IMG/VR virus record: IMGVR_UViG_2531839440_000003
Location: 1 to 41,145 of that record
Direction: 5' to 3' (one strand)
From: a virus
Taxonomy: Duplodnaviria; Heunggongvirae; Uroviricota; Caudoviricetes
Length of the DNA: 41,145 bases
Within the stretch, counting starts at the first letter, position 1; the number at the start of each line of letters is the position of its first letter. A model generated the notes under the pieces. The model was not told the DNA's origin. It did not search any database and worked only from the letters and a program-made list of their open reading frames with translations. This document shows, one piece after another, positions 1 to 41,145 of the stretch. Position numbers and translations under genes: made by a program.

Positions 1-1020
1 CTACTTACTGACCACAAGCGGTAAATCCAGTGTTGGTGTGATTTTTGTTTTACGATCGTAAATCAACACCTGATTTTCTGTTTTGTGTCCACTGAAAATT
101 TGTTTGTCGCGACTGCTGCCTTCGTAATCTGAAATCCCTTTGGCTTTTATGTCATGGAAGTTGCACCCAAACGGAACGTCGGCTTTTTGCTCGGCTGCAC
201 GTTTGGCCTGATTCCACCAGTTGTTCAGTGTCTTAGCTATGACCTTCCCGCCTTTGGTTGTGTTGATCACATACTCGCATGTGCCGGAAGATACATTTCG
301 GGCTAACTGGATCGCCGTACGTAATCGTGGAGACCATTCCTTGATTTGTTTGGTGCCGGTCTTGTTTTGCTCAATGTAAATCCCTTTGTCCATAATATCC
401 TGCCATTTCAGCTCGAACACATCACCGAGCCTTGCCGCACAGAGATAGGATATCTCCATTGCAATACGTAACTGTGGAATTGCTTCCGCATATATCGCAG
501 CATACTGTTCATCGGTGATGTAAACGGTACGGGCTTTAAGCGTGAATTTTCTGACCCCTTTGCATGGATTATTTTTCACATACCCACGCTCATATCCCCA
601 TCCGTATACTCGACTCAGACTTGCCAGTTCATGGTTAGCCTGGGTCTTACTCTCAAGTCCCCGCTTATCCATGAAAATTCTTACCTGCTCAATTTTTACA
701 TTATCAGCAAGCACTTTTCCGAATACCGCCAACAATGCCCTTTGATGTTGCCGATAATCTTTTTGGGTTCGGGGGGCCAGTTCTGTAAATGCAGGGGAGT
801 CCATAAACATGTGCCATAATTTAGCTACAGTCATTATGTTGTGGAGTTTTGCTTTTTCCAGCTCATAATTTTGCCAGACTTTAGCTACGCTGGTTTCCCG
901 CAATCTTCCGAGCCCTATAGTTCTTGTGCTTCCTTCGGGTTTCCATACGTAACTGTAACCATTCGATCTAACTCGCGGTGGTAGTGCATTATCTTTTTTG
1001 TTTTTTCTTGGTCTTCCCAT
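1..1020 (-). CDS. int: Tyrosine site-specific recombinase (prophage integrase)
   Basis: 339-aa ORF at the prophage edge; translation resembles lambda-family integrases, with an N-terminal arm-binding-like region and C-terminal catalytic region; 3' end of Xis-like ORF overlaps its start. Assignment from recalled family features, not a search. Confidence 0.88.
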   Translation of the reverse strand: MGRPRKNKKDNALPPRVRSNGYSYVWKPEGSTRTIGLGRLRETSVAKVWQNYELEKAKLHNIMTVAKLWHMFMDSPAFTELAPRTQKDYRQHQRALLAVFGKVLADNVKIEQVRIFMDKRGLESKTQANHELASLSRVYGWGYERGYVKNNPCKGVRKFTLKARTVYITDEQYAAIYAEAIPQLRIAMEISYLCAARLGDVFELKWQDIMDKGIYIEQNKTGTKQIKEWSPRLRTAIQLARNVSSGTCEYVINTTKGGKVIAKTLNNWWNQAKRAAEQKADVPFGCNFHDIKAKGISDYEGSSRDKQIFSGHKTENQVLIYDRKTKITPTLDLPLVVSK

Positions 1021-1240
1021 TGTTCAGCGCCTCAAAATCGGGGTCAGCGGAAACCAGCTCAGGTGCTTTTGGCATCGTTGTCAGTCCGTGCGGAATATCC
1101 CTGCGAAGAACTATTGGTTCGTTTTTAGGACCGATTACAAATGGGATGCCGTGCAGCCTTAACTGGTGTTGTTGTTTTGTGTATCGCTTGTATTTCGTGA
1201 TCTCTTGAATCTCTGTTGGCGATAGCGTTAATTCGTACAT
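989..1240 (-). CDS. Putative excisionase (Xis-like small basic protein)
   Basis: 83-aa ORF immediately upstream of and overlapping int; begins MYELTL, reminiscent of lambda Xis (MYLTLQEW); basic C-terminus. Positional plus weak sequence resemblance. Confidence 0.5.
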   Translation of the reverse strand: MYELTLSPTEIQEITKYKRYTKQQHQLRLHGIPFVIGPKNEPIVLRRDIPHGLTTMPKAPELVSADPDFEALNNGKTKKKQKR

Positions 1241-1306
1241 GTGGTCACGCGTCTTACAGCATGACCGCCGTCAATATAATTCGGAGACGGCGATCAGGGG
1301 TGAACA

Positions 1307-3778
1307 TTAAAAATCAACCGGATTCGGGATCAGTTTTTGCCAGATTGCTGAAACGTATTTTGCCTGGTAACGGGCGTCATCAAGTGCATTATGGCGCTCA
1401 CCTTCGAATGGAATAGCCGTTCTGGCATCGAAGTCTATGGCTTTCCCCAGCTCAACGATTGTGCGTACATCGCGATCGTTGTAGTAACGCCACGGGCAGG
1501 GGATCCCCTGCCGTTCGTATGAACGGCGCAAAATCGTGTTGTCGAAGTTGGCTCCATTTCCCCAGACCTGAACAAAAAATTCGCCGGAGTTTTCGTCGAT
1601 AAATTCCCGCAATTGTAACAGTGCATCATCTAACGGGATTTCATCGGTCATAATGGCAGATTGCGCCTCGCGTGATTGCTTAAGCCACCATTTAATGGTG
1701 TCACGATCAATGACTCCGCCAGCAGTTTCCAGATCGATAGTCTTACTAAATTCCGGTCCCATATCTCCGGTTTGCGGATCGAAAAATATTGCACCTATTG
1801 AGATAATCGGGGCATCAGGATTTTTTCCCATGGTTTCAAGGTCGATCATTAGATGGTCACACGTCCTGCTGGTGGATGTGATAACGCGATGACCGTTCAC
1901 CGTAATTAAGGGATCTGCCGTCTCGCCAGTTTCACTATCGCTGGCGTGATCCTGAGCGCTGCCAGCATTCTCCTTGTGTGGGTGTTCAGCGCCTTCCATT
2001 TTCTCCGAATCGTCTTCCTGAACTTCAACCTGGTTCTTGTCATCGAATGTTTCCTGGTATGTTGCGTCGCCCATCACCGCACCACAATCAGGGCAGTTGC
2101 CACCACCGCTCTGACCGCAGGCGGTGCAGATTTTTTCCGGTTCCTGTTGCACTACTGGTTCAGGTTGTTTCGTTTCTGGCTCGTTTTGTTGCGTATTTGG
2201 GCTGTTTTGTTCCGCTTTCTGGTCGTTCTGTTCCGTTTCTTGCTGGTTCTGGTTCACAGTATCGCGGGTCTGGATCCCCTTAACCCATTTCGGATCATTC
2301 GGGTCGCTAATCCCTTCAATAAATTCACCACGTGATGCAGCAAGCAACTTATCGGCGTCAGGCTGGCTGATATTGGCTGCCTGCATAATTTTGTTTACTT
2401 CGTCAGCGGTAACTTTTACCGGTTCTGGCTGTGCGGTCGTGTCAGATGCACCAGTATTTTGTTGTGAACCTGAGTATGTACTGTTTTTGCGGGCGAAATA
2501 TTCTTCTTTCGTGATTTCAGTAGCCCCGGCAGCCAGCGCCTTATCCAGACCAGAAAGTTTGTTTGCGCGACCGTATTTTTCGCCATCCTTGTCGGTGAAG
2601 AGGAAGTAGAACGGCCCCTCACGCTCTACAGATGGTTCGACTTCCACTTTGCATTCGGTTTTTTCGTTGTCCGGAATTGCCGTTTCCACTGCATCAGTTT
2701 CTGGTACTGGCGACGAGAGAGTATCAGTTGCGCTCTGATTTGTTCCTTCATCTTCAAACACGCCCTTTGTAGTCAGGTATTCAGTAATGTATTTGTTCAG
2801 TGCCACAGGATCTTTGTGAATGTCGATCGGACGTTCACGGACAAGGCCAAAAATAGTCTGGCGGTCGTAGCGAAGGGCATCAGGCTGTTTGCGCATCGAT
2901 GCCGAGATACGCTTCCAGTCTTCGCGGTCGTTGTCGATAACTTCATTTTTTGCCCAGCGATGGATGCTGCCGTCAATGTTTCCGGCATCCACATCACCAG
3001 GCCAGAGAGCGTAGGCCAGTTCGTCATCCAGTGTTTTCCATGTCTGCTTGTATTCGCGATGAGTGGCAGCAATGACCGGGTTGATTTTTCCTGTTGAATT
3101 TTCAGTGTTCTGTTGATTGGCTCTGGCGCGGGCGAGATCAACAACAGACGTGTATTTTCCGGTTTCCTTGCGTTCACCTTCGCGACGTTTTTTCCAGATG
3201 CGCATCTCTGCCTGAATTTCGGGCCATTTAGCACCAGGAATACATTTATGCTTAACCCACCCAATGGCGTGCAACTTAAGCTCCGGATACATGGCGTTAA
3301 CTTCTGGCATTTTCATCAACGCTTCAACGATATGTCCGTCGAATGTTGCCATGTCTTCCTGCAACAGTTCCTGTGCACTAATCACCATATCAACGGTGAT
3401 GTTTTCACATGTGTCGAACTTAACCATGACAGCGTTCTGTACTTCAGGGGCCAGCTTGTCAAAAGTGACGTTCATCGGATTTGATTCAGTCTCAACCGGG
3501 ACAAAGGAAGCTGACTCCTCATCCCAGCGGTTTTCCTGCATATATTCAGCATCCCAGGAATCGAGGGCAGGGCGGGGTATACCGGGTTTATCCTCGCAAA
3601 CAAGAAATTTATAAGCGCAGTCCTGAGCAGCCGGATAATGTTCCAGGAATTGCCAGTGAAATTTTGCGCGGGCGCGACGTTCATCACCGGCTTCAATGGC
3701 AGTGGCTACAGCGACTGCACCTTCTTCCTTTATTGCCTGTTCGTCCGGAATGGCGGCGCAAATAAAGACTTTACTCAT
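1307..3778 (-). CDS. Phage exonuclease, C-terminal DEDDh (DnaQ-like) 3'-5' exonuclease domain, with Q/N/E-rich linker and Cys4 zinc ribbon
   Basis: 823-aa ORF; C-terminal motifs DLETMG (Exo I), WGNGANFD (Exo II), HNALDDARY (Exo III); central CTACG...CPDCG zinc ribbon; low-complexity QNxE linker encoded by degenerate DNA repeats near 2100-2300. Confidence 0.8.
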   Translation of the reverse strand: MSKVFICAAIPDEQAIKEEGAVAVATAIEAGDERRARAKFHWQFLEHYPAAQDCAYKFLVCEDKPGIPRPALDSWDAEYMQENRWDEESASFVPVETESNPMNVTFDKLAPEVQNAVMVKFDTCENITVDMVISAQELLQEDMATFDGHIVEALMKMPEVNAMYPELKLHAIGWVKHKCIPGAKWPEIQAEMRIWKKRREGERKETGKYTSVVDLARARANQQNTENSTGKINPVIAATHREYKQTWKTLDDELAYALWPGDVDAGNIDGSIHRWAKNEVIDNDREDWKRISASMRKQPDALRYDRQTIFGLVRERPIDIHKDPVALNKYITEYLTTKGVFEDEGTNQSATDTLSSPVPETDAVETAIPDNEKTECKVEVEPSVEREGPFYFLFTDKDGEKYGRANKLSGLDKALAAGATEITKEEYFARKNSTYSGSQQNTGASDTTAQPEPVKVTADEVNKIMQAANISQPDADKLLAASRGEFIEGISDPNDPKWVKGIQTRDTVNQNQQETEQNDQKAEQNSPNTQQNEPETKQPEPVVQQEPEKICTACGQSGGGNCPDCGAVMGDATYQETFDDKNQVEVQEDDSEKMEGAEHPHKENAGSAQDHASDSETGETADPLITVNGHRVITSTSRTCDHLMIDLETMGKNPDAPIISIGAIFFDPQTGDMGPEFSKTIDLETAGGVIDRDTIKWWLKQSREAQSAIMTDEIPLDDALLQLREFIDENSGEFFVQVWGNGANFDNTILRRSYERQGIPCPWRYYNDRDVRTIVELGKAIDFDARTAIPFEGERHNALDDARYQAKYVSAIWQKLIPNPVDF

Positions 3779-3858
3779 GTTGTTTTAACCTCATTACAGA
3801 TTTAAGGGTGAACAAATCCCTGCCATTGCTGACATATAAAAATGAAACCGGATATTAA

Positions 3859-4062
3859 TTACGGTGCTGTTTTAAGTCCTGCCGGGATTTCGTTATTATC
3901 CATGTGAATAACTTTATCGACCGGATAGCAGTTACCGGGAATTTTTTGTTCTGCTGCGGCAGCCATGCATTCTTTCATTGAACCGTAAATGTCAATAACC
4001 ATGTCAACAGGCTCGCCAGTATTAAGAAAAACAGTCAGAGTGAGGGCAATAGCAGTATTCAT
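3859..4062 (-). CDS. Small protein with hydrophobic N-terminus (positional equivalent of Qin ydfD)
   Basis: 67 aa from ATG at 4062 (AAGGA RBS 8 nt upstream); start overlaps upstream stop as ATGA; hydrophobic N-terminal segment MNTAIALTLTVFL. Confidence 0.45.
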   Translation of the reverse strand: MNTAIALTLTVFLNTGEPVDMVIDIYGSMKECMAAAAEQKIPGNCYPVDKVIHMDNNEIPAGLKTAP

Positions 4063-4247
4063 TGCCAGTATCCTTTTTGCATCGGGCGTAAACGTGCCAG
4101 CATTGAAAGAATGCATATTTTATTTAATAGCTCCCGTTCGTGTTTTCTCTTATTAATGGCATCTTCAGTAAATACAGGGTTACTGATTCTGACACCAATT
4201 TCAAAACAACCTTCAGACGTATTGACGTTTGGTAATAACGTTTCCAT
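4059..4247 (-). CDS. dicB: Cell-division inhibitor DicB-like protein (62 aa)
   Basis: Internal ATG of ORF 4059..4343 with GAGGA RBS 7 nt upstream; product METLLPNVNTSEGCFEIGV...NKICILSMLARL matches my recollection of E. coli DicB in sequence and exact length; lies downstream of the dicF-like hairpin as in Qin. Confidence 0.6.
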   Translation of the reverse strand: METLLPNVNTSEGCFEIGVRISNPVFTEDAINKRKHERELLNKICILSMLARLRPMQKGYWQ

Positions 4248-4430
4248 TATCGCGTCCTCAACAATGAATTTTGTGATGCGGTGCCTGGTGCCTCCAGGTG
4301 ACGTTAACCAGTTAATAATTAACGCCGGATACAGAGAACCCACCCATAAGAACCAATACGGAAGTCAACTGGCCTTTTTAACTGTTCCGCGTGCGCTGAG
4401 CCGCATTCACCGCATCACAAAATTCACTTT

Positions 4431-4490
4431 AAAAGGGGCGGGTATCATGGGAAAAACAAAACGGATACCCGCCAAAAGGTAATCAACATG
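4431..4490 (-). ncRNA. dicF: DicF-like sRNA 3' domain with intrinsic terminator (boundaries approximate)
   Basis: Minus-strand 10-bp perfect stem GGCGGGUAUC/GAUACCCGCC (4437..4446 with 4464..4473), 17-nt loop, followed by CCUUUU; preceded by UUUGGCGGG, resembling the DicF 3' hairpin as I recall it; 5' region differs from K-12 DicF. Directly upstream of dicB-like ORF. Confidence 0.4.
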
Positions 4491-4813
4491 GGTTGTTGCA
4501 GCGGGGTTGTCACTCAGGCGTATGGTCAACCTGACAACCCGGTGGACATTTGCGAGGAACGGAGAACCCCCGCCATACTTACCGCCGCGCCATTTCGCGG
4601 AGTGCCACAACCGGAAGCGCACGGTCGACGAAAATTTAACGACAGGCTATCTATGAACCAGCAACCTCGCCGTGCGCTTTCGCGTTATGCTCTGACTTTT
4701 CAGAGAAATATCCTTTCAGTAAACTGTCAGTGCCGGATGCTCACCCGTGTCCGGCGCACACACTCCACCTCACCTGTGGAGAACTCCTTAATTACCAACC
4801 CTCAGGAGGGTGA

Positions 4814-5047
4814 ATGTTAAAATCAACGCTTATTGCTAAATGCCTTTATCAAAATCGCATGGTAAGCAGCATTTCAATAAGCGAATCTGCAGTTAAAAGT
4901 ATTTTCGAAGAGTACTTTCCCGGGCATGATTTTAATAAATGGAATACCAAATTACCGCCAGCAGTTTCAACGCGTATTCTGAAAGCAACTGAAAGAGCAA
5001 GTACAATTCGCGTTAACTATTTCATTAAAGATTTGTGGGATCTTTGA
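4814..5047 (+). CDS. Hypothetical protein, low-GC, opposite orientation to the early-left operon
   Basis: 77-aa ORF with GGAGGG RBS 5-6 nt upstream; AT-rich codon usage unlike flanking phage genes; 3' end overlaps the convergent gene by 23 bp. Confidence 0.4.
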   Translation: MLKSTLIAKCLYQNRMVSSISISESAVKSIFEEYFPGHDFNKWNTKLPPAVSTRILKATERASTIRVNYFIKDLWDL

Positions 5048-5432
5048 TATCCACAGAGCCTAAAGTATGTGCATATGGATGTGCTATTGTGCGCCCCTGT
5101 AAATTTGCATCGTTTTCTAAATCTTTTGATTTCAACAGAACATCAGCAAGACTCTGAATCATGCAGAGATAATCAAAAACAGTTGCCGTTTCTGTTCTGA
5201 TTGCTGAAATAACATGACCATTCAGGCAAACAGAAATTACCCGTTCATCAATATCGTTTTCCTGTTTTTGATTATCAGAACCATATAGCCCTGAAAAAGC
5301 ATTGCGCACATTACGAACCATATTATCGATGGTTTCTTTTTTGGTGTGTGCCGGGTCAATTTTCACCAGACTATCACCGAGTGTCGTTGCAGCAATTATC
5401 TGGATTTCTTTTGGTAAATCTTTAAATTCCAT
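5025..5432 (-). CDS. Hypothetical protein, low-GC moron
   Basis: 135-aa ORF, no transmembrane segment evident, AT-rich; no Qin counterpart at this position between the ydfC-like gene and dicF-like RNA. Confidence 0.5.
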   Translation of the reverse strand: MEFKDLPKEIQIIAATTLGDSLVKIDPAHTKKETIDNMVRNVRNAFSGLYGSDNQKQENDIDERVISVCLNGHVISAIRTETATVFDYLCMIQSLADVLLKSKDLENDANLQGRTIAHPYAHTLGSVDIKDPTNL

Positions 5433-5454
5433 TATTAGCCTCGTTGGTTAACCA

Positions 5455-5673
5455 TTAACGTGGGTATGTAATCATTCTGGCAATGCTTAATGCCGCTGCT
5501 TTTTCCAGATTGGTGATATCCTGCTCCAGAGCGGACAGATTTTCAGCCTGCTTAGCCCTGGCTTCATTGGCCCATTTCAGATCCTGCGCAGCCTTAATTT
5601 TCTGGTGCATCCACTCATAAAGTTCATCATCGGTATAGTCTGGCGCGATGATGACGGGTTCTCGTTTCTGCAT
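5455..5673 (-). CDS. Small coiled-coil protein (72 aa; positional/length match to Qin YdfC)
   Basis: ATG at 5673 with GAGGA RBS; the longer track ORF 5455..5706 is an upstream in-frame extension. Confidence 0.5.
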   Translation of the reverse strand: MQKREPVIIAPDYTDDELYEWMHQKIKAAQDLKWANEARAKQAENLSALEQDITNLEKAAALSIARMITYPR

Positions 5674-5702
5674 ACTGATTCCTCGCGGTGCTGCTTCGCT
5701 TA

Positions 5703-5831
5703 TCAACCGTTAGATTTTGCCGAACTGGAAAGCGCCTGTTTAAATTCGCTGAAGCTGAGGGCTTCTTCGCCTTCGGCAAGGCCTTCGAAGTATTCTTCGT
5801 AAGCCTTTTCCATGATTGTGTCGAAATCCAT
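5703..5831 (-). CDS. Small acidic protein (42 aa; positional/length match to Qin YdfB)
   Basis: Below the 60-aa ORF-track cutoff; found by hand: MDFDTIMEKAYEEYFEGLAEGEEALSFSEFKQALSSSAKSNG; ATG lies 1 nt after the upstream stop. Confidence 0.45.
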   Translation of the reverse strand: MDFDTIMEKAYEEYFEGLAEGEEALSFSEFKQALSSSAKSNG

Positions 5832-5832
5832 A

Positions 5833-5988
5833 TCACTCACCTGAGTTTCTTTCCAGCCAGCGACGGGCACCATTTTCGGTTTTAAACGTTTTGCTTTTGG
5901 TATACGTCATCGCGGTGAACGTGCCGTCCTGGTTGGGAAACACGCCGTACACCAGAGATTCGTTGTTACCAAGATCGATAGTATCCAT
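5833..5988 (-). CDS. Small protein (51 aa; positional/length match to Qin YdfA)
   Basis: Internal ATG at 5988 with GAGG RBS 5 nt upstream; first gene of the leftward early operon. Confidence 0.45.
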   Translation of the reverse strand: MDTIDLGNNESLVYGVFPNQDGTFTAMTYTKSKTFKTENGARRWLERNSGE

Positions 5989-6101
5989 GTTGACCTCATT
6001 TCCCCTTAACGCCGGGTAGCGGAACTGTTTGCTGAGAACACCGTGCGGTGTCTTGATGGGTGGTAATTTAGTTTTCTCATGAGTGTTGGTCAAGTGCTTT
6101 T

Positions 6102-6117
6102 AATGAGAAAACTCAAT
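6102..6117. promoter_or_regulatory. Left operator: palindrome AATGAGAAAACTCAAT
   Basis: Near-identical to the palindrome at 6635..6650 on the other side of the repressor gene; core TGAGAAAACTCA is a perfect inverted repeat. Confidence 0.5.
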
Positions 6118-6177
6118 ATTTAATGCAAAATAAAGCCAATACATTGAAATGTAAGGCTTTAAAATTTGTGAAGGGGA

Positions 6178-6585
6178 TTACTGATGTTTGTTACGTTTGC
6201 GAGCTTCTAGTAGCTCGGTGAATAGGCGATTAAAATTCTCAACGCGGGCACGGAGTTCGCTGATTTGTGCTTGCTGCTCTGATTTTGGAAGTGCGCGATA
6301 CAATCGCAACATCTCCAACTCATCTTCCGATAAGTCTAAGGCGCTGTTGAGTGCAACTGGTGGATCTGGTGTTTTATCCTCGTCACCAAACAGTATCCAA
6401 GTTGGTGAACATTGCAATACCTCAGCCAGGCGATGCAAATTTTGCCCACGCGGGGCTGTATGGTCGCTTTCCCATAGTGAAATTGATGAGCCAGATACGC
6501 CAGCGGCTTTGCTTAAATCGTTTTGACTTAAACCAACCTGTTTGCGTCTTTCTCTAATTCGTTGACCTAAAGTTTTCTCGTTCAT
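6178..6585 (-). CDS. dicA: DicA-like HTH (XRE-family) prophage repressor
   Basis: 135-aa ORF with N-terminal HTH (LSQNDLSKAAGVSGSSISLWE) and the segment LQCSPTWILFGDEDK, which I recall from E. coli DicA; divergent from the Cro-like gene. Confidence 0.75.
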   Translation of the reverse strand: MNEKTLGQRIRERRKQVGLSQNDLSKAAGVSGSSISLWESDHTAPRGQNLHRLAEVLQCSPTWILFGDEDKTPDPPVALNSALDLSEDELEMLRLYRALPKSEQQAQISELRARVENFNRLFTELLEARKRNKHQ

Positions 6586-6662
6586 ATTTAGATATCTTAA
6601 TAACCCTTGACTTGAGATTCCTTGAGTGATTACTATTGAGAAAACTCAATTTTGGAGGGGTG
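6586..6662. promoter_or_regulatory. Divergent immunity promoter/operator region
   Basis: TTGACT -35-like hexamer near 6607, repeated CTTGAG half-sites, operator palindrome ATTGAGAAAACTCAAT at 6635..6650, then GGAGGGG RBS of the Cro-like gene. Confidence 0.5.
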
Positions 6663-6890
6663 ATGTTTAAATCAGACGTAATTAATTTTTATGGGACGAA
6701 AGCCAAAGTAGCGAAAGCTGCTGGTGTTGATCCATCTGCTGTTTCTCAATGGGGGGAACTGGTTCCTGAAGGTCGCGCGATGCGCCTGCAAGAGGCATCC
6801 GACGGGGAACTTCAGTACGACCCCAAAGTTTATGACGAATATCGTAAGGCAAAGCGGGCGGGGCGGTTGAACAATGAAAATCACCCCTGA
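6663..6890 (+). CDS. dicC: DicC/Cro-like small regulator
   Basis: 75 aa from ATG at 6663; segment VPEGRAMRLQEASDGELQYDPKVY matches what I recall of DicC; divergent from repressor. Confidence 0.6.
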   Translation: MFKSDVINFYGTKAKVAKAAGVDPSAVSQWGELVPEGRAMRLQEASDGELQYDPKVYDEYRKAKRAGRLNNENHP

Positions 6891-7395
6891 ACAGGTTTGT
6901 GAGGCTCTGGATGCCTGGGTATGTCGACCAGGAATGACACAGGAGCAGGCGACGATATTAATCACGGAAGCATTCTGGGCTCTGAAAGAACGCCCGAACA
7001 TCGATGTTCAACGCGTCACGTTTAATGATGGCGAGGTTGATCAACGGGCGCTGGGCGTTAACCGGGTGAAGATATTCGAACGCTGGAAAGCTATCGACAC
7101 CAGGGATAAGCGGAAAAAATTCACGGCGCTGATTCCGGCAATTATGGAGGCTATCCGGATTAATGATTTCAGGTTGTATCGTGAAATTACTGACGGAAAA
7201 AGCATTACGTACATGATCGCCGGGTTAAATAAAGAATATGGCGATGTGGTGGAATCCGGACTGCTTTTTGCAGATCCAGCTGTAGTGGATCGTGAAACTG
7301 ACGAACTTATAGAAAAAGCAATTGCTTTCAAGCTTGCGTATCGACAGCAATACCAACAAAAAGCTGGATGGAATTATGAGTCTTCTTTTTGCTGA
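6874..7395 (+). CDS. Hypothetical early regulatory protein (possibly YdaT/CII-like)
   Basis: 173-aa ORF between cro-like and replication genes; family assignment tentative. Confidence 0.4.
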   Translation: MKITPEQVCEALDAWVCRPGMTQEQATILITEAFWALKERPNIDVQRVTFNDGEVDQRALGVNRVKIFERWKAIDTRDKRKKFTALIPAIMEAIRINDFRLYREITDGKSITYMIAGLNKEYGDVVESGLLFADPAVVDRETDELIEKAIAFKLAYRQQYQQKAGWNYESSFC

Positions 7396-8341
7396 ACGCC
7401 CACTGGTTATAAACACGCAGCTGGCAATGAAAATTGGCTTAAACGAAGCCATTGTTTTGCAACAACTGCACTACTGGTTGAGAGATACCAACTCCGGCAT
7501 GGAATGTGATGGTGTTCGCTGGATTTATAACACAACGGAACAATGGCTGGAACAGTTCCCGTTCTGGTCAGAGTCAACGTTAAAGCGCGCGTTTGCAAGT
7601 CTGAAAACGCTGGGGCTTTTGCGTTGTGAAAAGCTCAATAAATCAAAGCGCGATATGACCAATTTCTACACGATCAACTACGGGAACGAGCTTTTAGATG
7701 GTGGCAAAGTGAGCGAATCCATCGGTTCAAAATGCGCCGCTCCATCAGGTCAAAATGACACGATGGAAGAGATCAAAATGAAACGCTCCATTGGTTCAAA
7801 ACGACTCAATGTCATCGGGTCAAAATGGCCTGATGATCTTACAGAGAATACAACAGAGATTACTACAGAGAATAAAAACACTTCTCGTCCGGAAGCTTCG
7901 CAACCGGACCCGCAGACGGTTGAACAGGATTTTTTAACCCGACACCCTGACGCGGTTGTGTTCAGTGCAAAAAAACGCCAGTGGGGCAACCAGGAAGATT
8001 TGGCGTGTGCGCAGTGGATCTGGGGACGAATCGTGAGTCTTTACGAGCAGGCCGCCAGCGATGATGGCGAGATTTCGCGACCGAAAGAACCCAACTGGAC
8101 CGCATGGGCCAACGACGTGCGCACAATGCGGATGCTGGATGGCAGAACTCACAGACAAATTTGTGAAATGTTTGGTCGGGTGCAGCGGGATCCATTCTGG
8201 GTAAAAAATATCATGAGTCCGTCAAAGCTTCGCGAAAAATGGGATGAACTGGTTATCCGCCTGGGGCGTTCGTCTGTACAGCGTTGTGTGAATCATATTT
8301 CTGAGCCGGATACCGAAATTCCGCCGGGGTTCAGGGGGTAA
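7376..8341 (+). CDS. Replication initiation protein (iteron-binding, O-like/DnaD-like)
   Basis: ATG at 7376; located upstream of DnaC-like loader; gene body contains iterons 7718..7827. Confidence 0.7.
   Translation: MSLLFAERPLVINTQLAMKIGLNEAIVLQQLHYWLRDTNSGMECDGVRWIYNTTEQWLEQFPFWSESTLKRAFASLKTLGLLRCEKLNKSKRDMTNFYTINYGNELLDGGKVSESIGSKCAAPSGQNDTMEEIKMKRSIGSKRLNVIGSKWPDDLTENTTEITTENKNTSRPEASQPDPQTVEQDFLTRHPDAVVFSAKKRQWGNQEDLACAQWIWGRIVSLYEQAASDDGEISRPKEPNWTAWANDVRTMRMLDGRTHRQICEMFGRVQRDPFWVKNIMSPSKLREKWDELVIRLGRSSVQRCVNHISEPDTEIPPGFRG
7718..7880 (+). repeat. Replication origin: five 17-bp iterons at 23-bp spacing followed by A/T-rich ACAGAGAAT repeats
   Basis: Iterons TCCATCGGTTCAAAATG (7718), TCCATCAGGTCAAAATG (7741), degenerate GAAGAGATCAAAATG (7766), TCCATTGGTTCAAAACG (7787), GTCATCGGGTCAAAATG (7811); then ACAGAGAATA copies at 7841..7877. 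Confidence 0.6.
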
Positions 8342-8347
8342 CGGGCC

Positions 8348-9094
8348 ATGAAAAATATCGCGACAGGTGGTGTTCTTGAGCGTATCCGTAAGCTGACCCC
8401 GCAGCATGTAATCGCGCCGTACCGGACAGTGGACGAGTGGCGCGAGTGGCAACTGGCAGAAGGGCGAAAACGTAGCGAGGAGATCAACCGCCAGAATCGC
8501 CAGTTGCGGGTGGAAAAAATCCTGAATCGTTCGGGCATCCAGCCTCTGCACAGCAAATGCTCGTTTGCGAATTATCAGGTGCAGAACGACGGGCAAAAAC
8601 ACGCGCTGAGCCAGGCAAAATCTATCGCTGACGAACTGATGACCGGGTGCACGAATTTTGTGTTCAGCGGTAAGCCGGGTACCGGAAAGAACCACCTTGC
8701 AGCCGCCATTGGCAATCATCTTCTGGCGAAAGGTCGCAGCGTGATTGTGATAACGGTGGCTGATGTGATGCTGGCGTTACACAACAGCTACGACAACAAA
8801 AACTCAGGCGAAAAATTTTTACAGGGGTTGTGTGATGTTGACCTGCTTGTCCTGGATGAAATCGGAATGCAGCGGGATACGCGCAACGAGCAGGTCACAC
8901 TGAACCAGATAGTCGACCGCAGAACGGCTTCGATGCGTAGTGTCGGAATGCTGACGAACCTGAACCACGTAGCGATGAGTACGCTTCTTGGCGAGCGTGT
9001 GATGGACCGCATGGTCATGAACGGTGGTCGCTGGGTGAATTTTAACTGGGAGAGCTGGCGTTCGAATGTCAGACACCTGAGGGTTGTGAAGTAA
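8348..9094 (+). CDS. DnaC-like replicative helicase loader (IstB-type AAA+ ATPase)
   Basis: Walker A FSGKPGTGKNHLAAAIG, Walker B DLLVLDEIG; follows initiator gene. Confidence 0.85.
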   Translation: MKNIATGGVLERIRKLTPQHVIAPYRTVDEWREWQLAEGRKRSEEINRQNRQLRVEKILNRSGIQPLHSKCSFANYQVQNDGQKHALSQAKSIADELMTGCTNFVFSGKPGTGKNHLAAAIGNHLLAKGRSVIVITVADVMLALHNSYDNKNSGEKFLQGLCDVDLLVLDEIGMQRDTRNEQVTLNQIVDRRTASMRSVGMLTNLNHVAMSTLLGERVMDRMVMNGGRWVNFNWESWRSNVRHLRVVK

Positions 9095-9108
9095 TTTCAG
9101 GAGGACTT

Positions 9109-9525
9109 ATGGTAAAAGTTTTTACTCCCGAACAACGGGAAGAAGTAAAGGCGCGTATTGTGGAACTGGTACGCAGAGATGGTAGGAAAACGCGTAAACA
9201 ACTGGAAAATGAAACAGGGGCGACGAGACATCTGATTGAAGTTCTGGCGAAAGAACTGGTAGACAGTGGTGTTGTATATGGTTCAGGGCATGGAATATTC
9301 CCTTCTGAGCAGGTACGTAAAGACTGGATAAAAGCCCATAAAGAGATGTCTAAAGGTGCAGCGAAAAAGAAGAGCGACCCTGGCCTGATTTATTCATTAC
9401 CAGATGGAGAGATACGCCACTACGACAGGCGTCAGAACATAATCTGTCTCGAGTGCCAGAAAAGCAAGGTTATGCAGCGTGTGCTGGCATTTTATCAGGG
9501 TAATTTTCAGGAGGTGATGGCGTGA
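9109..9525 (+). CDS. Hypothetical protein
   Basis: 138-aa ORF with AGGAGG RBS; translationally coupled to next gene. Confidence 0.5.
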   Translation: MVKVFTPEQREEVKARIVELVRRDGRKTRKQLENETGATRHLIEVLAKELVDSGVVYGSGHGIFPSEQVRKDWIKAHKEMSKGAAKKKSDPGLIYSLPDGEIRHYDRRQNIICLECQKSKVMQRVLAFYQGNFQEVMA

Positions 9526-9818
9526 GGGTGAGGGTTTATATCGCCGGTCCAATGACGGGGTATGAAAATTTCAACCGTGAGGCGTTTCACAAGGCAGAAG
9601 AGGAACTGAAACGGGAAGGGCATACCGTTTTAAATCCGGCTGTGCTTCCGGATGGGCTGACACAGCCGCACTACATGGATATTTGCATGGCAATGATTCG
9701 TTGTGTGGATGCGATTTACATGCTGAAAGGCTGGCAGCGGTCAGCGGGCGCTAAGGCAGAGCTGGCACTGGCGGAGAAACTGGGGCATGCGGTGATTTAT
9801 CAGGAGGTGGCTCAATGA
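9522..9818 (+). CDS. DUF4406-like protein (nucleoside deoxyribosyltransferase-like fold, tentative)
   Basis: 98 aa, begins MRVRVYIAGPMTGYENFNREAF, typical of the DUF4406 family as I recall it. Confidence 0.5.
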   Translation: MRVRVYIAGPMTGYENFNREAFHKAEEELKREGHTVLNPAVLPDGLTQPHYMDICMAMIRCVDAIYMLKGWQRSAGAKAELALAEKLGHAVIYQEVAQ

Positions 9819-10276
9819 GAGAGGTTAACTATGAGGCGCTTCGTGAGGCAGCACAAAACTATCAGTCGACGCTGGCGTGGTATCAGGCTATCCCGGACAG
9901 CCCAAATGCTGAACGGGATTGTGATGCGGCTCTTGCTGCGTTTAAGCGTCACATCCGTCATCGGGAAGCGGATATTATCGCTGATTTGCTGGATGGACTG
10001 GAAGAAGCAAAATCACAACTCAACGAGCAGCGTGAGTATTACGAAGGCGTTATCTCTGATGGGAGCAAGCGTATTGCTGAACTGGAAGCGCGGGAAGTTC
10101 AATTACCGACTCGCTACGACCTTCGATATGGACACCCGGTAAATGCAGATGAGCGACATGTCATGATACCTAAAGAAAATGGCAGTTGGCTTTACCTGAT
10201 TGACCTAGAACACGCATTACGCGTCGCTGGCATTCGCATCAAAGGAGAGGAGCATGGAAATAAAACCAGAGGATGA
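9815..10276 (+). CDS. Hypothetical protein
   Basis: 153-aa ORF, start overlaps previous stop (ATGA). Confidence 0.5.
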   Translation: MREVNYEALREAAQNYQSTLAWYQAIPDSPNAERDCDAALAAFKRHIRHREADIIADLLDGLEEAKSQLNEQREYYEGVISDGSKRIAELEAREVQLPTRYDLRYGHPVNADERHVMIPKENGSWLYLIDLEHALRVAGIRIKGEEHGNKTRG

Positions 10277-10610
10277 GTTAAGCAATATCGTTTTATTTCC
10301 GGTAAAAGAGGATGACCCTCGTAATCAGGTTAATTTTCTTTATGAGCCATCGGAAAGACCATATTGTCATCACGCCTCTGTCCGGGTTGACGAAAAAGAG
10401 CGTCAGGTCCGCTGTAAAATCTGCGGTGCAGTTGTGGAGCCATTTGACTGGATGCTCTCTGTGGCGAAAAGAGAAACCAGACTGGCAGATGATGTAAGGC
10501 TCTTGCGTCAGGAGGAGCGGGAAAGGCGAAAAAATATAGAAAAGCTAATTCAGATTGAGCGTAACGCGAAAGCGCGGATACGCAGGGCGACAAAATCCAG
10601 AACTGAATAA
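10254..10610 (+). CDS. Hypothetical zinc-ribbon protein
   Basis: 118 aa with paired Cys/His cluster CHH...CKICG and basic C-terminal tail. Confidence 0.5.
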   Translation: MEIKPEDELSNIVLFPVKEDDPRNQVNFLYEPSERPYCHHASVRVDEKERQVRCKICGAVVEPFDWMLSVAKRETRLADDVRLLRQEERERRKNIEKLIQIERNAKARIRRATKSRTE

Positions 10611-10703
10611 TTAAATTTAGCTCTGTTAAAAATTTAATCCTTAACCGGAGGGATTTCTGCACCCTCAGAACATCAGGAGGCCGCCCGAAAGGGCGGTAGT
10701 TAA

Positions 10704-10886
10704 ATGCGAAAGTTTAAAATAATTATTGAAACGGGAATAGCCGGTGGAGATTTCGAGGATGAATTCGAAGTGGATGATGATGCGACGCCTGATGAAATAC
10801 ATGACGAAGCAAAAGATATTTTCTTTAACTACTGCAATTACTCATATCACGAAATAAAAGACGAAGAGGAAGAACAAAATGGCTGA
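10704..10886 (+). CDS. Very acidic 60-aa protein
   Basis: About 40 percent D/E; SD AGGAGG (10675..10680) separated from AUG by hairpin CCGCCCGAAAGGGCGG. Confidence 0.45.
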   Translation: MRKFKIIIETGIAGGDFEDEFEVDDDATPDEIHDEAKDIFFNYCNYSYHEIKDEEEEQNG

Positions 10887-11055
10887 TTTTGGTTCAACTA
10901 AATACAACGTCAGTTTTGAAGAATGGCATGAACTGTTAATGGACTATGCAGAGTTACGTGGTGGCAGTGCTGCTGATGCTGAAGCATGGCGTGATGATTA
11001 TGAAGCAGGAAAAACTCCGGTCGAAGCATATTGTGATGAGTGGGGCGATGAATGA
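10879..11055 (+). CDS. Acidic 58-aa protein
   Basis: Hand-found (below track cutoff): MADFGSTKYNVSFEEWHELLMDYAELRGGSAADAEAWRDDYEAGKTPVEAYCDEWGDE; overlaps both neighbours. Confidence 0.4.
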   Translation: MADFGSTKYNVSFEEWHELLMDYAELRGGSAADAEAWRDDYEAGKTPVEAYCDEWGDE

Positions 11056-11567
11056 GCGAGATTAATTATCAGGAAGGGCATGAAACGGCAGGGCAGGCAA
11101 AACCAGTTGCATGGCGATATCGCTACGTGAAAAAAGACGTTACAGACTTTCAGGGGAAGCCGTGGGCTGGTGACTGGAAATATGTACCGACAAAAGAGGA
11201 TTGTAACGACAGGCCGAACTATGAAATTCAGGCCTTATTCATCGGCCCGCCAGTCCCGGTGACATCAGAAGGACTGGTTAAAGCCGTGCGCTTTTATGAA
11301 CAGGTAAAGCGTGAGAATCCGCCAGTCGAAACAGGAGAATGGAAGGATGCTGTTGACTGGGTGCTCAGAGAGGCCTGCTGCGCTGCCATTCTGGGTAAAG
11401 CTGACAATCCACCAGCATCCGGCAATCAGGTTAGCGAATTAACAATGTGGGTTAAACGACTGGTCAGTCAACTGAAAAAAGCTCAGCCGGACTGCAAATT
11501 ACCGGAGAAGGCGATGGATTACCTGAAACGAAATGGACTGATAAGCGTGGAGGATGTTTTACGATGA
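11052..11567 (+). CDS. Hypothetical protein
   Basis: 171-aa ORF, start overlaps upstream stop (ATGA). Confidence 0.5.
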   Translation: MSEINYQEGHETAGQAKPVAWRYRYVKKDVTDFQGKPWAGDWKYVPTKEDCNDRPNYEIQALFIGPPVPVTSEGLVKAVRFYEQVKRENPPVETGEWKDAVDWVLREACCAAILGKADNPPASGNQVSELTMWVKRLVSQLKKAQPDCKLPEKAMDYLKRNGLISVEDVLR

Positions 11568-11687
11568 ATATTTAGACTAAAGAGTTTGTAACGCTATGTA
11601 AGTGATTTTTTCTGGTTTAGATATTTATATGTCCGGCCAAATTGAGGTGTGTTTAAATGTTATTGCACATTGATTGTAGGGGGAATA

Positions 11688-11867
11688 ATGAAAAACGCAT
11701 TGCAGTTTTTGTTTGTTGCGTTCTGGTTGTTCGCATCATGTATGCCCATCATCTTCACAGCAAGGTATATGGAAAAAATTGATGTTTTGATATTAATGTT
11801 TGGACATATAAATGCCCTTTTTTTAGGGGTGTTCATGGCGGTCATGTGCATTGAATACTGGCGGTAA
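11688..11867 (+). CDS. Small two-helix membrane protein in low-GC island
   Basis: 59 aa from ATG 11688 (GGGGGA RBS); two hydrophobic helices; AT-rich surroundings. Confidence 0.4.
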   Translation: MKNALQFLFVAFWLFASCMPIIFTARYMEKIDVLILMFGHINALFLGVFMAVMCIEYWR

Positions 11868-12126
11868 ATACAGCGAACGCCATTGGTTTAGTTGGATATT
11901 TACTGTGCCGGACAAAAACGGTTTGCGGGGAAATCTTAGTTAAGTAGAATAACTGCGGGTGCTTGAGGCTATCTGTCTCAGGCATGAACACCAAAAGGCA
12001 GATAGAGAAAAGCCCCAGTTAACATTACGCGTCCTGCAAGACGCTTAACATTAATCTGAGGCCCAATCTATGTCTCACAAATGTAGGTTAGCCTCTTACG
12101 TGCCGAAAGGCAAGGAGAAGCAGGCT

Positions 12127-12282
12127 ATGAAGCAGCAAAAGGCGATGTTAATCGCCCTGATCGTCATCTGTTTAACCGTCATAGTGACGGCACTGGTAAC
12201 GAGGAAAGACCTCTGCGAGGTACGAATCCGAACCGGCCAGATGGAGGTTGCTGTTTTCGTAGACTACGAATCTAGAGAGTAA
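12127..12282 (+). CDS. hok: Hok/Gef-family type I toxin
   Basis: 51 aa MKQQKAMLIALIVICLTVIVTALVTRKDLCEVRIRTGQMEVAVFVDYESRE, closely resembling Hok (..[34 protein letters not shown].AYES); AAGGAG RBS; in-frame upstream extension from 12070. Confidence 0.8.
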   Translation: MKQQKAMLIALIVICLTVIVTALVTRKDLCEVRIRTGQMEVAVFVDYESRE

Positions 12283-12291
12283 GAGTGACCT

Positions 12292-12313
12292 GGCGGGAGA
12301 GTAATCTCCCGCC
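12292..12313 (+). other. 3' stem-loop of hok mRNA (fbi-like element)
   Basis: 9-bp stem GGCGGGAGA/TCTCCCGCC with 4-nt loop, 10 nt after hok stop; no T-run. Confidence 0.45.
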
Positions 12314-12498
12314 ACCTCTGATGTGTCGGCATCCTCAACGCACCCGCACTTAACCCGCTTCGACGGTTTTTGTTTTATTTTCAATGCGTTTTAACTTTTT
12401 TAAGACACCGGATATAGAATCCAAAACACTTAAGTAGCGCGCAGGGATAAGAGGGATGGCCCCCTGAAGGGGAGAGCTAATTATCCGGAAGGATTCTG

Positions 12499-12762
12499 AT
12501 GATGAACATCGAAGAACTGCGTAAAATTTTTTGTGAAGATGGCCTCTATGCTGTGTGCGTTGAAAATGGAAATATTGTTAGTCATTGCCGCGTTCTGTGT
12601 TTGCGAAAGAAGCAAAGAAAGAGTGGGGCTGCGTTAATTAATTTTGTGGATGCTCGGGTGACGGACGGATTTATCTTGCGCGACGATGAGTTTGCCACTT
12701 CATTACAGGCATTGAAAGAGATCGGAATAAAAGCTGGCTTTTCTGCTTTTTCAGAAGAATAA
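12499..12762 (+). CDS. Hypothetical protein (positionally Rem-like)
   Basis: 87-aa ORF next to hok as in Qin (rem-hokD); identity not verified. Confidence 0.4.
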   Translation: MMNIEELRKIFCEDGLYAVCVENGNIVSHCRVLCLRKKQRKSGAALINFVDARVTDGFILRDDEFATSLQALKEIGIKAGFSAFSEE

Positions 12763-12828
12763 ACTCATCTACAATCTTGCGCGGGGCTGAACTCCCGCTG
12801 AGTAACACCGTGCCACCGGAGAAAACCG

Positions 12829-13107
12829 ATGGCACGCAACGCAAAATATTACAATCATAATAATTCGACCGTTCTTGCCTGCACGCACGAGCGGTATCCT
12901 CACACATTCAAATCTGACTGGTATCAGCACGACCCCTGCACCGAAGAACAGGCCGAGTGGCTGATTCAGAACTACCGCAGACGTGGGTATGAGTTTAGGA
13001 AAGCCCTCAGCCTCGATTATCGTCTCTGGATAATCTACGTCAGACTCCCTTATTCCGAACGCCCACCGCGTCCGTCCCGCACATTCCAGCAACGGATCTG
13101 GAGGTAA
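12829..13107 (+). CDS. Hypothetical protein
   Basis: 92-aa ORF in nin-like region. Confidence 0.45.
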   Translation: MARNAKYYNHNNSTVLACTHERYPHTFKSDWYQHDPCTEEQAEWLIQNYRRRGYEFRKALSLDYRLWIIYVRLPYSERPPRPSRTFQQRIWR

Positions 13108-13108
13108 C

Positions 13109-14167
13109 GTGCGGGTATTACTTCGATCTGTTCCGGTACCGGAACTTGGGCTGGTGGTCCTTAAGCCTGGTCGTGAATCCATGCAGGTATTCCGCAGCGG
13201 TCGTGTACTGGTGGAGCCGGAACCGAAAAGCATGCGCGGTCTGCCGTCCGGAGTCGTTCCTGCCGTTCGCCAGCCATTGGCGGAGGATAAATCACTACTG
13301 CCATTTTTCAGCGATGAGCGGGTGATTCGTGCTGCTGGCGGTGCTGGTGCGCTGTCTGACTGGCTGTTACGCCACGTTAAATCCTGCCAGTGGCCTCATG
13401 GTGACTATCATCACAGTGAAATCGTCATACATCGTTACGGTACCGGCGCGATGGTGTTGTGCTGGCACTGCGACAACCAGCTGCGTGACCAGACCTCCGA
13501 ATCACTCGGGCAACTTGCTCATCAAAACCTGTCAGCATGGATGATTGACGTCATACGCCATGCAGTGAATGGCACGCAGGAGCGGGAATTATCGCTGGCT
13601 GAATTGTGCTGCTGGGCTTCTGTAAATGATGTAGTGGATGCCATGACCGAAAATATGGCGCGTCGAATCCTGAAGCTTCCGAGTGAAAAAATCCGCTCAG
13701 TATACCGCGAGAGCGACATCGTACCGGGAGAGCAGACCGCCATCAGCATACTGAAGCAGCGCACAAAAAATATTGCGCCGTTGCCTCACGCCCACCAGCA
13801 ACAGAATCCACCACAGGAAAAGACGGTGGTCAGCATTGCCGTTGATCCGGAGTCACCGGCTCAGTATCTCCAGCGCCAGAAACCACAACGGGAAGATATG
13901 CCTGTATACACGCGTTGGGTAAAAACGCAGAAATGCATGACGTGTGGCAATCAGGCAGATGATCCGCATCACATCATTGGTCATGGACTGGGAGGGATGG
14001 GAACAAAGGCTGATGATTTGTTTGTTATTCCGCTGTGCCGTAAATGCCATAGCGAACTACACGCCGGGGTAAAAGATTTTGAAGAAAAACACGGCAGCCA
14101 GCTGTTGTTGCTGATTCGTTTTTTAATGCACGCGAGAAATTCGGGTGTCCTGAAGTGGAAAGCATGA
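13109..14167 (+). CDS. DUF968-family phage protein (YdfU-like)
   Basis: 352 aa; C-terminal Cys/His cluster CMTCGN...HHIIGHGLGG...CRKCHSELH; directly upstream of rusA. Confidence 0.6.
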   Translation: MRVLLRSVPVPELGLVVLKPGRESMQVFRSGRVLVEPEPKSMRGLPSGVVPAVRQPLAEDKSLLPFFSDERVIRAAGGAGALSDWLLRHVKSCQWPHGDYHHSEIVIHRYGTGAMVLCWHCDNQLRDQTSESLGQLAHQNLSAWMIDVIRHAVNGTQERELSLAELCCWASVNDVVDAMTENMARRILKLPSEKIRSVYRESDIVPGEQTAISILKQRTKNIAPLPHAHQQQNPPQEKTVVSIAVDPESPAQYLQRQKPQREDMPVYTRWVKTQKCMTCGNQADDPHHIIGHGLGGMGTKADDLFVIPLCRKCHSELHAGVKDFEEKHGSQLLLLIRFLMHARNSGVLKWKA

Positions 14168-14533
14168 ATGACTGAACGCATAGAATTTGTTTTGCCTTAC
14201 CCGCCAACGGTGAACACTTACTGGCGACGTCGTGGCAGCACATATTTTGTATCAAAAGCCGGTGAGCGTTATCGCCGGGATGTGGCGCTTATTGTTCGCC
14301 AGCAGCGGCTGAAATTAAACCTGTCCGGAAGGCTGGCGATAAAGATTATTGCAGAGCCACCGGATAAACGTCGTCGTGACCTGGACAATATCCTGAAAGC
14401 ACCACTGGATGCGCTGACGCATGCCGGACTTCTCATAGACGACGAGCAGTTTGATGAAATTAATATTGTGCGCGGTCAGCTCGTTCCTGGGGGGCGGCTG
14501 GGCGTGAAGATTTACAAAATTGAGAGTGAGTGA
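14168..14533 (+). CDS. rusA: Holliday junction resolvase RusA
   Basis: 121 aa; LPYPPTVNTYW and RRDLDNILKAPLDALTHAGLLIDDEQ, matching the RusA family; sits before Q-like gene. Confidence 0.85.
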   Translation: MTERIEFVLPYPPTVNTYWRRRGSTYFVSKAGERYRRDVALIVRQQRLKLNLSGRLAIKIIAEPPDKRRRDLDNILKAPLDALTHAGLLIDDEQFDEINIVRGQLVPGGRLGVKIYKIESE

Positions 14534-15084
14534 TCGTAAATATGATATACCCGGAAATTACAGGCAAAAGCGGCGAGCATTTACGTCTAAAAACGCTGGA
14601 AGCCGTCTGGATCCAGGGGAAATTACGGATGTGGGGGCGTTGGTCGTACATAGGTGGTGGCAAACCAGGAAATATGTTCAATCAGTTGCTGACATCCAAA
14701 AAACTGACAAAAACCGCGATCAATGAAGCCCTGCGTAGAATCAGGGAGTCAGGGATTGATAAGCCAGAGCTGGAAGCATTCTTGCGAGAGATGATCGCTG
14801 GCAGACAGAAGAGCTGGTTGTCTCACTGTACTGATGCAGAGGCGTTACGCATTGATGGGGTGATAAGTAAAGCGCTTGCACGTTATCCTGGATTGATTGA
14901 TATCCTGCGGCAAAGATACGAAGGGCGGGGGATGAGTAAACGCAAAATGGCTGAATTGTTGAATGAGGTTCACCCTGAGTGGTGCTATACAACATGCCGC
15001 AATCGTATAGATATGTGGCTGAGAATAGCTGAGTTTATTCTGTATCCACTGATGCGAGATGCATTTTCTTTTACTGACGCTTAG
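14530..15084 (+). CDS. Putative late-gene antiterminator (Q-like)
   Basis: 184 aa immediately upstream of a promoter plus short-transcript terminator; assignment mainly positional. Confidence 0.5.
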   Translation: MIVNMIYPEITGKSGEHLRLKTLEAVWIQGKLRMWGRWSYIGGGKPGNMFNQLLTSKKLTKTAINEALRRIRESGIDKPELEAFLREMIAGRQKSWLSHCTDAEALRIDGVISKALARYPGLIDILRQRYEGRGMSKRKMAELLNEVHPEWCYTTCRNRIDMWLRIAEFILYPLMRDAFSFTDA

Positions 15085-15249
15085 AATCTGGAGGGCGTTT
15101 GTTGTTGCACGAAGAGGATTTTTGGCTGGTAGTAAGGTTTATGCAGTTTTAGAAAAAAAGCTTGTATTTTTAGCCATAAACTGTTTCAATCCAGCTACGC
15201 TTCGCAAAGCTGTACCGCGAGGCGAATAGCAGACATGGACACCTGAAAG
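15085..15249 (+). promoter_or_regulatory. Late promoter / qut-like region
   Basis: AT-rich intergenic region with TTGCAC and TTGTAT -35-like hexamers, located between Q-like gene and tR'-like terminator. Confidence 0.4.
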
Positions 15250-15273
15250 AACCCGCTTTATGCGGGTTTTTTT
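15250..15273 (+). terminator. Intrinsic terminator (tR'-like)
   Basis: 7-bp stem AACCCGC/GCGGGTT, 5-nt loop, T5 run. Confidence 0.65.
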
Positions 15274-15396
15274 ATGCCTGAAAAACGGCACAGAACATTA
15301 AACGCGCTGGTAGTTGTGAATACTGGTCTTTCAGCTTGCTGGCTTTTTGGACAAGAGTTATTGGTATGTCACGTTAACCGGAAAAGGGAAAAAGGC

Positions 15397-15594
15397 ATGC
15401 TAAAACAGCAGGATATGACCGAAACCGCCAGAGTGGTGTTTAATGAATTAAGCGTCACCGAACCGGCGACCGTCGGGGAAATTGCGCAGAATACTTACCT
15501 TTCACGCGAACGCTGCCAGTTAATACTGACTCAGCTTGTTATGGCGGGTCTGGCAGATTATCAGTTCGGTTGTTACAGACGCCTTCCGCAGTGA
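15397..15594 (+). CDS. Small hypothetical protein (possible winged-helix)
   Basis: 65 aa from ATG at 15397; the longer track ORF starts inside the terminator T-run. Confidence 0.4.
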   Translation: MLKQQDMTETARVVFNELSVTEPATVGEIAQNTYLSRERCQLILTQLVMAGLADYQFGCYRRLPQ

Positions 15595-15744
15595 AGGCTT
15601 TTTAATTTGTGGTAATGGGCGGCTGGTGGGTGTTAGCGGCACCTGCCAGCCATCTGCTCATGCGTTGGGGTCACAAGCAAACCTCAGGCCCATCTGCTTT
15701 GCGCAAAAGCGGTATGAGCCTATCAGAGAAGTGCTTATTGATCT

Positions 15745-41145: not shown

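What the first reader, a model, noticed from the sequence alone, without database searches (positions are those of the whole stretch)
1307..3778. Large recombination-module exonuclease with unusual architecture and no adjacent annealing protein
The 823-aa protein combines an uncharacterised about 480-aa N-terminal region, a Q/N/E-rich linker, a Cys4 zinc ribbon and a C-terminal DEDDh 3'-5' exonuclease. This differs from lambda Exo or RecE-type 5'-3' nucleases, and I find no bet/recT/erf-like gene between it and int.
Basis: partly seen in the sequence, partly recalled or inferred. Interest (0 to 1): 0.35.

Follow-up and report, generated by a model that had tools for sequence, protein, structure and literature searches.

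The report
RecE look-alike with swapped nuclease head
This 823-residue prophage protein is RecE with its usual 5'-3' nuclease (and the partner annealing gene recT) replaced by a T4 DexA-type 3'-5' exonuclease; it is a catalogued gene found in about three quarters of E. coli genomes, but nobody has shown what it does.

Summary
ORF 1307..3778 (-) encodes 823 aa with a Cys4 zinc ribbon (C551/554/562/565), a Q/N/E-rich linker (506-547) and a C-terminal DEDDh domain (Pfam Rv2179c-like, 1.5e-67) that keeps all five catalytic residues. No annealing-protein gene was recognised in the early-left operon.

It is not rare. It is the intact form of the K-12 Qin pseudogene ydfE (PHROG 2082). The DEDDh-coding segment occurs in 4064 of 5426 complete E. 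coli genomes (8101 copies). The recE-nuclease+recT segment occurs in 1750 (1841 copies).

Residues 1-625 are a RecE N-terminal/central scaffold. They are 94% identical to a 900-aa sister protein that carries the RecE PD-(D/E)XK domain and is followed by recT and lar. DNA homology to that allele and to K-12 recE stops at window base 1905 (aa 625). So this is a head swap at the recE locus that also removed recT.

More distant scaffold homologues (phages ZF40, BUCT708) carry a Rad52-like annealing domain instead.

The closest characterised relatives of the head are T4 DexA (25% identity) and the anti-T4 exonuclease EcD (38%).

Most likely it is a scaffold-tethered 3'-5' DNA exonuclease made after induction. 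Its biological role is unproven. The family is already catalogued; interest is modest.

The parts
1307..3778 (-). Whole gene: 823-aa YdfE-family protein (RecE-type scaffold + DEDDh exonuclease)
   Evidence: ORF list; PHROG 2082 1-823/823; 99.5% nt identity to genes annotated 'exonuclease' in E. coli B7A and Z0117EC0005
3011..3778 (-). aa 1-256: YdfE_N + YdfE_C module. Predicted alpha/beta unit (aa 1-100) and helical unit (aa 105-225). Distant homologue of the RecE N-terminus (Exonuc_VIII region).
   Evidence: 97% identity to K-12 ydfE pseudogene b1577; Pfam PF27430/PF27432 precomputed on 90-96% identical proteins and named; AF2 pLDDT 91; hhalign to RecE 12-279, probability 93.7%; no PDB or BFVD fold match at E<=0.001
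2744..2995 (-). aa 262-345: helical domain homologous to RecE aa 278-360
   Evidence: BLASTP to K-12 RecE; NCBIfam PRK09709 positions 261-603 match aa 238-626; AF2 helices 247-338 at high confidence
2138..2263 (-). aa 506-547: Q/N/E-rich low-complexity linker
   Evidence: Composition Q 26%, E 17%, N 14%
2084..2128 (-). aa 551-565: Cys4 zinc-ribbon motif CTACGQSGGGNCPDC, shared with RecE (CNACGQTGGDNCPDC)
   Evidence: weak Pfam DZR hit, E 0.12
1903..1907 (-). Mosaic junction (aa ~625, '...ADPLI|TVNG...'): DNA homology to the recE-type allele and to K-12 recE ends here
   Evidence: blastn: window 4544..1905 is 92.4% identical to L003, and 2354..1905 is 77.6% identical to K-12 recE; both stop at 1905; protein identity to P0055 ends at aa 626
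1340..1855 (-). aa 642-813: DEDDh 3'-5' exonuclease domain of the DexA/Rv2179c family; catalytic D646, E648, D746, H796, D801
   Evidence: Pfam PF16473 1.5e-67; PDB sequence hit to a 227-aa 'Exodeoxyribonuclease', 8kel/8ken; alignments A1 and A6; 66% nt identity to a stand-alone 189-aa gene next to int in Salmonella phage 118970_sal3; dN/dS 0.09-0.40
989..1240 (-). Excisionase, immediately downstream; no recT/lar in between
   Evidence: PHROG 1266 excisionase, Pfam DUF4224
1..1020 (-). Tyrosine integrase (end of the early-left operon)
   Evidence: ORF list; relatives annotated integrase
3859..4062 (-). YdfD-like DUF1482 protein, immediately upstream
   Evidence: Pfam PF07358, PHROG 1092
4059..4247 (-). 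DicB cell-division inhibitor (62 aa)
   Evidence: Pfam PF05358, 1.2e-36

Best explanation
The gene is the intact form of the E. coli K-12 Qin pseudogene ydfE. It is a mosaic early-left-operon protein of a Qin/CP-933O/P-type lambdoid prophage.

Shown:
- Residues 1-625 are the RecE-family N-terminal and central scaffold: an N-terminal alpha/beta unit, two helical units, acidic and Q/N-rich linkers, and a Cys4 zinc ribbon.
- At aa 625 the RecE PD-(D/E)XK 5'-3' nuclease domain is replaced by a DexA/Rv2179c-type DEDDh domain with a complete catalytic set.
- The same exchange removed recT and lar, so the gene is followed directly by xis and int.
- The allele is intact, under purifying selection, very common, and carried by phages deposited as isolated phage genomes.

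Inferred:
- The protein is an active metal-dependent 3'-5' exonuclease, made only after prophage induction from the pL-like promoter.
- The RecE-type scaffold brings it to the same DNA substrates (linear ends or recombination and replication intermediates) that RecE and the Rad52-fused relatives act on.
- There it trims 3' ends.
- It cannot on its own form a two-component exonuclease/annealase recombinase. Any strand pairing would have to come from host RecA or from an annealing protein of a co-resident prophage.
- Alternatively its job is degradative, as for its DexA and EcD relatives.
For: - Domain calls.
- Catalytic residues invariant.
- 94% identity over aa 1-626 to P0055, which carries PF12684 and is followed by RecT, Lar, DUF1187, Exc and Int.
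- DNA homology breakpoint at window 1905 against both the recE-type allele and K-12 recE.
- RecE homology of the centre and of the N-terminus.
- The same gene order DicB-DUF1482-gene-Exc-Int, without RecT, in B7A, AST205, mEp460_ev081 and ompW-site prophages.
- Prevalence 4064/5426 genomes against 1750/5426 for recE-nuclease+recT.
- dN/dS 0-0.4 in every segment.
- Scaffold homologues fused to a Rad52-type domain and followed by Gam-like genes in ZF40 and BUCT708.
- Closest characterised relatives act on DNA.
- No promoter-like site between ydfD and the gene.
Against: - No activity, substrate or phenotype has been measured for this protein or any full-length family member in the literature I could search.
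- The Pfam family is named after an exoribonuclease, so RNA is not excluded as substrate.
- The scaffold's function is unknown even in RecE, and its model has no structural relative in the PDB or BFVD, so 'targeting platform' is an inference from its fusion partners.
- The promoter scan is a weak consensus test.
- The 135-aa neighbouring ORF could not be modelled (pLDDT 43), so a very small unconventional annealing factor is not formally excluded.
Confidence: 0.6

Rival explanations
1. Prophage-encoded exclusion or defence nuclease of the 'HREX' type. Like E. coli EcD, the DEDDh head would selectively degrade incoming phage DNA carrying modified cytosines (T-even phages) and spare host DNA.
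For: Kang et al. 2025 (PMC12153337) report that the E. coli DexA homologue EcD degrades T4 DNA but not unmodified dsDNA, and that plasmid-borne EcD protects against T4. An EcD-like 189-aa ORF, recovered through the published primers, is 38% identical to the window's DEDDh domain, E 2e-37. The authors note that DexA homologues are abundant in Escherichia but absent from K-12. That fits ydfE being cut by IS2 in K-12.
Against: The window domain aligns Y766 and A780 with T4 W152 and D169, the residues proposed for 5hmC recognition. It keeps an Asp (D718) where EcD has A78, although the alignment around 780 is uncertain. EcD is a stand-alone P2-like prophage gene, not a RecE-scaffold fusion. The window gene lies deep in the repressed early-left operon with no promoter-like site of its own, so expression in a lysogen is doubtful. 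PADLOC gives only a generic DEDDh hit at 23.5 bits.
Confidence: 0.17
2. An exoribonuclease acting on RNA (for example short RNAs, RNA primers or regulatory RNAs of the dicF/dicB operon), as the Pfam and PGAP names '3'-5' exoribonuclease' suggest.
For: The best Pfam model is named after M. tuberculosis Rv2179c, an exoribonuclease. Many database entries are named 3'-5' exoribonuclease.
Against: The two characterised relatives that could be aligned here (T4 DexA and EcD) are DNA exonucleases. The scaffold is shared with DNA-recombination proteins: RecE, and Rad52-type fusions. Stand-alone homologues sit in DNA replication or recombination gene clusters.
Confidence: 0.1
3. The module does contain an annealing protein, hidden either in the N-terminal 480 aa of this protein or in a small neighbouring ORF. 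It would then be a cryptic complete recombinase.
For: Distant homologues of the same scaffold are fused to a Rad52-type annealing domain, so annealing functions do travel with this scaffold. The 135-aa ORF 5025..5432 has no known function.
Against: The high-confidence model of aa 1-345 (pLDDT 91) has no match to Rad52, Red-beta, RecT or any other PDB fold at E<=0.001. The same scaffold coexists with a separate RecT in the sister allele, which argues against an intrinsic annealase. The neighbours are DicB, YdfD, YdfA, YdfB and YdfC, proteins of 42-72 aa. The 135-aa ORF lies in a stretch absent from K-12 Qin, is predicted all-helical at low confidence, and has only 51 homologues.
Confidence: 0.05
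4. A standard RecE/RecT-type recombinase or a decaying pseudogene remnant of one.
For: Many records name it 'exodeoxyribonuclease VIII'. NCBIfam PRK09709 hits the central region.
Against: No PD-(D/E)XK domain and no Exonuc_VIII Pfam hit. The NCBIfam score is 285 bits against a cutoff of 1269. No recT. The reading frame is intact at 823-826 aa in thousands of genomes with dN/dS below 0.4.
Confidence: 0.03

Closest known systems
RecE (exodeoxyribonuclease VIII) of the Rac prophage, with RecT
   Same: Same slot in the early-left operon, upstream of xis-int. The central region is homologous to RecE 278-592, including the Cys4 ribbon and the linkers. The N-terminal region is a distant homologue of RecE 12-279. 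A sister allele with 94% identical aa 1-626 carries the genuine RecE nuclease and is followed by RecT.
   Different: The catalytic head is DEDDh (3'-5') instead of PD-(D/E)XK (5'-3'). There is no recT and no lar/ralR downstream. It fails the NCBIfam equivalog cutoff. The N-terminal module is of the YdfE type rather than Pfam Exonuc_VIII.
T4 DexA (exonuclease A; PDB 8kel/8ken)
   Same: Same DEDDh family, with all five catalytic residues aligned. DexA is a 3'-5' DNA exonuclease (T4 record annotation; Kang et al. 2025).
   Different: Only 25% identity. DexA is a stand-alone 227-aa protein of a lytic phage with extra loops. The window domain is fused to a 625-aa RecE-type scaffold.
E. coli EcD / 'HREX' exonuclease (Kang et al. 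2025, PMC12153337)
   Same: Same family, 38% identity to an EcD-like ORF. Also prophage-borne: the EcD-like gene lies in a P2-like early region.
   Different: EcD is a stand-alone protein of about 190 aa. The proposed 5hmC-recognition and oligomerisation positions differ. No defence phenotype is known for the window family.
K-12 Qin pseudogene ydfE (b1577); Pfam YdfE_N/YdfE_C; PHROG 2082
   Same: Aa 1-256 are 97% identical. Same neighbours dicB and ydfD. Full-length PHROG match.
   Different: The K-12 copy is truncated by IS2 after aa 256, so it lacks the centre and the DEDDh head.
ZF40 gp07 / BUCT708 710-aa protein (PHROG 2489, annotated 'exonuclease')
   Same: Homologous N-terminal scaffold, 24-29% identity over about 300 aa. 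Same position upstream of xis-int.
   Different: Their C-terminal head is a Rad52/Rad22-type annealing domain, and a Mu-Gam-like or Gp157 gene follows. They have no nuclease domain.

Membership tests
DEDDh exonucleases, Rv2179c-like/DexA family (Pfam PF16473) | Profile match above the curated cutoff | tested here: met
   227.1 bits against a cutoff of 27, aa 642-813 covering model positions 2-177 of 177
DEDDh exonucleases, Rv2179c-like/DexA family (Pfam PF16473) | Catalytic D, E, D, D and H in the three Exo motifs | tested here: met
   D646, E648, D746, H796 and D801 are invariant against T4 DexA D7/E9/D119/H186/D191 and four other homologues
DEDDh exonucleases, Rv2179c-like/DexA family (Pfam PF16473) | 3'-5' exonuclease activity and substrate (DNA or RNA) | not testable with these tools
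   Needs biochemistry
RecE / exodeoxyribonuclease VIII | C-terminal PD-(D/E)XK nuclease domain (Pfam PF12684/DUF3799) | tested here: not met
   No hit in the window protein. Present in K-12 RecE, P0055, HK225 gp34 and the Klebsiella phage homologue.
RecE / exodeoxyribonuclease VIII | NCBIfam equivalog PRK09709 above its cutoff | tested here: not met
   285.3 bits against a cutoff of 1269; only model positions 261-603 are matched
RecE / exodeoxyribonuclease VIII | Central region with Cys4 ribbon, and N-terminal region | tested here: met
   BLASTP 9e-63 to RecE 278-592; hhalign probability 93.7% to RecE 12-279
RecE / exodeoxyribonuclease VIII | Cognate recT immediately downstream | tested here: not met
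   xis follows after 66 bp. No RecT hit among the neighbours. recT is present after the sister allele.
Two-component phage recombinase (5'-3' exonuclease + single-strand annealing protein) | An annealing-protein gene (Red-beta/RecT, Erf, Rad52/Sak, Sak4, Gp2.5) in the module | tested here: not met
   None by Pfam or PHROGs among all early-left ORFs, and none in the PGAP annotation of a relative. The 135-aa ORF is unresolved.
Two-component phage recombinase (5'-3' exonuclease + single-strand annealing protein) | Position between the kil/dicB-type genes and xis-int in the pL operon | tested here: met
   Gene order, compared with Rac and HK225
YdfE family (Pfam PF27430 + PF27432; PHROG 2082) | Full-length profile match and near-identity to the name-giving protein | tested here: met
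   PHROG 2082 at 1866 bits, 1-823 of 823; 97% identity to K-12 YdfE. PF27430/PF27432 are precomputed on 90-96% identical proteins; these two models are absent from the local Pfam copy, so they were not run directly.
HREX / EcD defence exonuclease | Homology to EcD | tested here: met
   38% identity, E 2e-37, to an EcD-like ORF recovered with the published primers
HREX / EcD defence exonuclease | Trp and Asp proposed for 5hmC recognition (T4 W152, D169), and loss of the tetramer Asp (T4 D90; A78 in EcD) | tested here: inconclusive
   The window has Y766, A780 and D718 at the aligned columns. The loop around 780 aligns poorly.
HREX / EcD defence exonuclease | Protection against T-even phages; selectivity for modified DNA | not testable with these tools
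   Needs plaque assays and nuclease assays

The most novel reading that the evidence does not exclude
The RecE-type scaffold is a general delivery platform for phage DNA-end transactions, and different phages plug alternative heads into it: a 5'-3' nuclease with RecT, a Rad52-type annealase with a Gam-like partner, or a 3'-5' exonuclease alone. The 3'-5' version, which is the commonest in E. coli, would then define a single-protein, annealase-independent end-processing pathway. It might work with host RecA, or it might antagonise the RecET/Red-type recombination of co-resident or superinfecting lambdoid phages by removing their 3' tails. Either would be a distinct third type of lambdoid 'recombination module'.
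Probability: 0.2. Interest if true: 0.55.

Novelty: already known. Interest (0 to 1): 0.3.

Why it matters
This may be the commonest gene in the recombination-module slot of E. coli lambdoid prophages: 8101 copies in 5426 genomes. It includes the prophages of enterohaemorrhagic strains, whose mosaic evolution depends on recombination between prophages. Yet it has no assigned function and is often mislabelled 'exodeoxyribonuclease VIII'.

Knowing that it is RecE with the nuclease head swapped and recT lost has three consequences.
- It corrects the annotation.
- It shows that most such prophages lack their own annealase.
- It gives a clean natural experiment for the unexplained RecE N-terminal region: two alleles 94% identical up to residue 626 with different heads.

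It also places the 'bacterial' DexA homologues of the recent HREX defence proposal on prophages.

Tried and rejected
- Literature. Searches for Rv2179c+prophage, ydfE+Qin+exonuclease, YdfE alone, PF16473 and mEp460+recombinase gave nothing on function. One search was wasted because 'RecE' matched 'receptor' under word-start matching.
- PDB by sequence. The only hits were 8kel/8ken, a 227-aa 'Exodeoxyribonuclease' taken to be T4 DexA, at 1e-6. There was none for the Rad52-like profile A3 or for the 135-aa ORF.
- Fold search of the scaffold model. Nothing at E<=0.001 in either the PDB or BFVD. Only small uncharacterised phage proteins of 60-80 aa resemble the first alpha/beta unit.
- Structure of the 135-aa neighbouring ORF. 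pLDDT was 43, which is unusable, so I ran no further search on it.
- Finding EcD by its reverse primer. The single viral and single genome hits were in unrelated contigs, and none of the 10 loci from the three collections held the forward primer. The forward primer with a degenerate extension did find it in IMG/VR.
- DicF. Rfam at the gathering threshold did not find it in the window. A permissive scan gave only a sub-threshold STnc100 hit.
- Promoter and terminator scan. Counts do not exceed the shuffles, so it is only weak negative evidence.
- PADLOC. No defence-system membership.
Full report
**1. The observation**

The minus-strand ORF 1307..3778 is real. It starts with ATG, has GAGG about 10 nt upstream, and encodes 823 aa. 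PHROG 2082 ('exonuclease') matches it from residue 1 to 823 of an 823-position profile.

- The C-terminal domain is a DEDDh exonuclease: Pfam PF16473 'Rv2179c-like', aa 642-813, E 1.5e-67.
- D646, E648, D746, H796 and D801 align with the catalytic D7, E9, D119, H186 and D191 of T4 DexA. They are invariant in all homologues aligned.
- The Cys4 motif is C551-x2-C554-x7-C562-x2-C565.
- The linker 506-547 is 26% Q, 17% E and 14% N.

**2. Surroundings**

The window is a lambdoid prophage of the Qin/CP-933O/P type. On the minus strand, read in the direction of transcription from the immunity region, the genes are:

- a DicA-like repressor (6178..6585)
- YdfA/DUF1391, a YdfB-like ORF and YdfC
- a 135-aa ORF of unknown function (5025..5432)
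- DicB (4059..4247) and YdfD/DUF1482 (3859..4062)
- the 823-aa gene, then excisionase (989..1240) and integrase (1..1020)

None of the small proteins hits an annealing-protein family in Pfam or PHROGs. PGAP annotation of a 96.5%-identical relative (strain AST205) shows no annealing protein anywhere in the early region. It does show a RusA resolvase and a DUF968 protein in the nin-like region. No promoter-like site lies between ydfD and the gene, although that scan has little power.

**3. What the protein is**

- Residues 1-256 are 97% identical to the K-12 Qin pseudogene product YdfE (b1577), which IS2 truncates at that point.
- Residues 262-626 align with K-12 RecE residues 278-592 at 39% identity overall. 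From about residue 470 the match is near-identical, and it includes the zinc ribbon and the acidic tail. NCBIfam's RecE model matches only this centre and stays far below its cutoff (285 against 1269 bits).
- A profile of the N-terminal 345 residues and their homologues matches RecE residues 12-279 (hhalign probability 93.7%, E 1.9e-7, 232 columns).

The whole of residues 1-625 is therefore a RecE-type N-terminal and central scaffold. The 'uncharacterised N-terminal region', the linker and the zinc ribbon are RecE features, not peculiarities of this protein. [quoted passage not shown]

**4. The head swap**

Among the closest database relatives are 900-aa proteins, such as P0055, that are 94% identical to the window protein over residues 1-626. 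After that point they carry Pfam PF12684, the PD-(D/E)XK nuclease domain of RecE. On its contig P0055 sits in the same place, after dicB and DUF1482, but is followed by RecT, Lar, DUF1187, Exc and Int.

At the DNA level, homology between the window and that locus (92.4%) ends exactly at window base 1905. Homology to K-12 recE (77.6%) ends at the same base, which is residue 625.

Downstream of the junction, window 1849..1325 is 66% identical to a stand-alone 189-aa DEDDh gene. That gene lies just upstream of the integrase in Salmonella phage 118970_sal3.

The window gene is thus one of two alleles at the recE locus. In this one the RecE nuclease domain, recT and lar are replaced by a DexA-type exonuclease domain, and xis follows directly. 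The same order, without recT, is seen in strains B7A and AST205, in phage mEp460_ev081 and in ompW-site prophages.

**5. How common it is**

- The full gene matches in 4800 of 5426 complete E. coli genomes.
- The DEDDh-coding segment alone matches in 4064 genomes at 8101 places.
- The recE-nuclease+recT segment matches in 1750 genomes at 1841 places.
- Records deposited as phage genomes carry it: mEp460_ev081, HannyBb, PhiR42_1, Evi and the PPompW series.
- Pairwise dN/dS is 0-0.4 in every segment. This includes a divergent DEDDh allele with dS 1.0 and dN/dS 0.18.

The gene is therefore functional, selected and ordinary in E. coli. It is not a rarity.

**6. The scaffold in other phages**

The N-terminal module is a small family: 173 representatives at 50% clustering among 1.84 billion proteins. 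An AlphaFold2 model of residues 1-345 is confident (mean pLDDT 91). It shows an alpha/beta unit (1-100) and two helical units (105-225 and 245-340). It has no match at E<=0.001 in the PDB or in BFVD. So it resembles no solved annealase or nuclease.

Of 31 longer homologues, 12 end in a conserved domain of about 280 aa with the motif KKSLTDAxKKALSxLGF. These belong to the same family as Pectobacterium phage ZF40 gp07 and the 710-aa protein of Stenotrophomonas phage BUCT708, both PHROG 2489 and annotated 'exonuclease'. A profile of this domain finds stand-alone proteins of about 243 aa at about 1e-66. Several of those pass Pfam's cutoff for Rad52_Rad22: 28.3, 23.8 and 23.0 bits against 20.3.

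In ZF40 and BUCT708 the next gene is a Mu-Gam-like or Gp157 protein, followed by xis and int.

The same scaffold is thus joined in different phages to a 5'-3' nuclease (with RecT), to a Rad52-type annealase (with a Gam-like partner), or to a 3'-5' exonuclease (alone). This is the best evidence here that the scaffold belongs to DNA-end and recombination transactions. It also shows that the window's version specifically lacks the annealing component.

**7. The head's relatives**

The DEDDh domain matches 1612 phage records, from T4-type DexA to stand-alone genes in replication and recombination clusters. The only solved relative found by sequence is a 227-aa 'Exodeoxyribonuclease' (8kel/8ken), the same length as T4 DexA and taken here to be DexA; T4 DexA itself aligns at 25% identity.

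Kang et al. 2025 (PMC12153337) report three things:

- DexA switches between cutting unmodified and 5hmC DNA.
- An E. coli homologue, EcD, cuts T4 DNA but not unmodified DNA.
- Plasmid-borne EcD protects against T4. They call this 'HREX'.

Using their primer sequences I recovered an EcD-like 189-aa ORF from IMG/VR contigs. It is 38% identical to the window's domain. It lies in a P2-like prophage early region between the integrase/repressor and a Dam methylase/gpA-like gene.

In the window protein the positions aligned with T4 W152, D169 and D90 are Y766, A780 and D718. The proposed 5hmC-recognition and dimer-only signature is therefore not clearly present.

**8. Interpretation**

Established:

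- identity, mosaic structure and breakpoint
- absence of recT
- an intact catalytic site
- purifying selection and prevalence

Inferred:

- It is an active 3'-5' DNA exonuclease made after induction.
- The RecE-type scaffold directs it to DNA ends or recombination intermediates.
- It cannot be a self-sufficient exonuclease/annealase recombinase.

The biological role is open. It could be end trimming in a RecA-dependent or trans-complemented pathway, antagonism of 3'-tailed intermediates, DexA-like DNA degradation, or exclusion of modified-DNA phages. I give the main explanation 0.6, most of which rests on the identity and enzymology part. The rivals are HREX-type defence 0.17, RNase 0.1, hidden annealase 0.05, and standard RecET or pseudogene 0.03.

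**9. Novelty**

The family is already catalogued in PHROGs, Pfam and PGAP. The window's copy is 99.5% identical to annotated genes. I found no publication that assigns it a function or describes the head swap. The finding is therefore a correct description of a known, common, functionally uncharacterised prophage gene, and interest is modest (0.3).

The most novel reading not excluded is that the 3'-5' allele defines an annealase-independent end-processing or anti-recombination module on a shared RecE-type delivery scaffold (probability about 0.2).

Noticed in passing
L012:3974-6139 (Pectobacterium phage ZF40 gp07); L011:4974-7106 (Stenotrophomonas phage BUCT708); proteins P0130-P0224: Proteins of about 700 aa annotated 'exonuclease' or 'hypothetical' (PHROG 2489) combine the YdfE/RecE-type N-terminal scaffold with a C-terminal Rad52/Rad22-type annealing domain (motif KKSLTDAxKKALSxLGF). 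No nuclease domain was detected. A Mu-Gam-like or Gp157 gene follows them. The 'exonuclease' label looks wrong.
   Followed up: partly
L031:6401-6991 (IMG/VR UViG_2671181127_000013), also L026-L030: The 'bacterial' anti-T4 exonuclease EcD of Kang et al. 2025 corresponds to a stand-alone gene of 189-196 aa in the early region of a P2-like prophage (integrase, repressor, EcD-like gene, Dam-type methyltransferase, gpA-like nickase). The paper does not mention prophages. Its remark that K-12 lacks DexA homologues fits IS2 truncating ydfE in K-12.
   Followed up: partly
window 4801..5434: A stretch absent from K-12 Qin, where homology resumes on both sides. It carries a 135-aa ORF on the minus strand (5025..5432, PHROG 1363, 51 homologues, all named ones from E. 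coli or Salmonella) and a converging 77-aa ORF on the plus strand (4814..5047, PHROG 10348, full-length match). Both are of unknown function. The AF2 model of the 135-aa protein was unusable (pLDDT 43).
   Followed up: partly
window about 4263..4480 (-): This region is homologous to the dicF region of Qin (dicF maps to about 4428..4480 by the alignment) and 80% identical to the kilS region of Rac. There is a terminator-like hairpin at 4460-4473. Rfam did not call DicF and gave only a sub-threshold STnc100 hit at 4270..4424.
   Followed up: partly
window 11957..12132 (+) and 16844..17090 (+): A sok antitoxin RNA of a hok/sok-type toxin-antitoxin locus (120 bits), and three tRNA genes downstream of the nin-like region, as in many Stx-type lambdoid prophages.
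   Followed up: no
window 6636..9094 (+): The rightward early operon is of the Rac/CP-933O type: a Cro/DicC-like protein, a 173-aa YdaT-family protein, a replication protein that related phage records label O-like, and a 248-aa protein whose counterpart in AST205 is annotated only 'ATP-binding protein' (DnaC-like is my reading of its sequence).
   Followed up: no
P0126 (702 aa) and PHROG 26058: A fourth C-terminal head of unknown type is attached to the same scaffold (46% identical N-terminus). It was not analysed further.
   Followed up: no

What the first reader, a model, noticed from the sequence alone, without database searches (positions are those of the whole stretch)
4059..4490. DicF-like sRNA and DicB-like inhibitor with an 18-bp perfect inverted repeat bracketing the dicB leader
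On the minus strand a terminator hairpin (10-bp stem GGCGGGUAUC, then CCUUUU) is preceded by UUUGGCGGG, resembling the 3' domain of DicF, but the 5' region differs from K-12 DicF, so the targets may differ. Immediately 3' of the terminator, GAAUUUUGUGAUGCGGUG (4408..4425) is the exact reverse complement of a segment 124 nt further on (4266..4283), which ends 18 nt before the dicB-like start codon. In a read-through transcript this would form an 18-bp duplex, a plausible RNase III site or translational control of the division inhibitor.
Basis: partly seen in the sequence, partly recalled or inferred. Interest (0 to 1): 0.5.

Follow-up and report, generated by a model that had tools for sequence, protein, structure and literature searches.

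The report
Variant dicF–dicB prophage division-inhibitor locus
This is the well-known prophage dicBF cell-division-inhibitor operon, where the repeat forms the long RNA helix that RNase III is reported to cut in E. coli K-12, and the only unusual part is a minority, diverged version of the DicF small RNA.

Summary
Arms 4265-4283 and 4408-4426 form a 19-nt perfect inverted repeat, the longest in the window. A 10-bp hairpin plus U-tract lies at 4431-4473, and a 62-aa ORF lies at 4059-4247, all on the minus strand.

The ORF is DicB (Pfam 126 bits, NCBIfam 130 bits). The segment is about 86% identical to the K-12 Qin ydfC-dicF-dicB-ydfD region and sits downstream of a DicA repressor.

The repeat is not special to this locus. 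It is present in K-12 and nearly invariant in 43 distinct dicB leaders. In K-12 coordinates it spans DicF +64 to +81. The published RNase III-dependent 72-nt DicF 3' end therefore falls in mid-arm.

I also found that the dicF-dicB spacer is a diverged relative of the prophage RNA STnc100, and the repeat is that fold's closing helix. It is 4-11 bp in canonical copies and extends to about 20 bp only behind DicF-type terminators.

The sRNA is a positional homolog of DicF but gets no Rfam DicF hit. It lacks most of the K-12 5' seed, has a different loop, and shows no above-chance ftsZ complementarity. It occurs in about 3.5% of complete E. coli genomes.

Overall: a known system with a variant sRNA allele, of low to moderate interest.

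The parts
4059..4247 (-). dicB, the 62-aa cell-division inhibitor gene
   Evidence: Pfam PF05358 at 126 bits over 1-62/62 and NCBIfam NF049927 at 130.3 bits against a cutoff of 100. It is 85-87% identical to the Escherichia/Shigella DicB copies found by tblastn. PGAP annotates dicB at the same place in the 99.8%-identical locus L001.
4256..4259 (-). dicB Shine-Dalgarno sequence GAGG, 8 nt upstream of the AUG
   Evidence: Read from the sequence. In the consensus fold it pairs with the terminator U-tract at the base of the long helix. Predicted unpaired probability is 0.01 in read-through RNA and 0.52 after the predicted cleavage. These are predictions only.
4265..4283 (-). 3' arm of the long-range helix (CACCGCAUCACAAAAUUCA)
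   Evidence: 19-nt perfect complement of 4408-4426. It is nearly invariant in 43 distinct leaders, and the common variants keep pairing through G.U.
4408..4426 (-). 5' arm of the long-range helix (UGAAUUUUGUGAUGCGGUG). The predicted RNase III cut is near 4417/4416.
   Evidence: The homologous K-12 arm spans DicF +64 to +81, and the published 72-nt RNase III-dependent 3' end is +72 (PMC5069750, PMC9438474). The cut position in the window is inferred by homology, to within a few nt.
4264..4427 (-). Structured dicB leader, an STnc100-related RNA domain. It has closing helix P1 plus internal hairpins, for example 4300-4326 and CCUGG/CCAGG at 4284-4298.
   Evidence: Rfam STnc100 scores 33.5 bits against a gathering score of 47 (E 3e-5 in 1.3 kb, 1e-3 in the whole window). 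Model R1, built only from dicB leaders, hits the canonical 933W STnc100 at 46.2 bits with E about 1e-12. P1 and the CCNGG hairpin covary across 74 distinct elements.
4431..4473 (-). Hairpin and U-tract at the DicF position: an intrinsic terminator and the body of the variant sRNA
   Evidence: 10-bp perfect stem with a 17-nt loop, followed by CCUUUU. It folds at -17.2 kcal/mol. It is aligned with the K-12 DicF hairpin. The U-tract has only 4 U, against 5 in K-12.
4474..4486 (-). Short 5' tail of the variant sRNA (5' end not determined)
   Evidence: Relative to K-12 there is a 9-nt deletion plus substitutions in the 5' seed. If RNase E cuts at the aligned position (about 4478), the sRNA would be about 45-48 nt with almost no single-stranded 5' seed. 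This is an inference.
4612..4682 (-). Upstream hairpin (arms 4670-4682 and 4612-4624), the probable RNase III site that makes the 5' end of the roughly 190-nt precursor
   Evidence: 13-nt arms, 92% complementary (I7). In K-12 coordinates the 190-nt 5' end falls in the 3' arm of this hairpin. Its RNase III dependence is from PMC10448788. The region is highly conserved against K-12.
3859..4062 (-). ydfD-like gene (DUF1482), overlapping the dicB stop codon (ATGA)
   Evidence: Pfam PF07358 at 71.8 bits. Annotated the same way in L001.
6178..6585 (-). DicA-type repressor that controls the operon promoter
   Evidence: NCBIfam NF007257 'transcriptional repressor DicA' at 238 bits against a cutoff of 101.

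Best explanation
The finding lies in the early-left operon of a lambdoid prophage and is homologous to the E. coli K-12 Qin dicBF operon.

Gene order: DicA repressor, ydfA/B/C, one extra ORF, a conserved structured non-coding stretch, the DicF-position sRNA, a structured leader, dicB, a ydfD-like gene, an exonuclease, then xis and int.

Proposed mechanism:
1. When DicA repression is lifted, the polycistronic RNA is made.
2. RNase III cuts the upstream hairpin (4612-4682) and RNase E trims further, defining the sRNA 5' end.
3. The hairpin and U-tract at 4431-4473 terminate part of the transcripts. This releases a roughly 45-50-nt sRNA.
4. Transcripts that read through fold the 164-nt dicB leader. 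Its closing helix is the 19-bp perfect repeat, about 21-27 bp when wobble pairs are counted.
5. RNase III cuts this helix near 4417/4416 and, on the other arm, near 4274. This gives the longer sRNA form and a dicB mRNA with a leader of roughly 27 nt.
6. The base of the helix pairs the terminator tail (CCUU/UUUU) with the dicB Shine-Dalgarno GAGG. Cleavage is therefore predicted to open the ribosome-binding site.

What rests on what:
- Shown here: homology, the helix and its conservation, and family-level covariation.
- Taken from K-12 literature: the RNase III and RNase E processing.
- Inferred: the cut positions in this allele and any effect on dicB translation.

The sRNA is a minority allele of DicF in which both characterised seeds are replaced, namely the 5' end and the loop/3' region. 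Its targets are unknown.
For: - Homology: about 86% identity to K-12 over 94% of a 521-nt query. The locus is found in 4715 of 5426 complete E. coli genomes. Annotated neighbours agree and the pairwise alignment confirms it.
- Proteins: DicB, DicA and DUF1482 HMM hits are all above their cutoffs.
- The helix: a 19-nt perfect repeat, the longest in the window, beyond every one of 100 shuffles. It is present in K-12 with two G.U pairs.
- Conservation: the arms are nearly invariant in 43 distinct leaders while the interior is swapped between unrelated modules. The frequent arm variants (in 21, 13 and 5 loci) all keep pairing via G.U.
- RNase III link: a 72-nt RNase III-dependent DicF form is published, and +72 is mid-arm in K-12. 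The 190-nt RNase III-dependent 5' end maps to the upstream hairpin.
- RNA-level selection on the closing helix: 74 distinct STnc100-type elements show 2-6 standard pair types at each of offsets 1-4. Of the cells at offsets 1-5, 335 of 370 are paired, against 257 +/- 7.6 after partner shuffling, with 0 of 1000 shuffles reaching the observed value.
- Length of the helix: contiguous helices of 15-21 bp, or 10+9 bp with one bulge, occur only in leaders that follow a DicF-type terminator. All others are 11 bp or shorter.
- SD sequestration: predicted unpaired probability is 0.01 in read-through RNA and 0.52 after cleavage. For K-12 the values are 0.13 and 0.75.
Against: - No expression or cleavage data exist for this allele.
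- I could not read the primary paper (Faubladier 1990). The mapping of +72 onto the arm rests on lengths quoted in two later papers and on taking UUUCUGG as +1.
- Within dicB leaders there is no double compensatory change (0 of 51 pairs). Conservation there cannot separate structure from sequence constraint. The covariation comes from the wider family and covers only the inner 8-10 bp of the helix.
- The outer 10-12 bp, which are specific to these leaders, do not vary informatively.
- The SD pairing is made of weak U.G/U-A pairs and is a thermodynamic prediction.
- The U-tract has only 4 U. The hairpin may be a poor terminator and a poor Hfq binder.
- The sRNA loop differs among closely related alleles by indels. 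This argues against a strongly constrained loop seed.
Confidence: 0.72

Rival explanations
1. The hairpin at 4431-4473 is only an intra-operon terminator or attenuator. It has lost sRNA function and is a decayed DicF allele, so only dicB and its leader matter.
For: - No Rfam DicF hit even at E<=10.
- A 9-nt deletion removes most of the 5' seed used for xylR and pykA.
- Complementarity to the ftsZ translation-initiation region is no better than for shuffled sequences (P about 0.36, against 0.06 for K-12).
- Loop indels occur between the B and B' alleles.
- The U-tract has only 4 U.
Against: - The processing context is fully conserved: the upstream precursor region, the RNase III hairpin and the downstream helix.
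- Every allele at this position keeps a stable hairpin through helix-preserving changes, at -10.7 to -21 kcal/mol.
- The motif GGCGG-NAUC-N-GUUU is shared across more than 10 alleles.
- The allele persists in 191 complete genomes.
Confidence: 0.25
2. The inverted repeat is a DNA-level element. It could be the terminal inverted repeats of a miniature transposable element, or a protein-binding palindrome, rather than an RNA helix.
For: - Perfect 19-bp arms flank a 124-bp interior.
- The interior is replaced by unrelated modules in different loci.
- STnc100-type elements occur at several places, and in tandem, in phage genomes.
Against: - No target-site duplication flanks the arms: AAAG on one side and TTGT on the other.
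- No empty site was seen among the dicB loci.
- Pairing continues beyond the perfect arms with G.U pairs, which only make sense in RNA.
- Compensatory changes keep the helix across the family.
- An RNase III-dependent RNA end maps inside the arm in K-12.
Confidence: 0.04
3. RNase III cleavage of the helix destabilises dicB mRNA rather than activating it. This would be retroregulation or autoregulation in the style of lambda sib/int or rnc, limiting production of the toxic DicB.
For: - The same helix and cleavage evidence applies as for the main explanation.
- DicB is highly toxic when expressed (PMC5069750).
- A 5'-monophosphate end would favour RNase E attack. This last point is from general knowledge of RNA decay, not tested here.
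Against: - The fold predictions point to opening of the SD after cleavage.
- In K-12 the upstream ydfA transcripts were not detected without RNase III, so in that case processing appeared stabilising (PMC10448788).
- There is no direct evidence either way for dicB.
Confidence: 0.2

Closest known systems
E. coli K-12 Qin prophage dicBF operon (ydfABC-dicF-dicB-ydfDE), controlled by DicA/DicC
   Same: - Same gene order and same DicA repressor.
- About 86% DNA identity across the dicF-dicB-ydfD region.
- Same upstream RNase III hairpin region.
- Same long-range helix between the DicF terminator and dicB.
- Same SD and start context.
   Different: - The sRNA allele has a 9-nt deletion and substitutions in the 5' seed, a different loop and 3' stem half, and 4 U instead of 5. 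It gets no Rfam DicF hit.
- The helix is perfect, with C-G and G-C where K-12 has U.G and G.U.
- The leader interior carries a 14-nt insertion.
- A 135-aa ORF is inserted between ydfC and the precursor region.
- The prophage looks complete rather than cryptic.
STnc100 (Rfam RF02076) and the related PasD prophage sRNAs
   Same: - Shared multi-hairpin fold closed by helix P1.
- Shared sequence blocks GGUGAAU and CACCNGGAGGCACCNGGCACC.
- Covariation in P1 and in the CCNGG hairpin.
- Covariance-model hits in both directions.
   Different: - The score is below the Rfam gathering threshold (33.5 against 47 bits).
- Canonical STnc100 sits in the late region, for example 75 nt after stxB2 in 933W. It has a 4-11-bp P1 and ends in its own terminator.
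- The dicB leader has no terminator and runs into a coding gene.
- Its P1 is extended to about 20 bp, directly behind a DicF-type terminator.
Lambda pL-operon RNase III sites (N-leader hairpin; sib retroregulation of int)
   Same: An RNase III-sensitive structure in the early-left transcript of a lambdoid phage. It lies next to the ribosome-binding site of a downstream gene and forms only in read-through or antiterminated RNA. This comparison is from my own knowledge of lambda and was not tested here.
   Different: There is no sequence relationship. Here the helix is long-range (124-nt interior) and doubles as the 3'-end maker of an sRNA. The effect on the downstream gene is untested.
Lambda Kil and other prophage division inhibitors
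   Same: A small FtsZ-ring inhibitor protein encoded in the early-left operon (PMC3961180 is listed; the rest is from my own knowledge).
   Different: DicB is an unrelated protein and acts through MinC and ZipA.

Membership tests
DicF sRNA (Rfam RF00039) | Covariance-model score at or above the gathering score of 48 bits | tested here: not met
   No DicF match in the window at gathering score, at E<=10 on 3800-5100, or at E<=0.1 on the whole window. Positive control: the K-12-type locus L002 scores 76.7 bits.
DicF sRNA (Rfam RF00039) | Location between the ydfC-side precursor region and dicB, in a DicA-controlled operon | tested here: met
   The flanks align with K-12 on both sides of the sRNA. 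DicA, YdfA/B/C, DicB and YdfD-like genes are in order.
DicF sRNA (Rfam RF00039) | 3' Rho-independent terminator hairpin followed by a U-tract | tested here: met
   10-bp GC-rich stem followed by CCUUUU. The generic terminator scan found only a shorter sub-hairpin because the 17-nt loop exceeds its limit. Only 4 U are present.
DicF sRNA (Rfam RF00039) | Conserved 5' seed used for xylR and pykA | tested here: not met
   The K-12 sequence UUUCUGGUGACGUUU is replaced or deleted. The role of the seed is from PMC5069750.
DicF sRNA (Rfam RF00039) | Loop/3' region complementary to the ftsZ ribosome-binding site | tested here: inconclusive
   Duplex energy of the loop with ftsZ -35 to +20 is -13.7 kcal/mol, against a shuffle mean of -12.9 (P = 0.36). 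The K-12 loop gives -22.8 against -17.0 (P = 0.06). This is a crude test without accessibility terms.
DicF sRNA (Rfam RF00039) | [quoted passage not shown] | not testable with these tools
   Needs Northern blots, end mapping and Hfq co-immunoprecipitation.
DicB protein (Pfam PF05358, NCBIfam NF049927) | Full-length HMM match above the curated cutoffs | tested here: met
   126 bits against cutoff 27, and 130.3 bits against cutoff 100, both covering 1-62 of 62.
DicB protein (Pfam PF05358, NCBIfam NF049927) | MinC-dependent inhibition of cell division | not testable with these tools
   Needs induction of the ORF and microscopy in wild-type and minC backgrounds.
STnc100 (Rfam RF02076) | Covariance-model score at or above the gathering score of 47 bits | tested here: not met
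   33.5 bits for the window and 34.4 bits for K-12. The canonical 933W copy scores 207.7 bits.
STnc100 (Rfam RF02076) | Shared fold with covarying closing helix and internal hairpins (homology, as distinct from curated membership) | tested here: met
   Model R1, built from dicB leaders only, hits 933W STnc100 at 46.2 bits with E about 1e-12 to 1e-11. Four consecutive compensatory pairs are seen in P1. CCNGG/CCNGG is always complementary: 65 G/C and 60 U/A of 125. The P1 shuffle control gives 0 of 1000.
STnc100 (Rfam RF02076) | Stand-alone sRNA ending in its own terminator | tested here: not met
   In 933W a GC hairpin plus U-run follows the core. In the window the 3' arm is followed after 17 nt by the dicB start, with no terminator between them.
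RNase III processing site | About two turns (roughly 20 bp) of near-perfect double-stranded RNA | tested here: met
   19 perfect bp. 21 contiguous pairs in the MFE fold and 27 in the consensus.
RNase III processing site | RNase III-dependent RNA ends within the helix | not testable with these tools
   For K-12 the published 72-nt form ends at +72, inside the arm at +64 to +81. For this allele it is inferred by homology only.

The most novel reading that the evidence does not exclude
The DicF position may be an exchangeable seed cassette held in a fixed processing scaffold. On one side is an RNase III hairpin. On the other is an STnc100-derived leader whose closing helix has been lengthened into an RNase III site. 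At least ten alleles with different 5' tails and loops share the scaffold.

Under this reading the window's allele has lost the ftsZ and xylR/pykA seeds and regulates other host genes. RNase III cleavage of the extended helix would also gate translation of the downstream toxic gene, which is dicB here and other small ORFs in related phages.
Probability: 0.3. Interest if true: 0.55.

Novelty: new variant of a known kind. Interest (0 to 1): 0.3.

Why it matters
- The locus is textbook. It adds little beyond confirming that the dicBF architecture, including both RNase III structures, is kept in an apparently intact lambdoid prophage.
- DicF is not one sequence. Many alleles sit in one conserved processing frame, and Rfam-based annotation misses a minority allele present in about 3.5% of complete E. 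coli genomes. Counts of 'DicF copies' and target predictions in pathogenic strains may therefore be incomplete.
- The dicB leader belongs to the STnc100/PasD RNA superfamily. This gives that poorly understood family a concrete, testable role as a structured, RNase III-processed leader.
- It also offers a simple system for asking how a helix extension converts a closing stem into a processing site.

Tried and rejected
- Rfam DicF on the window, at gathering score and at permissive E-values: no hit. I therefore did not file the sRNA as a DicF family member.
- RNAduplex of whole sRNAs against ftsZ: uninformative, because full-length duplexing ignores intramolecular structure. I repeated it with loops and tails only. 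Even K-12 DicF is only borderline in that test, so it cannot exclude ftsZ targeting.
- Covariation within dicB leaders alone: no double compensatory changes, because the sequences are too similar. I moved to the wider family instead.
- Classifying P1 length by number of RNAduplex pairs: too permissive, since scattered pairs inflated the 'long' class. I relied on contiguous helix length and on duplex energies (about -32 to -35 against -15 to -20 kcal/mol in the examples).
- Alignment A4 from the model search contains reverse-strand hits, because the long palindrome matches on both strands. I did not use it for pair counting.
- Transposon or MITE reading of the repeat: rejected, with no target-site duplication, RNA-only G.U extension and family covariation.
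- Primary papers could not be read: Faubladier 1990, Faubladier & Bouché 1994 and Melson & Kendall 2019 are not held. From memory only, the 1994 paper reported dicF-related sequences in other prophages, so allelic diversity may be partly described there.
- The genome-contig scan with DicB gave only 7 loci, so most diversity came from IMG/VR.

Full report
**1. What is in the sequence**

All features are on the minus strand.
- A hairpin GGCGGGUAUC / GAUACCCGCC (4473-4464 / 4446-4437, 17-nt loop) is followed by CCUUUU.
- It is followed after 4 nt by UGAAUUUUGUGAUGCGGUG (4426-4408).
- The exact complement of that sequence lies at 4283-4265, 124 nt further on. This arm ends 17 nt before an ATG at 4247, which opens a 62-codon ORF ending at 4059.
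- The repeat finder gives 19 nt at 100% for these arms and 10 nt at 100% for the hairpin stem.
- This is the longest perfect inverted repeat with a gap of 300 or less in the whole 41-kb window. In 100 block shuffles the longest arm averaged 11.5 nt and never exceeded 15.
- The 271-nt RNA folds at -101.6 kcal/mol (z = -5.7), with the repeat as a 21-bp closing helix.

**2. Identity of the locus**

- The ORF is DicB: PF05358 at 126 bits and NF049927 at 130.3 bits against a cutoff of 100, both full length.
- The next ORF (3859-4062) is a DUF1482/YdfD-like protein that overlaps the dicB stop codon.
- A DicA repressor lies upstream at 6178-6585 (238 bits), with YdfA/B/C-like ORFs between them.
- Megablast of 4040-4560 finds the segment in 4715 of 5426 complete E. 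coli genomes, usually at 80-90% identity.
- In a K-12-type chromosome the match is the Qin dicA-ydfABC-dicB-ydfD region.
- A 99.8%-identical prophage is annotated the same way.
- The window as a whole looks like a complete lambdoid prophage, with integrase and exonuclease at the left end and replication, tRNA, lysis, head and tail genes to the right.

**3. The small RNA**

The pairwise alignment with K-12 is nearly identical on both sides of dicF. At dicF itself only UUUGGCGG-UAUC-N-GUUUU and the CCGCCC-U-tract are shared.

Differences from K-12:
- A 9-nt deletion plus substitutions in the 5' tail.
- A different loop and a co-varied 3' half of the stem.
- Rfam's DicF model scores 76.7 bits on the K-12-type locus, but finds nothing in the window at gathering score, at E<=10 on 1.3 kb, or at E<=0.1 on the whole window.

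In K-12 the 5' end of DicF pairs with xylR and pykA, and the 3' region pairs with the ftsZ ribosome-binding site (PMC5069750). Both regions differ here.

A crude duplex test shows no above-chance complementarity of the variant loop or tail to the ftsZ initiation region (P = 0.36 and 0.98). The K-12 loop is borderline in the same test (P = 0.06).

Diversity at this position:
- Among 89 related loci, the DicF position carries the K-12 type in the majority, the window type ('B'), and at least four further types.
- These look mosaic. Two kinds of 5' tail are combined with several hairpins.
- A second sample added more alleles.
- All six representative alleles folded form a hairpin followed by a U-run, at -10.7 to -21 kcal/mol.
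- The window type and its close variants occur in 191 of 5426 complete genomes. None is annotated.

My conclusion is that this is a positional, probably ancestral, homolog of DicF. It is not a member of the curated family, and its targets are unknown. It may even be mainly a terminator.

**4. The inverted repeat**

- K-12 has the same repeat with two G.U pairs where the window has C-G and G-C.
- In 43 distinct dicB leaders the arms are almost invariant, while the interior is exchanged between unrelated modules.
- The frequent arm variants all keep pairing through G.U. Pair-breaking variants are singletons or doubletons. There are no double compensatory changes at this depth.
- The consensus fold extends the helix to 27 pairs. 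The extension runs from the terminator U-tract, which pairs with the dicB Shine-Dalgarno GAGG.

**5. Link to published processing**

- Two papers, both citing Faubladier et al. 1990, state that DicF has a 53-nt form ending at the terminator. They also describe a 72-nt form whose 3' end is made by RNase III on the full-length dicBF RNA (PMC5069750; PMC9438474).
- In the K-12-type locus the 5' arm spans DicF +64 to +81. Position +72 is therefore the ninth nucleotide of the 18-nt arm.
- By homology the cut in the window would fall near 4417/4416, with the staggered cut in the other arm near 4274.
- The other published RNase III product is the roughly 190-nt precursor (PMC10448788). Its 5' end maps to the 3' arm of a second conserved hairpin, at window 4612-4624 / 4670-4682.
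- I found no discussion of the downstream helix itself in the accessible papers. I could not read the 1990 paper.

**6. A relationship I did not expect**

- Rfam STnc100 matches the dicF-dicB spacer below threshold in both the window (33.5 bits, E 3e-5 locally) and K-12 (34.4 bits). The repeat aligns to the model's closing helix.
- A canonical STnc100 lies 75 nt after stxB2 in phage 933W and scores 207.7 bits.
- A covariance model built only from 37 dicB leaders (A3, R1) finds that 933W copy at 46.2 bits with E about 1e-12.
- In that match the closing helix shows four consecutive compensatory pairs (auGc/gCau becomes GCAU/AUGC). The hairpin CCUGG/CCAGG becomes CCGGG/CCCGG.
- A pattern scan of IMG/VR (GGTGAAT...CACCNGGAGGCACCNGGCAC) gave 125 elements. 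The two N positions are always complementary, 65 G/C and 60 U/A.
- In 74 distinct elements, the four pairs just outside GGUG/CACC each show 2-6 standard pair types.
- Of the cells at offsets 1-5, 335 of 370 are paired, against 257 +/- 7.6 after partner shuffling, with 0 of 1000 shuffles reaching the observed value.

The inner part of the repeat is therefore a genuine RNA helix (P1) of an STnc100-type fold.

Its length separates two groups:
- Canonical copies have 4-11 contiguous pairs and their own terminator.
- Every leader that follows a DicF-type terminator has 15-21 contiguous pairs, or 10+9 with one bulge (59 elements). Of these, 44 precede dicB and 15 precede other small ORFs.

The extension is what makes the helix long enough for RNase III. 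STnc100 has recently been linked to the PasD sRNAs (bioRxiv 10.64898/2026.05.13.724894). That paper does not mention dicF or dicB.

**7. Mechanism and its status**

Shown here: the homology, the helix, its conservation, and family-level covariation.

Taken from K-12 literature: DicA control, RNase III and RNase E processing, and partial termination at dicF with read-through into dicB.

Inferred:
- The cut sites in this allele.
- That the helix hides the dicB SD until it is cut.

On the second point, partition-function folding gives SD unpaired probabilities of 0.01 for read-through RNA and 0.52 after the predicted cut. For K-12 the values are 0.13 and 0.75. The pairs involved are weak and the start codon sits in a small AU-rich hairpin in both forms. 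A destabilising role of the cut is equally possible in principle.

**8. Verdict**

- This is a known system, the dicBF operon, with its known RNase III-processed architecture.
- What is new is modest. One point is a diverged DicF-position allele that curated models miss. The other is the recognition that the dicB leader is an STnc100-family domain with an extended closing helix.
- Interest is about 0.3. Novelty: a new variant of a known kind.

Noticed in passing
window 11957-12132 (+): A full-length sok antitoxin RNA of a hok/sok-type toxin-antitoxin system (Rfam RF01794, 120 bits) lies inside the prophage.
   Followed up: no
window 16844-17090 (+): Three tandem tRNA genes, arranged like the ileZ-argN-argO cluster that precedes stx in phage 933W. 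No canonical STnc100 follows them in this window, and I did not check for stx genes.
   Followed up: partly
window 5025-5432 (-) and 4814-5047 (+): A 135-aa ORF with no Pfam or NCBIfam hit is inserted between ydfC and the DicF precursor region, relative to K-12. A 77-aa ORF with no hit lies on the opposite strand. In the near-identical strain AST205 the first is annotated as a pseudogene.
   Followed up: partly
window 3965-3980 / 4101-4116: A second inverted repeat (16 nt, 94%; 13 nt perfect), 120 nt apart. One arm lies in the 3' part of dicB and the other in the ydfD-like gene.
   Followed up: no
window 5168-5276: A 15-nt perfect inverted repeat inside the 135-aa ORF, the second longest in the window.
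   Followed up: no
L095 5785-5936, L103, L118, L127, L136, L161; L140 5746-5901, L184: The same module (DicF-type terminator plus long-helix STnc100-like leader) precedes genes other than dicB in some phage contigs. One such ORF begins MIAHHFGTDEIPRQC and another begins MLNVAIENQNGWNY. These contigs also carry further DicF-position alleles.
   Followed up: partly
L096 2324-3362; L107, L119, L141, L152: Some phage contigs carry two to four STnc100-type elements in tandem within about 1 kb.
   Followed up: no
L038, L075, L028: Two dicB loci keep the 3' arm but lack the 5' arm and any DicF (L038, L075). In a third (L028) homology breaks exactly at the outer edge of the 5' arm. This suggests recombination joints at or inside the leader.
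   Followed up: partly
phage records: 58 deposited phage genomes carry the dicF-dicB region, and phage Tritos annotates DicF. This contrasts with the 2016 statement that phage databases had no DicB or DicF hits. A record named 'Actinobacillus phage vB_Apl-pPE4' holds a 93.5%-identical copy of the variant allele, which is an odd host label.
   Followed up: no
L004: A contig labelled as a Veillonella parvula MAG encodes an E. coli-type dicF-dicB locus. This is probably binning contamination.
   Followed up: no
window 4264-4427, both strands: The custom covariance model also scores the reverse strand at 39 bits, because the long palindrome dominates the score. This is a caveat for any strand call based on this element alone.
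   Followed up: yes

What the first reader, a model, noticed from the sequence alone, without database searches (positions are those of the whole stretch)
4491..4813. GC-rich, apparently non-coding structured stretch upstream of the dicF-like hairpin
About 320 bp of higher-GC sequence with several local hairpins (for example GGTTGTCACTCAGG...CCTGACAACC) and only Arg-rich, implausible ORFs, sitting between the low-GC insertion and the dicF-like terminator. It could be the unprocessed dicF precursor, a second sRNA, or the promoter/leader of the plus-strand 77-aa gene.
Basis: seen in the sequence. Interest (0 to 1): 0.4.

Follow-up and report, generated by a model that had tools for sequence, protein, structure and literature searches.

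The report
Conserved pseudoknotted RNA upstream of DicF
The GC-rich stretch is the non-coding part of a prophage early transcript just upstream of the DicF-type small RNA, and about 185 nt of it folds into a conserved pseudoknotted RNA domain that is absent from Rfam, occurs in most E. coli genomes and in phage P1, and has no known function.

Summary
Window 4491-4813 is GC-richer than its flanks and non-coding, and the quoted hairpin is real. The relevant strand is the minus strand, the sense strand of a Qin-type dicBF early-left operon. The stretch is 92% identical to the ydfC-dicF spacer of E. coli K-12. It is present in 4429 of 5426 complete E. coli genomes and is unannotated in all 40 listed hits.

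Window 4611-4495 (-) is a 117-nt four-helix domain with a pseudoknot. In 59 distinct homologs, 96.5% of pair cells are paired, against 33-54% in slid controls. Thirteen of 39 pairs show compensatory changes (0 of 500 shuffles reach this). G·U pairs place the fold on the minus strand. A probable hairpin, P0 (4679-4615), precedes it. No Rfam family matches, including DicF, STnc100, C4 and a put model built here.

The domain also occurs in N-less lambdoid PL leaders and in the phage P1 ban operon leader, where GenBank calls it a 'dicF-like region'. An intrinsic terminator almost always follows within 2-50 nt.

Function is inferred only. The leading reading is a processing and boundary module of the DicF precursor. 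The main rival is a put-like antiterminator with a new fold. The 'leader of the 77-aa gene' reading is rejected.

The parts
4495..4611 (-). Core structured RNA domain (117 nt), a four-way junction with a pseudoknot. P1 terminal stem: 4611-4604 paired with 4502-4495. P2 hairpin: 4600-4585. J2/3 CGGUAA: 4584-4579. Pseudoknot 5' strand GUAUGG: 4578-4573. P3 variable hairpin with a CU-rich loop: 4572-4553. J3/4: 4552-4541. P4 hairpin: 4540-4504, with CCAUAC in its loop (4525-4520) pairing with GUAUGG.
   Evidence: MAFFT alignment A2: 96.5% of cells paired against 35-51% when slid; 10 pairs with double changes; 0 of 500 shuffles reach this. Model-fitted alignment A3: 13 of 39 pairs with double changes. 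Pseudoknot triplets left free in the search pattern: TAT/ATA 223, CAT/ATG 13, TAT/ATG 2. Strand asymmetry: 96.5% paired on minus against 89.8% on plus. Covariance model R1 scores window 4490-4617 (-) at 137 bits, the only copy in the window.
4615..4679 (-). P0: long hairpin directly 5' of P1, with base AAGCGCACGGCGA / UCGACCGUGCGCUU and a variable apical part.
   Evidence: Single-sequence folds of diverged lineages place a long-range helix on the same 3' strand with different sequences, for example GAGGGCAU/GUGCUCUC in cdtI and AUAAAAGCCGACU/AGUCGGCUUUUAU in a phage-plasmid. In 10 of 12 lineages, 7-11 of the 11 proximal bases are paired, against 3.6-5.3 after shuffling the 5' part. Within the Qin type only one-sided, wobble-compatible changes occur. 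This support is weaker than for the core.
4692..4781 (-). Three predicted local hairpins in the distal part of the spacer: CUCCAC/GUGGAG (4781-4763), GCCGGA/UCCGGC (4755-4732) and CUGAC/GUCAG (4730-4692).
   Evidence: RNAalifold on 33-39 Qin-type homologs. Sequence is 95-100% conserved, so there is no covariation for or against. This module is absent from the cdtI-type and P1 contexts.
4474..4494 (-). Single-stranded U-rich linker between P1 and the terminator hairpin. It is the position homologous to the RNase E-generated 5' end of DicF in K-12.
   Evidence: Alignment with K-12. Rfam places DicF at L002 2932-2983, starting about 15 nt after the P1 3' strand. RNase E dependence comes from the literature (PMC9438474).
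4431..4473 (-). DicF-position terminator hairpin (GGCGGGUAUC...GAUACCCGCC) followed by UUUU. It is a cassette variant without the DicF seed.
   Evidence: Sequence. Flanks are homologous to K-12 dicF. No Rfam DicF hit. Other cassette variants appear among the homologs.
4270..4424 (-). STnc100-like structured RNA, the dicF-dicB spacer and dicB 5' UTR. It lies downstream of the finding and is not part of it.
   Evidence: Rfam RF02076 scores 33.5 bits (gathering score 47). The same hit occurs in K-12.
4801..4813 (+). End of an inserted module: ribosome-binding site (AGGAGG, 4804-4809) of the plus-strand 77-aa ORF (4814-5047). It is not homologous to the K-12 spacer.
   Evidence: Homology with K-12 and most prophages starts at window 4800. 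The ORF matches phrog_10348 over its full length.

Best explanation
The stretch is the untranslated part of the minus-strand early-left (dicBF-type) prophage transcript that precedes the DicF-position sRNA and terminator. It is the upstream portion of the DicF-family precursor.

Its DicF-proximal 185 nt (4679-4495) fold co-transcriptionally into hairpin P0 plus a tRNA-sized four-helix domain locked by a pseudoknot.

The most likely role is in cis, as a rigid boundary and processing module:
- Together with the terminator hairpin, it keeps the ~20-nt U-rich linker (4494-4474) single-stranded.
- RNase E can then cut there and release the sRNA with a free seed and a 5' monophosphate.
- The upstream mRNA is left with a nuclease-resistant structured 3' end.

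Shown: the fold, its strand, its conservation, its constant position 2-50 nt before an intrinsic terminator, and its homology to the K-12 DicF precursor.
From the literature: RNase E makes the DicF 5' end from this precursor.
Inferred: that the fold, rather than just the sequence, is needed for that cleavage or for stability.
For: Locus identity:
- Gene order on the minus strand is ydfA/B/C-like, spacer, DicF-position hairpin, STnc100-like RNA, dicB, DUF1482, exonuclease.
- The spacer is 92% identical to the K-12 Qin ydfC-dicF spacer.
- Rfam DicF in K-12 starts about 15 nt after the P1 3' strand.

Fold and non-coding status.

Linkage to a terminator or sRNA hairpin:
- 101 of 120 distinct downstream sequences have a terminator-like hairpin starting 2-50 nt (median 26) after the domain.
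- 10 of the other 19 are chance pattern hits.
- The remaining nine homologous sequences were not called by the scan; by eye five carry longer hairpins with U-runs (L040, L136, L138, L139, L190), L131 and L098 are mutated DicF copies, L093 has a weak short hairpin, and L201 is unclear.

The domain is much more conserved than the sRNA cassette behind it (98-100% against 82-92% column identity). That fits a constant 'platform' with exchangeable sRNA seeds.

Literature: DicF is derived from the ydfC 3' UTR by termination plus RNase E cleavage (PMC9438474; PMC5069750).

The four-way junction followed by an RNase E-cut trailer resembles tRNA genes. Real tRNAs share the operon in P1 and phage-plasmids.
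Against: - A pseudoknot, a four-way junction and nearly invariant junction and loop nucleotides (CGGUAAGUAUGG, AGGUUGACCAUACGCC, CACC) are far more elaborate than known RNase E guide hairpins need. They suggest specific recognition of a macromolecule or ligand.
- In P1 and phage-plasmids the hairpin behind the domain looks like a plain terminator.
- In P1-type copies the terminal stem P1 is not recovered by the model.
- No expression, cleavage or mutational data were available.
Confidence: 0.35

Rival explanations
1. Cis-acting antiterminator with a new fold that works like the put RNA of phage HK022. The nascent domain binds the elongating RNA polymerase, or a host elongation factor. It lets a fraction of polymerases read through the DicF-type terminator just downstream, and possibly later terminators. 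That would set the ratio of short sRNA to full-length early-left operon mRNA (dicB, exo, xis, int; ban in P1).
For: The domain lies between a repressor-controlled early promoter and an intrinsic terminator, ahead of the operon's genes, in three unrelated operon types:
- Qin PdicB.
- Lambdoid PL leaders of phage cdtI and an Izhakiella prophage.
- The phage P1 ban operon, where it starts about 35 nt after the C1-controlled P1ban/P2ban promoters and is followed by GCCCAUCUUCGGGUGGGCGUUUUUU, then tRNAs, tciABC and ban.

No N-type antiterminator was found among the proteins tested (six ORFs of this window and cdtI orf39 by Pfam/PHROGs) or among the 60 annotated cdtI features.

The variable distance to the terminator (2-50 nt) and the lack of any conserved alternative pairing argue against a classical riboswitch platform. 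Both are compatible with a processive mechanism.

Invariant unpaired nucleotides fit recognition of a host machine shared by P1-like and lambdoid phages.

From my own knowledge, not checked here: P1 bac-1 lysogens express ban constitutively with the rest of the phage repressed, so read-through of the leader terminator needs no other induced phage function.
Against: - There is only one copy per genome and none in a PR-type operon (window; cdtI with filters off), unlike putL/putR.
- There is no sequence or structure similarity to put. A model built from putL and putR finds only HK022.
- Partial read-through of an ordinary terminator would explain dicB and ban expression equally well.
- No functional data exist.
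Confidence: 0.25
2. An independent stable non-coding RNA. The tRNA-sized domain, closed by a 7-8 bp terminal stem, is cut out of the precursor by RNase E and perhaps RNase P. It then acts in trans as a protein decoy or sponge, a tRNA mimic, or through its CU-rich (anti-Shine-Dalgarno-like) P3 loop.
For: - The terminal stem brings the 5' and 3' ends together and the topology is a four-way junction.
- It is co-located with real tRNA genes in P1 and phage-plasmid operons, and with tRNA-half-like and T-arm-like hairpins in Erwinia and Izhakiella leaders.
- The neighbouring STnc100-type RNAs share the terminal-stem layout. A 2026 preprint describes them as prophage sRNAs related to PasD (10.64898/2026.05.13.724894).
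- The P3 loops are CU-rich in most lineages.
Against: - No expression evidence was found for such a species.
- P3, the only candidate seed, is the least conserved part, while the conserved nucleotides are engaged in tertiary pairing.
- The constant adjacency to a terminator is not required by this model.
Confidence: 0.15
3. A DNA-level 'boundary sequence'. The stretch is conserved because it serves as a homology patch for recombination between prophage modules, with no RNA function.
For: Mosaic breakpoints among 120 viral contigs cluster at the edges of the domain (window about 4611/4599 and 4495/4491) and at 4689, 4759 and 4800. Different sRNA cassettes and different upstream modules are joined to the same core.
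Against: - Compensatory double substitutions occur in four helices and the pseudoknot.
- A paired insertion extends P1 in L201.
- There is a strand-specific excess of G·U over A·C: 186 against 34 cells.
These show selection on an RNA fold. Recombination may still exploit the conserved sequence as a by-product.
Confidence: 0.05
4. Promoter or 5' leader of the plus-strand 77-aa gene (4814-5047), or a protein-coding region itself.
For: The Shine-Dalgarno sequence of the 77-aa ORF lies at 4804-4809. A 110-aa plus-strand ORF stays partly open in K-12 too. The plus strand has the better folding z-score.
Against: - The stretch is present without the 77-aa gene in K-12 and most prophages.
- No promoter-like site lies within 4251-4813 on the plus strand. 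The nearest is at 4222-4250, inside dicB.
- The ORF shows no coding signature and is broken in 18-23 of 72 homologs.
- There are no Pfam hits.
- Helices pair better on the minus strand.
Confidence: 0.04

Closest known systems
DicF precursor (ydfC 3' UTR / ydfC-dicF spacer) of the Qin prophage dicBF operon, E. coli K-12
   Same: Same locus and same sequence: 92% identity over window 4495-4800. Same gene order. DicF or its cassette variant follows immediately. [quoted passage not shown]
   Different: In this window a 135-aa gene and an antisense 77-aa gene are inserted between ydfC and the spacer. The sRNA cassette behind the spacer is not DicF by Rfam. None of the papers I could read describes a fold for the spacer.
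'dicF-like region' in the ban operon leader of phage P1 (GenBank AF234172, misc_feature 68791-68892)
   Same: Model R1 finds a copy of the core domain in the P1 ban leader at record ~68732-68837 (71 bits), carrying the compensated pseudoknot variant GCAUGG/CCAUGC. It partly overlaps the annotated 'dicF-like region' (68791-68892), which also covers the terminator behind it. An intrinsic terminator follows, and the operon is an early one under repressor control.
   Different: In P1 the domain begins about 35 nt after the transcription start, not in a 3' UTR. The terminal stem P1 is not recovered by the model. The downstream hairpin is a plain terminator, followed by tRNA genes.
put RNAs (putL, putR) of lambdoid phage HK022
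   Same: A structured nascent RNA in the early operon of an N-less lambdoid phage that acts without phage proteins (PMC9378689). The position of the present domain in cdtI-type PL leaders is analogous.
   Different: put is about 70 nt with two stem-loops and is present in both the PL and PR operons. This domain is 117 nt with four helices and a pseudoknot, and there is one copy per genome. A put covariance model finds nothing here. Function here is untested.
STnc100 (Rfam RF02076) / PasD family of prophage RNAs
   Same: It is the immediate downstream neighbour in the same transcript (window 4270-4424). It shares a similar terminal stem followed by AAU and a GC-rich first hairpin. Model R1 gives weak hits (12-17 bits) on STnc100-type elements.
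   Different: Rfam's STnc100 model does not hit the domain even at E up to 10. The interior helices and the pseudoknot differ. Any common ancestry is only a lead.
C4 / CI immunity RNAs of phages P1, P7 and P4 (Rfam C4, RF01695)
   Same: From my own knowledge: they are small structured RNAs cut from the leader of a repressor-controlled phage operon, upstream of a cell-division inhibitor gene (icd in P1, compared with dicB here).
   Different: There is no Rfam C4 hit at E up to 10. C4 works by antisense pairing of its loops with downstream sites. No such conserved complementarity was found here.

Membership tests
DicF RNA (Rfam RF00039) | Match to the DicF covariance model: 5' seed UUCUGGUGAC plus terminator hairpin. 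| tested here: not met
   There is no DicF hit anywhere in the window at the gathering score, or in 3700-5500 at E up to 10. The same search finds DicF at 76.7 bits in K-12. The finding lies upstream of the DicF position and is not DicF itself.
DicF precursor / ydfC-dicF spacer of dicBF operons | Sequence homology and synteny: the same strand as ydfABC and dicB, directly 5' of the DicF-position terminator. | tested here: met
   92% identity to K-12 over about 304 nt. Synteny is ydfC ... spacer ... hairpin ... dicB ... DUF1482 ... exonuclease.
DicF precursor / ydfC-dicF spacer of dicBF operons | RNase E-dependent cleavage that releases the sRNA 5' end. | not testable with these tools
   Known for K-12 from the literature only. 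The linker 4494-4474 is U-rich and is predicted to be unpaired.
HK022 put RNA | Two-stem-loop fold of about 70 nt with the conserved put sequence. | tested here: not met
   Model R2, built from putL and putR, finds both HK022 sites (95 and 87 bits). It finds nothing in the window's domain, K-12 Qin, the cdtI genome or the P1 ban leader at E up to 10.
HK022 put RNA | Copies in both early operons (PL and PR). | tested here: not met
   There is a single R1 hit in the 41-kb window and a single one in the complete cdtI genome with filters off.
HK022 put RNA | Promotes terminator read-through by binding the RNA polymerase beta' zinc-binding domain. | not testable with these tools
   This needs transcription assays and rpoC mutants.
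STnc100 (Rfam RF02076) | Match to the Rfam covariance model. | tested here: not met
   The only STnc100 hit is at 4270-4424 (33.5 bits, itself below gathering). Nothing overlaps 4491-4813 at E up to 10.
C4 antisense RNA (Rfam RF01695) and all other Rfam 15 families | Match to any of the 4227 covariance models. | tested here: not met
   There is no hit overlapping 4491-4813 at the gathering score or at E up to 10 with permissive filters.
lambda-type nut site (boxA + boxB) | Single-stranded boxA (consensus YGCUCUUUA) a few nt before a small boxB hairpin, plus an N-type protein. | tested here: not met
   A UGCUCU-like hexamer lies 2-6 nt before P1 in several lineages. It is the 3' strand of helix P0, so it is paired. 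In this window it reads UGCGCUU. No N homolog was found among the proteins tested (six window ORFs and cdtI orf39) or in the cdtI annotation.
Transcriptional riboswitch | A conserved aptamer whose 3' strand can alternatively pair with the terminator 5' arm (antiterminator). | tested here: inconclusive
   Aptamer-like traits are present: covarying helices, invariant junctions, and a terminator 2-50 nt downstream. By inspection of the aligned lineages, no alternative pairing is conserved. CCGCU/GGCGG is possible in the Qin type but is lost in the cdtI type (CCACC). Ligand binding is not testable here.
tRNA / tRNA-like structure | Cloverleaf recognised by tRNA detectors, with T-loop and D-loop and a CCA-type 3' end. 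| tested here: not met
   ARAGORN and Rfam tRNA find nothing at the domain, while they find the true tRNAs nearby. The 3' tail after P1 is not conserved as NCCA. Only the four-way topology is shared.
Protein-coding gene | A conserved open frame with third-position bias and homologs. | tested here: not met
   There are no Pfam hits for either long ORF. Stops or frameshifts occur in 18-23 of 72 homologs and there is no codon-position bias.

The most novel reading that the evidence does not exclude
The domain is a new structural class of nascent-RNA regulator that reprograms transcription at the adjacent terminator. It would work either like put, by direct binding to RNA polymerase or a host elongation factor without any phage protein, or by sensing a host metabolite or protein. 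It would thereby set the balance between DicF-type sRNA output and expression of dicB and the recombination and integration genes in the prophages of most E. coli strains, and of the ban operon in phage P1.
Probability: 0.2. Interest if true: 0.8.

Novelty: new member of a known kind. Interest (0 to 1): 0.5.

Why it matters
DicF and DicB are classic prophage cell-division inhibitors. DicF also regulates metabolism and EHEC virulence. How much sRNA is made, compared with read-through into dicB, is decided exactly at this spot.

A strongly supported, pseudoknotted RNA domain that no database lists sits there. It is present in K-12, in 4429 of 5426 complete E. coli genomes, in N-less lambdoid PL leaders of several Enterobacterales genera, and in the ban leader of phage P1.

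It gives a concrete and easily mutated handle for three questions:
- how DicF-family sRNAs are matured;
- why the terminator in these early operons is leaky;
- whether enterobacterial phages other than HK022 use RNA-only antitermination.

If it turns out to be only a processing boundary, it is still a useful addition to RNA family databases and to prophage annotation.

Tried and rejected
1. Rfam at gathering and at E up to 10 gave nothing on the stretch.

2. put homology. I took the putL sequence from PMC9378689, located putR, and built and searched a model. The result was negative. I also looked for a terminator right after HK022 putL as a parallel, and the scan did not support one.

3. AgvB idea. 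The P1 3' strand CACAAC resembles the GcvB-target motif. AgvB and AsxR lie downstream of PR' with their own promoters (PMC4104026), so I rejected this.

4. Pas sRNAs (2026 preprint) lie in the late region. They are relevant only for STnc100/PasD.

5. boxA/nut idea. The boxA-like hexamer is paired in P0.

6. Classical antiterminator pairing and a J2/3 (GGCGGUA) mimic of the terminator 5' arm are not conserved in the cdtI or P1 types (by inspection).

7. The tRNA fragments upstream in Erwinia and Izhakiella are not att sites. The locus is an ordinary PL operon ending in xis-int.

8. Thermodynamic z-scores are uninformative or misleading as to strand.

9. Coding potential of the 110-aa plus-strand ORF is rejected.

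10. Two key older papers could not be read here: Faubladier and Bouché 1994, J Bacteriol 176:1150, and the P1 genome paper, Lobocka 2004. They may already comment on the conserved sequence upstream of dicF.

11. A full-text search for two invariant motifs found no paper that describes the element.

Full report
**Where the finding sits**

The window is an E. coli lambdoid prophage of the Qin / dicBF type. The relevant genes are on the minus strand, in this order:
- DUF1391 (ydfA-like), ydfB and ydfC;
- a 135-aa hypothetical gene (5432-5025);
- the finding (4813-4491);
- a terminator hairpin in the DicF position (4473-4431);
- an STnc100-like RNA (4424-4270; 33.5 bits, below Rfam's cut-off);
- dicB (Pfam DicB, E = 5e-37), DUF1482, and an 823-aa exonuclease.

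A 77-aa ORF (4814-5047) runs on the plus strand.

The stretch 4495-4800 is 92% identical to the ydfC-dicF spacer of the K-12 Qin prophage. In K-12, Rfam places DicF directly behind it (76.7 bits). Reviews describe DicF as derived from the ydfC 3' UTR by early termination plus RNase E cleavage (PMC9438474).

**Observation check**

GC content is 0.52-0.57 against 0.39-0.46 in the flanks. The quoted hairpin exists.

The ORFs in the stretch have no Pfam match. The 110-aa plus-strand frame is partly open in K-12 as well but shows no coding signature in 72 distinct homologs:
- 18 have stops and 23 have frameshifting length changes.
- Changes by codon position are 305/291/379.
- Nonsynonymous to synonymous changes are 563:219.

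The stretch occurs in 4429 of 5426 complete E. coli genomes and no feature is annotated under any of the 40 listed hits.

Folding energy of the single sequence is unremarkable on the minus strand (z = -1.33) and better on the plus strand (z = -3.38). Thermodynamics alone neither proves structure nor picks the right strand.

**The fold**

I collected homologs from four sources:
- viral contigs;
- one genome per species, which gave Escherichia, Shigella, Citrobacter, Trabulsiella, Serratia symbiotica, Erwinia tracheiphila and Izhakiella;
- metagenomes;
- annotated phages.

The conserved core is window 4611-4495 (-). It consists of:
- a terminal stem P1 (GUUGUGGC / GCUGCAAC);
- P2 (CCGCG/CGCGG);
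- an invariant strand CGGUAA-GUAUGG;
- a variable hairpin P3 with a CU-rich loop;
- J3/4 ending in CACC;
- a pseudoknot between GUAUGG and CCAUAC in the P4 loop.

On a MAFFT alignment of 53 distinct sequences (A2), 96.5% of pair cells are standard pairs, against 35-51% when partners are slid by 1-3 columns. Ten pairs show changes on both sides, and 0 of 500 shuffles reach this.

On a model-fitted alignment of 59 distinct sequences (A3), 13 of 39 pairs show double changes. This alignment leans towards the structure it was fitted to. The MAFFT result is the independent one.

For the pseudoknot I left the central triplets free in the metagenome search pattern. The result was TAT/ATA 223, CAT/ATG 13 (a compensated double change, also the state in phage P1) and TAT/ATG 2 (the G·U intermediate).

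One metagenomic variant (L201) carries matching insertions on both strands of P1.

G·U pairs outnumber A·C cells 186 to 34. The same helices are 96.5% paired on the minus strand and 89.8% paired on the plus strand. The RNA is therefore the sense transcript of the dicBF operon.

Directly 5' of P1 is a long hairpin, P0 (4679-4615). Diverged lineages form it with different sequences. In 10 of 12 lineages it is paired well above a shuffled control. This is weaker evidence than for the core.

The distal 110 nt (4800-4690) contain three predicted hairpins. They are too conserved to test and are specific to Qin-type prophages.

**What it is not**

- No Rfam 15 family matches at E up to 10.
- It is not DicF, and it is not STnc100 by Rfam's model.
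- It is not put. A model built from HK022 putL and putR finds only HK022.
- It is not a tRNA.
- It is not AgvB or a Pas sRNA. Those lie in the late region.
- A boxA-like UGCUCU just before P1 is part of helix P0 and therefore paired.
- The 'leader of the 77-aa gene' idea fails. That gene and its 135-aa neighbour are a rare insertion, absent from K-12 and most prophages. No promoter-like site lies in the stretch. Only its ribosome-binding site (4804-4809) falls inside the given coordinates.

**Context across phages**

The core occurs once per genome (window; complete cdtI genome with filters off). It always lies in an early operon controlled by the phage repressor:

1. Qin type: after ydfABC and before DicF and dicB.
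2. Lambdoid PL leaders: between the cI-type repressor gene and the first early-left gene in phage cdtI. The same arrangement appears in an Izhakiella prophage whose operon ends in xis and int. No N homolog turned up in the cdtI annotation or among the few ORFs tested by Pfam/PHROGs.
3. Phage P1: about 35 nt downstream of the C1-controlled P1ban/P2ban promoters. GenBank AF234172 already labels a 'dicF-like region' there. A terminator follows, and then tRNA-Asn, tRNA-Thr, tciABC, tRNA-Ile and ban.

Of 120 distinct downstream sequences, 101 have a terminator-like hairpin starting 2-50 nt (median 26) after the domain. Ten of the remainder are chance pattern hits. The scan did not call the other nine homologous sequences. 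By eye, five carry longer hairpins with U-runs, two are mutated DicF copies, one has a weak short hairpin and one (L201) is unclear.

The domain is more conserved than the sRNA cassette behind it. Several different cassettes are attached to the same core, including the one in this window, which lacks the DicF seed. Mosaic breakpoints cluster at the edges of the domain.

**Mechanism**

Nothing functional could be tested, so this part is inference.

The reading best anchored in known facts is that the domain is the structured 5' part of the DicF-family precursor:
- Together with the terminator hairpin, it brackets a short U-rich single-stranded linker.
- In K-12, RNase E cuts that linker about 15 nt after P1 to create the DicF 5' end.
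- The domain would also cap the 3' end of the upstream mRNA.
- The arrangement of a four-way junction followed by an RNase E-cut trailer mirrors tRNA genes, which share the operon in P1 and phage-plasmids.

I give this 0.35.

Its weakness is that a pseudoknotted four-way junction with invariant junction nucleotides is more than a boundary needs. It looks like a surface for specific recognition.

The main rival (0.25) is that the nascent domain modifies transcription at the adjacent terminator, working like put but with an unrelated fold. In its favour, it sits between a repressor-controlled promoter and a terminator that precedes the operon's genes in three unrelated operon types. It is also shared by P1-like and lambdoid phages, which share host factors but few proteins. 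Against it are the single copy per genome and the fact that ordinary leakiness of the terminator would explain the same facts.

A stand-alone trans-acting RNA (0.15) is not excluded. A purely DNA-level recombination linker (0.05) is contradicted by the covariation.

**Novelty and verdict**

Sequence conservation of this region has been noticed before. Examples are the P1 annotation 'dicF-like region' and the title of Faubladier and Bouché 1994. I could not read that paper or the P1 genome paper.

I found no description of the fold in Rfam or in the searchable literature.

I therefore rate it as a new member of a known kind: a structured non-coding RNA motif in a phage early transcript. It has a real but unproven chance of being a new type of RNA antiterminator or sensor.

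Interest is 0.5. A specialist would be mildly surprised that K-12 and P1 still hide an unlisted, well-supported pseudoknotted RNA at a much-studied locus. The mutational tests are simple.

Noticed in passing
window 4431-4473 (-): The hairpin in the DicF position is not DicF by Rfam. The seed UUUCUGGUGACGUUU is replaced by GUUGAUUACCUUUU, and the stem and loop differ. Homologs show several such cassette variants behind the same conserved domain, as if sRNA seeds were being swapped on a constant platform.
   Followed up: partly
window 4270-4424 (-); L003 3416-3306 and 1349-1224; L260 2844-2978: The STnc100-like RNA (the dicF-dicB spacer) shares the layout of the domain: a terminal stem, then AAU, then a GC-rich hairpin. 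Model R1 gives weak hits (12-17 bits) on STnc100-type elements in a phage-plasmid and in P1. The two may be distant paralogs forming an array of tRNA-sized RNAs around sRNA and tRNA genes.
   Followed up: partly
window 4814-5047 (+) and 5025-5432 (-): A 77-aa ORF (phrog_10348, full length) and a convergent, overlapping 135-aa ORF (phrog_1363) form a low-GC module inserted between ydfC and the spacer. The module is absent from K-12 and most prophages. The 77-aa gene is annotated as a frameshifted pseudogene in a 99.6% identical genome.
   Followed up: partly
window 11957-12132 (+): A strong Rfam sok antitoxin match (120 bits), which indicates a hok/sok-type toxin-antitoxin locus in the prophage.
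   Followed up: no
window 16844-17090 (+): Three tandem tRNA genes (Rfam tRNA, 56-72 bits).
   Followed up: no
L138 ~4430-4530, L139 ~2270-2370, and L040: PL leaders of the Erwinia and Izhakiella prophages and of one viral contig (L040) carry a tRNA 3'-half-like segment and T-arm-like hairpins (GGCAGGUUCAAUUCCUGCC, GGUCCGUUCAAUUCGGAC) just upstream of the domain. ARAGORN finds no complete tRNA there.
   Followed up: partly
L138, L139, L190, L136 and L040, 30-110 nt after the domain: In these lineages the terminator hairpin is long. An ORF with a good Shine-Dalgarno sequence (AGGAG-N7-AUG) starts inside its loop and reads through the 3' arm and the U-run. This suggests that translation and termination may be coupled there.
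   Followed up: no
L132 and L135: Contigs labelled as Veillonella parvula and Collinsella MAGs carry sequence near-identical to Escherichia prophage copies of the region (L132 scores and aligns the same as E. ruysiae L127). This is probably mis-binned Enterobacterales DNA.
   Followed up: no
window 4222-4250 (+): The only plus-strand promoter-like site near the region (TTGACG-17-CATTAT) lies inside dicB. If active, it would give a transcript antisense to the STnc100-like RNA, the DicF-position hairpin and the structured domain, running towards the 77-aa ORF.
   Followed up: no

Follow-up and report, generated by a model that had tools for sequence, protein, structure and literature searches.

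Comparison of loci from several bacterial genera indicates that a small gene, A, and the C-terminal part of its convergent neighbor, B, constitute a conserved, mobile pair of genes in temperate lambdoid phages. The window, as the whole 41,145-nt stretch analyzed here is called, carries gene A at positions 4814..5047 of the plus strand (77 aa) and gene B at 5025..5432 of the minus strand (135 aa), each with an ATG start in the ORF table. The two genes share 23 bp at their 3' ends (5025..5047 on both strands, read from the sequence), and this overlap carries the inverted repeat AAAGAT-N7-ATCTTT. These coordinates agree exactly with those of the initial annotation, which had described a low-GC two-gene insertion in a dic-type early-left operon. 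What that annotation overlooked is that the pair recurs as a linked module across genera, and that the constant partner of A is the C-terminal 75 aa of B (hereafter B-core), not the whole 135-aa protein. While both protein families were already catalogued in PHROG, they have gone unstudied, and a literature search by accession and keyword found no study of the A or B proteins; it is their linkage as a cross-genus module that is new.

The gene pair within a dic-type early-left operon

The surroundings of the pair are those of a dic-type early-left region. A DicA-like HTH repressor gene (6178-6585, minus strand; HTH_3, E=1e-16) diverges from a P22_Cro-like (Cro/DicC-like) gene (6636-6890, plus strand; P22_Cro, E=8e-18). 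Leftward from the repressor, the operon comprises minus-strand genes for the 51-aa YdfA/DUF1391 protein (5833-5988; Pfam DUF1391 match), the 42-aa YdfB (5703-5831) and the 72-aa YdfC (5455-5673), the latter two named from a RefSeq locus that is 98.5% identical. Beyond the pair follow genes for the 62-aa DicB (4059-4247; Pfam E=4e-37) and a DUF1482/YdfD-like protein (3859-4116; Pfam DUF1482 match), and the operon also includes an 823-aa ORF that is labeled 'exonuclease' in the 98.5%-identical RefSeq locus. The order ydfA, ydfB, ydfC, then dicB and the DUF1482 gene is the same in the window and in K-12 Qin. Pfam matches, RefSeq names and the K-12 comparison all agree with the Qin-like gene lengths and order that the initial annotation had assigned.

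Pairwise alignment of the window with K-12 Qin reveals a clean indel of ~635 bp (~4802-5436) located between the ydfC stop codon and the GC-rich ydfC-dicF spacer. The extra sequence consists of B, A and the ribosome-binding site of A; in K-12 Qin the slot between ydfC and the DicF precursor is empty and both genes are absent. The insertion is also AT-rich, as previously described, with positions 4814-5432 having a GC content of 0.370 (37.0%) against a window mean of 0.504 (50.4%; sd 0.038). This is the lowest value among 619-nt stretches sampled every 50 nt across the 41 kb.

The spacer itself (4480..4800, minus strand, ~330 nt) lies in the flank, outside the module, and most of it aligns identically with K-12. 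[quoted passage not shown] The Qin dicBF operon (PMC10448788) shares with the window the genes on either side of the pair, the order in which they stand and the spacer processed by RNase III, and differs in that its slot is empty where the window holds A and B. Compared with shuffled sequence, positions 4480-4800 have a stronger predicted fold on the plus strand (z = -3.3) than on the minus strand (z = -1.3). A novel structured RNA of the module was considered for these GC-rich 330 nt upstream of A on account of the plus-strand value. This candidate was rejected because the stretch is the K-12 ydfC-dicF spacer and DicF precursor, and is not common to the modules of other genera. The known RNase III processing concerns the minus strand, whereas the mRNA leader of A would derive from the plus strand.

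At the DicF position, a hairpin at ~4430-4485 (minus strand) aligns with K-12 dicF, in keeping with the earlier description of a DicF-like hairpin, but it is ~9 nt shorter through a deletion in its 5' part, has a different loop and gives no match to Rfam DicF at E<=1. As a divergent variant, the RNA encoded here may have other targets or none. Within the dicF-dicB intergenic sequence, positions 4270-4424 (minus strand) match Rfam STnc100 at 33.5 bits (E=8e-5), below the gathering score of 47, and this stretch is conserved in K-12. Related prophages have a second cargo site between the DicA-like repressor gene and ydfA (L095 2694-3172; L120 681-1152; L118 809-1476) that holds PaaA2-ParE or HigB-type toxin-antitoxin pairs; in the window this site is empty. 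Elsewhere, the window contains a cluster of three tRNA genes (Met-CAT, Arg-TCG and Arg-TCT; 16844-17093, plus strand), and tRNA clusters before the late genes are typical of Stx-type lambdoid prophages.

Both A and B are genuine genes and not chance ORFs, as evidenced by purifying selection, homologues in several genera, membership in PHROG families and a confidently predicted fold for A. The A protein belongs to phrog_10348 (E=4e-47) and B to phrog_1363 (E=1e-42), both without functional annotation. In the structure model A is all-helical and compact (pLDDT 95.7), and no enzymatic or membrane features were found in it. Homologues of A at 53-71% identity occur in Klebsiella, Raoultella, Dickeya, Xenorhabdus, Salmonella, Morganella, Yersinia and Serratia, with an N-terminus, MLKSTLIAKCL, that is invariant or nearly so. 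Values of pN/pS are below 1 in most comparisons of A and B. They span 0.09-0.54 for A and 0.18-0.50 for B-core in in-register comparisons, and are higher for B-core in cross-genus pairs with register shifts. It is hardly credible that either ORF, or both, arose as a non-coding artefact of inserted AT-rich sequence. Amino acids are conserved alongside synonymous change across genera, the fold of A is confident, and A is intact in the large majority of E. coli loci examined. The ribosome-binding sites are strong as well, with a Shine-Dalgarno sequence for A (AGGAGG at 4804-4809, plus strand; with its spacer, 4804..4813, read from the sequence) and a GAGG for B (5439-5442, minus strand) six bases upstream of the ATG. 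On the side of an artefact stand the merely hypothetical annotation of both genes and the frameshifting of A in some strains.

Among 5426 complete E. coli genomes, 650 (12%) carry A, at 664 places that are nearly always chromosomal; the carriers include O157:H7 EDL933 and many further O157:H7 strains. Only 12 of 50,697 deposited phage records (phage Evi and PPompW prophages) contain the gene, as does one plasmid record. A is frameshifted in a minority of strains (L001 6515-6761; L078; L079; L009). In strain 602354, the closest relative of the window, it is frameshifted and annotated as a pseudogene, and a 62-aa truncated form of A is found on 52 contigs.

Conservation of the pair and polymorphism of its slot

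Viral, genome and metagenome contigs were scored with HMMs of A and B-core. A convergent B-core partner is present in 107 of the 108 loci that have a full-length A, many of which are near-identical E. coli copies, such that the set represents an estimated ~25-30 distinct lineages (no formal count). The pair is carried by E. coli, Serratia, Yersinia, Dickeya and low-GC Proteus, by several viral contigs and by one high-GC phage contig. Of the 107 pairs, 101 overlap by 23 nt, 5 by 26 nt and 1 by 38 nt, the last in the high-GC phage contig (L093), where the pair comes after a cro-like gene. In the Dickeya, Serratia and Yersinia loci fetched for their A homologues, a leftward gene of 77, 79 or 191 aa always converges on A and overlaps it by 23 or 26 nt, and its last ~75 aa are homologous to the C-terminal half of B. 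Here B is the first gene to the left of a CI-like repressor gene and, throughout the loci, the pair adjoins the immunity region with its repressor and cro genes. A and B-core stay paired, convergent and overlapping where the proteins have diverged to 42-70% identity, and over GC contents from ~37% to that of the high-GC contig. Taken with the constant B-core pairing, a block of sequence shared upstream of A suggests a mobile unit of ~560 bp comprising the promoter of A, A and B-core. The initial annotation had raised the possibility of conserved, non-defensive homologues in related prophages; homologues are indeed found at the same position, none of them with a known function.

The single exception among the 108 loci is a solo A homologue of 79 aa (42% identity) on a Psychrosphaera chromosome (L010 3989-4228, plus strand), which is without B-core. 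It sits between a chemoreceptor gene and a glycosidase gene, and no phage genes were recognizable among the ORFs examined in the 1-kb stretch around it.

Turning to B, an AF2 model (pLDDT 76) predicts a helical hairpin (residues 8-49), a linker (51-62) and a beta-hairpin with helices (65-124), suggesting two domains joined by a disordered linker. The N-terminal domain (aa 1-55, MEFKDLPKEIQ...; 5268..5432, minus strand) is what stays constant in the E. coli slot. Residues 1-55/64 match phrog_9419, 2151, 6937 and 33007, and the sequence of this domain is found at 2395 places in 1241 of the 5426 E. coli genomes. B-core (aa 56-135; 5025..5267, minus strand) is phrog_23433-like, and in every genus it is what converges on A. 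Its family forms 71 clusters at 50% identity among 1.8 billion proteins. In alignments A3, A4 and A5 the motif T..A..DY...LE.EAN..G(K/R)T..H is conserved, with the polar residues T, D, Y, E, N and T invariant or nearly so and H conserved. Distant B-only queries against viral contigs returned mostly nothing. Some B-core proteins (P0122, P0212; L080, upstream of 4215-4460) have an N-terminal ClpX-type C4 zinc finger (Pfam E=1e-9), and in other genera YdfC-like sequence is fused to or adjoins B-core (Yersinia L006; 'MQKKEP...' starts in Xenorhabdus).

Two B-core alleles in E. coli (window 5025-5267 versus L014, L037 and L068) differ with pN 0.125 and pS 0.34. Beside these diverged alleles, A has a pS of 0.02-0.07 and is nearly invariant in E. 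coli. This abrupt shift where A meets B suggests recombination, with its breakpoint in the overlap or close by.

E. coli genomes differ in what they carry in the slot after ydfC. The first ~50-55 aa of B recur on proteins with unrelated C-termini, all at loci after ydfC, and in most of these sister cassettes each C-terminus comes with a different convergent small gene. Where the window has the 135-aa leftward gene and its 77-aa partner with a 23-bp overlap, other genomes have leftward genes of 201 aa (B-core plus a 75-aa extension; 63-aa partner, 23-nt overlap, eight genomes), 179 aa (80-aa partner, 20-nt overlap), 208 aa (69-aa partner, abutting), 133 aa (partner of ~64 aa, possibly frameshifted, 41-nt overlap) and 124 aa, the last with no convergent partner. 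In the 201-aa variant, B-core is present and A is replaced by another small gene. Sister cassettes occupy the same slot at L094 4001-4775, L121 2001-2763, L118 2001-2837, L120 2001-2556 and L119 2001-2375, and the three measured are also low in GC (0.40-0.42). Altogether there are five C-terminal variants and at least four unrelated convergent partners. The A cassette occupies roughly a quarter of the slots (664 places versus 2395 for the N-terminal domain). The small partners are unrelated to A by hhalign (probability <= 0.2%), and two of them compared with each other by BLASTP gave merely a weak 20-residue match. This arrangement, with a constant N-terminus, variable C-termini and distinct adjacent small genes, is the layout of a polymorphic effector/immunity locus.

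Both proteins were then as unfamiliar to database searches as they had been to the initial annotation. Neither A nor B matched Pfam or NCBIfam, nor any family in PADLOC-DB 2.0 at E<=1; profile searches against PDB sequences found nothing, and fold comparison gave no match and no DNA-binding fold in either. No HEPN domain was found by Pfam, PHROG or PADLOC. With regard to type II toxin-antitoxin systems, the genes are convergent and have no toxin or antitoxin fold and no Pfam or NCBIfam match. The suggestion that the slot holds exclusion or host-takeover genes stands insofar as it is a hypervariable cargo site, but A and B have no Pfam, PHROG-annotated or NCBIfam match to SieB, Kil or Ral, and no PADLOC match. 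Five sister cassettes searched against Pfam, NCBIfam, PADLOC and PHROG matched only PHROGs without functional annotation, apart from one chance-level PADLOC match. By these comparisons, the pair falls outside every known defence, toxin-antitoxin or exclusion family tested.

Expression signals and possible functions

Gene A lies on the opposite strand from the early-left operon and converges on it, and is thus not readable from the early-left promoter, as the initial annotation stated. All the non-E. coli loci compared have just one stretch upstream of A in common, a block of 75-90 nt. It contains the invariant motif GTGnTAnnCT ~35-40 nt before the ATG of A, which resembles an extended -10 element and would fit independent, lysogen-compatible expression. 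In the window this conserved promoter block is absent and a Qin-type spacer takes its place (aligned sequence GTGGAGAACT). A speculative, weak sigma-70-like candidate lies upstream of A (TTTTCA-17-TAAACT; 4697..4725, plus strand; 8/12 matches) and was not reported by a stricter promoter scan. The proposal that A is expressed in the lysogen therefore finds support in the conserved block of other genera, but is uncertain in the window, where that block is replaced and the weak candidate alone remains. In three E. coli cassettes the different convergent genes have upstream and Shine-Dalgarno sequence in common, so that in E. coli the expression signals are a property of the slot rather than of the cassette. 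In the Yersinia prophage L006, GC-rich sequence upstream of A (4497-4624, minus strand, 128 nt) matches an Rfam tRNA at 38.5 bits, above the gathering score, and was not called by ARAGORN; either a tRNA-like element or chance similarity could account for the match.

On the strand of A, a speculative terminator-like hairpin with a T-run was reported just past the B start codon (5478..5505, plus strand) by a scan that found 5 sites versus 2.8 expected by chance. An analogous site is found in L083 (4511-4540), which also has a promoter directly upstream of B with 11/12 consensus matches. If the terminator at 5478-5505 were used, the transcript of A could be antisense to the whole of B.

From the linkage, orientation and position of these genes and the polymorphism of their slot, we infer a timing of expression, an antagonism between A and B and an effector role for B that would together make A/B-core a state-dependent pair, with B an inducible early effector and A a separately transcribed small inhibitor. 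This is the reading we prefer, and we hold it tentatively. Since B lies within the pL operon, it would be transcribed from the repressor-controlled early-left promoter pL and made only early after infection or induction, when its target may be the host or a competing phage. With a convergent promoter of its own, A could be made in the repressed prophage, where the 77-aa helical protein may bind and neutralize B-core in the style of an immunity protein. It would then shield the lysogen against leaky expression of B and, as a form of exclusion, against B brought in by a superinfecting relative. Once the prophage is induced, strong pL transcription through A would silence it by collision and antisense pairing, and the phage would free its own B.

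B is favored as the effector and A as the inhibitor because the polymorphic protein is the one on the pL strand, A is immunity-sized and helical, and B-core has conserved polar residues. The variety of cassettes, the Tha/Ith precedent, the linkage in 107 of 108 loci, the repressor-side position and the upstream block of A's own count in the same direction. Counting against this assignment are the replaced promoter block in the window, the presence of B-core without A in the 201-aa variant and the solo A in Psychrosphaera. In addition, E. coli copies of A hardly vary, yet the B-core alleles there differ by ~13% at non-synonymous sites, which argues against tight co-evolution. Charge complementarity between a basic A and an acidic B was also considered and dropped; it is true in the window and inconsistent across families, which counts against tight-partner models.

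The polarity could also be reversed in a Tha/Ith-like manner, with A as an anti-phage protein expressed in the lysogen and B-core as the phage's early inhibitor of A that prevents self-targeting. While this is unlikely, it is nearly as good an explanation as B as effector and A as inhibitor. A is nearly never found without B-core (107/108), and B-core does occur without A; since a weapon needs its antidote and an antidote is useful alone, this asymmetry would be expected if A were the weapon. Being the first early gene, B occupies a position typical of counter-defence, and the solo A in a bacterial chromosome and, by analogy, the Tha/Ith precedent may be read the same way. However, A has 77 aa, no enzymatic or membrane features and no PADLOC match, and the protein that varies among the E. 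coli cassettes is the one on the pL strand, which more closely resembles an effector.

It is a little harder to credit that A and B have no functional coupling and are independent cargo, co-travelling only through their coding overlap and the small size of the unit. Such independence would suit the constancy of A next to diverging E. coli B-core alleles, the sharp change in divergence at the junction and the swapping of A for another cassette gene while B-core is kept, and no sequence-based signs of interaction were found. Yet the pairing persists across the full span of protein identity and a wide range of GC content with overlaps of 23, 26 or 38 nt. Because the length of the overlap varies while the pairing persists, the overlap itself is not what holds the pair together, and at least four unrelated cassettes repeat the same two-gene layout. 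A role as a lysis-lysogeny switch element, for which OOP RNA versus cII and the face-to-face promoters of phage 186 are comparators, is improbable. Here the A transcript, the A protein or both would restrain early-left expression through convergence and antisense, and B would be an early regulator. The constant adjacency of the pair to the repressor and cro genes and to pL is consistent with this role, and the terminator-like sites past the B start in the window and L083 could allow the RNA of A to cover all of B. However, those terminator calls are weak, neither protein has a DNA-binding fold, and most dic-type prophages, Qin included, do without the pair, which makes it accessory.

Relation to known systems and significance

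In the Staphylococcus aureus prophages 80alpha and phi11, the Tha/Ith system pairs a defence gene with a small overlapping antisense inhibitor gene (PMC11087260). Tha is a large HEPN RNase that is encoded in the cI operon and activated by tail proteins, and Ith is antisense with a constitutive promoter; their expression is mutually exclusive between lysogeny and lysis, and the small partner inhibits the other (PMC11087260). By analogy, A and B are overlapping genes on opposite strands that lie near a repressor and the lysogeny module (107 of 108 loci; 23-bp coding overlap in the window), and they may have a comparable split between lysogenic and lytic expression. In contrast, Tha/Ith has no sequence or fold relation to A/B. 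Moreover, the strongly regulated strand in A/B is the lytic pL strand, and both of its proteins are small (77 and ~75-135 aa).

In the pore-forming colicins A, E1, Ia and K, the 3' end of an inducible effector gene faces a small immunity gene that is transcribed on its own, and the effectors combine a conserved N-terminal part with polymorphic C-termini that each have a cognate small partner. The convergent layout of a putative effector and small gene, with a constant N-terminus and variable C-termini, is analogous in the E. coli slot. Colicins, however, are secreted plasmid toxins with membrane immunity proteins, whereas A is soluble and helical and B is without a colicin domain. Within lambdoid phages, RalR/RalA is a type I toxin-antitoxin system of the Rac prophage early-left region in which RalA is a non-coding sRNA. 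There a small early-left effector gene is countered by a convergent overlapping transcript, as may be the case in A/B, but the antisense transcript of A/B encodes a conserved protein under purifying selection. SieB/Esc of lambda and P22, in which SieB is a membrane protein of ~190 aa and Esc an in-frame product of the same gene, is, as A/B may be, an accessory early-left function with built-in self-immunity; it differs in having no homology to A/B and a layout that is not convergent.

On a broader scale, the slot after ydfC and the repressor-adjacent position in other lambdoid phages may represent an unrecognized class of polymorphic cassettes, each comprising an early-lytic effector domain and a cognate opposite-strand overlapping inhibitor. 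A dormant prophage would use the inhibitor to neutralize the effector of a superinfecting relative, and induction would disarm it by convergent transcription. Of this class, A/B-core would be the founder and the most widespread, contributing two folds not present among solved structures. We consider this generalization doubtful, although, if true, it would amount to a new protein-level form of superinfection immunity.

The pair is widespread in Enterobacterales prophages, with A in 12% of complete E. coli genomes, yet it has been without annotation. By virtue of its place inside the dicBF transcript, between ydfC and the RNase III site, the module may affect the output of DicF and DicB in pathogenic strains. 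If the effector/inhibitor switch is true, the logic of the 'antisense noncontiguous operon' would extend from staphylococcal to Gram-negative lambdoid phages, and the region beside the immunity genes would be a new hotspot of polymorphic cargo. The two small, easily cloned proteins could then serve as tools in research on prophage competition or host takeover.

What the first reader, a model, noticed from the sequence alone, without database searches (positions are those of the whole stretch)
6096..6662. Repressor gene flanked by two copies of a 16-bp operator palindrome
AATGAGAAAACTCAAT (6102..6117) and ATTGAGAAAACTCAAT (6635..6650) lie on either side of the DicA-like repressor gene, one at the leftward early promoter and one in the divergent promoter facing the DicC-like gene. 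This is the expected left/right operator pair of an immunity region and defines the likely repressor binding site.
Basis: seen in the sequence. Interest (0 to 1): 0.4.

Follow-up and report, generated by a model that had tools for sequence, protein, structure and literature searches.

The report
Operator sites of DicA-type prophage repressor
The two repeated 16-base sequences are real, and they are two of five likely binding sites through which an E. coli prophage's DicA-like repressor and its Cro-like partner control the promoters on both sides of the repressor gene; this is an ordinary phage immunity switch, in a variant whose sites I did not find described in the searched open-access literature.

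Summary
AATGAGAAAACTCAAT lies at 6102-6117 and ATTGAGAAAACTCAAT at 6635-6650, flanking a 135-aa DicA-subfamily repressor gene (6178-6585, minus strand).

An arms-only scan (TTGAG-N4-CTCAA) finds five sites, all in the 224 bp of the two intergenic regions, where about 0.1 is expected by chance:
- **Left side:** OL1 (6067-6080) over the -10 of the leftward promoter, and OL2 (6103-6116) upstream of its -35.
- **Right side:** Oa (6587-6600), Om (6612-6625) and Oc (6636-6649), spaced 25 and 24 bp. Oc lies over the -10/+1 of the promoter of the DicC-like cro gene.

Across 88 loci with near-identical repressors, the site cores are 10-25 times less variable than the DNA next to them. Across diverged DicA homologues the layout is kept, while the half-site changes with the recognition helix.

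All five sites lie in a ~700-bp cassette (about 6060-6760) that differs from K-12 Qin. In K-12 the site equivalent to Oc binds DicA in vivo, and DicC ChIP-seq peaks on both sides of dicA.

Verdict: these are the operators of a known switch type (Qin DicA/DicC, with a P22 C2-like DNA-binding domain) in a different immunity specificity. It is a new member of a known kind, of low to moderate interest. Binding itself is untested.

The parts
6066..6081 (.). OL1: degenerate operator copy (plus strand ATTTAGTTTTCTCATG; core 6067-6080). It overlaps the -10 and spacer of the leftward promoter, at about -15 from the inferred start site.
   Evidence: 3 mismatches, minus strand; 2 arm mismatches; I3 (15-nt inverted repeat with OL2). 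Core minor-allele fraction is 0.006, against 0.12-0.17 for the adjacent DNA, in 49 variants.
6102..6117 (.). It lies 9 bp upstream of the -35 of the leftward promoter, at about -51, and 36 bp centre-to-centre from OL1.
   Evidence: Core minor-allele fraction 0.017. The same position is occupied by an allele-specific palindrome in K-12 and in other DicA homologues.
6065..6093 (-). Leftward early promoter, analogous to PL / dicBp: -35 TTGACC (6093-6088), 17-bp spacer, -10 TAAATT (6070-6065). It drives the ydfA-ydfB-ydfC...dicB operon.
   Evidence: Consensus scan. The -35 and a TAAnnT -10 formed by the outer half of OL1 recur in diverged homologues. The start site itself is inferred.
5833..5988 (-). 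ydfA-like gene (DUF1391, 51 aa), the first gene of the repressed leftward operon.
   Evidence: Pfam PF07151, E 1.7e-28; annotation of near-identical E. coli loci.
6125..6161 (-). Terminator-like hairpin plus U-run just after the repressor stop codon. It separates the repressor transcript from OL and the leftward promoter.
   Evidence: -12.3 kcal/mol, z -3.1, followed by UUUAUUUUG. The simple terminator scan missed it because the stem is low in GC.
6178..6585 (-). Immunity repressor, 135 aa, DicA subfamily. The N-terminal HTH domain (residues 1-72) is homologous to the P22 C2 DNA-binding domain. There is no peptidase S24 (self-cleavage) domain.
   Evidence: PDB 1adr/2r1j/3jxb, E 2e-15; 56% identity to K-12 DicA.
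6586..6601 (.). Oa: palindromic weaker site ATTTAGATATCTTAAT (core 6587-6600), 0-2 nt from the repressor start codon. It overlaps a TAAGAT -10-like hexamer on the minus strand, so it is analogous to OR3.
   Evidence: I12. It is the most conserved segment of the intergenic region (minor-allele fraction 0.003; identical in Buttiauxella, whose repressor is 75% identical). The role as a promoter for the repressor gene is inferred.
6611..6626 (.). Om: candidate middle site CTTGAGATTCCTTGAG (core 6612-6625). It has one good half-site, sits 25 bp from Oa and 24 bp from Oc, and abuts the -35 of the rightward promoter.
   Evidence: 2 arm mismatches; moderately conserved. This is the weakest of the five. 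K-12 Om did not bind DicA on its own (PMC3441716).
6607..6636 (+). Rightward promoter, analogous to PR / dicCp: -35 TTGACT (6607-6612), 18-bp spacer, -10 TACTAT (6631-6636).
   Evidence: In relatives the -10 varies only at positions 3-4 (TAnnAT is kept). The layout matches the K-12 dicC promoter, whose start site was mapped by 5'RACE (PMC3441716).
6635..6650 (.). It overlaps the last 2 bp of the -10 and the inferred +1 of the rightward promoter, so it is analogous to OR1 and to K-12 Oc.
   Evidence: 0 mismatches. Minor-allele fraction 0.011-0.013, against 0.09-0.16 for the flanking bases.
6663..6890 (+). Cro-like regulator (DicC subfamily, P22_Cro family, 75 aa). Only its N-terminal HTH part differs from K-12 DicC.
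   Evidence: (69% identity, with the divergence confined to the first ~30 aa).
6060..6760 (.). Heteroimmune cassette: the OL sites, the repressor, the OR sites and the HTH-coding part of cro. Identity to K-12 Qin and to a third immunity type drops from at least 0.97 to 0.2-0.7 here, with sharp edges.
   Evidence: 30-nt identity profile against L001 and L008.
12499..12759 (+). Rem-like putative antirepressor, the likely trans-acting inducer that removes the non-cleavable repressor from the operators.
   Evidence: tblastn, 85% amino-acid identity to K-12 Rem. Rem derepresses dicBp 165-fold in K-12 (PMC10448788). Its function in this prophage is inferred.

Best explanation
The repeats are operators of a Qin-type (DicA/DicC) lambdoid immunity switch carried on an E. 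coli prophage, in an immunity specificity different from K-12.

**Recognition.** A dimer of the 135-aa repressor, through its P22 C2-like helix-turn-helix domain, is proposed to recognise an 18-bp frame with contacted arms TTGAG/CTCAA and a non-contacted 4-bp centre. The three best sites have an AAAA centre.

**Right side.** Three sites are spaced 25 and 24 bp.
- Oc covers the -10/+1 of the promoter of the cro-like gene. Like K-12 Oc, it is the primary site that shuts off rightward transcription, and it probably stimulates the repressor's own weak promoter.
- Om is a weak helper site.
- Oa covers the -10-like hexamer next to the repressor's start codon. Occupancy there, by excess repressor or by the Cro-like protein, would turn the repressor gene down.

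**Left side.** OL1 covers the -10 and OL2 lies just upstream of the -35 of the promoter of the ydfABC-dicB operon. The two sites bracket the -35 and keep the cell-division inhibitor operon and the recombination, excision and integration genes silent.

**Induction.** The repressor has no self-cleavage domain, so induction is expected through the Rem-like antirepressor encoded at 12499-12759, or through the DicA/DicC-type bistable flip.

**Shown:** sequence, positions, conservation, co-variation, homology.
**Inferred:** binding, start sites, the affinity order of the sites, autoregulation and the induction route.
For: 1. Five TTGAG-N4-CTCAA-like sites lie in the 224 bp flanking the repressor gene, against about 0.1 expected. 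The exact and 1-mismatch 16-mers are confirmed.
2. The sites overlap predicted core promoter elements on both sides.
3. Phylogenetic footprint: in 88 loci with a repressor at least 96% identical, or 75% in one case (50 unique left and 25 unique right intergenic sequences), site cores have a minor-allele fraction of 0.003-0.017. The DNA between OL1 and OL2 and next to Oc has 0.09-0.17.
4. Buttiauxella, whose repressor is 75% identical, keeps all the sites while the spacer DNA is rewritten.
5. Co-variation: the 85 loci whose recognition helix ends ...ISLWES all have at least 2 such sites upstream and at least 1 downstream. The 13 loci with ...SQWE or ...FKWE helices have 0 upstream and 0-1 downstream. 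Those loci carry different palindromes (TTAG-N6-CTAA, TAAC-N4-GTTA, CTTAAC-N4-GTTAAG) at the same positions.
6. All the sites lie in the swapped cassette at about 6060-6760.
7. Family membership: DicA and DicC NCBIfam models are passed, and the N-terminal domain aligns without gaps to the P22 C2 domain solved on its operator (E 2e-15).
8. P22 repressor contacts positions 2-7 and 12-17 of an 18-bp site and prefers an A-tract centre (KD 4.3 nM against 14-58 nM) (PMC4267663).
9. Experimental precedent in K-12: single base changes in Oc abolish DicA binding in vivo; Oc overlaps the dicC -10; DicA at Oc activates dicA (PMC3441716). [quoted passage not shown] DicA represses dicBp and Rem relieves the repression (PMC10448788).
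Against: - There are no binding or transcription data for this allele. The promoters and start sites are consensus predictions only.
- In K-12 the two weaker sites (Om, Oa) did not bind DicA when tested alone. Oa and Om here may therefore be sites for the Cro-like protein only, may need cooperativity, or (Om especially) may be conserved simply because they overlap promoter elements.
- The aligned variants are related prophages, not independent samples, so the conservation contrast is descriptive rather than a p-value.
- The 36-bp spacing of OL1 and OL2 is about 3.4 helical turns. That does not suit simple same-face cooperativity, so the role of OL2 is unclear.
- The central AAAA could be conserved for reasons other than indirect readout.
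Confidence: 0.85

Rival explanations
1. The sites are operators mainly for the Cro-like (DicC-subfamily) protein rather than the repressor, at least for the weaker sites Oa and Om. The repressor would use only Oc and perhaps OL1.
For: K-12 DicC ChIP-seq peaks on both sides of dicA with a palindromic TT(A/C/T)G...C(G/A/T)AA motif (PMC11430063). K-12 DicA did not bind Om or Oa alone (PMC3441716). The N-terminal HTH of the Cro-like protein is swapped together with the sites.
Against: This does not exclude the main explanation. In lambda, P22 and K-12 Qin, both proteins share the operators. The half-site co-varies with the repressor's recognition helix, K-12 Oc does bind DicA, and DicA represses dicBp.
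Confidence: 0.08
2. The inverted 15-nt match between 6066-6080 and 6103-6117 acts as an RNA or DNA hairpin (for example a second terminator or a processing site for read-through from the repressor gene), not as protein-binding sites.
For: I3: 15-nt arms, 93% complementary, with a 22-nt loop, lying just downstream of the terminator-like hairpin.
Against: The extended complementarity exists only because the two sites carry the A-tract centre in opposite orientation. In K-12 and type-C loci the two left sites share arms but not centres, so no such hairpin forms there, although the layout is conserved. The loop holds the conserved -35, the stem is not followed by a U-run, and the idea does not explain the three right-hand sites.
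Confidence: 0.03
3. The repeats are sites for a host protein (for example YjdC, Fis or IHF), or leftovers of recombination at module junctions, with no allele-specific regulator.
For: YjdC is reported to regulate DicA targets when DicA is absent, and Fis and Hfq are reported to influence the dicBF operon (papers cited in PMC11430063 and PMC10448788). The sites are AT-rich with an A-tract. OL1 sits at the left edge of the mosaic cassette.
Against: A host-factor site should not change with the phage's immunity allele, yet the half-sites switch with the repressor and Cro HTH. Four of the five sites lie well inside the cassette, not at its junctions. Conserved palindromic arms at fixed promoter positions are not what recombination scars look like.
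Confidence: 0.03

Closest known systems
DicA/DicC immunity locus of the E. coli K-12 Qin cryptic prophage (operators Oc, Om, Oa and the dicBp operators)
   Same: - Gene order is the same: dicB...ydfC-ydfB-ydfA, then repressor, then the divergent cro-like gene and a ydaT/ydfX-like gene.
- The repressor is 135 aa, lacks a cleavage domain and is 56% identical. The Cro-like protein is 69% identical. A Rem homologue is present (85% identical).
- The right-hand sites sit at the same places: next to the repressor ATG, in the middle, and over the cro -10. The outer two are 49-50 bp apart.
- Two left-hand sites bracket a conserved TTGACC -35, 35-36 bp apart.

   Different: - The operator sequence differs: K-12 has TGTTAG-N6-CTAACA and this window has TTGAG-N4-CTCAA in the same 18-bp frame.
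- The recognition helix differs: SHVSVSQWER in K-12 against SGSSISLWES here.
- The whole stretch at about 6060-6760 is only 20-70% identical, so the two should be heteroimmune.
- K-12 Qin is cryptic, whereas phages of this immunity type (mEp460_ev081, HannyBb) are deposited as complete phage genomes.
- The DicF sRNA sequence has diverged here.
Phage P22 c2 repressor / Cro with the OR and OL operators
   Same: - The N-terminal domain aligns with P22 C2 residues 1-72 without gaps (E 2e-15). The partner protein belongs to the P22_Cro Pfam family.
- The operator geometry is the same as that shown for P22: an 18-bp frame, contacted arms, and a 4-bp non-contacted centre where an A-tract gives the tightest binding (PMC4267663).
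- From my memory of the P22 consensus (ATTTAAG-N4-CTTAAAT), the arms differ essentially at one position: TTAAG in P22 against TTGAG here. One half of Oa (CTTAA) matches the P22 arm.
   Different: - The C-terminal half is a ~60-aa domain with no Pfam hit, not the S24 peptidase-like domain, so RecA-stimulated cleavage is not expected.
- Helix residues that are N32, V33, Q37 and N46 in P22 are G32, S33, L37 and R46 here (alignment).
- Only two sites were found on the left side.
- The P22 consensus and its contact residues come from memory (Watkins et al. 2008) and were not verified here.
Phage lambda cI/Cro switch (OR1-3, OL1-3, PR, PRM, PL)
   Same: It works the same way: a repressor gene lies between a leftward and a rightward early promoter. 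A tripartite right operator with ~24-bp spacing overlaps the divergent promoters. The repressor start codon has no Shine-Dalgarno sequence and a -10-like hexamer lies 8 nt upstream, which suggests a leaderless mRNA like lambda cI from PRM (inference).
   Different: There is no sequence homology of repressor or operators beyond the generic HTH fold, and no S24 domain. Only two left sites were found, spaced 36 bp around the -35, rather than three adjacent ones. Induction is by antirepressor.
Gifsy/Fels prophage repressors (GfoR, GfhR) with LexA-controlled antirepressors
   Same: A short, non-cleavable repressor is removed from its operators by a small antirepressor. Rem was found in K-12 by homology searches seeded with these antirepressors (PMC10448788).
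   Different: The signal that induces Rem is unknown. I did not get a LexA-box result for this window (see the section on what was tried). The repressor families were not compared here.

Membership tests
DicA/DicC (Qin-type) immunity module | Repressor belongs to the DicA subfamily: about 135 aa, with an N-terminal Cro/C1 HTH and the conserved C-terminal ...TWILFGDED...RARVENFN... part. | tested here: met
   NCBIfam NF007257, 238 bits against a cut-off of 101, full length 1-135/135; 56% identity to K-12 DicA.
DicA/DicC (Qin-type) immunity module | A divergently transcribed DicC-subfamily (P22_Cro) regulator. | tested here: met
   NF007282, 164 bits against a cut-off of 130; Pfam PF14549, E 6e-18; 69% identity to DicC.
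DicA/DicC (Qin-type) immunity module | The repressor gene is followed, on the same strand, by the dicB operon (ydfA-ydfB-ydfC...dicB) behind its own promoter. | tested here: met
   ydfA (DUF1391) at 5833-5988; dicB at 4062-4247; annotation of near-identical loci; promoter-like site at 6093-6065.
DicA/DicC (Qin-type) immunity module | Same operator sequence as K-12 (Oc TTGTTAGTTATGACTAACAA), which would mean the same immunity. | tested here: not met
   The sites here are TTGAG-N4-CTCAA. Loci with K-12-type helices have none of these sites upstream and 0-1 downstream. The cassette is 20-70% identical. This is therefore the same family with a different specificity.
DicA/DicC (Qin-type) immunity module | The repressor binds the operators and represses the dicC-type and dicB-type promoters. 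| not testable with these tools
   Shown only for K-12 (PMC3441716 and PMC10448788). Here it is inferred from position, conservation and co-variation.
DicA/DicC (Qin-type) immunity module | A Rem antirepressor is encoded on the same prophage. | tested here: met
   tblastn hit at 12499-12759, 85% identity to K-12 Rem. Its function was not tested.
Lambdoid immunity region (lambda/P22/434 type) | Several imperfectly palindromic operator copies lie on both sides of the repressor gene and overlap the divergent PR/PRM promoters and PL. | tested here: met
   Five sites overlap the predicted promoters. The right-hand sites are spaced 25 and 24 bp.
Lambdoid immunity region (lambda/P22/434 type) | The repressor has a C-terminal S24/LexA-like domain that RecA can stimulate to self-cleave. 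| tested here: not met
   Pfam finds only HTH families in residues 1-72 and nothing in 73-135. The protein is 135 aa, against 216 aa for P22 C2 (PMC10448788).
P22 C2-type operator recognition | The DNA-binding domain is homologous to the P22 C2 N-terminal domain. | tested here: met
   phmmer against the PDB: 1adr, 2r1j and 3jxb, E 2e-15 to 3e-14, residues 1-72 without gaps.
P22 C2-type operator recognition | An 18-bp two-fold site with contacted arms (positions 2-7 and 12-17) and a 4-bp A/T-rich non-contacted centre. | tested here: met
   All five sites fit arms + N4. The centres are AAAA (three sites), ATAT and ATTC. The geometry is taken from PMC4267663. Whether the centre really goes uncontacted here cannot be tested.
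P22 C2-type operator recognition | P22 operator consensus and P22 immunity. | tested here: inconclusive
   The arms here are TTGAG. The P22 consensus (TTAAG) is recalled from memory and was not retrieved. The recognition-helix residues differ, so a different specificity is expected.

The most novel reading that the evidence does not exclude
The DicA family forms a natural series of specificity swaps on a fixed scaffold. The promoter and operator layout is the same in every member: three right-hand sites, and two left-hand sites 35-36 bp apart bracketing the -35. A few recognition-helix residues (positions 32, 33 and 37 in P22 numbering: G-S-L here, H-V-Q in K-12) appear to retarget positions 5-7 of an 18-bp operator.

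If so, the family would give a readable recognition code for P22-type HTH domains and a set of orthogonal compact repressors. The conserved out-of-phase bracket around the -35 would imply a repression mechanism at the dicB-type promoter that differs from the adjacent-site cooperativity of lambda and P22. It would also locate the DicA site at K-12 dicBp, which a 2020 survey listed as unknown (PMC7567609).
Probability: 0.25. Interest if true: 0.45.

Novelty: new member of a known kind. Interest (0 to 1): 0.25.

Why it matters
This immunity type is common. 796 of 5426 complete E. coli genomes carry at least 80% of this 1.1-kb region, and so do the deposited phage genomes mEp460_ev081 and HannyBb.

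Knowing its operators has three uses:
- It predicts which prophages are homoimmune, and so which superinfections and cross-regulation between co-resident prophages to expect.
- It shows where the toxic dicB cell-division operon is held off.
- It gives exact targets for footprinting and reporter experiments.

The comparison also suggests where DicA acts at dicBp in K-12: two sites bracketing the -35. A recent survey called that location unknown.

Beyond that, this is a textbook switch. Nothing here challenges current understanding.

Tried and rejected
- **Whole-16-mer matching.** At up to 3 mismatches it found only three sites. An arms-only scan was needed to see Oa and Om. That scan is not enriched window-wide (17 hits against 19 expected), so the 12 hits outside the immunity region are treated as chance.
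- **Fourth GAGAAAACT copy.** The 9-mer at 6571-6579 lies in repressor codons 3-5. I rejected it as a site: it has 4 arm mismatches, sits 19 bp from Oa (off the 24-25 bp register), and is lost in Buttiauxella (MNEM...).
- **Half-site in cro.** TTTCTCAAT at 6742-6750 is a half-site without a partner arm.
- **RNA hairpin from OL1/OL2.** Considered and rejected because it is not conserved in other immunity types.
- **Rfam.** There is no DicF or any other family hit in 4000-6700 apart from a sub-threshold STnc100 match.
- **Literature.** The 14-mer TTGAGAAAACTCAA is in none of the searched open-access papers. Béjar et al. 1988, the original description of the operators, is not in the library.
- **Automatic site placement by palindrome score.** It shifted some sites by 1-3 bp and crashed on the short intergenic regions of L023-L026. 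For those loci I rely on the raw sequences.
- **LexA-box search.** The script that included the CTGT-N8-ACAG search printed no match lines, but its sequence look-up for rem had failed. I draw no conclusion about LexA control.
- **Assumed collinearity with strain 504237.** This was wrong: the window matches L002 only from about 4800 to 8800. rem and dicB were therefore located by tblastn instead.
- **Not attempted.** Structure prediction of the C-terminal domain, a whole-host-genome scan for the motif, and the large protein database searches. None was needed for the verdict.
Full report
**What is in the sequence**

The repeat extends to 20 nt at 90% identity.

- Allowing 3 mismatches gives three matches in the 41-kb window against 0.53 expected.
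- Each 'palindrome' has 6-nt arms around a non-symmetric AAAA centre.
- Scanning only the arms (TTGAG-N4-CTCAA, up to 2 arm mismatches) gives 17 hits window-wide, no more than the 19 expected. But five of them sit in the 224 bp of the two intergenic regions flanking one gene, where about 0.1 is expected.

The five sites are:

| Site | Core coordinates | Sequence |
|---|---|---|
| OL1 | 6067-6080 | TTTAGTTTTCTCAT |
| OL2 | 6103-6116 | ATGAGAAAACTCAA |
| Oa | 6587-6600 | TTTAGATATCTTAA |
| Om | 6612-6625 | TTGAGATTCCTTGA |
| Oc | 6636-6649 | TTGAGAAAACTCAA |

Centre-to-centre distances are 36 bp on the left, and 25 and 24 bp on the right.

**Genes and source**

The window is an E. coli lambdoid prophage. 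The 1.1 kb around the finding is 100% identical to strain 504237. It is about 91% identical to phage HannyBb and 90% to phage mEp460_ev081, and 796 of 5426 complete E. coli genomes carry at least 80% of it.

- The gene between the repeats (6178-6585, minus strand, 135 aa) passes the NCBIfam DicA model (238 bits against a cut-off of 101). It is 56% identical to K-12 DicA.
- Its first 72 residues align without gaps to the P22 C2 DNA-binding domain that was solved on its operator (E 2e-15). Pfam finds no domain in residues 73-135, so there is no LexA-like cleavage domain.
- The divergent gene (6663-6890) passes the DicC model and the P22_Cro Pfam family.
- To the left, on the repressor's strand, lie ydfA (5833-5988), ydfB, ydfC and dicB (4062-4247).
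- A homologue of the Qin antirepressor Rem lies at 12499-12759, 85% identical at the protein level.

**Positions relative to promoters**

The consensus scan finds exactly two sigma-70-like promoters in 5800-6900:
- Rightward: TTGACT (6607-6612), 18-bp spacer, TACTAT (6631-6636).
- Leftward: TTGACC (6093-6088), 17-bp spacer, TAAATT (6070-6065).

Relative to these:
- Oc overlaps the end of the rightward -10 and the inferred start site.
- Om abuts the rightward -35.
- Oa touches the repressor's start codon.
- OL1 overlaps the leftward -10.

The half-site of OL1 that departs from the consensus (TTTAG instead of TTGAG) is the half that also forms the -10 TAAATT. This dual role explains the 'degeneracy'.

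The repressor's start codon has no Shine-Dalgarno sequence, and a TAAGAT hexamer inside Oa lies 8 nt upstream of it. A TAnnAT hexamer at that distance recurs in the other immunity types. This suggests a leaderless repressor mRNA, as for lambda cI; that is an inference. A terminator-like hairpin (6131-6161, -12.3 kcal/mol, z -3.1) follows the repressor gene.

**Comparative evidence**

1. *Close relatives.* In 88 loci with a near-identical repressor (50 unique left and 25 unique right intergenic sequences), the minor-allele fractions are:
   - site cores: Oa 0.003, OL1 0.006, Oc 0.011-0.013, OL2 0.017;
   - the 22 bp between OL1 and OL2: 0.17;
   - the 7 bp before OL1: 0.12;
   - the bases flanking Oc: 0.09-0.16.

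   Position 16 of Oc takes all four bases, so the constrained core is 14-15 bp. These variants are related to each other, so the contrast is descriptive.
2. *A more distant relative.* Buttiauxella, whose repressor is 75% identical, keeps the arms and A-tract centres of OL1, OL2 and Oc and an identical Oa (Om is only partly kept), while the DNA between them is rewritten.
3. *Diverged homologues.* DicA homologues at 45-67% identity (Citrobacter, Enterobacter, Rahnella, Symbiopectobacterium, other Escherichia species) keep the layout. The palindrome changes with the recognition helix:
   - helices ending ISLWES go with CTCAA arms;
   - [SA]HV[ST][VI]SQWE goes with TTAG-N6-CTAA (including K-12);
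   - SSVSVFKWE goes with TAAC-N4-GTTA;
   - SHVTIFKWE goes with CTTAAC-N4-GTTAAG.

   Counted mechanically, the 85 ISLWES loci all have at least 2 TTGAG/CTCAA-type sites upstream and at least 1 downstream. The 13 other loci have 0 upstream and 0-1 downstream.
4. *The cassette.* Identity to K-12 Qin and to a third immunity type falls from at least 0.97 to 0.2-0.7 between about 6060 and 6760, with sharp edges. That cassette holds all five sites, the repressor and only the HTH-coding start of cro. This is the classical signature of an exchangeable immunity region.

**Experimental precedent in K-12**

- Oc (TTGTTAGTTATGACTAACAA) occupies the place of Oc here. Single-base changes in it abolish DicA binding in vivo, it overlaps the -10 of the dicC promoter (start site mapped by 5'RACE), and DicA bound there activates dicA. 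Om and Oa did not bind DicA when tested alone (PMC3441716).
- DicA represses dicBp, and Rem derepresses it 165-fold. The switch also flips spontaneously in a DicC-dependent way. mEp460_ev081 is noted there as a functional phage with homologues of dicA/dicC, dicB, dicF and rem (PMC10448788).
- A 2020 survey still listed the location of the DicA site at dicB as unknown (PMC7567609). Reading K-12 DNA next to this window places two candidate sites at L001 1768-1785 and 1803-1820. They bracket the same TTGACC -35 and lie 35 bp apart (my own reading).

**Mechanism proposed**

A repressor dimer reads the arms through a P22 C2-like HTH. The 4-bp centre is probably not contacted, and its A-tract probably raises affinity, as shown for P22 repressor (KD 4.3 nM for an A-tract centre against 14 and 58 nM for others; PMC4267663).

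- On that reasoning Oc, OL2 and OL1 (AAAA centres) would be the strong sites, and Oa (ATAT) and Om (ATTC) the weak ones.
- Oc, with or without Om, blocks the cro-side promoter. OL1 and OL2 block the dicB-operon promoter. Oa would shut off the repressor gene, when occupied by the Cro-like protein or by excess repressor.
- Release would come through the Rem-like antirepressor or a bistable flip, not through RecA cleavage.

Binding, start sites, affinity order and autoregulation are all inferred.

**Rivals**

- *Cro-only sites.* This is compatible with, rather than opposed to, the main model.
- *An OL1/OL2 RNA hairpin.* It is not conserved in the other immunity types.
- *A host-factor site or a recombination scar.* Neither fits the allele-specific co-variation.

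**Verdict**

This is a new specificity member of the known DicA/DicC (Qin-type, P22-like) immunity switch. The 14-mer appears in none of the searched papers. Interest is low to moderate.

Noticed in passing
window 4248-4800, especially about 4425-4478 (minus strand): The region between ydfC and dicB is 85.7% identical to the K-12 dicF region, but the DicF sRNA itself has diverged. The 5' seed TTTCTGGTGACGTTTGGCGG is replaced and shortened, and the terminator stem is different. Rfam gives no DicF hit even at E<=1; there is only a sub-threshold STnc100 match at 4270-4424 (33.5 bits against a gathering score of 47). This may be a DicF variant with different targets, or a dead copy.
   Followed up: partly
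window 12499-12759 (+): A Rem-like putative antirepressor, 85% amino-acid identity to K-12 Rem. No Pfam or NCBIfam family covers it. What induces Rem is unknown, even in K-12.
   Followed up: partly
window 6082-6102, and the same stretch in loci L029-L108: The 22 bp between OL1 and OL2 are by far the most variable stretch of the whole region among otherwise near-identical prophages (minor-allele fraction 0.17), even though they contain the -35. This could reflect tuning of promoter strength or relaxed constraint. It is unexplained.
   Followed up: partly
window 6125-6161 (minus strand): An AU-rich hairpin followed by UUUAUUUUG lies directly after the repressor stop codon (-12.3 kcal/mol, z -3.1). 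It is a likely terminator that insulates the leftward promoter from repressor read-through. The simple terminator scan did not list it.
   Followed up: yes
window 6571-6579 and 6742-6750: There are extra partial copies of the operator core inside coding sequence: GAGAAAACT in repressor codons 3-5, and ATTGAGAAA (reverse strand) in the cro codons for ...VSQW. Both lack a partner arm or the right spacing and are probably coincidental.
   Followed up: yes
window 11957-12132 and 16844-17090 (+): An Rfam sok antitoxin RNA (120 bits), indicating a hok/sok-type module, and a cluster of three tRNA genes, as is common in lambdoid prophages upstream of the late region.
   Followed up: no
window about 4800-8800, compared with L002 (strain 504237): The best-matching genome is collinear with the window only over about 4 kb around the immunity region. 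60-mers sampled every 1 kb outside that stretch are absent from the window, so the prophage is a mosaic and the window comes from a different strain or prophage.
   Followed up: partly
L009 (MAG labelled Bacillota), L010 (MAG labelled Veillonella parvula), L014 (MAG labelled Collinsella): Metagenome-assembled genomes labelled as Gram-positive or Negativicutes taxa carry DicA-type repressors: L009 and L010 are 96% identical to this window's repressor, and L014 is a K-12-type DicA differing from it at one residue. These are almost certainly mis-binned E. coli prophage contigs.
   Followed up: no

What the first reader, a model, noticed from the sequence alone, without database searches (positions are those of the whole stretch)
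7718..7880. Origin of replication embedded in the initiator gene: 23-bp periodic iterons plus A/T-rich repeats
Five copies of a 17-bp motif (consensus TCCATCGGTTCAAAATG, one degenerate) recur every 23 bp inside the initiator coding sequence, followed by three ACAGAGAAT repeats, the same logic as lambda ori within gene O. In protein they appear as repeated SIGSK/IGSK segments.
Basis: partly seen in the sequence, partly recalled or inferred. Interest (0 to 1): 0.45.

Follow-up and report, generated by a model that had tools for sequence, protein, structure and literature searches.

The report
Phage replication origin inside initiator gene
The repeats are real and are almost certainly the replication origin of a lambda-like E. 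coli prophage, built into the flexible-linker part of its own initiator gene; this is a textbook arrangement, though for an initiator family that databases mostly call 'hypothetical'.

Summary
Five 23-bp-spaced repeats (7719-7836) are followed by three 12-bp ACAGAGAWT repeats (7841-7876). They lie in a 321-aa initiator gene (7376-8341), upstream of a DnaC-like gene.

The constraint acts on the DNA, not the peptide:
- The 23-bp period puts the repeats in all three reading frames.
- Among 17 enterobacterial homologues, third-codon-position identity peaks at 0.73-0.88 exactly over 7718-7879. It is 0.33-0.62 in the flanks, although amino-acid identity is higher in the N-terminal domain.
- The interval encodes a predicted disordered linker (pLDDT about 30).
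- The 12-mer block is the least stable duplex in the gene.

In 79 related loci from Proteobacteria to Firmicutes the layout recurs. The iterons are lineage-specific. The CAGAGAnTAC 11/12-mers are conserved across phyla.

The initiator is a mosaic:
- a C-terminal domain homologous to lambda O (E 3e-27);
- a tail resembling the end of E. coli DnaT.

It is a new, uncharacterised member of a known kind. The phylum-wide 12-mer element is the one part that may be under-described.

The parts
6607..6636 (+). pR-like sigma-70 promoter. It would drive rightward transcription through cro, the cII-like gene, the initiator gene with the origin, and the DnaC-like gene.
   Evidence: Consensus scan only: TTGACT-18-TACTAT, 9 of 12. 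It lies between the divergent cI-like gene (6178-6585, minus strand; HTH_3) and the Cro gene (P22_Cro, 8e-18).
7376..8341 (+). Initiator gene, 321 aa. It encodes a winged-helix N-terminal domain (residues about 6-109), a disordered linker (110-178) that carries the origin, a lambda-O-type C-terminal domain (about 179-296) and a DnaT-like tail.
7719..7743 (+). Iteron 1 (core TCAAAATG at 7727)
   Evidence: Left arm CCATC plus GGTTCAAAATG. The right arm is not symmetric.
7742..7766 (+). Iteron 2 (core at 7750). It is the best semi-palindrome: CCATCAGGTCAAAATGACACGATGG.
   Evidence: (I13/I2). Inverted arms converge on the A tract.
7765..7789 (+). Iteron 3 (core at 7773), degenerate: GGAAGAGATCAAAATGAAACGCTCC
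   Evidence: Relatives show a 46-bp super-period, in which strong and weak copies alternate.
7788..7812 (+). Iteron 4 (core at 7796): CCATTGGTTCAAAACGACTCAATGT
7812..7836 (+). Iteron 5 (core at 7820): TCATCGGGTCAAAATGGCCTGATGA, a semi-palindrome that abuts the A/T-rich block
   Evidence: (I2). The -21 offset from the 12-mer block is fixed in all 16 relatives examined except L015, where every core offset is 12 bp larger (-33).
7837..7880 (+). A/T-rich, A-skewed block with three 12-bp repeats (ACAGAGAATACA 7841, ACAGAGATTACT 7853, ACAGAGAATAAA 7865). It is the proposed DNA-unwinding and helicase-entry region.
   Evidence: TRF period 12. GC 0.30 and AT skew 0.57. Least stable duplex in the gene. 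Nearly invariant in relatives at about 78% overall identity. The motif is enriched more than 100-fold at this position in 79 loci. Codon-level test for Thr-Glu: ACA in 126/138 and GAG in 125/138. It aligns with the lambda A/T-rich region.
7887..7909 (+). Short inverted repeat GTCCGG-N11-CCGGAC just right of the A/T-rich block. It occupies the same position as the inverted repeat on the right side of lambda ori.
   Evidence: The arms are invariant in alignment A1. The lambda counterpart GTCAGAGAATTCTGGCGAATCCTCTGAC is visible. Its function is inferred only.
8288..8338 (+). C-terminal tail VNHISEPDTEIPPGFRG, which resembles the last 17-22 residues of E. coli DnaT. It is the proposed docking peptide for host replication-restart or helicase-loading machinery.
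   Evidence: PDB DnaT chains 2ru8, 6aep and 9zbt match residues 296-321. NCBIfam DnaT positions 158-179 match at E 0.003. The tail motif IPxGFRG is widespread in relatives.
8348..9094 (+). DnaC-like helicase-loader gene (248 aa), 7 nt downstream of the initiator gene
   Evidence: NCBIfam PRK12377, 499.5 bits against a cut-off of 389. The DnaC equivalog scores 316.6, below its cut-off of 357. E. coli DnaC 6qel matches at 6e-76. IstB_IS21 and Bac_DnaA AAA+.

Best explanation
The interval 7719-7909 is the vegetative (theta) replication origin of a lambdoid E. coli prophage. It is embedded in the linker-coding part of its own initiator gene.

Proposed mechanism, all inferred:
1. Dimers of the initiator's N-terminal winged-helix domain bind the five semi-palindromic iterons (CCATCnGGTCA-AAA-TGACnnGATGG, 23 bp apart) and form an O-some-like nucleoprotein complex.
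2. The stress this creates, helped by rightward transcription from the pR-like promoter, melts the adjacent A-rich block of three 12-bp ACAGAGAWTAC repeats.
3. The lambda-O-type C-terminal domain and its DnaT-like tail then bring in the helicase-loading machinery. This is the phage DnaC-like protein and/or host DnaC with DnaB. DnaB is placed on the opened strands.

Shown here by computation: the anatomy, the DNA-level constraint, the domain architecture and homologies, and the recurrence of the layout across relatives. Not shown: binding, melting, helicase recruitment and origin activity.
For: - Repeat array far above chance: 4 hits against 0.18 expected. Spacing is 23/23/23/24 bp.
- DNA-level rather than peptide-level selection. 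The copies are read in all three frames. In 17 enterobacterial homologues, third-codon-position pairwise identity is 0.73-0.88 over 7718-7879. It is 0.38-0.62 in the N-terminal domain and 0.33-0.47 in the C-terminal domain, while amino-acid identity is lower in the origin part than in the N-terminal domain.
- The interval encodes a predicted disordered linker (residues 110-178, pLDDT about 30) between two folded domains.
- The 12-mer block is the least stable 40-bp duplex in the gene, about 3 sd from the mean and in the least stable 0.3% of the window.
- Comparative anatomy. In 79 loci found through the N-terminal domain, most carry a 22-24-bp-period array at +315 to +460 nt with a lineage-specific unit. 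It is followed by CAGAGAnTAC 11/12-mers. The motif gives 163 plus-strand hits in bins +300 to +599, against about 1 per 100-nt bin elsewhere. 66 of 79 loci have at least one copy.
- Some loci have 11-bp spacing, which puts copies in two frames.
- Thr-Glu codons in the linker are ACA-GAG in about 91% of cases, against no preference elsewhere in the same ORFs (Fisher 5e-18 and 1.5e-7).
- Iteron cores keep fixed offsets (-114, -91, -68, -45, -21) from the 12-mer block.
- The C-terminal domain is homologous to lambda O, and the 12-mer block aligns with lambda's A/T-rich region. Lambda iterons are spaced 20/24/23 bp.
- Gene order is cI / cro / cII-like / initiator / DnaC-like, with a pR-like promoter.
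- Lambda-type origins are defined as iterons plus an A/T-rich tract in the middle of gene O (PMC7466680).
Against: - There is no experimental evidence for this element or for any close relative. Literature searches found no study of the mEp460-type origin.
- The related loci are not phylogenetically independent, so the Fisher P values overstate significance.
- The 12-mers mostly share one reading frame (150 of 163) and encode a conserved TENTTE peptide. A protein-level contribution therefore cannot be excluded.
- Fold-search E-values from Foldseek are weak (0.02 or higher).
- The partner of the DnaT-like tail is unknown. In the DnaT literature read here the C-terminal domain contacts PriA, and DnaB/DnaC recruitment is unresolved.
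- Most relatives with this tail have no DnaC-like gene nearby, so the role of the phage DnaC-like protein is not obligatory for the family.
Confidence: 0.85

Rival explanations
1. The repeats are only a repetitive, low-complexity peptide linker (SIGSK..., TENTTEITTENK) selected at the protein level. The DNA has no function of its own.
For: The interval is coding. Three of five iterons give xIGSK. The TENTTE peptide is conserved in protein alignments. 150 of 163 12-mer copies in relatives share one frame.
Against: - The 23-bp period puts copies 2 and 3 in other frames.
- Third-position identity exceeds amino-acid identity in the interval.
- Thr and Glu codon choice in the linker is fixed to ACA and GAG, unlike elsewhere in the same ORFs.
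- 11-bp-spaced copies in 8 loci change frame.
- Iteron units differ between lineages but are kept multi-copy within each locus.
Confidence: 0.03
2. The iterons are binding sites for the initiator or another regulator that serve control rather than initiation. Candidates are autoregulation, copy-number or incompatibility control, or exclusion of related phages. The true origin would lie elsewhere.
For: In plasmids, iterons also mediate copy control. Cloned lambda ori fragments exert replication inhibition on rep-lambda phages (title and abstract of PMC3349717). Nothing here tests initiation directly.
Against: - The array is joined at a fixed offset to the least stable duplex in the gene.
- It aligns with the lambda iteron and A/T-rich arrangement.
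- No other tandem array with this architecture was found in the window.
- There are no DnaA boxes within 7000-9000.
Confidence: 0.07
3. The conservation reflects a recombination junction. The 40-bp ACAGAGAAT block would be a shared homology patch where lambdoid replication modules are swapped, kept similar by frequent horizontal exchange rather than by origin function.
For: - The block 7835-7874 recurs at 97.5% identity in Stx-phage initiator genes. Their C-terminal flank is unrelated and their N-terminal domain is only a remote homologue of this one.
- Many E. coli genomes share only the part from about 7875 onward, with another N-terminal domain.
Against: - The motif is conserved in Firmicutes, Pseudomonas, Vibrionaceae and others with very different GC content and no flanking DNA identity. 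That is not explained by recent exchange.
- Being a junction and being an origin element are compatible. In lambda the module boundary is also at ori (established knowledge, from memory).
Confidence: 0.05

Closest known systems
Bacteriophage lambda ori within gene O, and the 6-iteron origins of Stx phages
   Same: - The origin lies in the middle of the initiator gene.
- Four or more semi-palindromic iterons with a central A tract are spaced about 20-24 bp apart (lambda 20/24/23, here 23/23/23/24).
- An A-rich, strand-asymmetric, easily melted block lies immediately to the right, followed by a short inverted repeat.
[quoted passage not shown]
- The gene order and rightward pR-type transcription are the same.

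   Different: - The DNA-binding N-terminal domain shows no detectable similarity to lambda O (no Pfam Phage_rep_O hit; hhalign probability 0.1%).
- The iteron sequence differs (GGTCAAAATGAC against TCCCTCAAAACGAGGGA).
- The A/T-rich block is made of regular 12-mers.
- The partner gene is DnaC-like, not lambda P.
- The C-terminal tail is DnaT-like instead of lambda O's P-binding end.
RepA_N plasmid and satellite initiators (pSK41, pTZ2162, Vibrio PLE RepA)
   Same: [quoted passage not shown]
- The protein is modular, with a DNA-binding N-terminal domain and a host- or partner-specific C-terminal domain.
- From my own knowledge (Weaver et al. 2009, Plasmid), RepA_N origins also lie inside the rep gene.
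   Different: - No Pfam RepA_N (PF06970) hit at E of 0.01 or below.
- The sequence family is distinct (motifs LNEAIVLQQxHYW ... WYTINY).
- It is phage-borne.
- It is followed by the conserved CAGAGAnTAC 12-mers, and here by a lambda-O-type C-terminal domain.
Lambdoid 'initiator plus DnaC-type loader' and 'initiator-solo' replication modules (classification of Weigel and Seitz 2006, cited from memory; the paper is not held)
   Same: An O-like initiator gene carries the origin and is followed by a DnaC-like AAA+ loader (the window, O157 locus L086, phage 75/02). In mEp460, PhiR42_1 and most relatives it is followed by no loader at all.
   Different: I could not check whether that review describes this particular N-terminal domain family or the conserved 12-mers.
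E. coli DnaT (primosomal protein I), C-terminal tail only
   Same: The last 17-22 residues match: VNHISEPDTEIPPGFRG against VNTVSEPDSQIPPGFRG. In both cases a dnaC-type gene follows immediately.
   Different: The rest of the protein is unrelated (17 bits against a family cut-off of 201). RAST's name 'Primosomal protein I' for the phage homologues rests on the tail only.

Membership tests
Lambda-type phage origin (iterons plus A/T-rich tract inside the initiator gene) | Located inside the initiator gene, between the segments coding for the DNA-binding domain and the C-terminal domain | tested here: met
   7719-7880 corresponds to codons 115-168. AF2 gives folded domains at 6-109 and 179-296 and a linker with pLDDT about 30.
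Lambda-type phage origin (iterons plus A/T-rich tract inside the initiator gene) | Four or more direct repeats with internal dyad symmetry at about two helical turns' spacing | tested here: met
   Five copies at 23/23/23/24 bp, 4 hits against 0.18 expected. The consensus is a semi-palindrome around AAA(A). Lambda spacing is 20/24/23.
Lambda-type phage origin (iterons plus A/T-rich tract inside the initiator gene) | A/T-rich, strand-asymmetric, low-stability tract adjacent to the last iteron | tested here: met
   GC 0.30 and AT skew +0.57. Least stable 40-mer of the gene.
Lambda-type phage origin (iterons plus A/T-rich tract inside the initiator gene) | DNA-level (not only peptide-level) purifying selection on the interval | tested here: met
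   Third-position identity is 0.73-0.88 against 0.33-0.62 in the flanks. Codon-choice test. Repeats read in three frames.
Lambda-type phage origin (iterons plus A/T-rich tract inside the initiator gene) | Initiator binds the iterons, and the fragment supports initiator-dependent replication | not testable with these tools
   Needs EMSA or footprinting and a mini-replicon assay.
Lambda O protein family (Pfam Phage_rep_O, N-terminal DNA-binding domain) | N-terminal domain matches the family profile | tested here: not met
   0 Pfam families at E of 0.01 or below. hhalign of the N-terminal domain profile against the lambda O N-terminal domain gives probability 0.1%.
Lambda O protein family (C-terminal domain) | C-terminal domain homologous to lambda O residues about 135-270 | tested here: met
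   BLASTP 34% identity over 148 aa, E 3e-27. PHROG 277/391 'O-like'.
RepA_N initiators (Pfam PF06970) | Sequence match to the RepA_N profile | tested here: not met
   No Pfam hit.
RepA_N initiators (Pfam PF06970) | Winged-helix N-terminal domain fold of RepA_N/DnaD-N type | tested here: met
   [not shown]
RepA_N initiators (Pfam PF06970) | [quoted passage not shown] | tested here: met
   Consensus CCATCnGGTCA-AAA-TGACnnGATGG. The definition is from PMC7145576.
DnaC helicase loader (downstream gene 8348-9094) | Scores above the curated family cut-off | tested here: inconclusive
   Passes NCBIfam PRK12377 'ATP-binding protein' (499.5 against 389). It falls below the DnaC equivalog cut-off (316.6 against 357). 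It is therefore a DnaC-like paralogue, not DnaC itself. It matches E. coli DnaC at 6e-76.
DnaT (primosomal protein I) | Full-length match to the DnaT model | tested here: not met
   17.1 bits against a cut-off of 201. Only model positions 158-179 match.

The most novel reading that the evidence does not exclude
The 11/12-bp CAGAGAnTAC repeats may be a phylum-spanning, sequence-specific origin element. It would act as an unwinding or helicase-entry site, or as an ssDNA-binding site, and not merely as 'A/T-rich DNA'. It is tied to a very large, Pfam-unannotated superfamily of RepA_N/DnaD-like winged-helix phage initiators. It stays constant while the iterons, the C-terminal domains (lambda-O-type, DnaD, Phg_2220_C) and the helicase loaders are swapped around it. 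If so, it would be a general, searchable signature of temperate-phage origins from E. coli to Staphylococcus. It would also point to a conserved, still unidentified reader of that sequence.
Probability: 0.3. Interest if true: 0.6.

Novelty: new member of a known kind. Interest (0 to 1): 0.4.

Why it matters
This initiator gene is present full-length in about a third of complete E. coli genomes (1799 of 5426). It is mostly labelled 'hypothetical protein'. Relatives occur in Staphylococcus, Bacillus, Listeria, Pseudomonas and Klebsiella phages.

Recognising the embedded origin has several uses:
- It gives a concrete annotation for these genes.
- It gives a ready-made mini-replicon design.
- It gives targets for phage-origin decoys.
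- It explains why this gene segment resists synonymous change.

Two points are hypothesis-generating:
- The conserved 12-mer block suggests how unwinding might be specified.
- The DnaT-like tail suggests how 'initiator-solo' phages might engage the host helicase-loading machinery.

Tried and rejected
- Pfam scan of the initiator gave nothing.
- Literature searches found no study of this origin type: iterons/lambdoid/DnaC, 'bacteriophage replication modules', mEp460, replisome organizer plus iterons, and lambdoid/DnaC-like/O-like.
- A search for the string CAGAGAATAC returned only unrelated primer lists.
- The Weigel and Seitz 2006 review is not held.
- My first codon-usage test was circular, because the zone was defined by the DNA motif. 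I discarded it and replaced it with a test that selects on the peptide.
- My first iteron-logo script had a faulty pattern and was redone.
- DnaA boxes: none within 7000-9000, so a DnaA-dependent origin is not indicated.
- Rfam: no RNA family in the interval, so a structured-RNA reading was dropped.
- The 2026 preprimosome paper was read to find a partner for the DnaT tail. It does not discuss the extreme C-terminus, so the partner is left open.
- I considered a Mantel-type test of co-variation between N-terminal domain and iterons. I did not run it, because shared ancestry alone would give a correlation.

Full report

Yes. Reading 7400-8200 shows five copies of a unit centred on TCAAAA(T/C)G. 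The cores lie at 7727, 7750, 7773, 7796 and 7820, giving spacings of 23, 23, 23 and 24 bp.

0.18 are expected, and no shuffle reaches 4. The middle copy is degenerate.

Tandem Repeats Finder reports the period-23 array (7718-7801) and a period-12 array (7841-7874, ACAGAGAATACA, 2.8 copies).

The interval 7840-7879 has GC 0.30 and AT skew +0.57. It contains the least stable 40-bp duplex of the gene: -44.3 kcal/mol against a mean of -55.2 with sd 3.7. That places it in the least stable 0.3% of the whole window.

**2. Context**

The window is a mosaic lambdoid prophage or phage of E. coli. The local gene order is:
- a cI-like repressor (6178-6585, minus strand);
- a pR-like promoter (6607-6636);
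- Cro (6636-6890);
- a cII/YdaT-like gene (6874-7395);
- the initiator (ATG 7376 to 8341, 321 aa);
- a DnaC-like AAA+ gene (8348-9094).

The initiator has no Pfam family. It matches PHROG 391 'replication initiation O-like' at 2e-95. Its closest phage relatives are PhiR42_1, HannyBb and mEp460.

**3. DNA element or peptide repeat?**

Three independent lines say DNA.

(a) A 23-bp period cannot be a peptide period. The copies translate as SIGSK, PSGQN, EIKMK, SIGSK and VIGSK.

(b) In a codon alignment of 17 enterobacterial homologues, mean pairwise identity at third codon positions rises to 0.73-0.88 exactly over 7718-7879. It is 0.38-0.62 across the N-terminal domain and 0.33-0.47 across the C-terminal domain. 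Amino-acid identity is higher in the N-terminal domain (up to 0.89) than in the repeat interval (0.53-0.75).

(c) Even a Klebsiella phage at about 78% overall identity keeps the block GATGATCTTACAGAGAATACAACAGAGA.TACTACAGAGA.TA almost unchanged. Its two changes within the three 12-mers (ATT to AGT, AAT to ATT) are non-synonymous and none is synonymous.

**4. Protein architecture**

An AlphaFold2 model built on a 50-sequence alignment gives:
- a confident N-terminal domain (residues 6-109, pLDDT 80-94, helix-helix-strand-strand-helix-helix-strand-strand);
- a disordered stretch at 110-178 (pLDDT about 30);
- a helical C-terminal domain at 179-296 (pLDDT about 70-83).

The origin interval (codons 115-168) therefore lies wholly in the linker.

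Residues 147-294 are homologous to lambda O 135-270 (34% identity, E 3e-27). The N-terminal domain shows no similarity to the lambda O N-terminal domain.

The last 17 residues, VNHISEPDTEIPPGFRG, match the extreme C-terminus of E. coli DnaT.

**5. Iteron anatomy**

I pooled 75 distinct units from 16 related loci. The informative positions are T..A...GGTCAAAATGA...G.T. This is an imperfect palindrome, CCATCnGGTCA-AAA-TGACnnGATGG, centred on the A tract.

[quoted passage not shown] It is also the general design of lambda's TCCCTCAAAACGAGGGA.

The cores keep fixed offsets of -114, -91, -68, -45 and -21 from the first 12-mer in most relatives. Some relatives have one or two more copies upstream. 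Several relatives show a 46-bp super-period, in which strong and weak copies alternate.

**6. Comparative anatomy across phyla**

A scan of one genome per species with the initiator alignment returned 80 loci. They come from Enterobacterales, Pantoea, Pseudomonas, Photobacterium, Acinetobacter, Bacillus and Neobacillus, Staphylococcus, lactobacilli, Tissierellia and others.

In most of them, TRF finds a 22-24-bp-period array at +315 to +460 nt from the start of the N-terminal domain. The unit is lineage-specific. Examples are AAGGACAATTTGTCC, GGGCAATTTGCAC, GTGATCAATCTGCGCAC, TGATCCAACGAGCGGATCAAAA and CACCGCAAAATGCGGT. Usually each is itself a palindrome around an A/T centre. Multi-copy identity is kept within each locus while the unit differs between loci. 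That pattern is expected for binding sites that co-evolve with their cognate DNA-binding domain.

Immediately downstream, 66 of 79 loci carry at least one copy of AGAGA[ACT]T[ATC][ACT], and 54 carry at least two. There are 163 plus-strand hits in bins +300 to +599, against about one per 100-nt bin anywhere else in 409 kb. The spacing is 12 bp in 81 cases and 11 bp in 5.

In eight loci the copies occupy two reading frames.

A test that selects on the peptide, not the DNA, gives this result. Thr-Glu dipeptides at residues 115-205 use ACA in 126 of 138 cases and GAG in 125 of 138. Elsewhere in the same ORFs the figures are 10 of 44 and 23 of 44 (Fisher 5e-18 and 1.5e-7). The loci are related, so these P values are not exact. 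However, the set spans very different GC contents.

**7. Mosaicism at the origin**

The 40-bp 12-mer block recurs at 97.5% identity in Stx-phage initiator genes. There the N-terminal domain is only a remote homologue (hhalign probability 74%, E 3e-5), the iterons differ (GGGAAACCC...), and the C-terminal domain is unrelated. That module is followed by an ATPase and a DnaB-type helicase.

Conversely, many E. coli prophages share only the part from about 7875 onward. They have an HTH_36 N-terminal domain, GTTGACCCGTCAAAT iterons and a different A/T-rich tract.

So the origin is also the module junction, as in classical lambdoid phages.

**8. Mechanism (inferred)**

1. Dimers of the N-terminal domain occupy the iterons and bend or wrap the DNA.
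2. The adjacent 12-mer block melts, assisted by rightward transcription.
3. The lambda-O-type C-terminal domain and the DnaT-like tail recruit the helicase loader and DnaB.

No DnaA box lies within 7000-9000, and no Rfam family lies in the interval.

Most relatives with the IPxGFRG tail have no DnaC-like gene within about 2 kb. This suggests that the tail engages a host factor. In the window and in O157 locus L086 a DnaC paralogue has been added. The tail plus DnaC-like gene also moves as a unit, since the match to phage 75/02 starts at about 8281. The partner of the DnaT C-terminus is not established in the literature I could read.

**9. Comparison and novelty**

The differences from lambda are:
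- an N-terminal domain family with a RepA_N/DnaD-like fold and no Pfam model;
- regular, phylum-conserved 12-mers in place of a merely A/T-rich tract;
- the DnaT-like tail;
- a DnaC-type loader.

No classical, experimentally mapped phage origin turned up among the 89 phage records that carry this N-terminal domain. Those records are mEp460, Staphylococcus phages 96/42E/P954, Bacillus TP21-L, Lactobacillus mv4, Pseudomonas AF and others. The literature searches found no study of it.

I file it as a new, uncharacterised member of a known kind. The 12-mer element is the one feature that may be under-described.

**10. Limits**

Everything here is computational. Binding, melting, helicase loading and origin activity are untested.

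Noticed in passing
window 8288-8338 (initiator residues 305-321): The C-terminal tail VNHISEPDTEIPPGFRG closely resembles the extreme C-terminus of E. coli DnaT (VNTVSEPDSQIPPGFRG), and as with dnaT a dnaC-type gene follows. RAST's label 'Primosomal protein I' for phage homologues rests on this tail alone. The IPxGFRG ending is widespread in relatives from Escherichia, Pantoea, Enterobacter and Scandinavium. Most of them have no DnaC-like gene nearby, which suggests mimicry of a host DnaT interaction.
   Followed up: partly
protein P0017 (E. coli, 290 aa) against window 7727-7820: This is a natural in-frame 93-bp (31-codon) deletion variant that fuses iteron 1 to iteron 5 and leaves a single iteron. 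It looks like an ori-defective allele produced by recombination between iterons. It is reminiscent (from memory) of lambda ori-minus 'r' deletions.
   Followed up: no
window 7835-7874; L087 1501-1560 (Stx2a phage Stx2_14040); L088: The 40-bp ACAGAGAAT block occurs at 97.5% identity inside an initiator gene that is otherwise unrelated at the DNA level. That gene has different iterons (GGGAAACCC type) and a different C-terminal domain, and is followed by an ATPase and a DnaB-type helicase. It carries four 12-mer copies. The block marks a mosaic junction between replication modules.
   Followed up: partly
L086 1330-1500 (E. coli O157:H7 prophage): This alternative initiator shares the C-terminal domain, tail and DnaC-like gene with the window from about 7875 onward. 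It has an HTH_36/DnaD_N-type N-terminal domain and its own 23-bp-period iterons (GTTGACCCGTCAAAT). Its A/T-rich tract is made of two GATCCGTCAG(T)AT(T)AAAA units with several GATC sites instead of the 12-mers.
   Followed up: partly
whole initiator gene 7376-8341; E. coli genome collection: The gene is present full-length in 1799 of 5426 complete E. coli genomes and is mostly annotated 'hypothetical protein'. Its N-terminal domain (motifs LNEAIVLQQxHYW ... FPFWS ... WYTINY) has no Pfam model, although it occurs from Proteobacteria to Firmicutes fused to at least three different C-terminal domains (lambda-O-type, DnaD, Phg_2220_C).
   Followed up: partly
L066 (Candidatus Caedibacter acanthamoebae), +317 to +370 and +845 to +905 from the N-terminal domain start: Two separate arrays of the same 23-bp iteron (CAAAATGACACGATCGATCG) lie about 530 bp apart. 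No CAGAGA 12-mers are present, and the ORF appears truncated at 156 aa. The locus may be rearranged or decaying.
   Followed up: no
window 11957-12132 (+): An Rfam sok antitoxin RNA (120 bits, gathering score 59) indicates a hok/sok-type toxin-antitoxin locus in the prophage.
   Followed up: no
window 16844-17090 (+): Three tandem tRNA genes (Rfam tRNA, 56-72 bits) lie in the late-regulatory region, as in many Stx and lambdoid phages.
   Followed up: no
window 2165-2248 and 19639-19680: Two other tandem repeats: four copies of a 21-bp unit (TTGTTCCGTTTCTGGCTCGTT, 74% matches) inside the ORF at 1307-3778 (minus strand; exodeoxyribonuclease VIII by homology to related phages), and an exact 21-bp duplication (TTGAAATGAGCGGTCAACATG) at 19639-19680. 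Neither was examined.
   Followed up: no
window 7887-7909: The inverted repeat GTCCGG-N11-CCGGAC lies right of the A/T-rich block and is conserved in close relatives. In some relatives (L012, L043) the corresponding stretch resembles lambda's TCGTCAGAGAATTCTGGCGAATCC inverted repeat, including the GAATTC.
   Followed up: partly

What the first reader, a model, noticed from the sequence alone, without database searches (positions are those of the whole stretch)
10640..11055. Two tiny, strongly acidic proteins with a hairpin between SD and AUG: candidate DNA-mimic anti-restriction factors
ORFs 10704..10886 (60 aa) and 10879..11055 (58 aa, below the track cutoff) are very rich in Asp/Glu and overlap each other and the next gene. 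For the first, the SD AGGAGG is 23 nt from the AUG, but the intervening 16 nt form a GNRA-like hairpin (CCGCCC GAAA GGGCGG) that would bring SD and AUG to a normal effective spacing, as reported for some T4 genes. Small acidic early proteins are a recurring signature of DNA-mimic inhibitors of restriction or other nucleic-acid-binding defences; these two are uncharacterised.
Basis: partly seen in the sequence, partly recalled or inferred. Interest (0 to 1): 0.6.

Follow-up and report, generated by a model that had tools for sequence, protein, structure and literature searches.

The report
Shared ribosome-site hairpin before acidic prophage genes
Two real but uncharacterised small acidic prophage proteins are preceded by a ribosome-binding site split by a very stable hairpin, and this same unannotated unit sits in front of several unrelated genes in about 44% of complete E. 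coli genomes; nothing beyond their charge supports the idea that the proteins mimic DNA to block restriction.

Summary
The window is an E. coli Rac/Qin-type lambdoid prophage. ORF60 (10704-10886) is Pfam DUF7167. ORF58 (10879-11055) belongs to an unnamed family of 48-65 aa proteins. Both have pI 4.05 (net charge -15 and -12), dN/dS of about 0.07, and confident small predicted folds (beta-beta-alpha; three helices).

AGGAGG lies 23 nt before the AUG. The 16 nt after it form a hairpin of -15.5 kcal/mol capped by a GAAA loop, which leaves 7 nt to the AUG.

The main new result is that SD plus hairpin is part of a portable junction cassette. It occurs at 3167 places in 2377 of 5426 complete E. coli genomes, all unannotated. 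It precedes at least five unrelated gene families. Four of them have no SD of their own and start 6-9 nt after the hairpin.

DUF7167 genes outside E. coli use ordinary SDs and have no hairpin. A gene-38/25-type split ribosome site, as in phage T4, is the best explanation (about 0.55). It is not proven: no compensatory pair changes were found, and lineages with eroded hairpins exist.

The DNA-mimic anti-restriction reading has no support beyond charge. There is no sequence or fold match to known mimics. The two genes travel separately in other genera. They lie behind the replication genes rather than at the front of an early operon.

The parts
10603..10620 (+). Start of the junction cassette: CTGAATAATTAAATTTAG. 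It carries stop codons in all three frames (TGA 10604-06, TAA 10608-10 which is the stop of the upstream 118-aa gene, and TAA 10612-14). It can form a weak A/T hairpin.
   Evidence: Read directly. The block recurs after different upstream genes.
10631..10652 (+). Conserved linker AATTTAATCCTTAACC plus the first SD-like GGAGG (10648-10652). In a sister form of the cassette this GGAGG serves directly as the SD, 7 nt before the ATG of another gene.
   Evidence: type A and type B alignment. (single copy in the window, 0 expected by chance).
10653..10674 (+). Spacer holding CCCTC (10662-10666), which can pair with the first GGAGG(G) in a weak hairpin. This stretch varies among copies.
10675..10680 (+). 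Consensus Shine-Dalgarno AGGAGG, 23 nt upstream of the ORF60 start codon.
   Evidence: The duplex with the 16S 3' end is -10.3 kcal/mol. It is nearly invariant among copies.
10681..10696 (+). Hairpin CCGCCC-GAAA-GGGCGG, a GNRA tetraloop closed by C-G. It reaches 7 pairs with G10680.U10697, at -15.5 kcal/mol.
   Evidence: Of 83 protein-selected copies, 66 are canonical, 14 carry G.U-compatible C-to-U changes and 3 have a truncated 5' arm. The loop is invariant.
10697..10703 (+). A/U-rich 7-nt spacer TAGTTAA between the hairpin base and the AUG. It contains no SD and has an in-frame TAA at 10701-10703.
   Evidence: The equivalent spacers before other genes are 6-9 nt.
10704..10886 (+). ORF60, a DUF7167 (PF23768, PHROG 1997) protein of 60 aa, pI 4.05, net charge -15. 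Its predicted fold is a beta-hairpin plus a helix, followed by an acidic tail.
10879..11055 (+). ORF58, 58 aa, pI 4.05, net charge -12. It is predicted to be a three-helix bundle with conserved F13, W16, W37, Y41 and G44. It matches the C-terminal part of PHROG 519 and has no Pfam family. It is translationally coupled to ORF60 through ATGGCTGA.
11052..11567 (+). 171-aa gene (PHROG 660, function unknown), coupled to ORF58 by ATGA. It is the last member of the coupled trio served by the cassette.

Best explanation
Positions 10603-10703 are one copy of a widespread, unannotated junction cassette of E. coli lambdoid prophages. It consists of a three-frame stop block, an A/T-rich linker, a first SD-like GGAGG and then a consensus AGGAGG. 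A very stable GAAA-capped hairpin follows the AGGAGG directly, then 6-9 A/U-rich nucleotides and a start codon.

**Proposed mechanism.** The hairpin most likely stays folded on the 30S subunit and loops out 16-18 nt. AGGAGG and the AUG are then effectively 6-7 nt apart. This is the split ribosome-binding site shown experimentally for T4 genes 38 and 25. The unit loads ribosomes onto ORF60, and ORF58 and the 171-aa gene follow by translational coupling through their overlapping stop and start codons.

**The proteins.** ORF60 (DUF7167) and ORF58 are genuine, strongly constrained small acidic accessory proteins. Their function is unknown. My working guess is that each binds a basic surface on a host or defence protein.

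**Shown:** the sequence anatomy, hairpin stability, recurrence before unrelated genes, purifying selection, predicted folds and lack of homology to known proteins.

**Inferred:** that the hairpin bridges SD and AUG during initiation, and any statement about what the proteins do.
For: - The anatomy and a hairpin energy of -15.5 kcal/mol with pairing probability about 1 are established.
- The start codon is fixed by the conserved MR(K/T)F N-terminus in Klebsiella, Citrobacter, Serratia, Yersinia, Pseudomonas and Bacilli homologues.
- The only proximal SD-like sequence is the hairpin's own 3' arm. Its anti-SD duplex is -8.2 kcal/mol, which cannot pay for melting a -15.5 kcal/mol hairpin.
- Both ORFs have dN/dS of about 0.07, so ORF60 must be translated.
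- The exact SD+hairpin 22-mer precedes DUF7167 (7-nt spacer), DUF4014 (6 nt), a 158-aa family (9 nt) and MAELTKE/MTELTKE families (8-9 nt). None of these has an SD in the spacer. Only antiterminator Q (11 nt) has its own GGAG.
- DUF7167 genes outside E. coli have no hairpin and carry ordinary SDs close upstream of the start codon.
- In one lineage the hairpin is destroyed and its 3' arm has become GGGAGG, 7 nt from the ATG.
- In the protein-selected sample, the only arm changes are C-to-U in the 5' arm, which keep G.U pairs on this strand.
- The T4 precedent is gene 38 (22 nt reduced to 5) and gene 25 (27 nt reduced to 11), where destabilising mutations lower initiation (PMC3014915).
Against: - No compensatory double substitution was found, including in a direct scan for one.
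- Uncompensated mismatches occur in several lineages that keep ORF60 intact: CCACCC/GGGCGG, CCGCCA/GGGCAG, CCACCC/GGGCAG and CCGCCU/GGGCAG.
- The arms are not clearly more conserved than neighbouring intergenic positions. The conservation could therefore reflect recent common descent of a young, recombining element.
- The loci were fetched by exact match, so they are biased towards the canonical hairpin.
- There are no expression, probing or toeprint data.
Confidence: 0.55

Rival explanations
1. The hairpin is a negative element. It masks a weak proximal SD (AAAGGGCGG, 7-10 nt from the AUG) and keeps accessory-gene translation low. The upstream AGGAGG acts only as a standby or landing site, and initiation needs transient opening of the stem.
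For: The loop plus 3' arm can pair with the anti-SD at -8.2 kcal/mol and lies at normal spacing. Lineages with eroded stems keep an intact ORF60. One lineage turned the 3' arm into a perfect GGGAGG.
Against: Opening a -15.5 kcal/mol stem to gain an -8.2 kcal/mol duplex is strongly unfavourable. A consensus AGGAGG sitting flush against the stem in nearly every copy is unexplained if it is not the SD. The four gene families without an SD of their own were each recruited at 6-9 nt from the stem base.
Confidence: 0.15
2. The hairpin has no role in initiation. It is a recombination boundary sequence, an mRNA processing or stability element, or a neutral relic that hitch-hikes at module junctions. 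ORF60 is then translated poorly from a distant SD.
For: Mosaic joints fall just upstream of the SD, just after the stem and even inside the stem. No covariation was found, and erosion of the stem is tolerated. Short conserved boundary sequences are a proposed route to phage mosaicism (PMC3029335).
Against: This does not explain why the start codons of unrelated genes sit 6-9 nt after the stem without an SD of their own. It also does not explain why DUF7167 genes lacking the cassette all have ordinary SDs. dN/dS of 0.07 requires real expression. The two roles are not mutually exclusive.
Confidence: 0.15
3. One reading: ORF60 and/or ORF58 are DNA-mimic proteins that inhibit type I restriction or other DNA-binding defences.
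For: Both are very acidic, at net -15 and -12 with pI 4.05. Acidity persists across DUF7167 members. They sit in an accessory-gene region of temperate phages, next to Ead/Ea22-like genes.
Confidence: 0.1
4. The GNRA hairpin is a boxB-like site for an N-type antiterminator, or it is an intrinsic terminator.
For: It has a GC stem with a GNRA-type loop. A boxA-like GCTCTGTTAA lies about 55 nt upstream in this copy.
Against: No U-tract follows on either strand, and the terminator scan does not call it. The boxA-like stretch varies among copies. The element sits deep in the operon, in several copies per prophage. These phages carry Q-type antiterminators. No Rfam family matches.
Confidence: 0.03

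Closest known systems
Split (accommodated) ribosome-binding sites of phage T4 genes 38 and 25
   Same: A canonical SD lies 22-27 nt upstream of the AUG, with a local hairpin wholly between them that cuts the effective spacing to 5-11 nt. Here the spacing drops from 23 to 7 nt. As reported for gene 25, the structure is present only in one clade of related phages and absent from more distant relatives (PMC3014915).
   Different: The sequence and the phage group are unrelated. The hairpin here is a 6-7 bp GC stem with a GNRA tetraloop. The unit is portable, shared by at least five unrelated genes at mosaic junctions, and present in 44% of complete E. coli genomes. No experimental evidence exists for it.
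Pfam DUF7167 (PF23768) / PHROG 1997
   Same: ORF60 matches the whole model at 55 bits against a 24.4 cut-off, and PHROG 1997 at E 9e-31. It shares the invariant M1, R2, F21, T28 and I32 and the nearly invariant core FEV-x-D-x-AT-xx-I-xx-EA.
   Different: No function has been assigned to the family. The acidic C-terminal tail is specific to enterobacterial members.
DNA-mimic anti-restriction proteins (T7 Ocr, ArdA, T4 Arn)
   Same: Small, very acidic, phage-encoded accessory proteins.
   Different: There is no sequence or structural similarity. They are smaller. They are not placed at the leading or immediate-early end of the genome.
Conserved boundary (linker) sequences at module junctions of lambdoid phages
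   Same: A short conserved intergenic block flanked by different genes on both sides, with recombination joints at its edges. The concept is cited in PMC3029335.
   Different: This block also has a defined functional anatomy: three-frame stops, an SD, a hairpin and a fixed distance to the start codon. I found no description of this particular sequence.
Lambda nut site boxB hairpin
   Same: A short GC stem with a GNRA-type loop in an early operon.
   Different: The loop is a true tetraloop rather than a pentaloop. There is no conserved boxA, the position is wrong and the element is present in many copies.

Membership tests
Split ribosome-binding site (T4 gene 38/25 type) | Canonical SD too far from the start codon for normal function (more than about 15 nt) | tested here: met
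   AGGAGG at 10675-80 and ATG at 10704, 23 nt apart. The start is fixed by the conserved N-terminus.
Split ribosome-binding site (T4 gene 38/25 type) | Stable hairpin wholly between SD and AUG that brings the effective spacing to about 5-11 nt | tested here: met
   A 16-18 nt hairpin of -15.5 kcal/mol with pairing probability about 1. Spacing falls from 23 to 6-7 nt.
Split ribosome-binding site (T4 gene 38/25 type) | No alternative accessible SD at normal spacing | tested here: inconclusive
   The spacer TAGTTAA has no SD. The 3' arm could pair with the anti-SD at -8.2 kcal/mol but is locked in the stem.
Split ribosome-binding site (T4 gene 38/25 type) | Structure maintained by selection among relatives (covariation) | tested here: inconclusive
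   80 of 83 protein-selected copies keep pairing, and 14 of those do so through G.U. No compensatory pair was found, and several uncompensated eroded lineages exist.
Split ribosome-binding site (T4 gene 38/25 type) | Stem-destabilising mutations lower initiation and compensatory ones restore it | not testable with these tools
   Needs reporter fusions, toeprinting or chemical probing.
Pfam DUF7167 (PF23768) | Score above the curated gathering threshold over the full model | tested here: met
   55.1 bits against 24.4, model positions 1-60 of 60.
DNA-mimic anti-restriction proteins | Strong net negative charge | tested here: met
   Net -15 and -12, pI 4.05.
DNA-mimic anti-restriction proteins | Sequence or fold relationship to a characterised mimic (Ocr, ArdA, Arn, Ugi, Acr mimics) | tested here: not met
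DNA-mimic anti-restriction proteins | Acidic side chains arrayed like a B-DNA phosphate backbone, usually on an elongated dimer | not tested
   No tool here for surface-charge geometry or oligomer prediction. The models are compact monomers of 58-60 aa.
DNA-mimic anti-restriction proteins | Inhibition of a restriction or other DNA-binding defence system | not testable with these tools
   Needs plating-efficiency and binding assays.
Intrinsic terminator | GC-rich hairpin followed by a U-tract | tested here: not met
   It is followed by TAGTTAAATG on this strand and CCTCCTGATG on the other. The scan does not call it.
Lambda-type nut site | Conserved boxA a few nt upstream of a boxB pentaloop hairpin, near the early promoter | tested here: not met
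   The loop is a tetraloop, the boxA-like stretch is variable and about 55 nt away, and the element is multi-copy deep in the operon.

The most novel reading that the evidence does not exclude
The cassette is a natural, standardised translation-start part. A three-frame stop block ends whatever gene lies upstream. A consensus SD is held at a fixed effective distance by a clamp hairpin, and the hairpin also stops the downstream coding sequence from pairing with the SD. Lambdoid prophages can therefore plug any accessory gene in after the hairpin and have it translated. The two acidic proteins it serves here would be new families of small inhibitors of host or defence nucleic-acid-binding proteins.
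Probability: 0.2. Interest if true: 0.7.

Novelty: new member of a known kind. Interest (0 to 1): 0.45.

Why it matters
The review I read (PMC3014915) gives T4 genes 38 and 25 as the cases where a hairpin between SD and AUG restores working spacing. A second, unrelated case would change that picture. This one is present in nearly half of complete E. coli genomes and is reused by unrelated genes. It would show that structured SD-AUG spacers are a recurrent natural solution.

It would also correct gene-start and RBS prediction, because standard spacing models would score these genes as untranslated. Some pipelines already mis-extend ORF60 to 87-109 aa. It would further offer a compact, context-insulating RBS design.

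It also bears on how phage mosaic junctions keep newly acquired genes expressed. Separately, DUF7167 and the ORF58 family are abundant, strongly constrained small acidic proteins that are worth including in anti-defence and host-takeover screens.

Tried and rejected
- **Independent occurrence in a P2-like phage.** The exact 22-mer in L118 first looked like a second SD-hairpin-AUG case. It lies inside the coding sequence of terminase subunit gpM (..AQEAARKGG..), so it does not count.
- **Second SD-plus-long-hairpin family.** TCAGAGG + GGCGAGGGA..TCCCTCGCC turned out to be the structured region just downstream of the hok coding sequence, read on the opposite strand.
- **Rfam.** No family matches the cassette. 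The best local hit has E 0.72.
- **Terminator or promoter in the cassette.** Neither is called.
- **nut-like site.** Rejected because boxA is not conserved.
- **Leader peptide ending at the TAA just before the ATG.** There is no in-frame ATG, GTG or TTG in the window, and the changes in that frame among copies alter amino acids. The 87-109 aa annotated forms arise where TAA has become GAA, and they look like gene-caller extensions.
- **Compensatory mutations.** A direct scan for CCGTCC/GGACGG found nothing. GGGCAG variants are uncompensated.
- **Hits of ORF58 to large proteins (855-6207 aa).** Those checked (988, 1414 and 855 aa) carry repeat or helicase domains unrelated to ORF58, so I treat these matches as spurious.
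- **ORF60 and ORF58 as an obligate pair.** They are adjacent in 118 of 140 E. coli-type loci. Citrobacter has DUF7167 without ORF58, and Enterobacter has ORF58 without DUF7167.
- **Literature.** Nothing was found for DUF7167, the protein accessions or the hairpin sequence. PHROG 519 appears in three papers that I did not read.

Full report
**Context.** The window is an E. coli lambdoid prophage of the Rac/Qin type. A nearly identical region (99.8% over the 1.2-kb query) in strain WP5-S18-ESBL-08 is annotated in this order: dicA/dicC, ydaT-like, a replication protein, a DnaC-like ATPase, DUF977, DUF4406, an Ead/Ea22-like gene, a 118-aa hypothetical, DUF7167, two hypotheticals, Hok, DUF968, RusA, DUF1133, a DNA methyltransferase and three tRNAs. 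The finding therefore lies in the accessory region between the replication genes and the RusA/late-regulator genes of the rightward early operon.

**Observation check.** All coordinates and sequence statements are correct.
- ORF60 is 10704-10886 and ORF58 is 10879-11055. They overlap by ATGGCTGA, and ORF58 overlaps the 171-aa gene by ATGA.
- ORF60 has 20 D/E against 5 K/R and ORF58 has 16 against 4. Both have pI 4.05.
- AGGAGG (10675-80) is followed at once by CCGCCC GAAA GGGCGG (10681-96), then TAGTTAA, then ATG.
- The stem extends by G10680.U10697 to 7 pairs. Its energy is -15.5 kcal/mol, and it is paired with probability about 1 in a 135-nt context.
- A GC-rich perfect hairpin is not remarkable in itself, with 8 in the window against 5.1 +/- 2.5 in shuffles. 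Its position and recurrence are.

**Are the ORFs real genes?** Yes.
- ORF60 matches Pfam DUF7167 at 55 bits against a 24.4 cut-off, and PHROG 1997.
- A profile search finds members in Klebsiella, Citrobacter, Serratia, Yersinia, Pseudomonas and uncultured Bacilli. All begin MR(K/T)F, and they share the core FEV-x-D-x-AT-xx-I-xx-EA. This fixes the start codon at 10704.
- ORF58 has no Pfam family. It matches the C-terminal part of PHROG 519. An exhaustive HMMER search finds 65 representative clusters, mostly free-standing proteins of 48-65 aa with conserved F13, W16, W37, Y41 and G44.
- Among the alleles collected here, dN/dS is 0.074 for ORF60 and 0.066 for ORF58.
- AlphaFold models are confident. 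ORF60 is a beta-hairpin plus helix (pLDDT 85.6). ORF58 is a three-helix bundle (pLDDT 81.3).

**The hairpin belongs to a portable cassette.** This is the main new result.
- Downstream of the hairpin lie at least five unrelated gene families:

| Downstream family | Spacer after the hairpin | Own SD in the spacer |
|---|---|---|
| DUF7167 | 7 nt (TAGTTAA, TAGTGAA, TAATGAA, TAAGACA) | no |
| DUF4014 | 6 nt | no |
| 158-aa family starting MQEIKEN | 9 nt | no |
| Families starting MAELTKE or MTELTKE | 8-9 nt | no |
| Antitermination protein Q | 11 nt | yes (GGAG) |

- Upstream, the cassette begins with a block (CTGAATAATTAA) that places stop codons in all three frames. It follows different genes in different copies.
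- A sister form of the linker lacks the hairpin half. It uses the first GGAGG (10648-52 here) as an ordinary SD, 7 nt before another gene's ATG.
- The 73-nt cassette occurs at 3167 places in 2377 of 5426 complete E. coli genomes, up to 7 per genome. In the 30 records listed, no annotated feature lies under the match, apart from the end of a partial methyltransferase pseudogene in one.
- In O157:H7 EDL933 it precedes the DUF4014 gene.
- Mosaic joints fall just upstream of the SD, just after the stem, and in three loci inside the 5' arm.

**Does the hairpin bridge SD and AUG?** Arguments in favour:
1. The start codon is secure, and the A/U-rich spacer has no SD.
2. The only other SD-like sequence is the stem's own 3' arm. 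Its anti-SD duplex (-8.2 kcal/mol) cannot pay for melting a -15.5 kcal/mol stem. AGGAGG gives -10.3 kcal/mol and is largely accessible.
3. Strong purifying selection shows that ORF60 is expressed. As I recall the standard linear-spacing models, they would penalise a 23-nt gap heavily (my own knowledge; not computed here).
4. Four unrelated gene families without an SD of their own have been recruited at 6-9 nt from the stem base. As I recall, this is the normal SD-AUG spacing.
5. DUF7167 genes outside E. coli have no hairpin and carry ordinary SDs close upstream of the start codon (AAGGGGG, GGAGA, GAGAGGGAG, GAGGAAAA).
6. In one lineage the stem is destroyed (AGGAGA CCAACC GAAA GGGAGG) and the 3' arm has become a canonical SD, 7 nt from the ATG.
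7. In the sample selected by protein rather than by hairpin (83 copies), 66 are canonical, 14 carry C-to-U changes in the 5' arm that keep G.U pairs on this strand, and 3 have a truncated 5' arm.
8. The mechanism has an experimental precedent in T4 gene 38 (22 nt reduced to 5) and gene 25 (27 nt reduced to 11) (PMC3014915).

Arguments against:
- I found no compensatory double change, even when I scanned for the most likely one.
- Several lineages carry uncompensated mismatches and still keep ORF60 intact.
- Per-site variability of the arms is not clearly lower than that of nearby intergenic positions. Conservation may largely reflect a young, recombining element.

I therefore rate the split-RBS explanation at about 0.55. 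The main rivals are a masking or attenuating hairpin and a boundary, stability or relic element.

**What do the proteins do?** This remains unknown.
- There is no sequence match to any solved structure.
- Foldseek against viral models finds only uncharacterised proteins, for example in the E. coli phage phAPEC8 and in Lactococcus phage 949.
- The two genes are adjacent in 118 of 140 E. coli-type loci but are independent elsewhere. In Citrobacter, DUF7167 follows an Ead/Ea22-like gene and is followed by an unrelated 59-aa gene. In Enterobacter, the ORF58 homologue follows an Ead/Ea22-like gene with no DUF7167.
- In other genera DUF7167 often lies in the early-left accessory region near xis and int.
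- Acidity is the only feature shared with DNA mimics. Size, fold, the conserved aromatic core of ORF58 and the position behind the replication genes all argue weakly against a classical anti-restriction role. I put that reading at about 0.1.

**Comparison with what is known, and novelty.**
- Mechanistically the closest known case is the T4 gene 38/25 split ribosome site.
- Two structural features of that class are met, the distance and the enclosed hairpin. Two are inconclusive, the absence of any alternative SD and selection on pairing. The functional test cannot be done here.
- What is new is the setting. The unit is portable and shared by unrelated genes at lambdoid mosaic junctions, it is very common in E. 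coli, and I found no description of it in Rfam or the literature.
- I classify it as a new member of a known kind, with moderate interest.

Noticed in passing
L118:11455-11476; L212-L216 (first ~100 nt of gene M): P2-like phages (Fels-2, RE-2010 and three Klebsiella phages) keep a GCCGCCC-NNNN-GGGCGGC hairpin inside the N-terminal coding region of terminase small subunit gpM (peptide AAR(K/Q/E)GG). The stems and their synonymous third positions are invariant while the loops vary (GAAA, GGCA, GACA, GTGA, GTCA). This is the same stem as in the lambdoid cassette. It suggests selection at the nucleotide level, or a shared origin.
   Followed up: partly
window 10604-10614: The cassette opens with TGAATAATTAA, which puts a stop codon in each of the three frames. 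The middle one is the stop of the upstream 118-aa gene. The block therefore terminates any upstream reading frame.
   Followed up: partly
loci (sequences c1, c5, c13, c15 and others): A sister form of the junction lacks the extra stretch of about 48 nt. It uses the first GGAGG as an ordinary SD, 7 nt before the ATG of a gene starting MSNTQK. GGAGGTATATCTATG there aligns with GGAGGGATTTCTGCA here, so the hairpin form looks like a derivative of the simple form.
   Followed up: partly
L220/L221 ~1590-1650; L217; L218/L219; L230-L237: Natural cassette variants with eroded hairpins. One lineage has lost the stem and turned its 3' arm into GGGAGG, 7 nt from the ATG. Others carry uncompensated mismatches (CCACCC, CCGCCA/GGGCAG, CCGCCT/GGGCAG) with ORF60 intact.
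   Followed up: yes
P0002, P0003, P0006, P0009, P0146: Where the in-frame TAA before the ATG is GAA, gene callers extend DUF7167 to 84-109 aa through the cassette (..SLTGGISAPSEHQEAARKGGSE-MRKFK). In cluster P0003 (139 member sequences) the normal start codon reads R instead of M.
   Followed up: partly
L103 ~534 (minus strand): A deletion fuses the first four codons of ORF60 to ORF58 (MRKFRKNKMADFGSTK..). ORF58 is left directly behind the cassette.
   Followed up: no
window 11052-11567 and loci L096, L124, L128: The 171-aa gene shares a C-terminal module (..PEGLVKAVRFYEQVKRENPPVETG.WKDAVDWVL.EAC..) with proteins that have quite different N-terminal halves. Several of those proteins start right after a copy of the cassette. 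This is mosaicism within a gene.
   Followed up: no
window 11957-12314: A hok/sok-type toxin-antitoxin locus. The Rfam sok match is at 120 bits, and a Hok/Gef ORF lies at about 12070-12282. A 10-bp GC hairpin at 12291-12314, just after the hok stop codon, at first looked like another SD-plus-hairpin unit.
   Followed up: partly
window 15745-17090: A DNA methyltransferase gene (15745-16794) is followed by three tRNA genes (16844-16916, 16927-17000, 17017-17090). They are annotated Ile, Arg, Arg in the near-identical genome.
   Followed up: no
L205-L208, L224-L228: In Citrobacter (DUF7167) and Enterobacter (ORF58 homologue), each small acidic gene starts 2 nt after the end of the called Ead/Ea22-like gene. 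This recurrent neighbourhood may hint at a shared function.
   Followed up: no

Follow-up and report, generated by a model that had tools for sequence, protein, structure and literature searches.

A candidate two-helix inner-membrane protein gene in an AT-rich islet next to the hok/sok locus of a lambdoid prophage

The window, i.e. the entire 41,145-nucleotide stretch of viral DNA that was analysed, is by gene content and gene order a lambdoid prophage, and a near-identical E. coli prophage has the same gene order. A short open reading frame for a hydrophobic protein of 59 residues lies in an AT-rich islet between the replication genes and a Q-type antiterminator, in the same orientation as both. 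On the plus strand 5' of the islet are YdaT-family, DnaC/IstB-like replication, DUF977, DUF4406 and Ea22-like genes; several small uncharacterised genes also lie 5' of it, one of which (10704-10886) encodes a 60-aa acidic protein that matches Pfam DUF7167 (7.9e-15). Three tRNA genes, Met(cat), Arg(tcg) and Arg(tct), follow the Q-like antiterminator and a DNA methylase gene and occupy 16844-17093, a position in which tRNA genes are known from many Stx-type lambdoid prophages. The features of the locus and its surroundings are the following:

6178-6585, minus strand: CI-like HTH repressor gene, upstream of the islet
11052-11567, plus strand: upstream gene of 171 aa, phrog_660 (8.8e-75), a family without assigned function
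11570-11937, no strand assigned: AT-rich islet module, bounded on the left by the upstream gene and on the right by the hok module
11677-11683, plus strand: Shine-Dalgarno sequence AGGGGG, 4-5 nt 5' of the ATG, read from the sequence
11688-11867 including the stop codon, plus strand: predicted 59-aa small membrane-protein gene (MKNALQ...IEYWR), from the list of open reading frames
11736-11747, plus strand: S-C-x-P motif, codons 17-20, in helix 1, invariant alignment columns
11802-11828, plus strand: G-H-x-N-A-L-x-x-G motif, codons 39-47, in helix 2, invariant or near-invariant columns
11957-12132, plus strand: hok mRNA leader and sok region (Rfam RF01794, 120 bits, E 5.5e-27)
12127-12282, plus strand: hok toxin coding sequence of 51 aa, frame read from the sequence; Pfam HOK_GEF at 6e-22 on the mok/hok frame
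13109-14167, plus strand: DUF968 gene, 3' of the islet
14530-15084, plus strand: Q-type antiterminator, 3' of the islet

A marked drop in GC content had been claimed for this DNA in the original prediction, and the drop is real: in the 41-kb prophage the AT content peaks at 11570-11870, a 301-nt stretch with a GC content of 0.352 against 0.503 for the whole window. Equally AT-rich 301-nt segments make up 0.13% of the total and every one of them overlaps this same stretch, and GC measured over 200-nt segments is 0.34-0.385 across 11500-11900 with flanks of about 0.45-0.55. The right boundary of the islet module was set by the LF82 prophage Tritos, whose hok module matches the window from 11938 onward only. 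On the left side the 3' end of the phrog_660 gene (11403-11567) exists as two strongly diverged alleles, mosaic joints occur in this gene at about 11403, 11421 or 11487 in related loci, and its last 80-160 nt accompany the islet in every one of 80 related viral loci.

The small hydrophobic peptide had been read correctly from the outset, with its ATG at 11688 and its stop codon ending at 11867 on the plus strand. The Shine-Dalgarno sequence that precedes it in the window is AGGAGG in the allele of phage PhiR42_1. Close copies alone cannot settle whether this frame is coding, because identity is 95% or more across all 1569 E. coli records with the islet, and a first protein search gave only E. 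coli and Shigella sequences of more than 75% identity plus many truncated or chimeric forms. An exhaustive HMMER search of 1.84 billion representative sequences, together with a profile search, found a second subfamily (MRKILMYLCISIWIVISCVPIILTSEYLTEASIMALMFGHANALCIGVFISIIYIECWR). This paralogue also has 59 residues, is 44% identical to the window protein in an ungapped alignment that runs from Met1 to Arg59, and has a Shine-Dalgarno sequence of its own (AGGGA, 7-8 nt 5' of its ATG).

At the nucleotide level the ORFs of the two subfamilies are 59% identical (41% divergence), and start, stop and motifs are all kept across this distance. For the pair pN is 0.34, pS is 0.70 (near saturation) and omega is ~0.23; the differences number 25, 18 and 30 at the three codon positions, a bias that is not significant by itself (chi-square on the counts, p ~0.2), and dS is near saturation. 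When the same number of random substitutions was placed on the window ORF in simulation, the frame stayed open in 2.9% of trials, and 0.17% of the copies still open reached 44% amino-acid identity, giving a joint probability of ~5e-5 that argues against a non-functional frame. Outside the ORF the two loci are unalignable except for about 20 nt after the stop and a fragment of hok, and there are indels in the flanks and none in the ORF. Copies were also sampled without regard to whether the ORF is intact, through an exact match to a DNA anchor in the non-coding flank 5' of it; in these samples an intact 59-codon frame is present in 115 of 117 viral contigs for the window type and in 34 of 35 metagenome contigs for the paralogue. 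Hydrophobic ORFs arise easily from T-rich DNA, a point on the other side. The comparison of the two subfamilies makes it highly probable that the 59-aa ORF is a real protein-coding gene.

Two other readings of the frame were rejected: a 72-aa form that starts at an in-frame GTG at 11649, whose extension is not kept in the paralogue, and a 63-aa antisense ORF, entered as a minus-strand CDS in phage PhiR42_1, whose frame is interrupted by stops in the paralogue. Over the islet, the phage records ON470612.1, ON470619.1 and PV340562.1 carry either the name "hornerin" (two records, strand unchecked) or a minus-strand hypothetical CDS, entries that look like mis-annotations because the minus-strand frame is not conserved in the paralogue. 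Among the RefSeq records inspected neither subfamily is annotated, and the 59-aa protein has no family match in Pfam, PHROG, NCBIfam or PADLOC. The only database names found for the family are "hypothetical protein", "membrane protein" and "uncharacterized membrane protein", and a literature search for the peptide strings found no paper containing them. The family is unnamed and new, within a known kind, the small hydrophobic accessory proteins of prophages.

The AT-rich DNA 5' of the ORF had also been described as promoter-like, and this did not withstand inspection: no sigma-70 consensus site 5' of the ORF reaches 9 of 12 matches, and a looser scan gave a single 8-of-12 site in the window, overlapping the start codon, and none in the paralogue. 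Consensus scans of this kind leave room for a weak or non-sigma-70 promoter. No intrinsic-terminator-like site was found by scan between the ORF stop and the hok promoter, and the 110 nt after the stop (11850-11960) fold no better than shuffled sequence (z = -0.8). Rfam models, applied at the gathering threshold and up to E = 1, detect no family in the islet, and the fold of the islet RNA is not unusually structured (z = -1.1). Regarding the antisense RNA or partner gene whose existence had been raised, the scan of the window islet gave no antisense promoter, and the paralogue locus has promoter-like minus-strand sites that lack a counterpart in the window; no antisense RNA, conserved antisense promoter or recognisable partner was found. 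Since neither a promoter nor a terminator of its own was detected and the upstream genes have the same orientation, co-transcription with the early-right operon would be the likeliest route of expression. The LF82 transcriptome paper has no entry for the 59-aa ORF, and the LF82 hok locus is in any case without the islet; the LF82 hokD gene is transcribed ~3800-fold above the prophage background, a value that is uninformative on the 59-aa ORF (PMC9928086).

Homologues in other prophages, whose absence would have told against the gene, are numerous. The window-type islet is present in 1568 of 5426 complete E. coli genomes (1569 records and 1632 places at an identity of at least 95%), and the paralogue is present, in single copy, in 1045 of the same 5426. 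The HMMER search of 1.84 billion representatives gave the two subfamilies only, with no relative beyond E. coli and Shigella; phage and plasmid sequences searched by tblastn yielded nothing further, and a scan of genome contigs turned up just two Shigella copies and one degraded E. coli copy. By these searches the family appears confined to E. coli and Shigella prophages. The site of the paralogue is a fixed chromosomal scar, with ttcA and an integrase fragment on one side and a sitD-type ABC-permease pseudogene and uspF on the other, and the paralogue (829-1008 of locus L205) is the sole frame still intact in it. In E. coli NC101 (locus L206, 9001-9551) the scar is a decayed prophage in which, besides the integrase fragment and the sitD-type ABC-permease pseudogene, a DUF1627 fragment and part of the 3' half of hok are left. 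None of the 15 RefSeq records listed has a feature over the paralogue. Because the scar offers neither an upstream operon nor a recognisable promoter, the paralogue may be silent there.

Variation within the two lineages comprises nine variable sites in the window type (A16V, M28I, I31V, M37I, H40Y, A43V, V48G, V52G and M53T) and four in the paralogue (V6M, S11N, A31V and R33I), and all 13 of these polymorphisms are nonsynonymous. Neutrality predicts that 20-30% would be synonymous, and the chance of observing zero is 0.01-0.05, depending on the transition bias that is assumed. Strong purifying selection at present would not be expected to leave such a pattern; the sample is small, and slightly deleterious recent variants, singleton sequencing errors or diversifying selection may each be behind it. 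In some strains the frame is interrupted by an insertion sequence or a frameshift, one such copy ending in a translated IS1 terminal repeat, and the 59-aa gene is therefore dispensable. Several database variants, most of them out of automated read assemblies, are frameshifted at a run of seven T within the ORF (CCCTTTTTTTAGGGG, 11814-11828). The run was considered as a phase-variation tract and set aside; since the paralogue has no such run, the frameshifts are probably sequencing errors.

The protein has a GRAVY value of 1.2, and the two helices that had been proposed for it are borne out by a Kyte-Doolittle profile with two hydrophobic maxima and by an AlphaFold2 model (mean pLDDT 73) with helices at 2-24 and 31-58 and a loop at 25-30. 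A Foldseek search of this model against viral structures returned generic helical hairpins only, with E above 1. Conservation between the subfamilies is concentrated in three segments, S17-C18-x-P20-I-I-x-T24, L36-M-F-G-H-x-N-A-L-x-x-G-V-F49 and I55-E-x-W-R59, with little conservation in the first 15 residues or in the loop. In helix 2, G39, A43 and G47 are spaced by four, and H40 is Y in one common allele. Given K2 (or R2-K3) at the N terminus, an acidic loop and E-x-W-R at the C terminus, the positive-inside rule would put both ends on the cytoplasmic side of the membrane and the loop on the periplasmic side. The predicted structure is a helical hairpin in the inner membrane with both ends cytoplasmic and a periplasmic loop of 6-8 residues, in which S17, C18, P20 and T24 of the first helix and G39, H40 and N42 of the second would share the same depth in the periplasmic leaflet. 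If the model is right, the polar clusters and the small-residue face G39-A43-G47 suggest tight helix packing or oligomerisation, and a polar site that may engage another membrane component. Cys18 of both subfamilies, and of the A16V allele, also matches a PROSITE-type lipobox rule (Cys at 15-35, no charge in the six positions before the box, K/R near the N terminus), which fires in 0.8% of shuffled sequences.

That the peptide gene adjoins hok, as first described, is confirmed by a complete hok/sok locus that starts ~90 nt after the ORF stop. The mok frame overlapping hok starts at 12070, and a near-identical genome has the equivalent genes annotated hokD, then rem. The order islet then hok, through about 12376, is found in almost all of the 80 related viral loci, and 55 nt after the paralogue stop a piece of the 3' half of hok remains, at 83% identity (L205 1063-1116). 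Because a hok remnant also trails the paralogue, the adjacency of islet and hok is older than the split of the subfamilies. The islet and the hok/sok locus after it are nonetheless distinct modules. The hok module (11940-12376) occupies 12,200 places in 4938 genomes against 1632 islet places, with the islet preceding ~13% of related hok loci; the LF82 prophage Tritos has the hok module without the islet; hokD of K-12 Qin has relBE upstream and no islet; and the paralogue persists where hok has been largely deleted, leaving the 3' remnant. K-12 YdfW was considered as a positional equivalent of the 59-aa protein and rejected, being unrelated and belonging to a Qin locus without the islet.

The left edge of the hok module at 11938 falls within the spacer of a putative hok promoter (-10 TAGAAT, 11945-11950), so that the -35 region of this putative promoter belongs to the islet module here. 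Insertion sequences are found between the ORF and the hok promoter in locus L028 (about 11877-11880) and exactly at the hok start codon (break at 12128) in loci L002, L079, L080, L082 and L083, and in copy P0048 the paralogue ORF is joined to an IS1 end. Chromosomal hok loci are known to be inactivated by insertion sequences, with which the recurrent insertions seen here are consistent.

The protein was compared with known small proteins of phages and prophages. The original prediction had offered a moron-encoded exclusion factor as one possibility, which stays a reasonable guess, and by the definition of Juhala et al. 2000, as given in PMC3594210, the moron half of this proposal stands in part: the islet is foreign in composition (GC 0.35 against 0.50, the lowest 301-nt segment in 41 kb) and has the distribution of an add-on, the related hokD regions of K-12 Qin and LF82 Tritos being without it, while scans of the islet found neither the promoter nor the terminator of its own that a moron should have, a weak or non-sigma-70 promoter being allowed for. 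HK97 gp15 is a moron-encoded inner-membrane superinfection-exclusion protein (PMC3594210). The 59-aa protein resembles it in being small, predicted to lie in the inner membrane, encoded by a compositionally foreign insert of a lambdoid prophage, and accessory rather than core; it differs in having no sequence relationship to gp15 and no Pfam or PHROG match, and gp15, of the YebO family, is encoded in the tail operon from a promoter of its own that is active in the prophage, whereas no promoter or terminator was found for the 59-aa gene. With Hok/Gef the protein shares the character of a hydrophobic inner-membrane peptide of about 50-60 residues from E. coli prophages or plasmids, and the genes are adjacent. 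It is not a member of Hok/Gef (PF01848), for it has no Pfam match, HOK_GEF included, and two predicted helices rather than one, and its gene lacks a Sok-like antisense RNA, a mok-like leader frame and a fold-back mRNA. Set against the type I toxins, it is small and hydrophobic but predicted to have two helices where one is typical, and no antisense RNA was found.

Unimolecular spanins of the phage T1 gp11 type have an N-terminal lipobox and a C-terminal transmembrane helix, and Rz1 is a lipoprotein precursor of ~60 residues. The 59-aa protein is similar to the former in its possible lipobox, where lipidation is putative, and its C-terminal helix. It is not a spanin, however, because the ~14 residues from Cys18 to helix 2 are far too few to span the periplasm, and its gene, unlike those of spanins, lies outside the lysis cassette. 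To the class II holin S21 the protein is similar in its small size, its two predicted helices and the predicted cytoplasmic location of both ends. It differs in that its C terminus is only E-x-W-R (E-Y-W-R in the window protein) and the charged tail is absent, and in that helix 1 is strongly hydrophobic, whereas that of the S21 type is weakly so and able to leave the membrane. The gene also lies upstream of Q rather than in a late lysis cassette as for class II holins, and the near-identical prophage has a class II holin of its own. Neither its architecture nor its location is that of a holin.

Taken together, the evidence moderately favors a genuine, maintained two-helix inner-membrane accessory protein of the prophage region between the replication genes and Q. 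On induction or infection the gene would be read as part of the early-right operon and the ORF translated from its own Shine-Dalgarno sequence; the product would form a helical hairpin in the inner membrane, and its polar and packing site near the periplasmic face would engage another membrane component. As to the role itself, our guess, by analogy with other small phage membrane proteins, is that it may act at the inner membrane by blocking the entry of superinfecting phage DNA or by modulating a host membrane protein, rather than by killing the cell. Exclusion or modulation is ranked above toxicity because there is no antitoxin-like partner, because the two helices are without a charged tail, and because an intact copy stands alone in a dead prophage, although the last is weak evidence since that copy may be silent. 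Against the favored reading are the lack of RefSeq annotation in the records inspected, the exclusively nonsynonymous polymorphism, the broken copies, and the location of the paralogue in a promoterless scar.

Cys18 also admits a different architecture, unlikely on balance, in which the product is a small lipoprotein: signal peptidase II would remove residues 1-17 as a signal peptide and a lipid would be attached to Cys18, the mature protein of 42 residues being anchored in the inner membrane by that lipid and by the C-terminal helix. The match of the lipobox rule at invariant Cys18 in both subfamilies and the A16V allele, rare among shuffled sequences, points this way, as do Lys/Arg within the first three residues followed by a hydrophobic core of 12-13 residues and [AVI]-S-C, and the invariance of S17 and C18 when the first 15 residues are as poorly conserved as those of a signal peptide would be; small lipoproteins such as Cor, Llp, Bor and Rz1 are moreover found among phage accessory and lysis proteins. 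The residues after Cys18, [MV]-P-I-I-[FL]-T, are however hydrophobic and conserved and continue a 21-residue helix in the model, an unusual start for a mature lipoprotein that argues against cleavage at this position, and the Pfam lipid-attachment models give no match. A more far-reaching form of this idea is highly improbable: that the family is a hitherto unrecognised class of phage inner-membrane lipopeptides (~42 residues when mature, with one helix) under diversifying selection, as the 13 nonsynonymous polymorphisms would suggest, excluding incoming phage DNA at the periplasmic face and kept by E. coli phylogroup B2, out of a dead prophage, as a domesticated defence gene.

The second membrane-acting toxin envisaged in the original prediction found no support, in view of the missing antisense RNA and conserved antisense promoter, the unremarkable mRNA structure, the two helices and the intact paralogue without a partner. 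The broader reading is improbable, in which the protein damages membranes, as a type-I-like toxin, a peptide for lysis or killing or a pore former of the holin kind, and stays silent in the lysogen until induction releases it. Strong hydrophobicity (GRAVY 1.2) and the glycine-zipper-like face formed by G39, A43 and G47 would suit such a protein, glycine-zipper-like motifs being known from pore-forming helices, and hok adjoins the ORF in both subfamilies; other small prophage membrane peptides are toxic, e.g. Hok and YdfD of Qin, annotated as a "lysis protein". A single transmembrane segment is the rule for type I toxins and a charged tail for holins, whereas here two transmembrane segments are predicted and the charged C-terminal tail is absent; no antisense promoter is common to the subfamilies, no RNA family matches, and the mRNA fold is ordinary (z = -1.1). 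A separate lysis cassette with a class II holin is present in the near-identical prophage, and the paralogue is intact in 34 of 35 copies without a recognisable antidote, a weak point since a promoterless silent gene would also persist. Comparably low probability attaches to a frame that is non-functional or only marginally functional, i.e. one that is open in T-rich, horizontally acquired DNA and persists because the element is young, the islet being kept for some other reason or for none. This would fit the zero of 13 synonymous polymorphisms, the lack of RefSeq annotation in inspected records and of a detected promoter, the confinement of the family to one species group and the existence of broken copies; it accords poorly with frame, length, start, stop and motifs that are identical across 59% nucleotide identity (joint simulated probability ~5e-5), with a Shine-Dalgarno sequence in both subfamilies, and with indels that are in the flanks and never in the ORF. 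Least probable is a functional coupling to hok, e.g. as a protein-level immunity factor or modulator of the Hok toxin. Hok follows almost every window-type copy and the adjacency predates the subfamily split, but the two are separable in both directions, the islet occupying ~13% as many places as the hok module, LF82 Tritos lacking it, and the paralogue outliving hok; regulation of hok runs entirely through Sok RNA and the folding of the mRNA, and hok is not known to have a protein partner.

The 59-aa gene does not challenge current concepts, and its function may prove minor. Small inner-membrane prophage proteins elsewhere are exclusion factors, toxins or regulators of host transporters, and one or other subfamily of the present family is carried by about half of complete E. 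coli genomes (1568 and 1045 of 5426, a possible overlap not being subtracted). Left without annotation in the RefSeq records inspected and without a match in the protein-family libraries searched, the gene thus illustrates how small prophage membrane proteins escape notice. Being only 180 nt long, widespread, easily deleted and accompanied by a diverged paralogue, it is a practical candidate for screens of small prophage proteins.

What the first reader, a model, noticed from the sequence alone, without database searches (positions are those of the whole stretch)
11930..12330. hok/sok-type type I toxin-antitoxin locus in the nin region
The 51-aa product is a clear Hok/Gef-family toxin with an in-frame upstream extension (mok-like leader from 12070), an upstream region with complementary CTATCTG/CAGATAG segments, and a 9-bp 3' stem-loop without T-run. 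Qin carries hokD next to rem and ydfU, matching the neighbouring genes here. The Sok antisense RNA should be on the minus strand around 12040..12130 but I cannot place its promoter confidently.
Basis: partly seen in the sequence, partly recalled or inferred. Interest (0 to 1): 0.45.

Follow-up and report, generated by a model that had tools for sequence, protein, structure and literature searches.

The report
Intact prophage hok/mok/sok toxin-antitoxin module
This is an ordinary, complete copy of the well-known hok/sok killer-peptide and antisense-RNA module carried by an E. coli lambdoid prophage, about 93% identical to the experimentally studied hokW-sokW of Shiga-toxin phages.

Summary
Window 11957-12345 (+) is a full hok mRNA. 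It carries a 51-aa Hok/Gef toxin (12127-12282) and an in-frame mok frame (12070-12282). All the canonical RNA switches are there: tac, metastable hairpin, ucb, mok SD, Sok-target hairpin, dcb, 3' protective stem-loop and fbi. The antisense Sok gene lies at 12078->12008 (-), and its promoter (12085-12113) is base-for-base identical to the mutationally validated sokW promoter.

Evidence:
- Pfam HOK_GEF scores 78 bits.
- Rfam RF01794 scores 120 bits. The hit is on the sense strand, so it matches the hok leader and not Sok itself.
- DNA is 92.6% identical to 933W hokW/mokW/sokW.
- Six E. coli chromosomes hold 100% identical copies.
- Covariation across 56-155 homologous loci supports every helix.

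Corrections to the finding:
- Sok is not at 12040-12130.
- The element runs from about 11922 to 12381, so fbi (12333-12345) and the terminator lie outside the stated 11930-12330.
- The "9-bp stem-loop without T-run" is the hairpin that ends the processed, active mRNA. It is not a terminator.

The neighbours (a Rem homologue and a DUF968/YdfU protein) match Qin. Unlike K-12 hokD, this copy keeps the whole regulatory leader. One blemish is a degenerate terminator after fbi.

Verdict: already known, low interest.

The parts
11922..11950 (+). hok promoter: weak -35 (TTTGCG, 11922-11927), 17-bp spacer, -10 TAGAAT (11945-11950)
   Evidence: Inferred from its position 7 nt upstream of the conserved mRNA 5' end, which is where the Rfam model starts (11957). 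The sequence is conserved with 933W. The consensus scan missed it because the -35 matches only 3 of 6.
11957..12381 (+). Full-length hok mRNA (5' end G11957; 3' end somewhere in the T-rich tract after the degenerate terminator)
   Evidence: The Rfam model starts at 11957. The MFE of 11957-12380 is -156.1 kcal/mol (z -5.8) and pairs the 5' end with fbi. Homology with 933W runs from 11914 to 12356.
11957..11968 (+). tac (translational activator element), GGGTGCTTGAGG
   Evidence: It pairs with fbi in the full-length fold, with ucb in truncated folds and with 11975-11985 in nascent folds. All three pairings are conserved in 56 homologues. Element definitions are from PMC9841398.
11975..11985 (+). 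Partner of tac in the metastable hairpin of the nascent transcript (11959-11969 with 11975-11985)
   Evidence: Prefix folds form this hairpin. It is 93.3% paired in A4 against 23-54% when slid, with compensatory changes at 2 pairs.
11969..12005 (+).
   Evidence: Helix 2 is 97.1% paired and 3 of its pairs change on both sides.
12010..12016 (+). ucb (anti-SD of mok), AAGCCCC
   Evidence: It pairs with the mok SD (GAGGC, 12058-12062) in the closed form and with tac in truncated folds. The tac/ucb stem is 99.7% paired in 56 sequences.
12008..12078 (-). Sok antisense RNA, 71 nt: a 14-nt single-stranded 5' tail, then a long hairpin followed by UUUU
   Evidence: Mapped from the sokW annotation of AF125520. 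The fold is -29.2 kcal/mol, z -5.3. The same architecture occurs in 78 unique variants. The Sok strand is more stable than its sense complement in 78 of 78. Expression was not tested here.
12085..12113 (-). Sok promoter: -35 TTGCCT (complement of 12108-12113), 17-bp spacer, -10 TAACCT (complement of 12085-12090); +1 at 12078
   Evidence: It lies in the stretch (from 12082 on) that is identical to 933W/Sp5. In Sp5, mutating TAGGTTAG (window 12084-12091) abolished antitoxin activity (primers YO-421/422 in PMC8621323). Across 156 loci the hexamers are conserved as TAnnnT and TTGnnn with a 17-18 bp spacer.
12057..12062 (+). mok Shine-Dalgarno region (TGAGGC)
   Evidence: It lies 9 nt upstream of ATG 12070, is near-invariant (0.03 bits) and pairs alternately with ucb and dcb.
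12058..12095 (+). Sok-target hairpin of the open form: GAGGC/GCCUC base, 9-bp inner stem (12065-12073 with 12081-12089), loop CUCACAA (12074-12080) with a YUNR motif (CUCA)
   Evidence: Fold of -13.3 kcal/mol, z -3.1. It appears in truncated and prefix folds. All 67 unique homologous segments fold into a single hairpin closed by GAGGC/GCCUC.
12070..12282 (+). mok reading frame (70 codons, in frame with hok)
   Evidence: It matches mokW of 933W. An ATG 57 nt upstream and in frame occurs in 94 of 156 loci; R1-type loci have it 58 nt upstream in another frame.
12090..12095 (+). dcb (AGCCTC), which pairs with the mok SD in the open form and overlaps the Sok -10/spacer on the other strand
   Evidence: Definition from PMC9841398.
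12112..12117 (+). hok Shine-Dalgarno sequence (AAGGAG)
   Evidence: It lies 9 nt upstream of ATG 12127 and is invariant in A4.
12127..12282 (+). hok toxin gene, 51 aa: MKQQKAMLIALIVICLTVIVTALVTRKDLCEVRIRTGQMEVAVFVDYESRE
   Evidence: Pfam PF01848 at 78.7 bits. It shares 48 of 51 residues with HokW and 46 of 51 with K-12 HokD. The identical DNA is annotated as a Hok/Gef family protein in RefSeq.
12292..12313 (+). 3' stem-loop (9 bp, loop GUAA): by analogy, the protective hairpin at the 3' end of the processed, translatable mRNA
   Evidence: Fold of -21.5 kcal/mol, z -5.8. Helix 20 has 6 of 9 pairs with two-sided changes. The role is inferred from R1 (PMC9841398).
12333..12345 (+). fbi (fold-back inhibitory element), CCTCAACGCACCC, which pairs with tac over 12 bp with one bulged C
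   Evidence: RNAduplex finds the same partner in 77 loci, and the partner covaries with tac across subfamilies. Helix 1 is 93.8% paired.
12352..12381 (+). Degenerate intrinsic terminator (AACCCGCTTCGACGG followed by a T-rich run)
   Evidence: Its fold is only -3.1 to -4.1 kcal/mol (z -0.2), against -12 to -15 kcal/mol for AACCCGCTTCGGCGGGTT in most relatives.

Best explanation
The region is a complete, apparently intact hok/mok/sok type I toxin-antitoxin cassette of the hokW/hokD lineage. It sits in the nin-equivalent region of an E. coli lambdoid (Qin/DicA-like) prophage.

Mechanism. The anatomy is shown here; the dynamics are inferred from R1 hok/sok and Sp5 hokW-sokW.
1. A weak promoter (-10 at 11945-11950) makes a stable mRNA of about 390-425 nt that starts at G11957.
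2. During transcription the 5' tac element is held in a metastable hairpin (11959-11985).
3. In the finished transcript, tac pairs with fbi (12333-12345) and ucb (12010-12016) masks the mok SD. Neither ribosomes nor Sok can then act on the mRNA.
4. Slow 3' exonucleolytic trimming back to the 12292-12313 hairpin removes fbi.
5. tac then switches to ucb. The mok SD pairs with dcb and forms the target hairpin 12058-12095, whose loop holds a YUNR motif.
6. If Sok is present, its 5' tail docks on that loop. Sok is a 71-nt, probably unstable RNA made from a stronger convergent promoter at 12085-12113.
7. The resulting duplex covers the mok start and SD and is cut by RNase III, so mok and the translationally coupled hok stay silent.
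8. If Sok supply stops, mok and hok are translated. The 51-aa Hok peptide inserts into the inner membrane and kills or permeabilises the cell.

Biological role, inferred by analogy with Sp5: Hok is produced after prophage induction and accelerates lysis and phage release. Stabilisation of the prophage may add to this.
For: - Toxin: Pfam HOK_GEF at 78.7 bits. The protein shares 48 of 51 residues with HokW and 46 of 51 with HokD.
- Leader: Rfam RF01794 at 120 bits over 11957-12132.
- Close relatives: DNA is 92.6% identical to 933W, where mokW, hokW and sokW are annotated. In Sp5, toxicity, Sok-promoter-dependent neutralisation, partial RNase III/Hfq dependence and production after induction were shown by experiment (PMC8621323).
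- Sok promoter: it lies in the stretch identical to 933W.
- Sok fold: 5' tail plus hairpin plus U-run, z -5.3. The architecture recurs in 78 unique variants. The antisense strand is the more stable one in 78 of 78 (-25.0 against -14.3 kcal/mol).
- End-pairing: the MFE of the full-length mRNA pairs tac with fbi. tac and fbi covary across five subfamily types.
- Whole structure: 86.5% of cells paired against 35-43% when slid, with 47 pairs changed on both sides.
- Alternative pairings: tac/ucb is 99.7% paired, SD/dcb is conserved, and the metastable hairpin is 93.3% paired. Truncation switches the predicted fold to the open form.
- mok: its start position is conserved in 94 of 156 loci.
- Definitions of the elements and of the switch are from PMC9841398.
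Against: - No expression or toxicity data exist for this allele.
- The intrinsic terminator that follows fbi in most relatives is degenerate here (-3 to -4 kcal/mol, no better than shuffles). The 3' end of the transcript is therefore uncertain and read-through into the rem homologue is possible. 933W lacks that terminator entirely and its locus still works (PMC8621323).
- The allele has a 1-nt deletion at 12328 and a GT insertion after the stop codon relative to most relatives.
- Chromosomal hok loci of K-12 were reported as inactive for post-segregational killing (cited in 10.1101/2025.08.07.668861, and in PMC5630033).
- The consensus promoter scan found neither promoter, because each has one hexamer matching only 3 of 6.
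- Hok carries T39M relative to HokW, although Met at this position occurs in other homologues.
Confidence: 0.9

Rival explanations
1. The locus is a decaying, functionally silent chromosomal relic, as reported for K-12 hokA, hokC, hokD and hokE. It is retained only because the prophage is young.
For: - The terminator is degenerate.
- There are small allele-specific indels in the 3' UTR.
- The close relative M7424 'hokD' has a stop codon in the mok frame, which shows that such loci do decay.
- The literature reports chromosomal hok loci as inactive for PSK.
Against: - Every regulatory element and both reading frames are intact.
- The Sok promoter matches the validated sokW promoter exactly.
- tac/fbi is of the commonest type, found in 77 loci.
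- No IS element or truncation is present, unlike K-12 hokD, which has lost everything upstream of about 12112.
- 42 of 45 tested Hok homologues were toxic wherever they were located (10.1101/2025.08.07.668861).
Confidence: 0.08
2. The molecular machine is the same, but its main role is prophage or host-genome stabilisation (post-segregational killing of cells that lose the prophage) or abortive-infection defence against other phages. Under this reading it does not mainly help lysis on induction.
For: - The classical role of R1 hok/sok is plasmid maintenance.
- The 933W annotation says 'prophage maintenance'.
- hok genes are enriched about four-fold in prophages (10.1101/2025.08.07.668861).
- Exclusion of phage T4 by R1 hok/sok is established knowledge recalled by me; I did not check it here.
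Against: - The only direct experiment on a close relative found no growth effect of deleting the locus. It did find an induction-linked role: Sok disappeared, Hok was produced in a RecA-dependent manner, and half as many phage were released without the locus (PMC8621323).
- hok is not enriched near defence systems, according to a section heading of the preprint.
Confidence: 0.3
3. The locus is an orphan hok gene without a working antisense partner. Under this reading it is controlled only by upstream transcription, like K-12 hokD, which lies in the relBEF operon.
For: - Its closest chromosomal namesake, K-12 hokD, lacks sok and mok.
- The Rfam 'sok' hit is on the sense strand, so it does not by itself show an antisense gene.
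Against: - The window keeps the 155 nt of leader that K-12 lacks.
- The convergent promoter hexamers, spacing, 5' tail and hairpin-U-run are all conserved.
- Strand asymmetry favours an RNA selected on the minus strand in 78 of 78 variants.
Confidence: 0.03

Closest known systems
hokW-mokW-sokW of Stx2 phage 933W / Sakai prophage Sp5 (AF125520; Takada et al. 2021, PMC8621323)
   Same: - 92.6% DNA identity across the whole cassette, from promoter to fbi (window 11914-12356).
- Hok shares 48 of 51 residues.
- mok starts at the same place and is in frame.
- The Sok promoter lies in an identical stretch.
- Sok is 71 nt with the same hairpin.
- Both are carried by lambdoid phages.
   Different: - Six of the first 16 nt of the Sok 5' tail, the recognition region, differ; one further difference lies in the hairpin loop.
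- Hok has T39M, E50R and K51E.
- The genomic position differs: the nin region here, the right end of the prophage next to a large late ORF in 933W.
- Homology ends right after fbi. The window has a decayed Qin-type terminator there, and 933W has unrelated sequence.
hokD (relF) of cryptic prophage Qin, E. coli K-12
   Same: - The synteny matches: hok, then rem, then ydfU (DUF968). Rem is 85% identical.
- Hok shares 46 of 51 residues.
- The 3' UTR, fbi and downstream sequence are shared.
   Different: K-12 hokD has relB-relE in place of everything upstream of about window 12112, so it has no tac, ucb, sok or mok start. The window carries the complete leader and looks like the undamaged form of that locus. 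The K-12 terminator is intact, and the window's is degenerate.
hok/sok of plasmid R1 (the family prototype)
   Same: - The set and order of elements are the same: tac, metastable hairpin, ucb, Sok-complementary hairpin, mok SD, target hairpin, dcb, hok SD, hok, 3' hairpin, fbi.
- The Sok promoter has the same geometry (TTGnnn, 17-18 bp, TAnnnT).
- R1-type loci were recovered with the same DNA pattern and align over their full length.
   Different: - HokW shares only 44% protein identity with R1 Hok (PMC8621323).
- In R1-type loci the mok ATG lies 58 nt upstream of the hok ATG and is in a different frame. Here it lies 57 nt upstream and is in frame.
- tac/fbi is GGCGCUU.../...AAGCGCC in R1 type against GGGUGCUUGAGG/CCUCAACGCACCC here.
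- The R1-type Sok candidate in my set (L092) has a shorter hairpin, 58 nt in all against 71.
- R1 is plasmid-borne, and this locus is prophage-borne.

Membership tests
hok/sok (Hok/Gef) type I toxin-antitoxin family | A hydrophobic toxin ORF of about 50 aa that matches the Hok/Gef profile | tested here: met
   PF01848 at 78.7 bits against a cut-off of 22. The NCBIfam Hok subfamily model scores 52.8 bits, below its strict cut-off of 73.
hok/sok (Hok/Gef) type I toxin-antitoxin family | An overlapping mok frame that starts about 57-58 nt upstream of hok and has its own SD | tested here: met
   ATG at 12070, SD at 12057-12062, 70 codons. The same position is used in 94 of 156 loci, and R1-type loci use 58 nt.
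hok/sok (Hok/Gef) type I toxin-antitoxin family | A convergent cis-antisense Sok gene with promoter, single-stranded 5' tail and hairpin-U-run terminator, complementary to the mok translation-initiation region | tested here: met
   Promoter at 12085-12113 in the stretch identical to validated sokW. Fold as. The design is conserved in 78 variants, and strand asymmetry holds in 78 of 78. Only the sequence design was tested; transcription was not observed.
hok/sok (Hok/Gef) type I toxin-antitoxin family | Long-range pairing of the mRNA 5' end with its 3' end (tac/fbi) | tested here: met
   The pairing is present in the MFE. It covaries across five tac/fbi types. Helix 1 is 93.8% paired, with UA-to-CG and GC-to-AU exchanges.
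hok/sok (Hok/Gef) type I toxin-antitoxin family | Mutually exclusive alternative pairings: metastable tac hairpin, ucb with mok SD (closed form), tac with ucb and SD with dcb (open form) | tested here: met
   Prefix and truncation folds show the switch. Definitions are from PMC9841398.
hok/sok (Hok/Gef) type I toxin-antitoxin family | A stable stem-loop downstream of the hok stop codon that ends the processed mRNA | tested here: met
   12292-12313, -21.5 kcal/mol, z -5.8. Six of 9 pairs covary. Processing itself is not testable here.
hok/sok (Hok/Gef) type I toxin-antitoxin family | A match to the curated RNA model of the locus (Rfam RF01794) | tested here: met
   120.1 bits against a gathering score of 59, full model length, on the sense strand.
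hok/sok (Hok/Gef) type I toxin-antitoxin family | An intrinsic terminator directly after fbi | tested here: inconclusive
   The window has only a weak remnant (-3 to -4 kcal/mol, z -0.2). Most relatives have a strong one, and the functional 933W/Sp5 locus has none.
hok/sok (Hok/Gef) type I toxin-antitoxin family | Hok is toxic; Sok neutralises it; the duplex is cut by RNase III; Sok is unstable while hok mRNA is stable | not testable with these tools
   Toxicity, Sok-dependent neutralisation and partial RNase III dependence were shown for the 92.6%-identical Sp5 locus (PMC8621323). Nothing has been shown for this allele.
hokD (relF) locus of Qin-type prophages | Position immediately upstream of rem and ydfU (DUF968) in a DicA/DicC-type lambdoid prophage | tested here: met
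   Rem is 85% identical. DUF968 scores 211 bits. The K-12 gene order is. dicC-side genes lie upstream in the 97-100% identical E. coli copy.
hokD (relF) locus of Qin-type prophages | K-12-type architecture: hok fused behind relBE, without sok or mok | tested here: not met
   The window has the full leader in place of relE. It is therefore the intact hok/sok form and not the K-12 relBEF arrangement.

The most novel reading that the evidence does not exclude
Among 91 close relatives of this cassette, the hok CDS, the Sok hairpin and the promoters are almost frozen (about 0.08-0.09 bits per site). The 27-nt patch 12063-12089 is the most variable part of the locus (0.64 bits), yet it always keeps a hairpin. 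That patch is the Sok 5' tail, the target-hairpin stem and loop, and the first mok codons.

The most novel reading that the evidence does not exclude is this. The patch is under diversifying selection as a specificity code that insulates co-resident hok/sok copies from each other's Sok. E. coli genomes carry a median of 2 and up to 9 matching places. Under this reading, the Sok of this allele, which differs from SokW at 6 of its first 16 nt, would not neutralise hokW or other resident copies.

A second possibility follows from the orientation of the cassette. It lies in the sense direction within the early-right/nin transcription unit. Read-through transcription after induction could collide with the convergent Sok promoter. 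That would be a direct mechanism for the Sok loss seen after induction in Sp5.
Probability: 0.3. Interest if true: 0.35.

Novelty: already known. Interest (0 to 1): 0.12.

Why it matters
It matters little as a discovery. The family, its mechanism and a 93%-identical phage copy are already described, and the Hok ORF of the identical sequence is annotated in RefSeq.

It has some value for annotation. RefSeq marks only the 51-aa CDS, while the functional unit is about 460 bp and includes mok, the Sok gene and the tac/fbi switch. None of these is annotated in the identical genomes.

The copy also shows what the truncated K-12 hokD locus looked like before relBE replaced its leader. The hypervariable Sok-recognition patch and the conserved TACG editing codon give cheap, testable hypotheses about cross-talk between copies and about toxin activation.

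Tried and rejected
1. The sigma-70/terminator consensus scan of 11800-12500 found neither the hok nor the Sok promoter. It reported only an in-CDS pseudo-terminator and a promoter-like site upstream of rem. Both real promoters have one hexamer that matches only 3 of 6.
2. My first, ungapped search for the fbi partner picked TGTCAGGCATCC, 11 of 12 with G-U pairs, just upstream of the true fbi. RNAduplex with bulges showed that CCTCAACGCACCC is the conserved, covarying partner. The window allele carries a 1-nt deletion in the alternative site.
3. From memory I first assigned ucb to AGCCTCTTAC and dcb to GTAAGAG at the stop codon. PMC9841398 showed that ucb is the anti-SD at 12010-12016 and dcb is AGCCTC at 12090-12095. 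The helix 12093-12099 with 12279-12285 is in the MFE, but it is nearly invariant and so uninformative.
4. The low-threshold Rfam scan added only sub-threshold noise (ceN48, and CsrC on the 3' hairpin).
5. I tested whether the TACG editing site sits in a stable anticodon-like hairpin. The local fold is no better than shuffles.
6. I compared the terminator after fbi with relatives. It is degenerate here, which does not decide whether the locus works.
7. I assumed that L002 was identical to the window throughout. It is collinear at 97-100% only over about 6800-17100, so I used its annotation only within that span.
8. Two reference-coordinate errors produced no data.
9. The protein-database, structure-prediction and fold-search tools were not used, because the Pfam and DNA-level identities were decisive.
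Full report
**What is in the sequence**

ORF 12127-12282 (+) encodes a 51-aa hydrophobic peptide, MKQQKAMLIALIVICLTVIVTALVTRKDLCEVRIRTGQMEVAVFVDYESRE. It matches Pfam PF01848 (HOK_GEF) at 78.7 bits against a cut-off of 22. An ATG at 12070 opens a 70-codon frame that is in frame with hok.

Rfam RF01794 ('sok') matches 11957-12132 over its full length, at 120.1 bits against a gathering score of 59. The hit is on the plus strand and ends at the hok AUG. The model therefore describes the hok mRNA leader and not the antisense RNA. The hit proves a hok/sok-type leader, but by itself it says nothing about Sok.

- CTATCTG (11969-11975) and CAGATAG (11999-12005) belong to a 10-bp helix.
- GGCGGGAGA/TCTCCCGCC (12292-12313) is a 9-bp hairpin (-21.5 kcal/mol, z -5.8) with no T-run after it.

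**Closest relatives**

Megablast of 11900-12400 finds 79 phage records. These include 933W, VT2-Sakai (Sp5) and many Stx phages at 92.6% identity over 11914-12355. In AF125520 that stretch is annotated as mokW, hokW and the 71-nt 'SokW antisense RNA'.

Among complete E. coli genomes, 4938 of 5426 have a match. The median is 2 places per genome and the maximum 9. Six chromosomes carry a 100% identical copy, annotated only as 'Hok/Gef family protein'.

One of these copies, NZ_AP022161, is collinear with the window at 97-100% over about 6800-17100. There the locus lies downstream of YdaT-like, DnaC-like ATPase, DUF977, DUF4406 and Ea22-like genes. It lies upstream of a rem-like gene, DUF968, RusA, DUF1133, a methyltransferase and three tRNAs. 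That is the region between the replication genes and the Q position of a lambdoid prophage, which is the nin-equivalent region. A related strain has an annotated Q antiterminator right after RusA.

**Comparison with Qin**

K-12 has the order relB-relE-hokD-rem-ydfU. The window ORF 12499-12762 is 85% identical to Rem, and 13109-14167 is a DUF968/YdfU-type protein.

The alignment shows that K-12 shares sequence with the window only from about 12112 (the hok SD) onward. Upstream of that point K-12 has relE. The window therefore carries the roughly 155 nt of leader that K-12 hokD has lost, and it represents the intact form of that locus. Hok shares 48 of 51 residues with HokW and 46 of 51 with K-12 HokD.

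**Placing Sok**

I transferred the 933W annotation through the pairwise alignment. This puts Sok at 12078->12008 on the minus strand.

Its promoter has a -10 of TAACCT (complement of 12085-12090), a 17-bp spacer and a -35 of TTGCCT (complement of 12108-12113). This stretch is identical between the window and 933W. In Sp5, replacing TAGGTTAG (window 12084-12091) abolished the antitoxin effect, and Sok supplied in trans partly restored it (PMC8621323, text and primers YO-421/422).

The 71-nt RNA folds into a 14-nt free 5' tail followed by a long hairpin and UUUU (-29.2 kcal/mol, z -5.3).

**The hok mRNA and its switch**

The element definitions come from Le Rhun et al. 2022 (PMC9841398).
- In the closed full-length mRNA, tac pairs with fbi and ucb masks the mok SD.
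- After 3' trimming, tac pairs with ucb and the mok SD pairs with dcb. This allows both translation and Sok binding.
- A metastable tac hairpin forms during transcription.

All of these elements are found in the window.
- The MFE of 11957-12380 (-156.1 kcal/mol, z -5.8) pairs GGGUGCUUGAGG (11957-11968) with CCUCAACGCACCC (12333-12345) and GCCCC (12012-12016) with GAGGC (12058-12062).
- Short prefixes fold 11959-11969 onto 11975-11985.
- Truncation to 12332 or 12326 switches to GGGUGCUU pairing with AAGCCCC (12010-16).
- In the 12332 truncation and in the 12100 prefix, the hairpin 12058-12095 also forms, with a GAGGC/GCCUC base, a 9-bp inner stem and the loop CUCACAA containing the YUNR motif CUCA.

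**Comparative test**

I scanned the genome and viral collections for the pattern AGCCTCTTAC-N6-16-AAGGAGAAG. This yielded 155 unique loci with a Hok-like ORF, including R1 Hok itself. One ORF in the set looks unlike Hok and is probably a chance match to the pattern.

- **tac/fbi.** RNAduplex between the 5' 13 nt and the 3' UTR finds a partner in 151 loci, and the partner changes together with tac.

| tac | fbi partner |
|---|---|
| GGCGCTTGAGG | ..AAGCGCC |
| GGGCGCCTGAGGC | GCCTTCAGGCGCCC |
| GGGTGCTCTGGAT | ATCCATGAGCACCC |
| GGGTGCTTGAGAC | TCTCAACGCACCC |
| GGGTGCTTGAGGC (window type, 77 loci) | CCTCAACGCACCC |

- **Full-length structure.** On a 56-sequence alignment (A4) the window's full-length structure has 86.5% of cells paired, against 35-43% when partners are slid. 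It has 47 pairs and 216 cells with two-sided changes, against 25-31 pairs and 80-98 cells in the slid controls. No shuffle of 500 reached the observed values.
- **Open form.** The open-form elements are 88% paired overall and tac/ucb is 99.7% paired.
- **Metastable hairpin.** It is 93.3% paired.
- **Caveat.** The structure was derived from one of the aligned sequences and the sequences are related. The percentages therefore lean in its favour. The compensatory exchanges between subfamilies are the stronger evidence.

**Comparative evidence for Sok**

At fixed offsets the antisense -10 reads TAnnnT in 155 of 156 loci, with TAACCT in 96. The -35 reads TTGnnn in 153, with TTGCCT in 102. The spacer is 17 bp in 118 loci and 18 bp in 35.

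All but one of the Sok candidates printed fold as a 5' tail plus hairpin plus U-run; the set holds 78 unique candidates, and the exception is L036, whose upstream region differs. In 78 of 78 the antisense strand folds better than its sense complement, with means of -25.0 and -14.3 kcal/mol. This asymmetry is what one expects if G-U pairs are tolerated on the strand that is actually under structural selection. The variants are related, so the count is not a probability.

**mok**

An ATG 57 nt upstream of hok and in frame occurs in 94 of 156 loci. R1-type loci have it 58 nt upstream in another frame. In 38 loci no ATG-initiated frame is found. The position of the mok start is conserved across frames while the frame, and so the peptide, is not. 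This fits the published view that mok serves to couple translation.

**Allele-specific features**

- The terminator that follows fbi in most relatives (AACCCGC-TTCG-GCGGGTT plus a T-run, -12 to -15 kcal/mol) is degraded here to AACCCGCTTCGACGG. That remnant folds at -3 to -4 kcal/mol, which is no better than shuffles.
- 933W lacks that terminator altogether, because homology stops right after fbi, and yet its locus works.
- So the lesion does not argue strongly against function, but it leaves the 3' end uncertain.
- Hok T39M is a state seen in other homologues.

**Mechanism and role**

The molecular mechanism given as the best explanation rests on two things. One is the anatomy shown here. The other is experiments on R1 (as summarised in PMC9841398) and on Sp5.

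In Sp5 the following were shown (PMC8621323):
- HokW is toxic and sokW counteracts it.
- RNase III and Hfq contribute to the antitoxin effect.
- Mitomycin C makes sokW RNA disappear while hokW mRNA persists.
- HokW appears in the inner membrane in a RecA-dependent manner, about 1 h before the endolysin.
- Deleting the locus halves phage release.

By analogy I favour an induction-linked lysis-helper role here, at about 0.5-0.6. Prophage stabilisation or abortive infection are the alternatives. None of this has been tested for this allele.

**Verdict**

The finding is correct and the element is ordinary. It is a known kind of module and a close allele of a characterised one, and its toxin CDS is already annotated in identical genomes. 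The points worth keeping are:
- the corrected coordinates of Sok and of the element's span;
- the note that Rfam's 'sok' model matches the sense strand;
- the observation that the Sok-recognition patch (12063-12089) is the most variable part of an otherwise frozen cassette;
- the decayed terminator.

Noticed in passing
window 11688-11867 (+): An unannotated 59-aa, very hydrophobic ORF (MKNALQFLFVAFWLF...CIEYWR) lies just upstream of the hok promoter, in a stretch of only 34-38% GC, with a GGGGGA SD-like motif before it. It is conserved at 93-95% aa identity in three E. coli phages, and in at least two of them it sits directly beside hok. The identical RefSeq copy has no gene call there. It may be a small membrane protein.
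   Followed up: partly
window 12264-12270 (codon 47 = 12265-12267): The Hok Tyr47 codon is TAC inside CUACGAA. [quoted passage not shown] Some homologues hard-code Cys at this position. The flanking UAGA/UCUA could form an anticodon-like stem, but the local fold is no more stable than shuffles.
   Followed up: partly
window 12352-12381: The intrinsic terminator after fbi is degenerate in this allele: a G-to-A change and the loss of G residues give AACCCGCTTCGACGG, at -3 to -4 kcal/mol. Most relatives have a strong hairpin of -12 to -15 kcal/mol. Read-through into the rem homologue is possible.
   Followed up: yes
window 12063-12089: Among 91 close relatives this 27-nt patch (Sok 5' tail, target hairpin and first mok codons) is the most variable part of the cassette. 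It has 0.64 bits per site against 0.08-0.09 for the Sok hairpin and the hok CDS, and the 12-nt peak starts at 12073. The hairpin is kept in all 67 unique variants. This suggests that Sok/target specificity is diversifying.
   Followed up: partly
window 11914-12356 versus L001 (933W) 2501-2940: Homology with 933W begins just upstream of the hok -35 and ends right after fbi. The shared block therefore equals the functional cassette. It sits in different places in the two phages: the nin region here, and the right end next to a large late ORF in 933W. It behaves like a portable moron.
   Followed up: partly
window 11957-12132 (+): Rfam RF01794, named 'sok antitoxin (CssrC)', matches the sense strand and ends at the hok AUG. 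The model covers the hok mRNA leader and not the antisense RNA. This is a trap for automated annotation of strand and coordinates.
   Followed up: yes
window 12391-12420 (+): A promoter-like site, TTAACT-18-TAGAAT, lies between the hok 3' end and the rem homologue at 12499-12762. It could give rem its own promoter.
   Followed up: no
L004 (E. coli M7424) 3160-3382: A close relative annotated as 'hokD' has a 2-nt deletion and a 1-nt insertion in the leader, which put a stop codon in the mok frame. In all, 38 of 156 loci lack an ATG-initiated mok. This shows either decay or use of alternative starts in part of the family.
   Followed up: partly
window 16844-17090 (+): Three tRNA genes lie in a row downstream of the DNA methyltransferase. 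They are annotated in the near-identical E. coli copy as tRNA-Ile, tRNA-Arg and tRNA-Arg. This is the usual tRNA island upstream of the late region of Stx-like lambdoid phages.
   Followed up: no
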